Source: Dictyostelium discoideum (taxonomy: Eukaryota). Taken from it: a stretch of 64,000 nt of DNA. A program made the translations under genes and the position numbers. Positions within the stretch are counted from its first letter, which is position 1; the number at the start of each line of letters is the position of its first letter. Of the stretch, positions 1-64,000 are shown in pieces. The notes beneath the pieces were generated by a model. That model saw nothing but the letters and a program-made list of their open reading frames with translations, was not told the DNA's origin and did no database searches. The stretch spans positions 5,024,001 to 5,088,000 of the forward strand of contig CM000152.2 in NCBI GenBank assembly GCA_000004695.1. Reading direction: 5' to 3'.

Positions 1-1642
1 CACCAACAGAGGTGATGAATGGTGATGAAGCTGGATAATCTGGTTGGAAGAGGGTACCAGCATCTTGATCATAAGAGTAACCAACGATCTTGAAACCAGC
101 ATCACTATCAGAGTATGGTTTTAATTTGTCACAAGTACAGCTAGAGTAGATGTGGTAGTTTTGTTGAGTATCTTGTTCGAGGGCGACTTGACATTTAGAG
201 TTTGAGCTAACAAATTCATTGATACCATTGACGATATTTTGGTTTTGTAACATAGATTGACAAGTGTTACTTTCTGAACCCATTGGGAAGAAACATTGAG
301 TACCGTTGCTTTCCATGATGGTAATCATTGGACATTGAGAAGATTTATGGTTACATCCACCTAATGGGCAGTATTGTTTGGTACCATCGATTGGACAGTT
401 ACCAGAGGCAGCACCAAAACTTGGTGCACCATCATCACCAGATGAAACAAAGACTGAAACACCACGTAAACCGACTTTTTGGAGTTCAACATTTGAACGA
501 GCAACGTAGACAACAGAGTCAATACCAAGAGTAGAACAGCTGTTTGTAATTTCACATTGTTCAACTTCAGCCCAACCGTATGAGATTGAAGCAATCTTTG
601 GAATTGGGTTGTATTGTTGGATGGCAGTAGCCCAATCAATGATCCATTCACCATTACCTGATGAAAGGAAGAGAGTGGTGATATTGTTACCGATGGCAGT
701 CATATATTGAACGTCGAGATCAGATTCCATTTGATCACAGTTTTGGGCAATACAGTTTTGACCAACATTTTTAACTCTAACAGTTGATGAATCAATACCG
801 AATTTTTGATCAAAGAATTGTAAGGCACCTGATGAATAGAAATCAGAGAAGGCAGCAATTGATTGGAAGTTTTCTGATTCAACACCAATTTGACCGGTTG
901 GGATACCATAGTATTGTTTAATGACTGCTGGAGTGATTGAAACGGTTGAACCTTGAACTTGCTTCTTGGTGGCTCTCATTGATTCACTCATTTTGTTATC
1001 TTCAATGAAATCTGATAAACCTAAAACTAAATCAACTTTTGCTAAAACATGCATTGGCATAGATGCTTGACCTACAACTCTAATTCTCTTAAGAGCAGTA
1101 CGGCTTGATGAGTAGTGAGCAAATGAAGTTTCGAATAAAGTTGAAGCTTTACCAACATTGGTTCTAACTTGGATGAAATCAGAGTGAACGATCATTTCAT
1201 TCTTTGATAAACCATTGTCAATTAACCAATTAACAACAACTTTAACATCTTTTGGTGATGGTGCAACAATTGAATCAATTTCTTCTTTTGATAAAAATTT
1301 ACCATAGTTTTCTGATTTTGGTGATGAAACATCCCAGAATTTCTCTTCTAAAATATCTAAATTTCTCTTTTAAATTTTAAAAAATAAAAAATAAATATTA
1401 GAAATTTATTATTATTTTTAAAAAAATAAGTATAATAATAAAAAAAAATTTAAATTTAAATAACTTACTTGTTTTAATAAAATTTTGAATTGAACTAATT
1501 CATATGATTTGGCTAATTTATTTTGAACAAAATGAGCTGGTGCAGAAGTGACATCAGCAATTGGGACACGTTGGACACTGATTGCTGATGCGAGTGCAAC
1601 AATGCTTAATAATAATAATAATAATGAAGTCTTTGAAATCAT
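1..1642 (-). CDS. Sedolisin (peptidase S53) / tripeptidyl-peptidase-like protein, N-terminal part; the gene runs off the left edge of the window. Exon 1 is 1642..1469 and exon 2 is 1366..1 on the minus strand.
   Basis: ATG at 1642 (minus strand) opens a signal peptide, MISKTSLLLLLLSIVALASA. A GTAAGT donor at 1468 and an AAAAG acceptor at 1367 define a 102-nt intron. Exon 2 keeps an open frame to position 1 and encodes an S53 pro-domain and catalytic-domain start (…RIRVVGQASMPMHVLAKVDLVLGL…, …SVFVSSGDDGAPSFGA…), which are typical sedolisin motifs including the SGD(D/S)G oxyanion-hole region. The catalytic Ser region lies outside the window. Confidence 0.75.
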
Positions 1643-2436
1643 TTTTATAAATATATAAATAAAAGTTTTTTGGATAATGAAAAAAAAAAAAATGAAAACA
1701 ATTGTTTTTATACTTTTTTTTTTCAAAAAACGAAAAAAAAAAAAAATCAAAATTTTCCAAAGAATTTTCCAATTGTTTTTTTACGAAAAAAAATAAAAAG
1801 ACTTTTCTTTTTTGTTTTGTTTTTGATCTAAAAAATTTCAGTGAAATAATTCCGAGTTTCGATTCCACCGTATTGATTCTTAACGTGTAATAATAATATT
1901 AATATAAAATTTTCCCAAACTTTTCCAAATAATTCTTAATATTTTTTGGGTCAAAAACAGATTAGTTTGAAAATTATTTTCACTTTTCAAATCTTTTTTT
2001 TTTTTTTTTTTATTTTTTTGAAACATCCAAAGAAACCCTAATTAATTTTTTTTAACAATTTAAAACAAAACGTCATAATTTAAAATATCTTTATTTTTTT
2101 ATTTTTATATTTTTTTTTTTCTTAATATAATTTATGCTCCAAATTAAAATTAAGAAAATTACTTTAACTTTTAACTCACTTTTGCCTCAACTTTTTTAAA
2201 TTCATCCACATATTTTTTTAATTTAAATGTTTTTCTTCTTTCTTTTTTTTTCTTTAATTTTTTTTTTTTTTTTTTTTTTTTTTTTCAAAACAATCAAAAA
2301 TATCAATTAAAAAAATCTTATCTTAGATAACCGCACATCATAAAAGAATTTTTTGTGGAAAATGCATTCGAAAATTTGAATGTCAAAAAAAAAAATTAAA
2401 AAAAAAATAAAAAAATAATTAAAAAAGTGTTTTACA

Positions 2437-2505
<69 letters not shown>

Positions 2506-3548
2506 TTTTTTAAAACAAGGATTCAATTTTAGTAATACGGATTTATGCCATAAAATATAAAAAAATGAATATATAACCATTCTGTTTTTTGGGTTTTTTT
2601 TTTTTTTTTTTTTTTTAATAACCAAATTTTATTTTTAGGATTTAATTATTTACTATTCATTTTTTGTAATTGTTTTTTATTTGAACAATGAGTAGGGAAT
2701 AAATTCATTAAGGTGGAGAATTTACAAATGTACATATCAAATGTTATATAGGTGTTTTGATTTAATGGGAATAAATTACCAAGACGATACATGTACTGGG
2801 ATAATGGGTATGGCTTTCATTAAATTCAAAAAATAATAACCAGAGACAATTTCAAACCATAAATTCATCGTTACACTTGCTGACAACACAAAAGATGATA
2901 AATTAAGATATATTTTATAAAATTAACCCGTCATTGATTTCAACCAACCCAAATGAATTCAATCGTGAGGATATAGTTGCTTATGATGGGAATCATGCTT
3001 CTATTCAATATTTACATACAATTTGGTTTTAGAGTTTGGAAAATGGTTGGTTCAAATTAAATATGCTATATTATCGATATTTACCAAGGTAAAAATTTAG
3101 TTTTAGAGGGTGGAAATAAATAAACCATTGGGCAGAGAATAGTGTTGCGGATGGTCGAAGTTTTTTTTTTAAAAAAAAGCATCCTTATCAACTTTTTTAT
3201 GATAATTATTTTTCAATTGTACCGCTCACTATGAAATTATATTAAGATCATAATTTTTTTCTACAAGCAAAAATAATAGAGTTAGATTACCAAGATCTTC
3301 AATGTCCACAGCAGAAATACCTCAAGATGGATACTTAATACAAAAAAATTTTTAAGAGTAAATAATTCTAAATTATCCAATATCATTTCAAAGCCTCAAT
3401 TCATTTATAAATAAACAAAAAATCAATAACATTGTTTATTCACAAAATAATAATAATAATTTTAAATCTTTTTTTTTTTTTTTTTTTTTTTGAAATTTTA
3501 TTATTAAATATTTAATGATTAAAAAGTAAATGAGTTTTTTTTTTTTTT

Positions 3549-4395
3549 TTAAAGTTTTTGATTATATTCAAGAGTTGGTAATCTTGGATGTAAACCTTTT
3601 CTTTTTCTAACTGATGAAGCTACAGTTGACCTTTTATTTTGACCAAATATACCAATTGAACTCGAATGGTCAAAAACACATTGAGGGAAAGCTTGACCAT
3701 CAGTACTTGTGCGTAAATCAGCAGTGTAACCAAATGATTCCATTATAGGAAGATAAGCTTTGATATTGAATAATGGAGTACCAATACGACGTTCTTCACC
3801 AATGACTACACCTCTTCTACGTTGTCCTGGGCATGATTTGATTCCTCTGAAATGGATTCACAAAATGATACTACTGGATCTGAGGTAATAATTTCAATGC
3901 CTGCATGATCTCCTGCAAGATATTTAGGACAAATTTCTAAGTGAAGTCCACCTGTACCTTTTGATAATATGTTCACCGGATGTTTCAAGAAATTGATCCA
4001 CCCCAACCAATGATATTACCACATGGACAACCTTGTTTACAAATAAAACTGGTTTAATACTTGACGTAAAACGGTTTCGGTTTGTATACAACTTAAAGAC
4101 AATCGATAACTACCAATGCATCGGTGACACAAAGTGCTGCTGCTAATACAGATCTAAAATCAACATGACCTGGTGAATCAATAAGATTGATTAGGAATTC
4201 GTGTGAGCTACAGCCAATAGGCAATTTTTCATCTAGTATTTTAAAGTGAAGAGAAACTGATCACTTTGTGGTAATACCACCTAATAGTTCATATAGACGA
4301 CATGGCATATATCCTGCATTACCAGATACCCTTTCAGTAATAATACCAGCTCTTTGAATTAATGAGCCAGTAAGAATAGTTTTACCATGACCAAT
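3549..4395 (-). pseudogene. Processed pseudogene of elongation factor 2 (EF-2 / efbA-like). It is intronless, frameshifted and internally deleted, and is followed by a poly(A) tract.
   Basis: Minus-strand translation gives EF-2 N-terminal segments (SIGHGKTILTGSLIQRAGII…, [13 protein letters not shown]…AAAL.VTD.ALVV.D) that are broken by frameshifts and stops. It then jumps to EF-2 C-terminal segments ([41 protein letters not shown], …GTPLFNIKAYLPIMESFGYTADLRTSTDGQAFPQCVFDHSSSIG…VRKRKGL…). A stop codon is followed by about 20 nt and then A17 on the minus strand, which is the T-run at 3535-3551 on the plus strand. No introns are present. Confidence 0.8.
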
Positions 4396-5046
4396 ACTTT
4401 TTTTTTTTTTTTTTTTTTAAGAAAGAGAAATTATTGTACAAAGGCAAACTAAAGTTTGGCCAATGTAGGGAAATATAAAGTTTAAGTTTTATTAATATTG
4501 TTTTGTATATTTAATTATATTAATTATTTATATGAGAAAATTAAAAAATTTGCTTAAAGGCACAAAAAAAAAAAATTAAAAAAAAGAAAAAAAAAAAAAA
4601 ATGATTATTAAAATAATTTGTTACTTGTGCTATTAGATTGGATTCACAATTTTTTTTAAAATATAAACTAGAATAGTTATTCTTTGGTTTAAACTTTCAT
4701 TAAAATCTGGTGATATAGAATTTTTCTATTGATAATATTGGATATTGGTATTCAAACTTTAATAAATAAAAAAAGAGTTATAATACACATATTATAATTT
4801 TGTTGCAATGCTAAATACTTTTATAAAAAAATAAAATAAAAAAATATTTCTCCAACTTCAAATGAGAGTGATGATCAAGAAGTAAACCATGATGATGTTA
4901 TCGATTCCACTATAAAAGATTTAGCTTTAAAGAATCCATTACATGCGATTTGTTTGTTGGTACCTCTTTAAAGCTCTTGGAACAATTAAAATAAAAAAAA
5001 AAATTTTATTAATTATTTAATCTGTTTATTATTAAAGGTAAATAAT

Positions 5047-6146
5047 TTATTCAACTTTGTTTAACTTTTCTTGACGTCTTGAATTTGATTTATAAGAGTC
5101 ATAATAGAATTTACCAAAAAGAATGATAAAGAAGGAATTGATGGTGTTTGAAACAATTGCTGGACTTAATGGTGCTTGACATTTTTCTGAATCACGGATT
5201 ACGAACCAATAGCTAACCATTGCTGTACCAGTAAGGAATTGAACAATTTGTGCTTTTGTAATATATTTCTTGAACCAACATGGATTACCCAATGTAGTTT
5301 GGAGATAGTAATAATACATTAAAACTAAAATTAAAAAAATAAAATAAAATAAATAAATATAAATAAAATTTTAAAAATTATTAATAATCAAATGGGTACG
5401 TAAAAGTAAAATTGAAAACAATTTTAATACGTTTCTTTTTTTGATTTAAAATAAAAAAAAAAAAATTACATACCATGAATAAAACTATTTACTAATGTAC
5501 ACCACCAACTACCAACTAACCATTGGTCATGAAGCCATTGCCATGTTACTGGTACCATTGCCATATGATGGAAAATATGTAAAAAGATGATTGGCTTTTT
5601 CTTTAAAGCTAAAATGACAGTGTCAACCAATTCATAGTATTTTGATAAGTAGAAAATGTAGATCCAAAAACCAATTCTACCTTGTACAGATTGACTTGAT
5701 TGTTCGCATACCAATGAAAATGCACCTTGCTCTAAATATTGTTGGTATGCTGCATACATAACACCTGACATCATTGAAAATGATAATATAATTAAATTAA
5801 TGTTGTGAATAATTGAGAAACCTTTTAAAACCATTCCTTTTTTATTTTTCATTATTGCCTATAAAATTTATTTTTTAAAATTAAAGTATTTATTTTTTAA
5901 TTAAAAAATTATTTTTTTTTTTTTAAAAAATTAATAAATCATTATTATTATTATTTTTTTTTTTTTTAAAATTTGTTGGTGTTAAAATTGATCACATACT
6001 TGTAAAGCGAAAATGACCAAAACATAAATTACAGAAGTTGAGAATGGGAATACATAACTTGAAAGTGGAGTTACACCACTTTCCCAACGAAAGTTGGCGG
6101 TATATTGATCAAATGCAATGAGATAATTTTTTACAATATCCATCAT
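5047..6146 (-). CDS. ELO/GNS1/SUR4-family fatty-acid elongase with three exons: 6146..6000, 5858..5474 and 5324..5047 on the minus strand.
   Basis: Exon 1 reads MMDIVKNYLIAFDQYTANFRWESGVTP…FALQ and ends at a GTATGT donor. Exon 2 carries the ELO histidine box KKKPIIFLHIFHHMAMV and ends …NSFIHG before a GTATGT donor. Exon 3 begins VLMYYYYLQ…, the HxxMYxYY region, and ends at a stop at 5047-5049. Total length is 810 nt, or 269 aa, with all phases consistent. Confidence 0.75.
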
Positions 6147-6540
6147 AAAATGGGCTCTTTATTTTGGTGTGATCGAAAAGCTGAATAAAAAAAAAAAAAA
6201 CTTTTTTCTCAACATTGTTTTTTTTTTAAAAAAAAAAATCAATTTTGTGACTTTTTGAATATTAAGGTTTAGGAAAAAAATAAAAAAAAAATAAAAAAAA
6301 ATAATTAAATTTTTTTTTTCAATCACGTTTTTCATTCCAATGACGATAGAATTTATAAAATTTAGATATTTTTTTTTATGTTAAAATAAAATAATAATCT
6401 TTTTTTTTTTTTTTTTTTTTAATCTATAAAATAATTTTTTAATCTATTTTATACTCTTTTTTTAAAAAATAGATAATAGAAAATTATTAATAATTTTAAA
6501 TTATTTTGTTGAAAAACTAATCATAATTAATTAATATTAA

Positions 6541-6775
6541 TTTTTTTTTTTTTTTTTTATTTTATTTTTTTTTTTTTTATTTTATTTTTTTTTTTTATTT
6601 TATTTTTTTTTTTTATTTTATTTTTTTTATTTTATTTTTTTTATTTTATTTTTTTTTTTATTTTATTTTTTTTTTTTATTTTTTTTTTTTTATTTTATTT
6701 TTTTTTTTTTATTTTATTTTATTTTTTTATTTTATTTTTTTTTTTTATTTTATTTTTTTTTTTTTTTTTTTGGAT
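6541..6775. repeat. Tandem T-rich repeat of the form (T)n-ATTTTA.
   Basis: About 15 consecutive units of tttttttttt-attttatttt are visible directly in the sequence. Confidence 0.9.
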
Positions 6776-6912
6776 TAAAAATGATAATTTTATTTTTTAC
6801 TTAATTCCAATTATTAAAAAAGTTAAATTAATGGTAATAGTGTCCATTATCAGGAAAATTTTAAAATTTTAAAATTTAAATTTTATTTGTTTGTTTGTTT
6901 GTTTTTTTTTTT

Positions 6913-11144
<4,232 letters not shown>

Positions 11145-11196
11145 TTTTGTTATTTATTATTTATTATTTATAATTTATAATTTATTTATTTATTTA

Positions 11197-11249
<53 letters not shown>

Positions 11250-12439
11250 CAATATTAAAATTTTATTAGTAAACAATTATGAATAAAGTAAGAAAAAAAA
11301 AAAATAAAATGAAAATAGAAAAAAAAATTAAATAGAGAGAAAAAAAAAAATTTAATAATCACACATACATTAATAAAAAAAAATTAAATTAAAATTTTGT
11401 TTTTTTTGTTTTTTTTTTTTTTTTTGTGCCACATTCAAATATAGATAAAAAATGTGTGTGAGTGCGAATTTAGGGGTTAACATATTTTTATTTTTTTTAT
11501 TTTTTTTTTAATTATTTTCCTATTTTTGGATTTTGATGAAGATGGGACCACCAAATATTAAAAAAAAAAAAAATTAAAAAAATTAAAAAAAAAAAAAAAA
11601 AATAAAAAGTATTAAAAAAATAAAAATAAAAAATGTGAAAAAAAAAAAAAAATAAAAAAACCATTAATATTGGACAAAATGAGTGTAAAAGTGTGTTAAT
11701 TTTATTTACCAACTGTGATAGTTGGGTGTGGTCAAAAAAAAAAAAAAAAAAAAAAAACCCTTTGGAAGAGAAGAAAAATGATTATTAATTCCCAGAACAA
11801 AGATTTTCCTTGTAATACTTAAGGTTAATTAAGTATTATTAGGACCAGAAAAATATTTCTACTTAGAATTAATAATCACTTTACCTCAAACCCTAAAAAA
11901 AAAAAAAAAAAAAAAATTTTTTTTTTAATTTGATTTGGGGCAATAGAATTATTTCATAAAATTAATTCAAAATAGTATTTTTTTTTTTTTTTTTTAGATT
12001 TGTTTTTACCCTTAGCATACCTATACTTAAAAAATAAAAAAATTAAATTAGTTGGTGTTTTTTTTTTTTGTTTTTTTTAAAATAAGAAATAATATAATGA
12101 AACAATCAGTTATTATAATTTGAATCAGCAAAATTAATTAAGAATGTATTAATGTATTTGTGATTATAATTCATCATAGTTTCAAAACAAAATAAAAATA
12201 TCAAAAATAAAAAATAAAAAAGAATAATAAAAAAATAATTACCTTATACAATTAATAATTGATCAACTTGAACTAAACACGACGACGGTTGTGAATGAAA
12301 TAAAAAAAAAAAAAAAAAAATTGGAAAATGAAAAAAAAAAAAAAAAAAAAAAAATTAAAAAAAAAAAAAATTAAAAAAAAATTCAAAAAAAAAAAAAAAA
12401 ATATTAAAAAAATTATTACAAACAAATATTTACCAAACA

Positions 12440-12509
12440 ATGAATCCAAAAGATAAAAGAGTTAATTTTGGTTCTATGGAACCTTTAATAAGAGGTATAA
12501 ATATATTAT

Positions 12510-12546
<37 letters not shown>

Positions 12547-13036
12547 AAATATTAACCATTATTTTTATTATTATTATTTTTTTTTTTTTATTTTTTTATT
12601 TTTTTATTTTATAGATATTGGTACAGTTTATGAATTTTATTTTGATCAAAATACATTTATAGAATCAGAAATAAAAACATTTTTAAAAGAATTTGAAACA
12701 AAGAGAGGAGATAGAGATTTATATTCACTTTCACAACAAACCATAAATGCAAATAATACAATTGTAAATATAAATAGATCAATTCATCAATCAAGTCAAT
12801 TCCTTGAAAATATTAATAATAATTTAAATCAAATAAATTCAAAGTTATCAACTCAAGTTGAAAATGAATCAATTCATCAAGAACAAAGAAATAATGATAG
12901 ATTAAATAAATTTGAATTGGAATTAGTTGAAAAGAAATCAATTGAAGATTCATTCAATCAAAGAAAATCACAAATTGAAAATGATTTCAATGAAAAAGCA
13001 TCAGTCCTACGTGACAAATATCAAATTGTATTATAA
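12440..13036 (+). CDS. Small coiled-coil protein of unknown function with two exons, 12440..12494 and 12615..13036.
   Basis: Exon 1 reads ATG…MNPKDKRVNFGSMEPLIR and ends in phase 1 before a GTATAA donor. A T-rich 120-nt intron ends in TTTTATAG. Exon 2 reads DIGTVYEFYFDQNTFIESEIKTFLKEFETKRGDRDLY…NDFNEKASVLRDKYQIVL*. The protein has heptad-like, Asn/Gln/Glu-rich coiled-coil character and no family could be assigned. Confidence 0.55.
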
Positions 13037-13214
13037 ATAAATTAAAATAAAAAAAAAAATAAAAAATAAAAATAAAACACATATAAAATATCTTGAAAAA
13101 AAAAAAAAAAAAAAGGTGGTGAAAATTTTTACAGTGCGCAAAAATAATTATTTTTTTTTATTTTTTTTTTTATTTTTTTTTTTTTATTTTACAAGATTAG
13201 TAATAATAATAAAA

Positions 13215-13808
13215 ATGACATCAAGACCATTAATTTTAGGATCATCATCAATATGGAGAAAACAAGTTTTGATTGATATGGGATATATATTTAAAACCAT
13301 GTCACCTGATATTGATGAGAAAGCAATTAGAGATTCTGATCCAAAAACATTGACATTATTAATTAGTAGAGCTAAAGCTCAAGCATTATTAAAGAGAATT
13401 AAAGAATCTGATGATGAATTAGATAAAAAGTCAATTATGATTTGTTCAGACCAAGTTATAGTTCACAATGGTGTCATTAGAGAGAAACCAGAGACAGAGC
13501 AACAATGTAGAGAGTATTTACAAAGTTATGAATTCCATCCGGCTGTTGCTGTCGTTAGTGTGGTAGTTGTAAATATTGAAACTGGTAAAATCGTTGAAGG
13601 TACTGATATTGCAACTCAACATTTTAAAAAGATCTCTGACGAGTTTATTGATAAATTAATTAAACAAGGTGATGTTATGCATTGTGCTGGTGGTTTCACT
13701 GTTGAACATATGGCTGATTTCACTTTACAATTAGAAGGTGAAGTTGAAACTATTTTAGGTTTACCAAAAACATTAACTAAAAATTTAATTAGTCAAGTTT
13801 CACAATAA
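13215..13808 (+). CDS. Maf-like nucleoside-triphosphate pyrophosphatase (Maf/ASMTL family).
   Basis: ATG at 13215 gives MTSRPLILGSSSIWRKQVLIDMGY…, which matches the Maf N-terminal motif LILASxSPRR. Further on, …CSDQVIVHNGVIREKP… is characteristic of the Maf fold. It is a single exon of 197 aa. The ORF-track start at 13116 falls in the upstream poly-T/F junk. Confidence 0.8.
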   Translation: MTSRPLILGSSSIWRKQVLIDMGYIFKTMSPDIDEKAIRDSDPKTLTLLISRAKAQALLKRIKESDDELDKKSIMICSDQVIVHNGVIREKPETEQQCREYLQSYEFHPAVAVVSVVVVNIETGKIVEGTDIATQHFKKISDEFIDKLIKQGDVMHCAGGFTVEHMADFTLQLEGEVETILGLPKTLTKNLISQVSQ

Positions 13809-14244
13809 TAAAAAAAAAATAATAAAATTAAAAAAAAAAAAAAAAAGATTATTATTTATTATTTTGGTTTTTTTAATCATTTTTTTTTTTATTTTTTTTT
13901 TTATTATTATTTTTTTTATTTTTAAATTTTTTGTGTAGGAAATCTTTATCTTATTTATTTTTTGAAATTTAAGATATTATTAACAAATCTTACGGGGTTG
14001 GGGAAAATTTTTTTTTTTATTTTTTTATTTTTATTATTTTATTTTTTTATTTTTATTTTTTTATTTTTTTTTAATTTTTTTATTTTTTTTTAATTTTTTT
14101 TTTTTTGTTAAAAGTTAGGCAAAAACACCAGGACTTTAAAAAAACACTGCTTTTTTTTTTATATTTTTTTATTTTTTTTTATTTTTTTTATTCATATTAA
14201 TTCTGAATAGGATATAAAAGTAATATTACAAATAAAAAAAAAAA

Positions 14245-14513
14245 ATGATTAAATCATTTTATTGTAATGTTTTAATTGTATTATTAATTGGATTGATTGG
14301 TTGTATTTTTGCTTCACCAACAACAATTTCAGTAACTCCAGGTATAGTTGAAAATTCAAATGACCAAGTTATTATTAGTTGGAGTGGTATTGTAAAACCA
14401 ACAACAAATGATATCGTTGCAATTTATTCCCCATCAACTGCAAGTGTAACTCATCCATGGGGTTATATTAAATTATCACAATCTTCATGTAAGTATTTTA
14501 AAGATATTTTTAG

Positions 14514-14563
<50 letters not shown>

Positions 14564-16197
14564 AAAATAAAACCAAGAACAAAATCTAAAATATTTTTTA
14601 ATTTTTAATTTTTAATTTTTAATTTTTTTAAAAAATAAAAAATAAATAAAATAAAGCATGGAAAAGTGGATCAGGATCAGTTTCATTACCATTATTAAAT
14701 GTTAGATCAGATTATATTTTTAGAATTTGGTCACCAGTTGTAAATTCATCATCACCACAATTAAATATTTTCCCAAATGTTACATTAACATTATTGGCAA
14801 CATCAACAGCAGTAACATTTAAGAATCCAAATGCACCAGATAAGTCATATTTAGCATTTACAAATAGTACAAGTGAAATGAGATTAATGTGGATTAGTGG
14901 TACTAATGATTCACCAATTTGTTATTATTCAAGTGATCCAAATTCATTAAGCAACTCTGTGACAGGTATAACAGTGACCTATGCAATTAGTGATATGTGT
15001 GCATCACCAGCCAACGAGACTAATTACTTTAGAGATCCAGGTTACATTCATGATGTTGTCATGACAGGATTATTACCAAATACAACCTACTATTATTATT
15101 TTGGTAGTGAAAATGATGGTATGTCAGCTATTCAATCATTTTTATCACAACCAGATAATAGCGACCCATCAAATTCCGAAGCATTTGTAATTGGTTTTGG
15201 TGACCTTGGTACCACATTTCCTTATACAGCATTGGTCGAAACTCAATATCCAGCAAGTGAAACAATTGCAGCAATTTCCCAAACCATTAGTGCACCATAT
15301 GGTTCATCACCATTTGTTAGAGCAATGGGTAAACAAAGTAATTCAATCGATAGATTAGATCCAAGTCAAACACCATTTTGGAGTGTTCATCACATTGGCG
15401 ATATCTCTTATGCTAGAGGTAAAGCATTCATTTGGGATTACTTTATGGATTCTATGCAACCAATCGTCTCAAAAGTACCATACATGGTATCGATTGGTAA
15501 TCATGAATACGATTTCATTGGTCAACCATTTGCACCATCTTGGTCAAACTATGGTAGTGATAGTGGTGGTGAATGTGGTGTACCATACAGTAAGCGTTTC
15601 CATATGACAGGTGCAGAGGATTCAACTCGTAACCTTTGGTTCTCCTATGAGAATGGACCAATTCATTTCACTGTAATGTCAGCTGAACATGATTTCCTTC
15701 CAGGTAGTCCACAATTTGAATGGTTAAATAATGATTTAGCATCAGTTGACCGTGAAAAAACTCCATGGGTAATCTTTAGTGGTCATCGTCCATTATATAC
15801 CTCTGCATTACCAGAGGATTCAATTGGTTCAATCACAGCTCTTCGTGAAGCTATTGAACCATTATTCCAAAAGTATGATGTTGATATGGCATTATGGGGT
15901 CATGTTCACATCTATGAACGTACTTGTGGTTTCATTGGTAATTTCACTTGTGCTGATAATGATAATGATGGTACCGTTCATGTTATCATTGGTATGGCTG
16001 GTAATACTTACTCTGTACCTTGGGAAGGCTCTGATATTAGCTCTGGTAATGGTCACGAAGATGAACCAGAATGGTCAATCTTTAGAAGTATCTCTTATGG
16101 TCATGTAAGATTCTATGCAAATACAACCTCACTTTATTTTGAATTTGTTGGTAATCATAGATCAATTGTTCATGACTCTTTTTGGTTAAATAAATAA
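14245..16197 (+). CDS. Purple acid phosphatase (metallophosphoesterase) with signal peptide, two exons, 14245..14488 and 14657..16197.
   Basis: Exon 1 reads MIKSFYCNVLIVLLIGLIGCIFASP…KLSQSS before a GTAAGT donor. A 168-nt intron ends in ATAAAG. Exon 2 carries all the purple acid phosphatase metal-ligand motifs: GFGDLG, IGDISYA, IGNHEYD, FSGHRP and WGHVHIYER. Total length is 1785 nt, or 594 aa. Confidence 0.85.
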
Positions 16198-16292
16198 ATT
16201 AAATAAATAAATAATAAATAATATAAATTATATTTTTAAATAATAAAAGATTTAAAAAAAAAAAAGAAAATATATATATATATGTTATTTTA

Positions 16293-16323
<31 letters not shown>

Positions 16324-16352
16324 ATAATAATAAAACTATTTATTTTATTTTA

Positions 16353-16770
16353 TTATTTCTTTTTTGTTGAAGATGGTTTTAAAGAATGAGGACCAATACT
16401 GCTTTTTGGTTTAGTATTTGGTGTTGTTTTCTTTAATTTTTTAGCATTATCAGCATTTCTAATACTTTCTAATAAACTATTTCTACTAGATGATGATGGT
16501 GGTAATTTTGATGAAGAAGGTGGCGGAGGAGGTGGTGGCGCAGATTTTGGAGGAGGTGGAGGTGGTGGTGGCGTAAATGTTTGTAATATTGGTGTTTTTG
16601 GTGGTGATGATATTAAACTTGAATTTGGTGAAATTGTTGAAGTTGATGGTGATGATGGATTATTATTATTTGATAAATTAAAACTATTATTTAAAAGTGA
16701 AGTTGAAGAAGGTAATTTCATACTTTTTCTTTTATCGTCATTACTTGATATATTATTAAATGTATTGCTA

Positions 16771-16801
<31 letters not shown>

Positions 16802-17893
16802 TATTATTTGATGATGATGATGATAATTTACTTATATTACTTGAAGAGAATGAACCTGATAAAGATACTTTTGGTGATTCGAATTTATTTGAATTATCTT
16901 TAATAAAAGTTAATTGAGATTTCTTTAATTTACCATTTTGTAATGATTGTTGTTCAATTGTTGTTGTAACTTCAAACCAAGGATTCTTTACTAATTCCTC
17001 AAGGGTTGGAGTTTTTTCTGAAAAGATTTGTTGTAATAATAAAAATACTTTATCAGGGAATAATGGTATAAAACTATTGATATTTGAATGATCTCCTAAC
17101 GGTATACCAATGATCATTTCAAATAAACAATGACCAAAACAAATTACCTCTAAATTGTCTTTAAATGATTGTGGTAAACCAATACCATAAATATAATCAT
17201 TGAATAATGGTTTCATACCTAATAAACAATTTTCAATATCAACTAATTGACAAGTATCATTTGATTGATTAATTAAAATATTTGATAAATGTAAATGAGA
17301 GAATTGAATACCTTTACTCTTTAAATATAATAATGATTCCAATATTTGTTTACAATATTTTTGAATTGATTTAATTGGTAAAACAGATTGACTTTGTGAT
17401 GATGATGATGAAGATGAGGATGAAGATGACGATGATTTTGGTTGTTTGTAAATATATTTTGTATCATATGGTGATAATGGTTTTGATTTATATACTTGAT
17501 CACGAAGACTACCTTGTTTGAAGAATGTACGAATTACCAATATCTTATCATTGGCACCTGATACCTCAACGTTTATTGGTGTTAAAATATATGGATGTTT
17601 AAGTGAGAGTAGAGTTTTTTCAAACTTTCTCTTCTTCTTTTCATTTGACATTGACCATGGACATGATGATGGTGTTGGTGTAATTATTGATACTACGCAT
17701 TCTTCTCCACCACCCATTGAATTCTTTGCCATACAATATGATTTTCTTAATCCATGTTTAGTATGTCCAATATCCTGTAATGGTTTTGAATATTCAAATT
17801 GTGCTGTTGATCTTAATTGAAATTGTGCTACTAATGCATCAGTTTCTAAAATATATATATAAATAATTAAAAAAAAAAATATTAATATATTTT

Positions 17894-17928
<35 letters not shown>

Positions 17929-18502
17929 TATTTAAAAAAAAGATAATTACCAAAATATTGTTTCTTTTGTTCAAATGAATTATTACATGATCTGCATAAT
18001 CTTTGTTGACCTGTATATCCATATTCTATTGGTAAAATTGAATAAAATGATGAACATGAATCACAAAAAATTGAACCACATTTTCTACAGTGATGCTTAA
18101 AAAAAAAAAAAAAAAAAAAAAAAGGTAAGAATTAATTTTTTGTTTTATAAAAAAAAAAAAAAAAAACTCATCAGAAATTTCCGAAAAAAAAAAAAAAAAA
18201 AAAAAAAAAAGAATTAAAAACTTACTCTTCTTCTAATTAATGTGAAAGGTAATTGGCAATCATTACATTCCAAAGAACTTTGATCTGGTTTCCATTCAGC
18301 TTTACTTATGGCTGTTCCGCTGCTATTTGCTGTTGATGAATCCTATCGATTTTCATAAAAAAAATAAAATAAATAACAACAAAAAAATAGATTAGTTTAA
18401 AGTGACTAAAAAAAAAAAATAAAAAAAATAAAATTATAAATTTAAAATATAAAAACAAATAATAAAAACAGATAAATATATATAAATATTCTTACTTACC
18501 AT
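16353..18502 (-). CDS. FYVE zinc-finger + kinase-like (pseudokinase) + proline-rich + WH2-domain protein, Slob/PXK-like in architecture. Four exons on the minus strand: 18502..18500 (ATG only), 18342..18226, 18095..17951 and 17845..16353.
   Basis: Exon 0 is ATG followed directly by a GTAAGTAAG donor. Exon 1 reads DSSTANSSGTAISKAEWKPDQSSLECNDCQLPFTLIRRR and exon 2 reads HHCRKCGSIFCDSCSSF…RLCRSCNN, which together give a FYVE signature (W.PD…C..C…RRHHCR.CG…C..C…R.C..C). Exon 3 holds a kinase-like fold with degenerate catalytic motifs: HLHLSNILI replaces HRDLKPENIL and DIE replaces DFG. It ends with poly-Pro stretches and a WH2 motif, LLESIRNADNAKKLKK. Splice phases 0/0/1 are consistent, giving 585 aa. 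Confidence 0.75.
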
Positions 18503-19161
18503 TAAACTTATAAATTTTTTAAAAAATTAATAAAAAAAAAAAAAAAAATTTGTTTTTAATTCCGTCGCAAAAAATTAAAAAAAAAAAAAAAACAAATATT
18601 AAAATTGATATGTGTCGTTAATGTGTGTGTGTGGTATATCACTATATAAAGAAGTTTGGATGGAGAGAATAAAACTTAAAAATCAAAAATAAAAAATTTA
18701 AAATAAAAAAAAATTTTAAATGTTTGGTTTTTATTTTTTATTTTTTTAATTTTTTTTTTTTTTATTATCAATTATTCTGAAACTTTTTATCTCCCACAAA
18801 ATTTTTTCTCTATGTGTTTCTACTCTATTTTTATAAAAATAGAAAAAAATAAAAAAATAAAAATAAAACAAAAATAAATAAAACTTTTTTTTTTTTTTTT
18901 TTTTTTTTTATATTTTTTATTTTTTTGTTTTGTTTTTTTTTTAAAAAAAAAAAAAAATAAAATAAAAATATAAAACAAAATAAAAAAAAAAAATAAAAAT
19001 AAAAATTTCGGTTTGCCTGGTTGGGGACTGACTCTTCACACACAACCACACTTATTTTTGTATAGGGTCACCCCAATAAAAATTTTAATTTTCAAAAATG
19101 GATATTTGCATTTTATTTTATTTTTTTTTTTTTTTATTTTTTTATTTTTTTATTTTTTTTT

Positions 19162-20641
<1,480 letters not shown>

Positions 20642-21039
20642 TTATTTTGTTGTGTGTGTTGGGAATTGAAATTTAGAAAAATGAAAAAAAAATTTTATAT
20701 TAATTTTTTTTTTTTTTTTTTTTTTTTAATTTTGGTGAAATTTTTTTTTTTTTTAATTTTATTTTATTTAATTTAATAATTTTATATTTTTTTTTCCAAA
20801 AAATTATCGGAAATTGTTTTAAAACATTCCAGAATTATTTGATGGATTTTTTTTTTATTTTTAGTAACATGGCATTGACATGAAATGATAACCCAAAACC
20901 ACCTATTTATTTTTAGTCAAAAATTTTGATTTTTATTTGGACGACAAAACTATAAATAGGATTTTTTTATTTTAAAGTGATTGACTTGAAATGCGACATT
21001 CATAATTTTTTATTTTTTTTTAAATTTCACTGCACATTA

Positions 21040-21139
21040 ACTTAATATCATCAATCAATAATAAGGCATCTTCAAAAGTATTTACTTCAAACTCTATTTG
21101 TAAAAAAAAAATAAAAAAAAAAAAAAAATTAGTTTAGGG

Positions 21140-21179
<40 letters not shown>

Positions 21180-21255
21180 TTACTAATTTTCTTTGGTTTG
21201 TATACTACTTCACCAGCTAATTTATTGAATGAGTTTGTTGTTTTAGACATTGCTA
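21040..21255 (-). CDS. Possible small two-exon gene of about 47 aa.
   Basis: On the minus strand, ATG at about 21250 gives MSKTTNSFNKLAGEVVYKPKKI in phase 1 before a GTAAAT donor. A roughly 85-nt A/T intron ends in CAAATAG, and the second exon reads KFEVNTFEDALLLIDDIKLMCSEI*. Composition is coding-like, but the size is too small for family assignment. Confidence 0.25.
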
Positions 21256-21781
21256 TTTTAATTTAATTTGATTTGTTTTTTTTTTAATAATAATTTTTTT
21301 TTTTTTTTTTTTTTTATATAAAAAAATTTTGTGTTATAAATTTTTTTTTTTTTTTATTGACACTGACACTGAGATTTTTATGCGAGTTTTTTTTTTTATT
21401 GATACTGACACTGAGATTTTTATAAAAATTTTGCATTCTTATGGTCAGTCTTATTTAAAAAATAAAAAGAATAAAAAACCTTTAAAAATCTTTGTGTCAG
21501 TGTCATTCTTCAATAAAAAATAAAAAAATAAAACTCATGTAAAAATTTTTTAATTGGGTCAAAGCAATTAAAAAGAGTCATTTTAGTTTGATTTTTATAT
21601 TTTTAATTTTATTTAGTATCAAAACTTTTGAAATTATAATATTATTATTAGTAATATAATTTAATATTTTAGAGGGCAGAAAATCATTTTTATAAATTCA
21701 AATTACAATATTTTAAACAATTGGTGAACCTAAAGATCTAAAATTTGGAACTTGTTATTTTTTTAAAAAATTTAAATCATT

Positions 21782-21990
21782 TATCACCCTTTTGAGATCA
21801 GTCTTGTTAATTTCTTTTTTCGATTCAGTTTTTAAAAATATTGTGTGAGAATCACTATTTTATTTTTGGATAGAAGAGGATATTTATTTTTTTAAACTAA
21901 AATGAAAGAAATTTTATTAATTCAACCATAAATTTTTTGAAAAATTGAATCAAAATAAGAAATTAACAAGACTGATCTCAAAAGGGTGAT
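21782..21990. mobile_element. MITE-like element of about 210 bp with roughly 50-bp terminal inverted repeats.
   Basis: The left arm is atcacccttttgagatcagtcttgttaatttcttttttcgattcagttttt at 21785-21834. The right arm is aaaaattgaatcaaaataagaaattaacaagactgatctcaaaagggtgat at 21940-21990. These are reverse complements with about 4 mismatches, flanking a non-coding AT-rich core of about 105 bp. Confidence 0.55.
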
Positions 21991-23174
21991 TGGAGAACAC
22001 CTGTTAGATAGCAATAATCAAAATCAAAAATTTATAGATAATCCAGAATATTTAAGTTGAGAAAACTATACAAGAATTAGAAATGCACCATATCCATCAA
22101 CCAAGAGCCAAATGTAATATTTTCAGCTAATACATTTGATCTGCTCTTCGGAGAGACAACCATTTTAATTACTTAACGAAAATACTAATGTTTTTAATGA
22201 TATTACGATTCAGGTAACCAATGTAAAAAAGGTAGATATCATCAAAGAAAATACTCATATATGCTGGGGTTCCAACCTAGATATGAAAGGATTGGTGATC
22301 ATTTTTCTCATTTTTAACATTTTGAATGGAATGTAATCATCTTTAATCTTTTTGTCAGATAAAATCATTTAAAAGATTTGATGAAGTAAATATCAATTTC
22401 TGTACATAAAAGTAATACAATTCCCTGTCCATTAATAAAATGATCAATACTTGGTCATACAACATTAAATGTTTTAATCATGGGCTTTTTTTTTTTATAA
22501 TTTTTATTTATTTTTTTTTTTTTTATTTTTTTTTCTTTTAAACAAATTTTAAAATTAGTTGAATAAATAAATAAAAAGGATTTCAAATAAAATTTATTTA
22601 AAATTTATTATTTTAACAAACACACCACATTTTATATTTTTAATCCAATCTAAAAAACAAAAAAAATCCCAGATATTTTTTAGATTTTTTTTTTTTTTTT
22701 TTTTTTTAAAAATATCACTTTCACAATTTGTTTATTATAAAAAATAAAATTAATTTTTAAAATTTTATTACAATCATGATCTGCAATATTTTTCACTTAA
22801 TAAAAATATTAAATGACGCCATCACGAGCAATCAATAAAAAAAAAAAAAAAAAAAAATAATGGTTGGGATGACTGGTTTAAGAAACTCGTGGGTTTTAAA
22901 GTTTTTTTAAGACTATTAACATTTTATTTAAAATAGTCTTGATATTTTTTCTTTTTTTTTTTTTATTTTTTTTTTTTTTTTATTTTTAAAAAATATCTTA
23001 TTGTTGTGGCCAATGATGACGCAGAGGTTTTTTTTGAACCTAACATTAACACAATTGATTTCTTTAACTATCGTATTTTTTTTTTTTTTAAAAAAAAAAA
23101 AATGTTTTGTCATTATTTTCTATTAATAAAAAATATCTAAAAACTGTTTTTTTTTATAAAATTTGTTTAAAACC

Positions 23175-23212
<38 letters not shown>

Positions 23213-23303
23213 ATTTTCTTTTCTTTTATTTTCTTTTTATAAATATATAAATAAATAAAATTTATACAAATAAAACTAAATTAATAAATTAACCTAAATA
23301 GAA

Positions 23304-26300
23304 ATGGGGTTCTATGAATCATTTAGGTCAATTTATAATTTTAATTCAATCAAGGTTAAAGTTTCTCTAGTTGAAGCATTGGCAGTTTCAGTTTCAGCAA
23401 TTGTAGCTATTTTACCATGGAAAGATTGGGGAATAATTTGGAGTGATGGAACATTAATTTATACTCCGATTATGTGTTTAATGGTAACTAATAATGTATC
23501 ATCATTTACAAATATACATTTATCAATTACAATGTTAATTGGTACATTGATAGCATGTTTCTATGCATTCATAATTATGTTAATTACAAGGGACATTGTT
23601 TGGATAACATTCTTTCCAACATTTATATTCTATTATGTTATTACAGCCACTTGTAATATACCAAATAGAAAATGGATGACTGGTTTATTTTTAAAAGTTT
23701 GTTTTCTATACCTTTTCATGACATTGTATTTCACAAAGATTGAAAATATGAATAATGACATTGTTGAAGATATTTATAGTATGCTATTCGTAGTTGCAAC
23801 AGTCATAGTATCGTCACTTGTTTTCCCAACATTAGCATCTCGTTTAATTTTTGGAAAAGTTGTTAAAACTTTGAATTCCACAAGAACTTATTTCCTTTTA
23901 ATTGGTAATTTATTTGAAGAAAAGTTAGGTAAAACTAGTGGTAAGATTAATAATCAAATTTTCACAAATACATTCCAACAATTAATAAAAGAACAACAAG
24001 ATAAACAAAATTCAAAATCAAATGTAATACCTGAAAAACCAATGTTAAACTTTTCCTTAAAATCTCAATTAAATCCAACTCAAGAAATTCCAATGAATAT
24101 ATATAGTATTGGTGTTACACCATTATTGAAATCTCAAACTTCAATAGACCAATATGAAATCCCAGAAGAGAAATTAAAATTACCATTATCAAGATCAATG
24201 AATAATAATAGTAATAGAAGTGCTGTTGTTTTAGATATCGGTAGACATAGATCAACTACTACCAATACCACTAGTACTACAGCAAATAGAGTTCGTTCTA
24301 AATCAGTTTTATCAACCCAAAATTTAAAAGAAAAAATTGAAATTATTAAAAATCAAAATTTAAATCCATTGGAGGAGGAAATGCAAATATTGGAAATTGA
24401 ACTTACAAATAGAATTGCAACAATGACCAATTTGTTGTCAGAGTCAAGAAGTGAAAGATGGAATGATGATTTGAATGATAATTATGATAAATTAATATCA
24501 ATGTTTGAAATGACATTAAAACAATTAATTTCAATTAAATCATCAATTGAAAATGGTTTTAATCAAAATTCAATCGATGAATTAATTCAACCATTAATTC
24601 CATTCATTCAATGTTTAATTGAAGAAGTTTACTTACAAATGGGAATTATGATTGAAATATTAAAAAATCAAAATTTTAATATAAATGATAATGATTCAAT
24701 ATTTAAAGTATTATTAAAATCATTTGATGAAACTCAAGAATTGGTTGATAGAGTTAAAGGTGCATTTAAACAAGTTGTAAAAGAATACCAAGAAACTAAT
24801 ATTCAATTATTATCAAATGATGATCTCACTAAAGCTCATTTCTTTGTTCATGGTATTCTATCATTTTCATTACAACAACGTCAATTTGCTGATATCTTAA
24901 TCAATGTTAAAAAACAACAACATTCATATTCAGTAAGATGGGAATTAATTAGATATGGTTTATTAATGGTATTATTTGGTTTCCCTTTAATGATAATTAA
25001 AAGATGCAAATTTATTAAAAATAAATTATTTGGTAGTGGTGGCAGTACTAATGGTAGCAGCAGCAGTGGTGGCAGTACTAGTGGTGAAATTAAAAAAGAT
25101 AATAATTTAATTTTAATTTTTAAATGGATTCATTTTAATTATTTTAAAGATGATAAATGGAGGTTTCCATTACAAATGTCAATTTCTTTAACAAGTGGTA
25201 CAATTCCATTCTTTTTTGTTGGTGATGGTGTTTCTGATAGTTCTGGTATGTTTGTTACATTTGGTGTTTGGACAGTAACAACAATAGTTTTTATCATTGG
25301 ACCCAGTGTCGGTGCATCAATTACTCAAGGATTTAGAGAGAGTAGAGGTACATTGGGAGGTGCAATAGTTGGTTTCGCAGTATCATTACTATGTAGTCAT
25401 ATCCCAACACCATATAAAGAAATTGTAATAATTGTATTTGTTTTCATTTTCACTTTCTTTATTTCATATCCACATCAAAATAAAATTCATTCCCAATCTG
25501 CTGAAATTTGTGAATTAACTTTTCTATTAGTACTTTTAGGTCAAAATCTATCCCATGATTTTGATTACATGTTTGCTGTATTAAGAACTGTTCATATCAT
25601 ATTTGGTGTAATCTGGAATGCTTTAATCTGTTTAATTGTATTCCCATTCTTTTCATACAAAAACACAAGAATTAAAATATTCCAAATTACAAATTCTCTA
25701 TCAGATACCTTTATCAATATTATCATTAATGGTTTAAGAATGAATGAACAAATTAATCACAACCACAACCAACATGGTGATAATCAAGATAAGAATAATA
25801 TTAAAAATATTTTAATTAATTATGATAAAAACTTCAACAATAACAATAATAATAATTATTTCGATAATATTAATAATATTATTAAATTACAAATTGGTAC
25901 ACTTGAATCAGTTAAATATTTAAGAGAGAATATGAAAAAAGAAATTTATGAATCATTAAAGGAGATTAGAATTGGCATTGATGGAATTAGAGATTCTTTA
26001 TCAAGTGTTGAATCTGAATTATATTTCGTATCACCTTCAAAAACTGTTAAATATTATTCATTAACTGAAAATTTAATTAATTGTTCAACTAGATTAATTT
26101 CCTTAGAAAATTCATTTGATCCAATTTTTATAGATTTAATTATTTTATCAATGTTTAATTTAAATCGACCATTAAATGATTTATTTCAACAATTGATTTC
26201 ATCAAAATCTGATATTAAATTATTAATGGCTGGTAAATTTAAATCATCATCTAATGGTGATGATATATTTAAACATTGTCAATTAATTAATGAAAAGTGG

Positions 26301-26507
26301 GATTTAGTTAAACAAGAATTTAAATCAATAAGATTATTCCTTTTAAAGGAAGGATTGTTCCATATCCTTCATCCTCATCAAATTCAATTTGGTTCTGGTA
26401 TTCATTCGATTGAATTATTCATTCAATCATTCATTCTTTTATTTGAAGATTTACGTTCAATTAAAGATGAAACAAGTTATTTAAAACAATTTTTAAAATT
26501 AAAATGA
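23304..26507 (+). CDS. Large polytopic membrane protein of 1067 aa in a single exon, with two blocks of about 6 TM helices separated by long hydrophilic coiled regions. The topology suggests a FUSC/ArAE (Bre4-like) putative transporter.
   Basis: A continuous ORF runs from ATG at 23304. The N-terminal hydrophobic block is ILPWKDWGIIW…IACFYAFIIMLITRDIVWITFFPTFIFYYVI…, and a second hydrophobic block at about aa 520-720 reads LLMVLFGFPLMIIK…IPFFFVGDGV…IVFIIGPSVGASITQGFRESRGTLGGAIVGFAVSLL…. The intervening and C-terminal regions are hydrophilic. Family assignment is by architecture only. Confidence 0.6.
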   Translation: MGFYESFRSIYNFNSIKVKVSLVEALAVSVSAIVAILPWKDWGIIWSDGTLIYTPIMCLMVTNNVSSFTNIHLSITMLIGTLIACFYAFIIMLITRDIVWITFFPTFIFYYVITATCNIPNRKWMTGLFLKVCFLYLFMTLYFTKIENMNNDIVEDIYSMLFVVATVIVSSLVFPTLASRLIFGKVVKTLNSTRTYFLLIGNLFEEKLGKTSGKINNQIFTNTFQQLIKEQQDKQNSKSNVIPEKPMLNFSLKSQLNPTQEIPMNIYSIGVTPLLKSQTSIDQYEIPEEKLKLPLSRSMNNNSNRSAVVLDIGRHRSTTTNTTSTTANRVRSKSVLSTQNLKEKIEIIKNQNLNPLEEEMQILEIELTNRIATMTNLLSESRSERWNDDLNDNYDKLISMFEMTLKQLISIKSSIENGFNQNSIDELIQPLIPFIQCLIEEVYLQMGIMIEILKNQNFNINDNDSIFKVLLKSFDETQELVDRVKGAFKQVVKEYQETNIQLLSNDDLTKAHFFVHGILSFSLQQRQFADILINVKKQQHSYSVRWELIRYGLLMVLFGFPLMIIKRCKFIKNKLFGSGGSTNGSSSSGGSTSGEIKKDNNLILIFKWIHFNYFKDDKWRFPLQMSISLTSGTIPFFFVGDGVSDSSGMFVTFGVWTVTTIVFIIGPSVGASITQGFRESRGTLGGAIVGFAVSLLCSHIPTPYKEIVIIVFVFIFTFFISYPHQNKIHSQSAEICELTFLLVLLGQNLSHDFDYMFAVLRTVHIIFGVIWNALICLIVFPFFSYKNTRIKIFQITNSLSDTFINIIINGLRMNEQINHNHNQHGDNQDKNNIKNILINYDKNFNNNNNNNYFDNINNIIKLQIGTLESVKYLRENMKKEIYESLKEIRIGIDGIRDSLSSVESELYFVSPSKTVKYYSLTENLINCSTRLISLENSFDPIFIDLIILSMFNLNRPLNDLFQQLISSKSDIKLLMAGKFKSSSNGDDIFKHCQLINEKWDLVKQEFKSIRLFLLKEGLFHILHPHQIQFGSGIHSIELFIQSFILLFEDLRSIKDETSYLKQFLKLK

Positions 26508-26539
26508 ATTATTTAAATTTTAAAAAAATTGTTTTAATC

Positions 26540-26584
<45 letters not shown>

Positions 26585-26784
26585 AAATAAATTTAATTTT
26601 TTTGTTATTTAACCACTCCCCAAAAAAAATCAAGTTTTTTATTATTTATTTAATATATATTTTTCTAATTTTTGTTTTTAGATTATTTAAAAAAAATAAA
26701 TAATCAAAAATAACTTTTTTTTAATTTTTGTTATTTTTATTATTGATACATTAAAAAAATAAGATATAAAAATTAATAATCACA

Positions 26785-26819
<35 letters not shown>

Positions 26820-27441
26820 CTTGGAATTTATTTTTGTTGATCAAAATTATGGTTTTTGGTGGTGTTTATTATTTATTTTATTTTATTTATTTGCTAAATG
26901 TTTTGGAAATTGAATTTTCTGGTTTTGGTTGAATTGTTGGTGGTTTAATAACCAAAGTTCTGGAGGCACCACTACCATTACGAGTCTTTTTTTTTAAATA
27001 TTTAATGGGAAAGTTTAAAAAAAAAAAAAAAAGAAAATATTAGTCCCTTAAAATAAAAAAAAAATACAAGATATAAAATATTTTTAAAATTTACATTTTG
27101 TTGAAAGAATGATAATTTTTGTGACATTATTTTTTACAGAAGGATTATTAGAATAAAATAAAATAAAAAAAAAAAATAAAAAAATAAAAAAAAAAAAAAA
27201 TAAAATAAAAAAAAAAAATTGACTAAATACTGTTGTGAAAATTATAAAAAAATATCTAATTATAAAAAAAAAAAAATGTTTTAAAAAAAAAAAAAAAAGA
27301 TCACCAAACGTTCACAAAAATAAAAAAAATAAAAAAAAATAAAAAAAAAAAAAAAAAAATCGACTAAATATCGTTGTGAAAATTATAAAAATAGAAATAT
27401 TTGATCATCAATCACTAAAGTTTATTTGAATACAAACAAAA

Positions 27442-27484
<43 letters not shown>

Positions 27485-27861
27485 TAAAAATAAAAATTAA
27501 AAAATATTATTTTTTTTTTTTAAAAAAAAATCATAAAAAAAAAAAAAACTCAAAAAAAAAAAAAAAAAAAACAATTTTTCTACATGTACTTCTAAAAACT
27601 ATTTGTATTATTATTACTATTTTTTTCATTCTTAATTTATTTATTTTTTTCATAAATTGTATAATTACACACCACACACACACACACATATATATATATA
27701 TACATACACTCTCTCTTTTTAAATTTTGCGATATTTTTTTAAAGTTATATATACATATATTACTTTATCACTCACCCACCCACCATCACTTTATATATTG
27801 AATTTATATATTGTATACAATTTTAAAGAATTAAATAATTTAAAACAAACAAACAAACAAA

Positions 27862-27892
<31 letters not shown>

Positions 27893-27941
27893 AATAAAGT
27901 AACAATATATAATAAATAAAAAAAATAAAAATAATTGAAAA

Positions 27942-41536: not shown

Positions 41537-44500
41537 TTATTTATAGAAAGTACTGAGTGAATTATTGTATTTTTTGAGATGTTTAGGAAGTTCTATTGCG
41601 TGAAGAGGTGAGTTCCATTGTCTGCTAAATTGTAATAGCTTTAGCGAGATTAGTGAGTCTAATTTATTTTGTTCTTCTGGCCGTTGCTTTGATTTGATTC
41701 TTAATGTTTTGTTTATAACCGCTTGTGTCCTGTCCCATGCAGCTCTTTGTGTTTTAATTAGTTCACGTATGACTTGTTGTCTGTGAATTATTATTTCTTT
41801 TTCATCGTGAATGAGTTTATTTCTTTTGTGCCAGATTTTATCGAATATAATAGCTATTAAATTGGCTACTAGTGCAATTTGTAGATGGTTTAAAATCTTC
41901 ACATTCCAGGTGTGAGTGGTGTGTCCACACTTAGTTAGGGTGTAGTTGAAGATTTCTTGTGTGTTTTTGATGTGGGCTTTGCAGTTGAAGAATATATGTT
42001 CTGAGGTCTCATCTTCCCCACACTGTTGGCATGGCATGTTGTATATTTTTGGTAGTGCTTTCAGTGTGTATCTCCATAATAGATCTCTACCTTTCATGTT
42101 TATTATTTTTTTGATTTCTTTAAATGGAAGGTGTTTGCTATTAATTTTGGTCATTATTTCTTTTTGGCCAGGAGTTGGTATGAATTTGTTGTGTTCAGGA
42201 GATTGAGTTGTCATCATATCTTCGTATATTTTTTTTAATTTTGGGAGGTGTTCGTAGTGTGTTTGTTTATTTTGTGGAGTTTTTAATTGGGTCCATGCTT
42301 GCTTGCATTGCCAGTGTAGTTGTAGTTGATTTTGTTTTGTTGTTGTTTTGTTGTTGTTGTTGTTTTTGAGTTCCTCTTCCCACAGTTTTATATATGAACT
42401 AGGAGTGTTACTTACTCTTTGGTGGAGGTATCTTTCGAATAACCATGCTTTCTGTGCTAGTTCTCTTGTCTTCAGGTTCCATAAGTTTAGGCCACCATTG
42501 ATATAGTTGTTTTGTCTTCTTTGTAGTGAAAGAGAGTTTTTAGATTTTGTGTTGAAAACGAATTTTACGATGTTATTTTCAATACTATTGTGTTGTGGTG
42601 TGGTGTTGATGTAAGTGTGGAACGTTAACTGAGATAGTGCATATGTTTTTGCCATTATGAGTCTGCCCATATAGGTTGATGAAGTTGAGTTCCATGTTAC
42701 TAGTTTAGCTCTGATGTTGTCTGAGATTGTATTGATTTTGGATTTGATACCCTTATTGTTGAAGTCAAAGCCGAGGTACCTTTCGTTTGATTTTATGACG
42801 GTGTATAGCGTTCTGGTGTTCCATTTGAAAGTGATACACGAGCATTTGGTTTGGTTTATTTTTGCGCTGGTTGCTTGGCAAAACTTCTTGATCCATTCAT
42901 TCATGAGGAAATGGTCCATAAAGTTGTATGCTATTGTTGCTGTATCATCGGCGAACTGTAGTATTTTAATGGTTTCTTTGGTTACACCATTGATGCAGCG
43001 GTCATTTATTATAGTAGTTGCCATGCATTCAACCACTAATGCGAAGATAGTGGGAGAGATAGGATCACCTTGTTTGGTTCCTCTTTTTGATGTAAAGCTT
43101 TTAGATAATGAGTTATTGATGTACACTGATGTTTCTGATTCATTGAGTAAGTTCATTATTGTGAGGACCATTTTGAGTGGTAGTTTTAGATGTGCAAGAG
43201 TACGTAGAATGGCGTTATGTGAGATTGAATCGAATGCTTTTTCAAAATCATAAAATGTTATGATTGGTTCCATATCCTCTTTTGTGTTAATCTCTCGTTT
43301 TATTATTTCTATTGTTGAGTTTAAGGTGATGATGTTATCGTGCAGTAGTCTTCTTGGTACGAATCCAGTTTGGAATGGTGAGATTATTTTGTTTAAGAAC
43401 TTCAGGATCCTATTGTTGATTATTTTCGAATAGATTTTGTAATCGACATTTAGAAGTGTTATTGGTCTATAATTATCCAGGTTGTTTGGGTCTCCTTTGT
43501 TTTTATATATAGTAATCAATATCCCTTGTTTGAAGTCCTTTGGGATTGTTGTGTTCCAGAAGTGATTGTATAGTTTTGATATTATTGGTAGAATTTCATT
43601 AATGTGGTTTTTGTAAAATGTTGGAAGGAGTCCATCTTTACCAGGTGCTTTTCCTTCTTGTATTTTTTCAATGCCTAGTCTGATTTCATATCCTTCTATT
43701 GGTTGATTAATTTCGTCCAATATCTTTTGATCAATCCTTTTATTGAATGTTTTTAGGAGTTCGTGGTGAGTGTCTTCGTTGCATTCTCTCTTCTGGTACA
43801 GGTTCTCGTAATATCTTCTTGCTACTTCGAGGATATCCTCGTGTTTTGTTACCAAACAATTGTTGCTTGGATCTAGAATTTGAGGGATTTCATTTGTCTT
43901 TCTTTGGACTTTTAACCTTCTGGTTAAGTATTTTGATGGTGTTTCTTTGTTGTTGATGTGGGTGTTGGTTTGGTTTGCTTGTTTTATTCTTACTTGTTCC
44001 TTTAGAATATTGTTGATCTCTTCTTTAAGGAAGATTGCTCTTGAATCTTTGGCTGTTTCGAGTTTTTCTGCGAGTTCTTTTAGTTTGTTTTTGGTTTTAT
44101 TGCTTTCTCTAATTTCTATATTAATTGACAGTTTCTTTATTTCATCTTTTAGTTTCAACCATTGTTCGCAAATGTTTAATTTGTACCATTTGCTGGTGTT
44201 CTCTTCGAATTTTTTATTGTAGTATTTAATTGTTTTATTAATTTTGAGGCTGGTTGAATTCATTTTGAGAGTTTCTAGGTTTTGTCTCCATAGTCTTTCT
44301 CCTTTCTTTTGTTGCTCGTATTCTGGTATTTTTAATTCAATGATTACCATGTTGTGATCAGATTTTAATTTGATTTCCTTAGTAGTAACTATTGGGTTTA
44401 GATGGAGTATCTTCTTTGAGACAAAGACCCTATCGATGGTTGATTTGTTTCTTGGAAATGTGATTCCATTCTTAATTTCTGTAAATTCGAATTCGTCGAA

Positions 44501-44758
44501 GATTGTTTTAATATATTTGTTAAGGTTATTATCCACTGAACAGTCTACATTGAAGTCTCCGGTTATAATATCGCTGTGTAGTATTTCTTCTGTGAGATTT
44601 TCCTTATACCATTCATGTCTTTCGTTTGACTTTGCTGGGGCATAAATGGTTGTGCATTTGATCTGTGTTTTTGCAATCATCCATTCGGAAGATATAATTC
44701 TTTCGTTTATTGTTTTTGTTGTTGTTTTTATTTGGGTGTTGATGATGATTTGTGACAC
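41537..44758 (-). CDS. TRE5-A ORF2: apurinic-type endonuclease C-terminal motifs, reverse transcriptase and a C-terminal Cys-rich zinc-finger-like domain. At least 1073 aa; the frame is open upstream of the first Met.
   Basis: Endonuclease motifs include …DIITGDFNVDCSVDNNLN… and SDHNMV. Reverse transcriptase motifs include …PITLLNVDYKIYSKIINNRI…, …FQTGFVPRRLLHDNI… and FADDTATIA, which is a YxDD-type box. The C-terminus has CQQCGEDETSEHIFFNCKAH…CGHTTHTW. ORF2 is frame-shifted relative to ORF1, with 44973-44758 not a multiple of 3. Confidence 0.85.
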   Translation of the reverse strand: MSQIIINTQIKTTTKTINERIISSEWMIAKTQIKCTTIYAPAKSNERHEWYKENLTEEILHSDIITGDFNVDCSVDNNLNKYIKTIFDEFEFTEIKNGITFPRNKSTIDRVFVSKKILHLNPIVTTKEIKLKSDHNMVIIELKIPEYEQQKKGERLWRQNLETLKMNSTSLKINKTIKYYNKKFEENTSKWYKLNICEQWLKLKDEIKKLSINIEIRESNKTKNKLKELAEKLETAKDSRAIFLKEEINNILKEQVRIKQANQTNTHINNKETPSKYLTRRLKVQRKTNEIPQILDPSNNCLVTKHEDILEVARRYYENLYQKRECNEDTHHELLKTFNKRIDQKILDEINQPIEGYEIRLGIEKIQEGKAPGKDGLLPTFYKNHINEILPIISKLYNHFWNTTIPKDFKQGILITIYKNKGDPNNLDNYRPITLLNVDYKIYSKIINNRILKFLNKIISPFQTGFVPRRLLHDNIITLNSTIEIIKREINTKEDMEPIITFYDFEKAFDSISHNAILRTLAHLKLPLKMVLTIMNLLNESETSVYINNSLSKSFTSKRGTKQGDPISPTIFALVVECMATTIINDRCINGVTKETIKILQFADDTATIAYNFMDHFLMNEWIKKFCQATSAKINQTKCSCITFKWNTRTLYTVIKSNERYLGFDFNNKGIKSKINTISDNIRAKLVTWNSTSSTYMGRLIMAKTYALSQLTFHTYINTTPQHNSIENNIVKFVFNTKSKNSLSLQRRQNNYINGGLNLWNLKTRELAQKAWLFERYLHQRVSNTPSSYIKLWEEELKNNNNNKTTTKQNQLQLHWQCKQAWTQLKTPQNKQTHYEHLPKLKKIYEDMMTTQSPEHNKFIPTPGQKEIMTKINSKHLPFKEIKKIINMKGRDLLWRYTLKALPKIYNMPCQQCGEDETSEHIFFNCKAHIKNTQEIFNYTLTKCGHTTHTWNVKILNHLQIALVANLIAIIFDKIWHKRNKLIHDEKEIIIHRQQVIRELIKTQRAAWDRTQAVINKTLRIKSKQRPEEQNKLDSLISLKLLQFSRQWNSPLHAIELPKHLKKYNNSLSTFYK

Positions 44759-44970
44759 CCCTTGTCCTGTTTTATCAATTGGTGCGTGGTGTGTTATTTT
44801 GTTTTTATATTGTTGATTTATTGAGTAAATTTTATTTGTTTTTATATTTGTTTCAGTTAGAAGTGCTGCGTCCAGCTTGTTGTTGTCTAATACGGTGTTT
44901 ATTATGCTGGCAGATTGGATGGTGTTGGATCCTTGGACGTTCCAAACACCTATTCTTATTGTGTTTTTCT

Positions 44971-46305
44971 TTATAGTTTTATTTGGGGTAGATTTTTATC
45001 TACCTTTTGAAGTTTCTGGTTTATTTTGTCTTCTAACTGATCTTTACTTTGTTCGTTGTGTTGTTGGTCTTGTGTGTTTGTGGGGTTTTTTGATTTACTG
45101 ATTTGTTTTAGAATTTCCTTGTTGAAGTTGTCTATATCTTCATCCATTTTTGTTTTTATGCTTTTTTGTCCATATTCACCCAATTTTGGTTTGACTGGTG
45201 TTTTGTTGGTCCTGTTTGTTTTGTCTTGTTGTTTGTTTTTTGGTGTGTTTAACAATTTACTTGGTGAATCGATAATTTTCGATGGTGTACCATAGGTTGG
45301 GCTGAAACTCATGATATGTTTTATTGGAGAGGAGAAGAACCATTGATTTGAAGGGATTGAAAGTGGGAATTCTATTTTTCTTATTGCATCAGTGTTTGGG
45401 CTGGTGAAGTCGAAGATATCATTTACCTCTCTAAGTTTTTCTTCCGTTGTTAGTCTCTTTGTTTCGCCGTGTTGTTTTATTGGTGTATTGTATGGAGATG
45501 GTGGTTCAATAGGTTTTTCTGATTTTGTTTTAATTTCTTGATTTTTTATCGATTGGGTATTGATCTCATTCTCTATTCTTGTTAGTTCATCTACGTTTTC
45601 TAGTGATGCATCTATTACCTTTTGAGCTGTATCATCTAGGGCCATAAATGTTTTATCATTAGATGAGGAGGTGATTGGTGGGATAATGATTGTTCTTTTT
45701 CCTTGTTTTGGTATTTGTTCTGATGTAGATTTTGGTTGTTGTTCATCTGATTGTTTTTTATTTTTGTTTTCTTCTTGATTTTCTGGTAATGAGGTTTGAT
45801 CTCTCCATCCTTTGTTGGAGTGACCAATTAATGTTAGATTGTCTAGTTCAATGATAGTGTCATATTCTTCTACGACTCTTTTCACTGTTTTGATAATTAG
45901 AGTTTCGCCTTTAATTTCAGATTTAATTAGTTTACATCCTTCATTTTCTATTACCCATTCTATTTCTGTGAGTGATTTATACCAATCGAAATCCGTATAC
46001 ATATTTTTTGGTCTTAGAGTGGTTATAAATTGTCCTTTTAATTCTGCATCGAACATATTTACAAAATAGATTACTGTACTAATACTGTCTGTGAGAATTT
46101 TGAATGTATTATTACTTTTGATTAAAACATCTTTTTTGTCCAAACTTTTTTCTAAATCTTTTTTTATTTTATCGTCTGGTTCGTGATTGATGTTTATGAC
46201 GTATTTGAATTGTTTTTTTTTTAATTGAGTTTTATCCACAATTTCGCTTATTTTTTGTAGGCATTTGTGTTGCTTAATATTTGTGGTGTTGTTTGTGATT
46301 TTCAT
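44971..46305 (-). CDS. TRE5-A ORF1 (444 aa).
   Basis: An intact ORF reads MKITNNTTNIKQHKCLQKISEIVDKTQLKKK…. Its first 66 codons are duplicated in the 3' B-module as ORF 41153..41401, where the copy runs into the C-module and poly(A). Confidence 0.8.
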   Translation of the reverse strand: MKITNNTTNIKQHKCLQKISEIVDKTQLKKKQFKYVININHEPDDKIKKDLEKSLDKKDVLIKSNNTFKILTDSISTVIYFVNMFDAELKGQFITTLRPKNMYTDFDWYKSLTEIEWVIENEGCKLIKSEIKGETLIIKTVKRVVEEYDTIIELDNLTLIGHSNKGWRDQTSLPENQEENKNKKQSDEQQPKSTSEQIPKQGKRTIIIPPITSSSNDKTFMALDDTAQKVIDASLENVDELTRIENEINTQSIKNQEIKTKSEKPIEPPSPYNTPIKQHGETKRLTTEEKLREVNDIFDFTSPNTDAIRKIEFPLSIPSNQWFFSSPIKHIMSFSPTYGTPSKIIDSPSKLLNTPKNKQQDKTNRTNKTPVKPKLGEYGQKSIKTKMDEDIDNFNKEILKQISKSKNPTNTQDQQHNEQSKDQLEDKINQKLQKVDKNLPQIKL

Positions 46306-46383
46306 TTTATTTTCTTTCTATTTTTTATATTTTTCTTTAAAAAGTTAAAAATCTGGAAATTTTCTGATTAACTTGGTTCCCAT

Positions 46384-46427
<44 letters not shown>

Positions 46428-46743
46428 TCTTTTTTATATGAAAAATGAAATAATCAAAAAAAGAGATTGTTGTTGTTGTTTGTTTTTTTTCGATCTGATT
46501 ATTTTTTGCTTTTTTTTGAAAATTTTGCTACGCAAAATTCTCAAAACGAAACAAATAATAAATTACAATAAAGTAAAAAGATGGCTTTTTAAGATAGTTT
46601 ATTTATTTATTTATTTGTTTTTTAAGTCTTTTTTATATGAAAAATGAAATAATCAAAAAAAGAGATTGTTGTTGTTGTTTGTTTTTTTTCGATCTCTTAA
46701 ATTACAAAACAAGCATAAAAAATGAAAATTTTTACAAATTAGA

Positions 46744-46829
46744 GCCATAGTAGTCTAGTGGTAAGACATTTCTCTCGTATAAAATTATACAGCGAAGAAG
46801 GATCCCGTGTTCGATTCACGGCTTTGGCA
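46744..46829 (+). tRNA. tRNA gene with a putative 15-nt intron. The isotype is uncertain: the anticodon loop CUCGUA|intron|A would give CGU (Thr), but the assignment is tentative.
   Basis: The acceptor stem GCCATAG/CTTTGGC has 6 of 7 pairs. T8-A9 are present. The D-arm is GTCT-AGTGGTA-AGAC. The anticodon stem TTTCT/AGAAG has 4 Watson-Crick pairs and one GU pair. About 15 nt (taaaattatacagcg, containing the palindrome TATAAAATTATA) fall at the canonical 37/38 intron position. The variable loop is GATC, the T-arm is CCGTG-TTCGATT-CACGG, the discriminator is A, and a T6 Pol III terminator follows at 46832-46837. Confidence 0.75.
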
Positions 46830-47006
46830 ACTTTTTTCCAAAAAAAGTTAAATTTATTATTTTTTTTTTTTTTTATAATTTGAAAAAACCAGTCAATACT
46901 ACTGGTTTGCTACTCACTGCCCATTAGCTTCAATATGGAGATAATGGATTCACCAGAATTTGTATTCCTTGGAAACAAGAAGCATGAGAAAAAGAGCACA
47001 TCTAAA

Positions 47007-47088
47007 TTACAGAAATTTAAAAAACCACTCAATTACCATAACGCTACTCACTGCTAATTGAATGGTTTTTTTAATTTCTGTAATTTTG
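47007..47088. other. Perfect 28 to 30-bp stem hairpin with a 23-nt loop, inside a GC-richer non-coding block (46860-47290) immediately 3' of the tRNA gene.
   Basis: The arm aattacagaaatttaaaaaaccactcaatt at 47007-47036 is the reverse complement of aattgaatggtttttttaatttctgtaatt at 47059-47088. The motif ctactcactgc recurs at 46905 and 47045. No ORF is present. Confidence 0.6.
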
Positions 47089-47586
47089 ATGTATTCTTTG
47101 TCTCTTTATTATATCTGCATTTCTTTTCCTATGGCCATAGCACATTTGCTGCAGACGAATTCGTTTCTTTTCATAAACAAGCCCAAGTCTCTTTAAATTT
47201 ACCCAATTTTACACTTTTGTCAAGAAAATCCCTATGTTCTAGATGTGGTTCTTTGTATTTCTAGCCTTCTGTTAAAAGTCCACAAAAAACAATGATAGAT
47301 TTTGAACAGGAATTCCAAATTTGTTTATTTTTTTTTTTCCCAAAATTTTATTATAATAAATAAAAATATTAAATTTTGTTATAATAAATAAGACAATTAT
47401 GTTTTTACCCTTTTTTCTATCGCTTTTATATTTGTTTTCGTCCATCCATTAATACACTTAAAAAAAAATGAAAAAAAAAAAAAATGAAAATAGCATTTAA
47501 AAAAAAAAAAAAAAAAAAATAAATAAAAAAAAAAAAAAAAAATTCATTTTTGTTTTTGAAAAAAAAAATCCAACAAAAGTGGTAGA

Positions 47587-48046
47587 ATGATTGAATGTAC
47601 AGATAAGATAAAAAAAAGGAATAATAATAATAATAATAATAATAATAGTAGTAGTAATAATATAGATAATAAAAGTGAATATGATATAAATTCAAAAGAA
47701 AATTATAATGATATTGATGATGATAATAAAAATAATAATAAAATCTCAAAACCAATTATATTAAAGAAGAAAAGACATCCATTAATAACCACATTAAGAT
47801 ATGTAGCGATATTTTTAATATTTTTCTTATTAACAAGTGAATATCTTGTACAATTTGTACATGTTGAAGCAGTACCATTAAATAAGGGTAAATTTAGTCA
47901 TATAAATTCAAATGTATCAGATCCAAGGGATTACAATGCCCTTAGAATTCAATACTCTACAAATTATCACGAAATTACAAGTGATCATTTATTTAATATG
48001 TTAAATAATAGATCAAGGGATATAACTGTTTCATCTTCAAATGATT

Positions 48047-48102
<56 letters not shown>

Positions 48103-48587
48103 TATGATGAAAATATCATTAATAATGGTATTGACAATAATAAATTAACAAGTGAAGAAAAAGAAAAAGAAAAAGAAAAAGAAAAAGAAAAAGAAAAAGA
48201 AAAAGAAAAAGAAATAAAAGAGAAAAATTTAAAAATTTTTAGAGAATACAATTTAACTGAAGATTATTATACAAATATATTAAACTCAAATACAACTTAC
48301 ATTTTATTTGTATGTAAAAAAAAATATTAAATATTATTATTATTATTAATAATAATAATAATAATCATAAATAAAAAATTAAAAATTAAATATTAATAAT
48401 ATCTAATAATTTTATATTATTTCTATTTTTAGCTTTATCACATGGATTGTCCATTTAGTCAAAGACTATTACCAATTATAGAGACATTATCAAGAACTTA
48501 TCCAAATATTATATTTTTTCAATCAAGAGGATTTACGTATGTTTTTTTTTTTTTTCTTATTATTTATAGTCTTATTATTTTTATAAG

Positions 48588-48618
<31 letters not shown>

Positions 48619-48946
48619 AAACTAACCACACTACACTACACAAAATAGTGTTATTTTAAAATCGCATTTTCATACAAGAACAACACCAACTTTATTCATA
48701 AGAGTTAATGATACATTGGTTAAATATAAGGGTAGAAAAGATTTAGTTTCAATTGGAAAGTGGATTTCAAAAAATTCAAATCAAATACCATTAGAGGTTG
48801 AACCAAATGTAGATATAGAATTATCAAAAGAAATTAGAGTCGATAGAGGTTACCTTTTATACTTTAGTTGTATTTATGTTTCCTTTTTAATCTTTTGTTC
48901 AATTAAACGTTGGTTTAAAAAATATCAAAATTTAAAAACTGATTAA
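47587..48946 (+). CDS. Thioredoxin-fold membrane protein with a CxxS (CPFS) active-site variant, three exons: 47587..48309, 48433..48536 and 48679..48946.
   Basis: Exon 1 has an N-terminal Asn-rich region, one TM helix (YVAIFLIFFLLTSEYLV) and (GAA AAA)n encoding EKEKEK, and ends …TTYILF before a GTATGT donor. Exon 2 reads LYHMDCPFSQRLLPIIETLSRTYPNIIFFQSRGFT, aligning with Trx F-Y-A-P-W-C-G-H-C so that WCGHC corresponds to DCPFS, and ends at a GTATGT donor. Exon 3 reads TTPTLFIRVNDTLVKYKGRKDLVSIGKWI…, which is the cis-Pro-Thr and βαβ core of thioredoxin, and has a C-terminal TM helix. The total is 364 aa. Confidence 0.65.
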
Positions 48947-49017
48947 TAATTTATTATTATTAATTTAATCATCAAAATTAAAATTAAAATTAAAATCAAA
49001 ATCAAAATCAATAATAA

Positions 49018-49035
49018 TACGGTTATGGTTGCCAT

Positions 49036-49127
<92 letters not shown>

Positions 49128-49130
49128 CTA
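49018..49130. repeat. (CAT)n / (ATG)n microsatellite.
   Basis: About 37 perfect cat repeats, which yield spurious poly-Met and poly-Asp ORFs on the minus strand. Confidence 0.95.
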
Positions 49131-50325
49131 TTAATGTCATTTAAATTATTAAAATAAATAAAAAAAAATAAAAATAAAAATAAAAATAAAAAATAATACA
49201 AATATGTACAAAATGTCATATATACGTATTTTTTTTTTAATATCACTTTATAATTTTAATTATTGTATTTTAAAAATTAATTAATATTATTTTAATAATT
49301 GTTATTATTATTATTATAATAATAATAATAAAAATAAAAAATAATTTTTTATTTATTTTGAAAAACACACACACAAAAAAAATGGTGAGGGGGGAGAGAG
49401 GGGGAGGGAATTTTTTATTTTTTTTATTATTAATATTAATTTTATTTTTATTTTATATTTTTTATTTTGTTTGATGTTTAAACATGAGGATAAAAGTATA
49501 TTTGAGTGGGTTTGAACTAATCAAAATTTTAATAATAATAATAATTTATAAAAATTACCACCATTGAATGTAATTGAGTGTGTATTATGATTTTTTTTTT
49601 ATTATTTTATTTAAATTACATTGATTTTGAATTTTTACCAACTATGGATTCAAATAATCAACTTTTTACCAATTCAAAATTATAATAACTATTAATAATT
49701 TTTTATTTTTTTTGGTTTGATTCAATTTTTTATTTCAAATAATTAAAATTATAAAAAATCCGATTGATTATTTAATAAAGTCAAAATAAAAATAAAATAA
49801 TAAATAAATAAATAAAAAAAAAAAAAAAAAAAAAAAGCTTTAAATTAAAAAATAGTAATCATTTTTTTTTTTTAAAAAAAGAATAAATAAACAAATATAT
49901 AATTATAAATATTTTAAAAAATGATTTTTAGTAAGTATTAATTAAAAAAAATTAAAAAATATATATTTGGTTAAAACTAATTTTTATTATTTTTTTTTTT
50001 TTATTTTTTTTTTTTAAATTTTAAAAAAAAGGATCTTTGGTAAATTTTGGTAATAGTTCAAATAATTATGAATCATTAAAATCAAATGGTGTATCTAGTC
50101 AATTGTTGGTATTAAAAGAAAATAATATTGGAAACCAACAATCAAATAATAGAATGGCAAATTTTCTTGGTGGAAGTAATAGATATGATAGAATTTGTGA
50201 AGAATAAACTGTGTTGAATTTCTTTTTTATATATAAATATATATTTTGTTTAAAACTTTTAACTTTTTAAAAATAAACTAAAAAAAATAAAAAAAAAAAA
50301 ATTAATAATAAAAAATTTGTATTAA

Positions 50326-50327
<2 letters not shown>

Positions 50328-50424
<97 letters not shown>

Positions 50425-50425
50425 T
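50328..50425. repeat. (ATT)n microsatellite.
   Basis: About 32 att repeats. Confidence 0.95.
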
Positions 50426-50652
50426 TTTATAAATTTGATGATGTGGGTGGATTGATAAAGATAAAATATGAAAATATTGATTTTTCTTTTTACATATCCC
50501 TTAATTTGGAATTTCTAAAAATAAATGAAAAATAAAAAAAAAAAAAAAAAAATTAAAAAAAAAAAAAAAAAAAAAAAGATTTTATTTTATTTTAATTTTA
50601 TTTTTTTTTTCTATTTCGTGTGTAATTGTTGTGTGGTAAAAAAATTAAATAA

Positions 50653-50693
<41 letters not shown>

Positions 50694-50776
50694 GCGCTGA
50701 TGTTCATTTTTAATTATTTTTTTAAAAAAAAAAAAGTAAAAACATTTATTCCACACATTAAAAATATAAAAATATA

Positions 50777-51711
50777 ATGCGTGAAATTATTTCTATTCAT
50801 ATAGGTCAAGCTGGTATCCAAGGTATTTATTAAAAATATTATTCTTATTATTTATTTATTTTATTAAAAATATTATTATTTATTTATTTTATTAATAATA
50901 ATATTTTAATTTTTTTTTTTTTTTTTCATTTTTTTTTTTTTTTTTATAATTTTTTTTATAGTTGGTAATTCATGTTGGGAACTATATTGTTTGGAACATG
51001 GAATAGATAAAGATGGTACATTTAAAAAAGATTATAAAAGAGGTAATGATGTAAAATATGAAACATTTTTTAGAGAATCATCAACTAAAGATAAAGTTGT
51101 ACCACGTTCTTTATTTATTGATTTAGAACCAACAGTTATTGATGAAATTAGAAGTGGTGATTATAGGGAATTATTTCATCCAAATCAATTAATTAATGGA
51201 AAAGAAGATGCTGCAAATGTAAAAAAAAAATTAAAAAAAAAAAAAAATCACAAAAAAAAAAAATCACAAAAACCATACTTATAAATTTATTTATTTATTT
51301 ATTTATTTACTAATATTTTAATTAAAAAAAAAATAAAAAAATAAAAAAAAATATAAAGAATTATGCAAGAGGACATTATACAGTTGGTAAAGAACTTTTA
51401 GATTTATCATTACAAAGAATTAGAGAATTAACAGATGAATGTGACGGATTACAAGGATTTTTCTTATTCCATAGTGTTGGTGGAGGTTCAGGTTCAGGAT
51501 TTGGTTCATTATTATTGCAAAAATTAGCTTCAGAATATGGTAAAAAATCAAAAATTGATTTTTGTATTTATCCATCACCACAAGTTTCAACAGCTGTAGT
51601 TGAACCATATAATTGTGTACTTTCAACTCATTCTTTATTAGAACATTGTGATGTTACATTTAGTAAGTATAATTAAATATCTCTATTTTATTATTATTTT
51701 ATTAATTTTTT

Positions 51712-51745
<34 letters not shown>

Positions 51746-52633
51746 TACAGTGTTAGATAATGAAGCAATTTATGATGTTTGTAAAAAAAAATTACATATT
51801 GAACGTCCATCATATGCAAATCTTAATAGAATGATAGCACAAGTTATAAGTTCATTAACATCATCACTTCGTTTTCCAGGTCAATTAAATGTTGATATTA
51901 ATGAATTTCAAACCAATTTAGTTCCATTCCCACGTATTCATTTCCTTTTAGCATCATATGCACCATTAATTTCAATAGAGAATGCAAATCATGAACAAGT
52001 TACAGTTAGTGCAATTACAAACTCTGTATTCAGTAATGATAACCTTTTGGCTAAATGTGATCCAAGTTCTGGTAAATATATGTCTTGTTGTCTTTTATAT
52101 CGTGGTAATATGACACCAAATGAAGCTCAAACTGCTGTTGCTGATATTAAAACTCAAAAATCAAAAACTGTTAATTGTATTTATTTTTAAAATTTTTAAA
52201 AAAAAACTCTATATTTATATTTATATTATTATTTATATTTATATTATTATTTATTAATTATAAAAATTTATTTTAATATTAATTTAATATTATTTTATTT
52301 TTAATAGTTACAAGTTGGTCAAAAGGTACAGGTTTTAAATGTGGTATTAATTCATCAATACCAACAGTGGTTCCAGGTGGTGATATGGCAAATATTGAGA
52401 AAGCTGTTTGTTTACTTTCAAATACAACTTCAATTTCACAAATCTTTAATAGATTAAATAGAAAATTTTCATTAATGTTTGAAAAGAGAGCATTTGTTCA
52501 TTGGTATGTTGGTGAAGGTATGGAAGAAGGTGAATTTGCTGAAGCAAGAGATGATCTACTTGCCTTGGAAAAAGATTATGAAAGTTTAGCTGAAGACTTA
52601 GATGATGAACAAGTAGAAGAACAAGAATATTAA
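50777..52633 (+). CDS. tubA: Alpha-tubulin, a divergent Dictyostelium-type alpha. Five exons: 50777..50822, 50962..51218, 51359..51662, 51751..52176 and 52308..52633.
   Basis: Exon 1 reads [15 protein letters not shown] with a trailing g. Exon 2 reads [15 protein letters not shown]…[33 protein letters not shown]. Exon 3 reads [56 protein letters not shown]…[15 protein letters not shown]…DVTF. Exon 4 reads [42 protein letters not shown]…KTVN. Exon 5 reads [28 protein letters not shown]…[31 protein letters not shown]…EEQEY*. Donors are GTATTT, GTAAAA, GTAAGT and GTATTT. Total length is 1359 nt, or 452 aa. The symbol is inferred because Dictyostelium alpha-tubulin is known to be divergent. Confidence 0.85.
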
Positions 52634-52785
52634 AAAAAATTATTTAAAAAAAATTTTAAACATAAAAAAAAAAAATATAAAATTAATTTGTTTCCAATTT
52701 TAATATTATTATTTTTTTTATTATTATTTTTATTTTATTTTTTATTTTATTTTATTTTTTTTCAATTAATTTTAGTTTTCTTTAT

Positions 52786-53618
52786 TTATAATTTATTTTC
52801 ATTATTATTGTTAATATTATTATTACTTAAAATTTCTTGAATTTGTTTTACTTTTTCAAGAGCTTTTATAAAATCATCAATTTCAGATTTTGAAAGTTCA
52901 TCTTCATTACCAAGTAAAAAGTTTTTACCTTTTTCAAGGAATGGTAAAACCTCTTTTAATTGATTACCAAATTCGATTTGAGTATTTTTTAATTGTTTTA
53001 GTGCTTCACTATCTTGAGAGATTAATGGTGATGATGGTAATGTCATTGATTTATGTTTATTAAGAGTTCTAGCTTGGCCAATTGATATAGTTGGATTGGA
53101 AATAGATAATGATGATGTATTGTTGTTGATTGGTGTAGTTGCAGTTGAGAATAAACTAAATAAATCAGATTCTTTACTATTTGCAAAAATATCTTTAACA
53201 TTCGATTTCACTGGTATTGAAACATGTGAACTATTATTTAATGATGATGATGAAGATGATGGTGATGGTGAAAAATGACTATTATTATTATTATGAGTTA
53301 AAATTGGTGTATGACTTTGTAATGGTGTAGTTGTTGATGATGATGATGATGATGATGATGATAATAATGTTGATGTTGATGTTATATTTGGAGTATTACT
53401 AACATTTGAAGTTGAGGAAATTAATGGAGTTGTTTTATTACTTAATGGATCAATTGGTGTTGTATTTGCTGATGATAATTGTGAAGAATATGGTTGGAAT
53501 GATGAGGTTGTTGATTCAAATGTTGAAGTCTCTGGGAATGGTAATGTATTTGCTTGTGTTGAAGGTGTAGTAATATTATTATTACTATTATTATTGTTAT
53601 TATTAATATTATTATTGC

Positions 53619-53685
<67 letters not shown>

Positions 53686-53927
53686 TGGAATTTGTCTTGA
53701 ACCACTTGATGATAAAGTTGTTGGTGGTTGAGCAGTTTTTACCATACCTGCAATTGAACAATTAGAATCCTTAATTTCCAATGCTTTTTTAATTAACATA
53801 TAAACATCTTCAACTGGTGGATATTTATAAATTCTTTTTAATGCATAAATACTATCACTTTTTAATACTTTTAAAATTTTATATATAAAGTCAATTAACG
53901 TTAGTTATATATATATATAATGATTTT

Positions 53928-53969
<42 letters not shown>

Positions 53970-54461
53970 TTACTTACAATGTTCTCTAATATAAGTTAAC
54001 ATTGAAATACAAAAATAATCAATTAAAATTAAATTTTCACCATAAGCAAAAAGAGCATCCCAAATATTTAAAACATCATCAAAATGAAATTCTCTACCAA
54101 ATAATAAACGAATCCAACGTAGTAAATAAATTTGTGGTTCAATATCTAAGGAATCCAAGTGTTGATAAAGTTCAAAATCTTTTTGTTTTAATAAAATTGA
54201 GTGAATATATTTACATTTTAAAACAACATCATTACATTTTGATGATAATTCCTCTTCTTCATTATCCTGTACACTACTTGATGATGAAGATGCTACTGTT
54301 GGTGAATTACTACCTAATGGTGGTGGTGGTGGTGGTGATGGTGATGATGATGACGAAGGTGGTGGTGGTGAAACTGTTGATGATGAAGATGATGTTATTG
54401 TTGATGATGATGATGATGTTGATGTTGATGATGATACTGTTGTTGCAGCTGCTGTTGTTGT

Positions 54462-54496
<35 letters not shown>

Positions 54497-56139
54497 AAGT
54501 TGTTGTATTATTATTATTTGTATTATTTGAATTATTTGAATTATTAGTTTGTTGAGTTGGTGCAGGAGCATACCAATCTGAAGTAAATTTCATTAACCTT
54601 TCAAAGATAGCAAAAGTATCATGTTCTAAATATTTAATATTATAAATGAAATCAACTAAAGTTGAAGATGAATTTTCATCCAATTTCTTATAGCTACTAT
54701 ACTCTTGATTGTATAAATAAATGATTGGTGCCAATAATTCATGCATACCTTGTCTATAAGAGATGATACCATTGGTTTTTGAATAAACAAATAAAATGGT
54801 TGCCATCATTTCCCTAATAACTGGATTTGAAAAGAAATCATTATCTGGATGAGTTCTCTCTAAATCAATTTTAATAATTTTTTGTGTATCTAAATTTTTA
54901 AAGAATTTATTCCATGGTGACTTTTATTTTTTTGAAAAAAAAAAAAACAAAAAACAAAATTAGTAAAAAAAAAAAAAAAAAAAAAAAAAAGATATTTTTA
55001 TATATATATAAAACATACATCGTCATTTTGAGATAATGGATCATATGTTGAATTTGAATTTCTTGGGTCAAAACAATGTTCTTCTTTTAATTTTTCATAT
55101 CTTTTTCTTTGTTGAGTAATATCTCTTTCCCATTTATCAACTCTATTAATATCTAATCCACCTAAAAATAACTAAAGTTTTTAAAAAAAAAAAAAAAAAA
55201 ATTGTTAATGAGTAAAAAAAAAAAAAAAAAAAAAACAACAAATAATTAATGAATTAAGTTATATACCTTCCAAGCAATACCTCTCAATGGTGAATATTTT
55301 AAAGCACCAGTGAATGCATTCATTTTTAAAATTTCTAAAGGTTTTTTTTCTAATGGAATGGTTGAAAAGAAGATTTTATTGAATTCAGATTGTAGTGGTG
55401 AAATTAAAGGTTCTTCTTGTTTTTCATGAATCTCTTGCTCAATTGTACCAACTGTTGTTGTGGATATAATATGTTCATCTTTTGATGCAGTTGTTACTCC
55501 CATTGAAAAACTATTATTCATATCTTTATTTGTTGTTGTTGTTGTTGTATTTTCATTACTATTACCATTATTATTATTATCAATTTCATTATTATTATTA
55601 TTATTATTATTATTTATTATTGATACAATTGGTGTGAATATTTCATGAACTACATTTTCTTTTTTAATTTGTTCATCTTGGTCACTGTCACTATCATCTA
55701 CTTTTGTATTAATGTTAACTTCTAATGGATTTACTACAATTGGTTCACTATTGATCAATGTGGATGTTGGTGTAGTAGTTGTAGTTGGTACTGCAGTAGT
55801 TGCAGTGGTTGTTGTAGTAGTTGTAACTGTATTTTCTTTAGTTACACTTATTGGTTGAGATGGTATAATTTCTTCTTGTTGTTGTTGTTGTTGTTGTTGT
55901 TGTTGAGTAGAAGTTGATGCTTCAATTGGTATTGGAGGTATTGATGATGAAATTAAAGGACTATTTGCGGCCTCTGTACCAAAAATAGATTCTACTGCTG
56001 CATCAACTTTCTTTTCTTTAGTTGGTATTGTATCAAATATTGATGACATTATATCATTTGATGTTGTGACACTATTTCTTATATTTGGTGTTGTTGTACC
56101 TGAATTTATATCTAAATCTAAAAATCCACTGGTATCCAT
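52786..56139 (-). CDS. TBC-domain Rab GTPase-activating protein with long low-complexity Ser/Thr/Asn/Gln tracts. Four exons on the minus strand: 56139..55267, 55171..55019, 54920..53978 and 53867..52786.
   Basis: Exon 1 reads MDTSGFLDLD… and ends …ALKYSPLRGIAWK before a GTATAT donor. Exon 2 reads LFLGGLDINRVDKWERDITQQRKRYEKLKEEHCFDPRNSNSTYDPLSQNDD before GTATGT. Exon 3 reads SPWNKFFKNLDTQKIIKIDLERTHPDNDFFSNPVIREMMATILFVYSKTNGIISYRQGMHELLAPIIYLY… and carries the TBC signatures IxxDxxR (IKIDLERT) and YxQ (YRQGMHEL); it also has RWIRLLFGREFHFDDVLNIWDALFAYGENL and ends …REH+t before GTAAGT. Exon 4 reads LLKSDSIYALKRIYKYPPVEDVYMLIKKALE…*. Phases 0/0/1 are consistent, giving 1016 aa. Confidence 0.75.
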
Positions 56140-56787
56140 TTGTTTTTTTTTTTTTTTTTTGTTTATATAATTGTATGTGTATGTTTTTTTTTATAAATAT
56201 ATATATATATTTTTTGTTTATAAAATTATGTAATTTGTATTAGCTTTTTTTAAAGTGTACAATACTTTAAAAATTAATAGTAAACACTAATACAGTCACT
56301 GAAAAAAAAAATACAAAAAAAAAAAAAAATAGATATTTTTTTGTGTGTGGTTTTTATAAAAAGCAAAAAAAAAAAAATTAAAATAAAATATTTTTTTTTT
56401 TTTTTTTTCTTTTTTTTTTTTTTTTCTTTTTTTTTTAATTTCAATAATTCCAATGAATTCTCCAAAGAGAATGAAAAAAAAACAATAAAGAAAAACAATA
56501 AAAAAATTTAATAAGGTAATTAAATTTAATAATTACCTTTTTGATCATATATTATTAGAAGAAACAACAATTATTCTAATTCAAGTTTTATCATATTTTC
56601 ATTCCAAAATTAAACTAAAACGTTTTCGTTTATTTTTTTTTTAAAATTTTTTTTTAAAATTTTTTTATTTTTTTATTTTAAATTTTATTTTATTTTTTAT
56701 TTATTTTCTTTTTTTTAAAATTTTTTTTTTTTTTTAATTTTTAGATTAATTCCTTATTTGGATTTCAAAGGATGTCCGCGGACAAAT

Positions 56788-56821
<34 letters not shown>

Positions 56822-57134
56822 TTTTTGTTTTGTTTTCCTTCTATGAAATGATAATAATATTTATATATATAAACAGAAAAAAAGATATACCAAATTAAAA
56901 AAAGAATAAAAATAATAAAGTAAATAATAACAATAAAAAAAAAGAAGGAAAAAAAAAATAATTAAGATATAATCTATTAAAAGAAAAAGTTGATTTTTTT
57001 TTTTTAAAAATACTTTATCACTAATTCCAAAAAAAAAATTGTGGGTAAAAATAAAAAATATTTAGATAATGTATTTTTTTAGCATAAAAACAATTTATTA
57101 TTATTATTTTTATTATTATTGTTATTTATTATTT

Positions 57135-57140
<6 letters not shown>

Positions 57141-57176
<36 letters not shown>

Positions 57177-57178
57177 AT
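57141..57178. repeat. (TTG)n microsatellite.
   Basis: 13 ttg repeats, which yield a spurious poly-Leu ORF. Confidence 0.9.
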
Positions 57179-58373
57179 TATTATTATTATTATTTTTATT
57201 TTTAATTTTAGATAATCTATATTTTAAAAAAGAAAAAAAAAATCCTACATATTATTTTCACCACTACCACACATATACATATTATTACAATAGTTGTAAA
57301 TATTTTACTGTTAGTTCCATATTTTTGGTAAATTCGAATTTACACCCACCACTAGAACTGTTTGACATAAAAAAAAAAAAAAAAAAAAAAAATAATAAAA
57401 ATAATAAAAATAATAAAAAAATAAAATAAAAAAAAAAAAAAAAAAAAACAATAACAAAAATAATAATATTAATTATAAAATGTTTTTTTTTTTTAATTTA
57501 AAAAAAGTTAATGAATTTAGGAAAGAATTATAATATTTTTTTTTTATATAAATTTTATATGGGTTTATAAAAGACTGCGTAGGGAGTGTGTAATAAATAT
57601 CTATATTTATAAAAAAATAATAATTTATTTTTACATTAAACTTTTAATGTTAATATATTTTTGTAATTTTAAAATATCCAAACCCCAAAAAAAAAAAAAA
57701 AAAAAAAAAGTAAAAAAATAAAAAATATAGCCTTTAAAAGTATTAATGGGTTTATTATTATTTTATTTATTATTTTTATTTTTTTTTTATATTTTTTAAA
57801 ATCACTATCACCAATCATAAGAATATTATTCGATTTAAAATTCATCGAAAAAAAACAATGTCAATTAAAGCTATTTATTTATTGAAAAATGTATTTTTTA
57901 ATATAAAAAAAAAAAAAAAAACCCTTTTTTAAAAAATTAATTAGGGTTTTTTTTTTTAGTCATTTTTTTTTTTTTTAGTCATTTTTTTTTTTTTTTTTTT
58001 TTATTCACAATTCCTTTGCTTTTTATATTAATTATAAAATTTAAAAATAAAAAGCTCCTTACTTTCGTTTTTTTTTTTTTTTTTTTGTGTATACACTAAA
58101 AATAAAAATATTTTGTCAAACTCTGTTTAAAATAAAAAAAATAAAAAAATTAAACAAAAAAAAAAAAAAAAGAAAAAAAAATATAAAAAAAAAAAAAAAA
58201 AAAAATAAATTCAAAGTGAATAATTCCAATTTTTAAGGTTCATTTTTGATTATTCTTTTCGTTTTATTAAATAATAATAATAATAAAAATAAAAATAATT
58301 AATAATAATATTATTAATAAAAATAAAAAAGATATTTTAAATCAATTACTGTGATAACAAGTATAATCTTTTT

Positions 58374-58406
<33 letters not shown>

Positions 58407-59253
58407 TCAACTTTTATTATTTTTTTTTTAATTTTTTAATTTTTAGCTCATTTATGATTATAAAAATATTTTTATAATATTAATATAATTGTAGCCATTA
58501 AATTGTTTAAAATTTAAATTCAAAAAAAAAACCACCAAACCAAGTAAATGATCCAAATGGTGGTTATTAAAATTAAAAATAATTAAATAATTAAATAAAT
58601 AAACAAATAATAAAAAAAAAAAAAAAAAAAAGAACTAAAGAAAAAAAAAAAGGTATATTTCCCAAATAACAATATTTTTGAAAAAAGAAAAAAAACTGTT
58701 TCTATTTTTTTGTTTTTATTTGTTTGTTTATGTTTGTTTGTTTTAAAAAAAATGAAAATTTGATTAATAATAGATATTTCTTTCTTTCTCGTTCATAAAG
58801 ACACTCAAAACCCCCACAACCACAAAAAACACACATTTTACCATTTATATTATTTAGATATTATTCGACACACTTTAATAAATATAAAAAACGTATTAAT
58901 GTGATGTGTTTTTTTTTTTTTTTGTTTCTTTCATTAAACACTTTATTCATTTATTCATTTATTTATTATTTTTTTTTTATTTTTTTTTTTTGTAAAAACT
59001 AAAAACATCTTTTAAAATTATATAATTTTAATTTTAATTTATTATTATTTTTGTTAATTTTAAATCACAACTTATTAGGCAAATCAATTTAGTGATAAAA
59101 ATAAAAGAAAAAAATAATTATATAATTATAACAATAATTTATTTTTTTTTGGAAATTTTGCAAAGTGATATTATTGGTTTATTTTTTTTTATTTTTTTTT
59201 TTTTTTTAAAAAAATTATTTTTATATCTTTTATCTTTGCCTAAATTAAAAATT

Positions 59254-59304
<51 letters not shown>

Positions 59305-59658
59305 TAGAAGAATTAAATAAAATTATAAAAAAATATTAAAATAAAAAAAAAAAAAAAAAACTTCACATATCCAATTTATTAAAAAAAAAATAATTGGCTG
59401 TATTTTTATAATTATTATTTTTATTATTAATATTAATAATATTATTATTAACAATATTAGTATTTTTGCTTTAGAGTTTTTTTTTTTTTTTTTTCCTTTT
59501 TTTTTTATTTTTATAATTATTATTTTTATTTCTTTTTTTTTTTTATCTTTATTAGTTTAAACTTTTAATTTTATTTTTTCTTTTTTCCAAACATTTTAAA
59601 AAAAAAAAAACCAACATATTAATTAATTTAATTTTATTTTAAAATAAAGTAAATAATA

Positions 59659-59885
59659 ATGGAAAGTAATAAATCATCATCACATGGAGATGTATCAACT
59701 TCTCCATCATTTTTAAATAATCATCATCAATTTAATAATGGTGGTGATATAATCCCAAAAAAGAAAAAAAATAGGATAATGCATGTTGGTTCTTATGAAG
59801 TTGGCAAAACTTTAGGTAATGGTACATTTGGTAAAGTTAAATTAGGTACAAATATTTGTACAAAAGAAAATGTAAATAAATAAAT

Positions 59886-59935
<50 letters not shown>

Positions 59936-62073
59936 TTATTTTATTATTATAAAATAATTTTTAGGTTGCAATTAAATTTATAAAAAATAATAAATTATCA
60001 GGAAAACAAAAAGAAACATGTTTTAGAGAAATTGATATTATGAAATTATTAGATCATCCAAATATAGTGAAATTATTAGATGTTGTTGATAAAAGAGAAG
60101 AAGAAGGTACAACTTATTTAATAGTTGAATATGTATCAGGTGGTGAATTATTTGATTATATAGTTGCACGTGAATATATTAAAGAGAAAGAAGCAAGAAA
60201 ATTTTTTAGACAAATGATATCGGCCATAGAGTATTGTCATGCAAATTTAATAGTTCATAGGGATTTAAAACCCGAGAATTTATTATTAGACTCAAATGGT
60301 GATATTAAAATCTCGGATTTCGGATTGAGTAATAATATTCAACCTGGTAAGCTATTGGAGTCATTTTGTGGCTCACCATTGTATGCAGCACCAGAGATAT
60401 TGAAAGCAGAGAAATATTTAGGACCACCCGTTGACATTTGGAGCTTAGGCGTTATCATGTACGCCGTGCTCTGTGGCAACTTGCCATGGGAGGGCGACTC
60501 GCAGGCAGAGATCTCGTTCAATTCAGTGCATGGTAATTACGAAGATCCCACCCATTTATCGGCAGAGGCAGTTCACATTCTACGAAGAATGATTGTACCA
60601 AATCCAAAAGATAGAGCAACGATTCAAGAACTTAAAAATCATCCATGGACCAATATTGATTATCAAGAGATTCCAAAATCTCATTTACCACCAAGAGATG
60701 CGGTTCATGAGATTAAGGAAGACATTTTCGCTCATTTAATTTCACTTGGTTTTCCAAATACAAAAGAAACTCGTGATATAATATTAAAGAATGAAAATTG
60801 TGGTATTGTAAATGTTTATCATTTACTATTGGATAGATATGCTTCTAAAGAAGTTGAAAATTTAAAATCAAAATTAGAATTACTCTCAAAAAGAAAGAAA
60901 TCTTTCTCTGATAAAAGAAATCCTTCAACAAATTCTTTAGCTTCAATTCCAGAAGATTCAAATGATTTATCTTCTAATAATAATAATAATCAACAACAAC
61001 AAAATTCACCACCTTCTAAAACTAATTCCTCTTCCACTTCTTCATCAAATAGAGAATCAAATAATAATTCTCCTTCTCAAGGTTCAATAAAAGAAATTAG
61101 TTTAGATGAGTTGGATAATCATATAGAACAATTGGATAATGATATTGAAAATTCTGATAATAATAAATCATCTTCACTTACAAGAAGATCTTCTGATCCA
61201 AATAAAGATATTGAAAATTCTTTAAAAGCTCAAGGTTTATTTTCAAGTTATTCTGCACCTGGTGTACCAAATTCTGATCATAATTATGATTTTGAAACTT
61301 ATCAACAACAACAACAATATCAACAACAACTACACCAACAACAACTACAACTACAACAACAATATCAATCACAAATACAATCCGATATATCATTCCCACA
61401 TGATGATGTTGAAATTGAAAGTTATTCAATTCAACAGCAACAACTACAACAACAACAACAACAACAACAAGAACAACACAAAGAAGATAATAATAAACCA
61501 AATACAAATTTAAGAAGAAATTCAATTGCAGTTTCAACATTTATGGAAGATGAACCAAATGAAATGCCAATTAATAATTTGTATAAAATGAATGAACAAA
61601 TTCAACAACAACCAATTATTGGTGGTAGTGGTAATGTAATGAGATCACAATTTAATCAAACATTACCAACAATTGATCAACAACCAGTTATTGAAGCACC
61701 AAAAACGAGAAGAATGAGTTTAGATTCACGTATGTTAAATGGTGATCAACAATCATTGGTTGAAAAGAATCAACATATGGCAAGTCCAAGAACTTCGAAA
61801 GGTATATTTAAATCTTCAACTACCACTACTAAATCACCAGAGAAAACAATTATCGAATTGAAAAGATCTCTCGAAGAAAGTGGTTTATTCACTAAAAAGA
61901 AAGGTCCTTACCTTTTCTTATGTTTTGATGAAGATAACTCTGTTAAATTTCAAATCGAAATCGTTAAAATTTGTAACCTTGATTTAACTGGTATTCAATT
62001 AAAAAGATTAAGTGGCGATACTTGGAAATATAAAGATATTTGTACTGAATTAGTTGAATCAATGAAATTATAA
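59659..62073 (+). CDS. MARK/Par-1-family Ser/Thr protein kinase (AMPK-related, CAMK group) with UBA-like and C-terminal KA1 domains, two exons, 59659..59871 and 59965..62073.
   Basis: Exon 1 reads MESNKSSSHGDV…YEVGKTLGNGTFGKVKLGTNICTKEN, which includes the Gly-loop, and ends at a GTAAAT donor. A 93-nt intron ends in TTTTAG. Exon 2 reads VAIKFIKNNKLSGK…EIDIMKLLDHPNIVKL…HRDLKPENLLLD…DFGLSN…GSPLYAAPE…DIWSLGVIMY…. A UBA-like region follows (DIFAHLISLGFPNTKETRDIILKNENCGIVNVYHLLLDR), then Gln/Asn-rich linkers. The C-terminus has a KA1 domain (…FQIEIVKICNLDLTGIQLKRLSGDTWKYKDICTELVESMKL*). The total is 773 aa. Confidence 0.85.
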
Positions 62074-62186
62074 GTTTTTTTTTAAAAAAAAAATAAATAG
62101 TAATAAATAATAAAAAAATAATAAATAATAAATAATAATAAATAATAAATAATAATAAATAATAAATAATAATAATAATAAATAAT

Positions 62187-62217
<31 letters not shown>

Positions 62218-63020
62218 ATTAAATAATATTTATATTAATAAATAAAAAAATAATAATACTTAACGATTAATCACCTATGTATTGATATATATAAATAAAA
62301 AATTTTAAAATCTCAAATCATTCTTTTTTAAAAATAATATAATATCACATAAAAAAAAGAGATAAAATTCTTTTTTTTTGAATAATAAAAATTTTTAATA
62401 TTTGATTGGAAACCAATATTTAATTTTTATATTTTTATATTTTTATTTAATATTTTAATTAAAATTTTATTTTATTTTAAAAAAAAATTATAAAAAAATG
62501 TGTGATAAATAATAAAATCTAAAATTTTATTTGTTTAAAAAAAAAATGAAAAATAAAATGAAAATTAAAATATTAAGGTGTCAAATTGTTTTTAATAATA
62601 ATAATTATAAATAATAAGGTATTTAGTCCATTGGTAATCAAAATGTTCCTCCTGAAATGGAGTTCTCATTCCAGCCATAAACGATGACATATTATTTACT
62701 TTGTTTTTTTTTTTTTTTTTTTTTAATTAAATAAATAATCTTTCCATTTTCTTTTCGTTTTTTTTTTTCTTTTCCTTTTTTTTTTTCTTTTCCTTTTTTT
62801 CCTTTTTTTTTTTTTTTTTTTTTTAAAAATTTAATTTTATAAACCTTAATATGAAATAGTATTTTTAACCACATTTGAAAATTATGAATTTTCATTTTTT
62901 CTAAAAATAGTAAAAATTATTTAACCTATTTTTTTTTTTATTAAAATCAATATTTAAAAATAGAATTTTTTATATATACTTCTTAAAGTTACTATAAATA
63001 CCCAAAAAAATCAAATTATT

Positions 63021-63063
<43 letters not shown>

Positions 63064-63098
63064 TTAATTTTATTGTTAAAAAAAAAAAAAAAAAAAAA

Positions 63099-63704
63099 AT
63101 GAAGATATTATACTTTATATTTGTAATAATAATTAATATTTTATTAATTTTGAATCATGTTAAATCAAAATATAATACGTTTATTTTTGAAAATACAGAT
63201 GGCTTTCCGGAGTGTAATAGAGAAGTTCCAATTGATAAATGTACCTTATTTTGTGGTAGACTTTTTGGTGGTCTTTCATATGATAGTGAAAAGTTAATAT
63301 TTTATGAAGGTGAAAATTGTTATACAATGATCCATGGTGAGTTTTTATGTAGTGATACAGAAAGAACTTCTTTTAGAATGGATAATTATTTAGCCGATGA
63401 TGAAAGTTGGTATAAAGCATTTTTCAACTATTTGGTAAATTGTACTTGGGACGAAAAAAATACACCGGAAACACCATCACCAACAGAAAATGCACCAAAT
63501 ACAAGTGGTGGTAGTAGTGAAGGTAATCATTACACTTATAAAAGTAGTAGTAGTAGTAGTGAACATATCAATGATATTCCAACATATTCCCACTCTGGTT
63601 ATGGAAATTATGGGGAAGATCCTCAAAGAAACATTGGTATTTCATTATCAAGTTCTTTAATTTTTATTTCAATTTTATTTTTAATAATTTTTATAAATAA
63701 TTAA
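63099..63704 (+). CDS. Small secreted or GPI-anchored-type cell-surface protein of 201 aa, with a Cys-rich N-terminal domain and a Ser/Thr-rich stalk.
   Basis: The sequence shows a signal peptide (MKILYFIFVIIINILLILNHVKS), Cys-containing blocks (…PECNREVPIDKCTLFCGRLFGG…GENCYTMIHGEFLCSD…NCTWDEK) and a Ser-rich segment. The C-terminus is hydrophobic (ISLSSSLIFISILFLIIFINN*), consistent with a GPI-attachment signal. It is a single exon. Confidence 0.55.
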   Translation: MKILYFIFVIIINILLILNHVKSKYNTFIFENTDGFPECNREVPIDKCTLFCGRLFGGLSYDSEKLIFYEGENCYTMIHGEFLCSDTERTSFRMDNYLADDESWYKAFFNYLVNCTWDEKNTPETPSPTENAPNTSGGSSEGNHYTYKSSSSSSEHINDIPTYSHSGYGNYGEDPQRNIGISLSSSLIFISILFLIIFINN

Positions 63705-63814
63705 TTATTATAAATATCAAATTATAATAAAATTTTAAACAAAAAAAAAAAAAAGAGATAAAAATCTTTTATTATATCTTCGTTTATTTATTAATTTTTT
63801 TTTTTTTCTTTTGT

Positions 63815-63846
<32 letters not shown>

Positions 63847-64000
63847 CTTTTTTTTTTGGGTGGGAAAATATTGCCAATGTCAGTAATTTAATATTAAAAT
63901 TATTAATACTATTTATAACTATTGTCTGATTATTTAAATTCAGCTGTTATTATTTTTTTTTTTTTTTTTGTTTTAAATGTTTGGAAGTCGCCATGAACCA

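Follow-up and report, generated by a model that had tools for sequence, protein, structure and literature searches.

Does the minus strand of this stretch of Dictyostelium discoideum DNA encode a single protein that joins a lipid-binding finger to a dead kinase and an actin-type tail and, if so, how is it related to the animal proteins PXK and Slob? A first-pass annotation of the window (the whole stretch of 64,000 nucleotides analysed here) had read such a protein from four exons, the first reduced to an ATG, and had likened it to metazoan PXK/Slob with FYVE substituted for PX. We find that the locus is almost certainly D. discoideum slob1 (protein DDB0229842, "SLOB1"), a four-exon gene of the minus strand that belongs to the Slob/PXK family. 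Below we examine its gene model, its three conserved modules and the origin of its N-terminal head.

Gene model and the ATG-only first exon

The coding sequence occupies exactly positions 16353-18502 of the minus strand, from the A of the ATG down to the final nucleotide of the stop. Once spliced, it measures 1758 nt, stays in frame and encodes 585 amino acids, which bears out the four-exon model of the first reading. All introns are canonical (GT..AG) with a G+C content of 3-12%, and the three longer exons have 26-36% G+C. The gene is laid out as follows:

18500..18502, minus strand: exon 1, the ATG alone in coding terms, preceded by an unmapped 5′ UTR; donor site GTAAGTAAG
18343..18499, minus strand: intron 1, 157 nt, GT..AG, 11% G+C, phase 0
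18226..18342, minus strand: exon 2, residues 2-40, first half of the FYVE finger (WKPD, CxxC, RRR)
18096..18225, minus strand: intron 2, 130 nt, GT..AG, 12% G+C, splitting RRR|HHCR
17951..18095, minus strand: exon 3, residues 41-88 and one further nucleotide; rest of the FYVE finger (HHCRKCG...RLCRSC)
17846..17950, minus strand: intron 3, 105 nt, GT..AG, 3% G+C, phase 1
16353..17845, minus strand: exon 4, residues 89-585 and the stop codon; pseudokinase, Ser/Asn-rich linker, poly-Pro and WH2-type tail

A TAG stop directly upstream of the acceptor closes the frame of exon 2, and neither exon 2 nor exon 3 contains a Met codon, so the FYVE exons require an upstream ATG that is supplied by splicing. 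Comparison with other dictyostelids supports the ATG-only exon: the ATG|GT junction is conserved in location in D. citrinum (ATG|GTAAAT), D. purpureum (ATG|GTAGAT) and P. violaceum (ATG|GTATGT), and introns 2 and 3 have the same positions in these three species. Relative to D. citrinum, the interior of intron 1 is rich in indels and both of its splice sites are conserved. In addition, five dictyostelid protein models are collinear with the 585-residue model, and the gene order ADH - slob1 - purple acid phosphatase is common to D. discoideum and D. citrinum.

The expectation that automated ORF callers would miss the FYVE exons is correct for prokaryote-style ORF lists, as the mechanical list has only an ORF of 459 residues starting MAKNSM. 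It fails for eukaryotic gene callers, since the ATG-only exon is present in the models deposited for D. citrinum, D. purpureum and P. violaceum. One could take the mechanical list, and the fact that a 3-nt coding first exon is beyond the support of coding statistics, to mean that two genes lie here, one with the FYVE exons and one with the kinase-like ORF, or that the protein starts at Met127 (459 residues) and the ATG-only exon is a prediction artefact. We consider this highly improbable. The FYVE finger encoded by exons 2 and 3 is complete and scores highly; these exons follow the TAG, have no internal Met and are in frame with exon 4 across canonical introns. The layout of ATG|GT and acceptor persists in three species despite diverged intron interiors, and residues 90-126, which lie ahead of Met127, are conserved family-wide, including in PXK. 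Finally, the FYVE finger and the kinase-like domain are found together in single transcriptome-derived ORFs of other amoebae (Ceratiomyxa, Luapelamoeba, Pellita, Stenamoeba and Stygamoeba). A separate gene for the FYVE exons was therefore rejected.

Besides that of slob1, no ATG|GTA(A/T)G micro-exon with an AT-rich intron and an open frame behind it turned up when the window was scanned, and ATG-only micro-exons are therefore not frequent locally. Our literature search on introns placed directly after the ATG in Dictyostelium had a single match, a 1994 paper on a myosin light chain, and found no general statement.

Immediately upstream of the slob1 ATG, alignment with D. citrinum reveals conserved non-coding sequence:

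18555..18650, minus strand: conserved non-coding blocks CTTTATATAGTGATATACCACACACA..TAACGACACATATCA and TTTTTTGCGACGGAATTAAAA, a candidate promoter or 5′ UTR

Folding gave no RNA structure signal in these blocks (z-scores of -0.5 to -1.9), and an Rfam search near slob1 returned no matches.

The locus is the catalogued gene slob1

The first-pass annotation had suggested a comparison with annotated Dictyostelium slob-family genes. Over the 399 residues compared (1-399 of the 585-residue translation), our sequence is identical to SLOB1 (DDB0229842) as given in Table S2 of the Dictyostelium kinome study (Goldberg et al. 2006, PMC1420674); nothing differs over this stretch and both are the same gene. 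In that study, DDB0229842 is placed in group Other, family Slob, with the entries "slob kd" and "iq", and is predicted to be inactive; its motifs are given as VAIK=CVVS, HRD=FSHLHLSN and DFG=DIE. The protein in the 2006 table begins MDSST, indicating that the model with the ATG-only exon was already there. The same table holds a paralogue, SLOB2 (DDB0229843), also of the Slob family and with degenerate motifs of its own (MAMV / YFHLNSAN / DYE).

The gene is thus not new: the 2006 study already recorded its existence, exon structure, family and predicted inactivity, and as a finding slob1 matters little. Our literature search did not find a functional study of it.

The FYVE finger

At the N-terminus, the protein carries a zinc finger that spans intron 2:

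17970..18297, minus strand: FYVE zinc finger, residues 17-82 (Pfam PF01363)

The claim of a FYVE finger was checked with the Pfam model and stands: the match reaches 74.1 bits where 27.8 would suffice (E 9.8e-21) and covers profile positions 1-66 of 67. The motif residues are all there, namely WKPD at 18-21, RRRHHCR at 38-44, RLC and the eight Cys at 27/30/43/46/51/54/74/77. Six dictyostelid sequences agree in all eight Cys and in WxxD, RRHHCR and R(L)C. From these motif residues, the finger is predicted to bind PI3P and to direct slob1 to endosomes. Stable PI3P binding by single FYVE fingers often needs dimerisation.

Membership of the Slob/PXK family

The central part of the protein is a kinase-like domain with two recognisable degenerate motifs:

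16974..17816, minus strand: Slob/PXK-type kinase-like (pseudokinase) domain, residues ~99-379 (BLASTP to skate PXK, profile searches)
17280..17303, minus strand: catalytic-loop equivalent FSHLHLSN, residues 270-277 (HRD column of the kinome table, WNK1 alignment)
17229..17240, minus strand: DFG equivalent DIEN, residues 291-294 (kinome table, PXK and WNK1 alignments)

When the full-length protein was used as query, all matches listed were either orthologues from dictyostelids or unrelated proteins with FYVE fingers. The kinase-like domain alone was therefore used as query, because Ser/Asn/Pro low-complexity words swamped the full-length search. Its profile collected 83 relatives at E<1e-30. 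Matches named PXK or slowpoke-binding protein (NCBI, UniRef) had E-values of 1e-37 to 1e-83, depending on the profile. Matches named PXK, slowpoke-binding protein or "SLOB protein kinase" extended down to about E 1e-21, and the first other family, WNK, appeared at E 3e-12. By BLASTP, residues 99-379 align with skate PXK over 288 aa with 31% identity (E 6e-29), placing HLHLSN on HLHSSN and DIEN on DIEN. The proposed kinship with metazoan PXK/Slob therefore holds, with profile E-values of 1e-37 or better alongside the skate alignment. The consensus of the Slob/PXK family is HLHxGN ... DxEN, to be compared with FSHLHLSN, DIEN and CVVS in slob1.

PXK resembles slob1 in its homologous pseudokinase domain, in HLHxSN and DIEN, and in a C-terminal Pro-rich stretch followed by WH2. 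Both proteins follow a common logic: a head of a phosphoinositide-binding type, then the body of a dead kinase, then an actin-type tail. They differ in their heads, since that of PXK is a PX domain (Pfam E 1e-14 to 5e-18) while that of slob1 is FYVE; in their tails, since the WH2 of PXK is above the Pfam threshold and that of slob1 below it; and in the long Ser/Asn low-complexity inserts of slob1. A Pfam search relaxed to E 1 found no PX match in slob1, whose N-terminus is taken up by FYVE; slob1 would therefore work like PXK without being a PX-type member. PXK facilitates EGFR internalization in a PX-dependent manner, as summarised in PMC4288052.

Metazoan slowpoke-binding protein (Slob) belongs to the same kinase-like family (starfish, E 1.5e-37, or 2.7e-81 with a broader profile). 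Many metazoan Slob or "slowpoke-binding protein-like" members have a poly-Pro and WH2 tail like slob1, and for most entries the precomputed Pfam lists contain neither a PX nor a FYVE head. Binding of the Slowpoke channel by Slob is an animal-specific function. FYVE-headed relatives in other protists share the order FYVE - pseudokinase - (poly-Pro) - WH2-type with slob1, at 25-40% identity in the kinase-like domain. Some of them have no recognisable tail motif, and none has been characterised. Examples come from the following organisms:

FYVE-headed relatives, amoebae: Ceratiomyxa, Luapelamoeba, Pellita, Stenamoeba, Stygamoeba, Phalansterium, Pelomyxa, Cochliopodium
FYVE-headed relatives, others: the malawimonad Gefionella; the green algae Chloroparvula, Spirogloea, Mesotaenium

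The kinase-like domain is a predicted pseudokinase

Recognition of the domain as kinase-like by Pfam is marginal: PK_Tyr_Ser-Thr is passed with 25.1 bits (cut-off 23.1), whereas Pkinase, at 29.6 bits, stays under its cut-off of 31.7. This part of the first reading is thus upheld by one Pfam model and not by the other. By profile, the nearest solved kinases are WNK1, WNK3, STK10 and OSR1. An AlphaFold2 model built from six sequences was uninformative (mean pLDDT 43.7, pTM 0.35).

The motifs HLHLSN and DIE quoted in the first-pass annotation are present, within FSHLHLSN and DIEN respectively, and the claimed loss of the catalytic-loop Asp and of DFG is correct except that the Asp of DFG remains. 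Alignment with HRDLKCDN of WNK1 places His272 at the HRD Asp and His274 at the Lys, and the Asn is retained (Asn277). In DIEN, the Asp of DFG is kept (D291), with Ile in place of Phe and Glu in place of Gly. The β3 Lys of VAIK is replaced by Ser141 (CVVS) and the GxGxxG loop is absent. Hence, at the positions by which an active kinase is recognised (β3 Lys, HRD Asp, intact DFG), slob1 has CVVS, His272 and DIE. Among 25 aligned family members, the Glu and Asn of DIEN reach 90% conservation or more, with no variation at N205 of the alignment. We also considered that the loss of catalytic residues might be a Dictyostelium-specific decay; this was rejected, as the same substitutions occur family-wide.

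Judging from these residues, slob1 probably lacks kinase activity. Since the DFG Asp and the catalytic Asn are retained, nucleotide binding would still be possible. A different view is that slob1 is an atypical active kinase, with compensating residues as in WNK for the missing β3 Lys, and signals by phosphorylation. D291 and N277, retained here and conserved family-wide, would fit this view, as would the rank of WNK1 and WNK3 among the nearest solved kinases; moreover, the kinome study marks the inactivity as "qualified" and mentions that Slob-family members of other species are possibly active, citing Zeng et al. 2004 on Drosophila Slob (PMC1420674). Against it stand the replacement of the HRD Asp, the loop Lys and the VAIK Lys and the missing glycine-rich loop described above, the fixation of the substitutions family-wide from algae to animals, as is typical for pseudokinases, and the designation of the animal relatives as "kinase-like" by NCBI. 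We therefore regard an active slob1 as improbable and retain the predicted pseudokinase.

The proline tract and the WH2-type tail

Between the kinase-like domain and the tail lie a low-complexity Ser/Asn linker and two proline runs. The C-terminal features are:

16518..16571, minus strand: proline tract PPPPPPPPKSAPPPPPPP, residues 514-531
16410..16493, minus strand: WH2-type tail (SSSRNSLLESIRNADNAKKLKKTTP), residues 540-567

The poly-Pro tract is present as described in the first reading; P525-P531 are invariant among dictyostelids, and such a tract precedes the tail motif in most Slob/PXK family members. The terminal WH2 is less straightforward. The sequence LLESIRNADNAKKLKK that had been quoted for it is found at residues 546-561 and is, by position, the homologue of PXK/Slob tails with Pfam WH2 scores of 28-40 bits, but slob1 itself attains only 13 bits with this model (PF02205, E 0.084; cut-off 23.1). 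In other dictyostelids, where WH2 is detected at all, scores are 13-15 bits. LLESI is present in the slob1 tail, with AKK at the canonical LKK position and LKK three residues later. With Ala at the canonical Leu of LKK, or LKK shifted by three, the tail may bind actin weakly or no longer at all.

It is conceivable, then, that slob1 is a PI3P-membrane scaffold without an actin-binding tail, whose proline runs serve SH3, WW or EVH1 partners and whose WH2-like motif is vestigial or repurposed. The low Pfam scores across dictyostelids and the altered or displaced LKK are in line with this, and our literature search found no actin-binding data for dictyostelid Slob proteins, nor a usable statement on actin binding by the WH2 of PXK. 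Several observations nevertheless speak for a functional WH2-type tail. The motif R-x-x-L-L-x-S-I-R-N-x-x-N-x-K-x-L-K-K is invariant in six dictyostelids, within a fast-evolving low-complexity region, and its positional homologues in PXK and Slob pass the WH2 threshold. Among the best 99 relatives, 44 have a Pfam WH2 (best E 1e-11), C-terminal after poly-Pro. An HMM of the family tails gives 24.7-29.1 bits, far above the 10.9 bits at most of 2000 composition-matched shuffles, the training tails having been chosen by a regular expression that slob1 fits. We consider the loss of actin binding unlikely, without dismissing it, and the tail is predicted from its sequence to bind actin.

Which head is older

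The statement that FYVE was substituted for PX is right in that the heads of slob1 and PXK differ, but the direction of the exchange may be the reverse. Of the best 99 relatives, 15 have FYVE and 13 PX. Among the profile matches, the FYVE-headed ones come from at least ten genera of Amoebozoa, one malawimonad, one chlorophyte and two streptophyte algae, and the named PX-headed matches are all metazoan. Because FYVE heads span amoebozoan, malawimonad and green algal members and PX heads are seen in animals only, FYVE is possibly the older head. FYVE - pseudokinase - poly-Pro - WH2 would then be the ancestral eukaryotic form of Slob/PXK, and animals would have swapped FYVE for PX or lost the head in Slob, a scenario on which we are evenly divided. 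The distribution of FYVE may also result from several independent gains, the algal and protist FYVE-headed members may be contaminant transcripts in the data sets, and PX-headed forms may exist in unsampled non-animal lineages. If FYVE is indeed ancestral, one PI3P-binding module was exchanged for another on an otherwise conserved scaffold, and slob1 represents the original state and not a Dictyostelium oddity.

Possible role and significance

Altogether, the architecture suggests that slob1 may link PI3P membranes to actin or cargo sorting through a pseudokinase scaffold, a proposal to which we give about an even chance. The FYVE finger would dock slob1 on endosomes, macropinosomes or phagosomes whose membranes are rich in PI3P. 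The pseudokinase domain would act as a non-catalytic or weakly catalytic binding scaffold, and the poly-Pro and WH2 tail would recruit profilin-actin, G-actin or other proline-binding partners. In this way, slob1 could tie local actin dynamics or cargo sorting to membranes that carry PI3P, comparable to what has been proposed for animal PXK.

As a matter of method, a reading made from the sequence only has rebuilt a spliced Dictyostelium gene, including a first exon of 3 coding nucleotides. As a matter of biology, slob1 is an uncharacterised counterpart, open to genetic manipulation, of human PXK, which acts in endosomal trafficking and is associated with lupus. A slob1 knockout, in an organism that performs macropinocytosis and phagocytosis, could reveal the role of a pseudokinase and WH2 scaffold on PI3P membranes.

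Gene structure and identity of slob1

Reading window positions 18700-16200 in reverse complement and splicing the exons by hand, we obtained a four-exon gene.

Manually spliced exons of slob1 and flanking genes
18502-18500, minus: exon 1, ATG only, followed by GTAAGTAAG
18342-18226, minus: exon 2
18095-17951, minus: exon 3
17845-16353, minus: exon 4
14794-16197, plus: purple-acid-phosphatase-type metallophosphoesterase, convergent with slob1
19286-20032, minus: zinc alcohol dehydrogenase (ADH_N/ADH_zinc_N), upstream of slob1 on the same strand

The spliced CDS of 1758 nt encodes 585 aa, and every motif that the first-pass annotation had quoted was located in this translation at the place it had assigned. 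The three introns (157, 130 and 105 nt) are all GT..AG, and their G+C content is 11%, 12% and 3%, against 26-36% in the three longer exons, within an AT-rich window of amoebozoan composition. A TAG in the frame of exon 2 abuts its acceptor on the upstream side and neither exon 2 nor exon 3 codes for a Met; thus, translation of the FYVE-coding exons requires an ATG joined to them by splicing from upstream. A mechanical ORF list sees only a 459-aa ORF starting at Met127. That automatic gene finding would overlook the FYVE exons holds for prokaryote-style ORF finders, but not for the eukaryotic pipelines behind the dictyostelid orthologue records.

Over the 399 residues compared, the translation is identical to the SLOB1 entry (DDB0229842) in Table S2 of the 2006 Dictyostelium kinome (PMC1420674), whose sequence begins MDSSTANSSGTAISKAEWKPDQ; the DNA is thus that of D. 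discoideum and the gene slob1. The four-exon model with its ATG-only first exon, borne out here, is the one already adopted by 2006. The original observation is confirmed and its interpretation is essentially right but, the gene being the known slob1, the finding is an ordinary one. Our literature search found no functional study of slob1, and the sole other mention found concerns the paralogue slob2, a neighbour of vacB/vacC.

Conservation of the gene model in dictyostelids

Orthologue models run collinear with slob1 from the first Met through the tail in D. citrinum (574 aa), D. purpureum (546 aa), P. violaceum (542 aa) and Heterostelium album (543 aa).

Starts of slob1 orthologues, from locus sequences (slash, splice site)
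D. citrinum: ATG/GTAAAT ... AATAG/GATTCA
D. purpureum: ATG/GTAGAT ... TTTAG/GATCCA
P. violaceum: ATG/GTATGT ... TTTAG/GAGTTT
Heterostelium album (locus L004, 1501-1520): 15-nt first coding exon (MSQKI) instead of ATG only

In H. album the first intron is also much longer, the annotated gene spanning 2841 nt for 543 aa. Its 15-nt exon shows that a very short first exon is old, though not fixed in its exact length. The intron splitting RRR/HHCR has a position common to D. discoideum, D. citrinum, D. purpureum and P. violaceum. Intron 1 differs from that of D. citrinum by many indels in its interior, while the region of the ATG and donor, the acceptor and several blocks further upstream are conserved between the two species. 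Comparison with other dictyostelids thus supports the four-exon model. That the FYVE exons and the kinase-like ORF might be two genes is argued against by transcriptome-assembled ORFs from other amoebae, in which both domains lie in one reading frame.

Separately, in an 888-aa dictyostelid-like EukProt model (P0004), a complete slob1 orthologue follows about 300 N-terminal residues that include a RhoGAP domain (PF00620); the model reflects either a true fusion or two genes merged in prediction. Within slob1, a 13-Ser run in the kinase-like domain (17420-17460, residues about 228-240) and an Asn-rich run in the linker (16760-16830, residues about 428-452) are longer than in D. citrinum, and other species carry different inserts there; such trinucleotide-repeat expansions are typical of Dictyostelium and are tolerated in loops.

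ADH, slob1 and purple acid phosphatase follow one another in the same order in D. discoideum and D. citrinum; D. purpureum shares only ADH - slob1. The intergenic stretch from the class III ADH gene to the slob1 ATG (18555-19115) is an indel-rich AT desert except for four non-AT-rich blocks, which are conserved between D. discoideum and D. citrinum.

Upstream conserved blocks, from the D. citrinum alignment
about 18990-19115
about 18765-18845
about 18600-18650: CTTTATATAGTGATATACCACACACA..TAACGACACATATCA
about 18555-18575: TTTTTTGCGACGGAATTAAAA

None of the four matches Rfam, and folding them gives z-scores of no more than -0.5 to -1.9; a role as promoter or UTR elements is probable. Within the 64-kb window, the single RNA gene detected is a tRNA-Thr(CGU) (46744-46829, plus) which, at 86 nt, is longer than a standard tRNA and so probably contains an intron.

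FYVE finger and kinase-like domain

The proposed FYVE finger passes the Pfam search clearly (residues 17-82, E 9.8e-21, 74 bits, cut-off 27.8). It has the full set of eight Cys together with WKPD, RRRHHCR and RLC, each of them invariant across six dictyostelid sequences. The kinase-like domain exceeds the cut-off for PK_Tyr_Ser-Thr (25.1 against 23.1 bits) but not for Pkinase (29.6 against 31.7).

As low-complexity words swamped the full-length homologue query, we built a domain profile instead (residues 90-405, six dictyostelid sequences). Against 1.84 billion representatives, it retrieved 1274 relatives at E<=1e-3, 83 of them at E<=1e-30, with the whole domain matched in most. Among the best 99 of the 1274, 44 have a Pfam match to WH2 (best E 1e-11), 15 to FYVE and 13 to PX. 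The named PX-headed relatives are "PX domain-containing protein kinase-like protein" from seal, skates, sponge, flatworm and spiders, and a starfish "slowpoke-binding protein-like" has a WH2 tail and no head. A 25-sequence family profile retrieved 117 proteins, the named ones being PXK, slowpoke-binding protein and "SLOB protein kinase", with a clear gap before the first foreign kinase (WNK, E 3e-12). Skate PXK aligns pairwise with slob1 at 31% identity over 288 residues (E 6e-29), HLHSSN facing HLHLSN and DIEN facing DIEN. The kinship with metazoan PXK/Slob is thus well founded, and the SLOB1 entry of Table S2 likewise gives group Other, family Slob (PMC1420674).

The solved structures nearest to the family profile are WNK1, WNK3, STK10 and OSR1. 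Aligned on solved kinases, His272 occupies the HRD Asp, His274 the catalytic-loop Lys and Asn277 the conserved Asn, while Asp291 stands at the DFG Asp and Glu293 at the DFG Gly. The catalytic-loop Asp is therefore lost as proposed, but in DFG the Asp is kept and the Gly lost. This placement agrees with the Table S2 entry (VAIK=CVVS, HRD=FSHLHLSN, DFG=DIE; "slob kd", predicted activity "iq", "conserved divergent domain"). The PXK and solved-kinase alignments make the loss of catalytic residues an old, family-wide trait. In its main text, the kinome study places SLOB with the families that are conserved and divergent and predicted to be inactive, and adds, citing Zeng et al. 2004, that Slob is possibly active in other species (PMC1420674). 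That SLOB1 is an atypical active kinase seems to us quite improbable.

C-terminal tail and proposed function

On its own, the proposed WH2 motif stays below threshold in Pfam (residues 540-567, 13 bits, E 0.084, cut-off 23.1). Of the two motifs whose failure in domain searches the first-pass annotation had named as a refutation, FYVE thus scores and WH2 alone does not. Aligned C-terminal motifs from 24 members share a proline run, a short spacer and (G)R-x-A-L-L-x-S-I-x(5-8)-L-K-K. Pfam WH2 scores are 28-40 bits in PXK tails, 15-19 in other amoebozoan FYVE-headed members and 13-14 in dictyostelids where the motif is detected. The dictyostelid version reads SIRN(P/A)(D/N)N-x-K-x-LKK; the canonical Leu of LKK is Phe in most dictyostelids and Ala in D. 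discoideum, with a second LKK three residues later. An HMM of 83 non-dictyostelid tails, picked by a regular expression that slob1 fits as well, gave slob1 24.7-29.1 bits against at best 10.9 among 2000 composition-matched shuffles. From the shared layout and this score, we conclude that the slob1 tail descends from a WH2 motif.

The WH2 of PXK binds actin. In SLOB1, the FYVE finger would dock the protein on PI3P membranes, the kinase-like domain would serve as a scaffold, and the tail may recruit profilin-actin, G-actin or other proline-binding proteins. We give about an even chance to SLOB1 coupling PI3P to actin in this way; a scaffold acting independently of actin appears unlikely, though less so than an active kinase. 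Animal PXK is summarised as facilitating EGFR internalization after ligand binding in a PX-dependent manner (PMC4288052).

Head domain across the family

FYVE-headed Slob-family relatives are not confined to dictyostelids. They occur in other Amoebozoa (Ceratiomyxa, Luapelamoeba, Pellita, Stenamoeba, Stygamoeba, Phalansterium, Pelomyxa, Cochliopodium), in the malawimonad Gefionella and in green algae (Chloroparvula, Spirogloea, Mesotaenium), although some protist and algal cases may be transcriptome contamination. The precomputed Pfam lists give no head domain for oomycete and bolidophyte members. One Pelomyxa schiedti protein (P0092, KAH3759551.1) is named "PX domain-containing protein kinase-like protein" at NCBI; its RRHHCR-type motif, at residue 41, is a FYVE signature, and a PX motif is absent, so that the name evidently goes back to its kinase-like domain.

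Every named protein with a PX head comes from a metazoan. While the first-pass annotation had FYVE substituted for PX, this taxonomic spread suggests the reverse, with FYVE as the older head and PX replacing it in animals. slob1 itself was already known; the FYVE-headed relatives outside dictyostelids may go slightly beyond the existing record.
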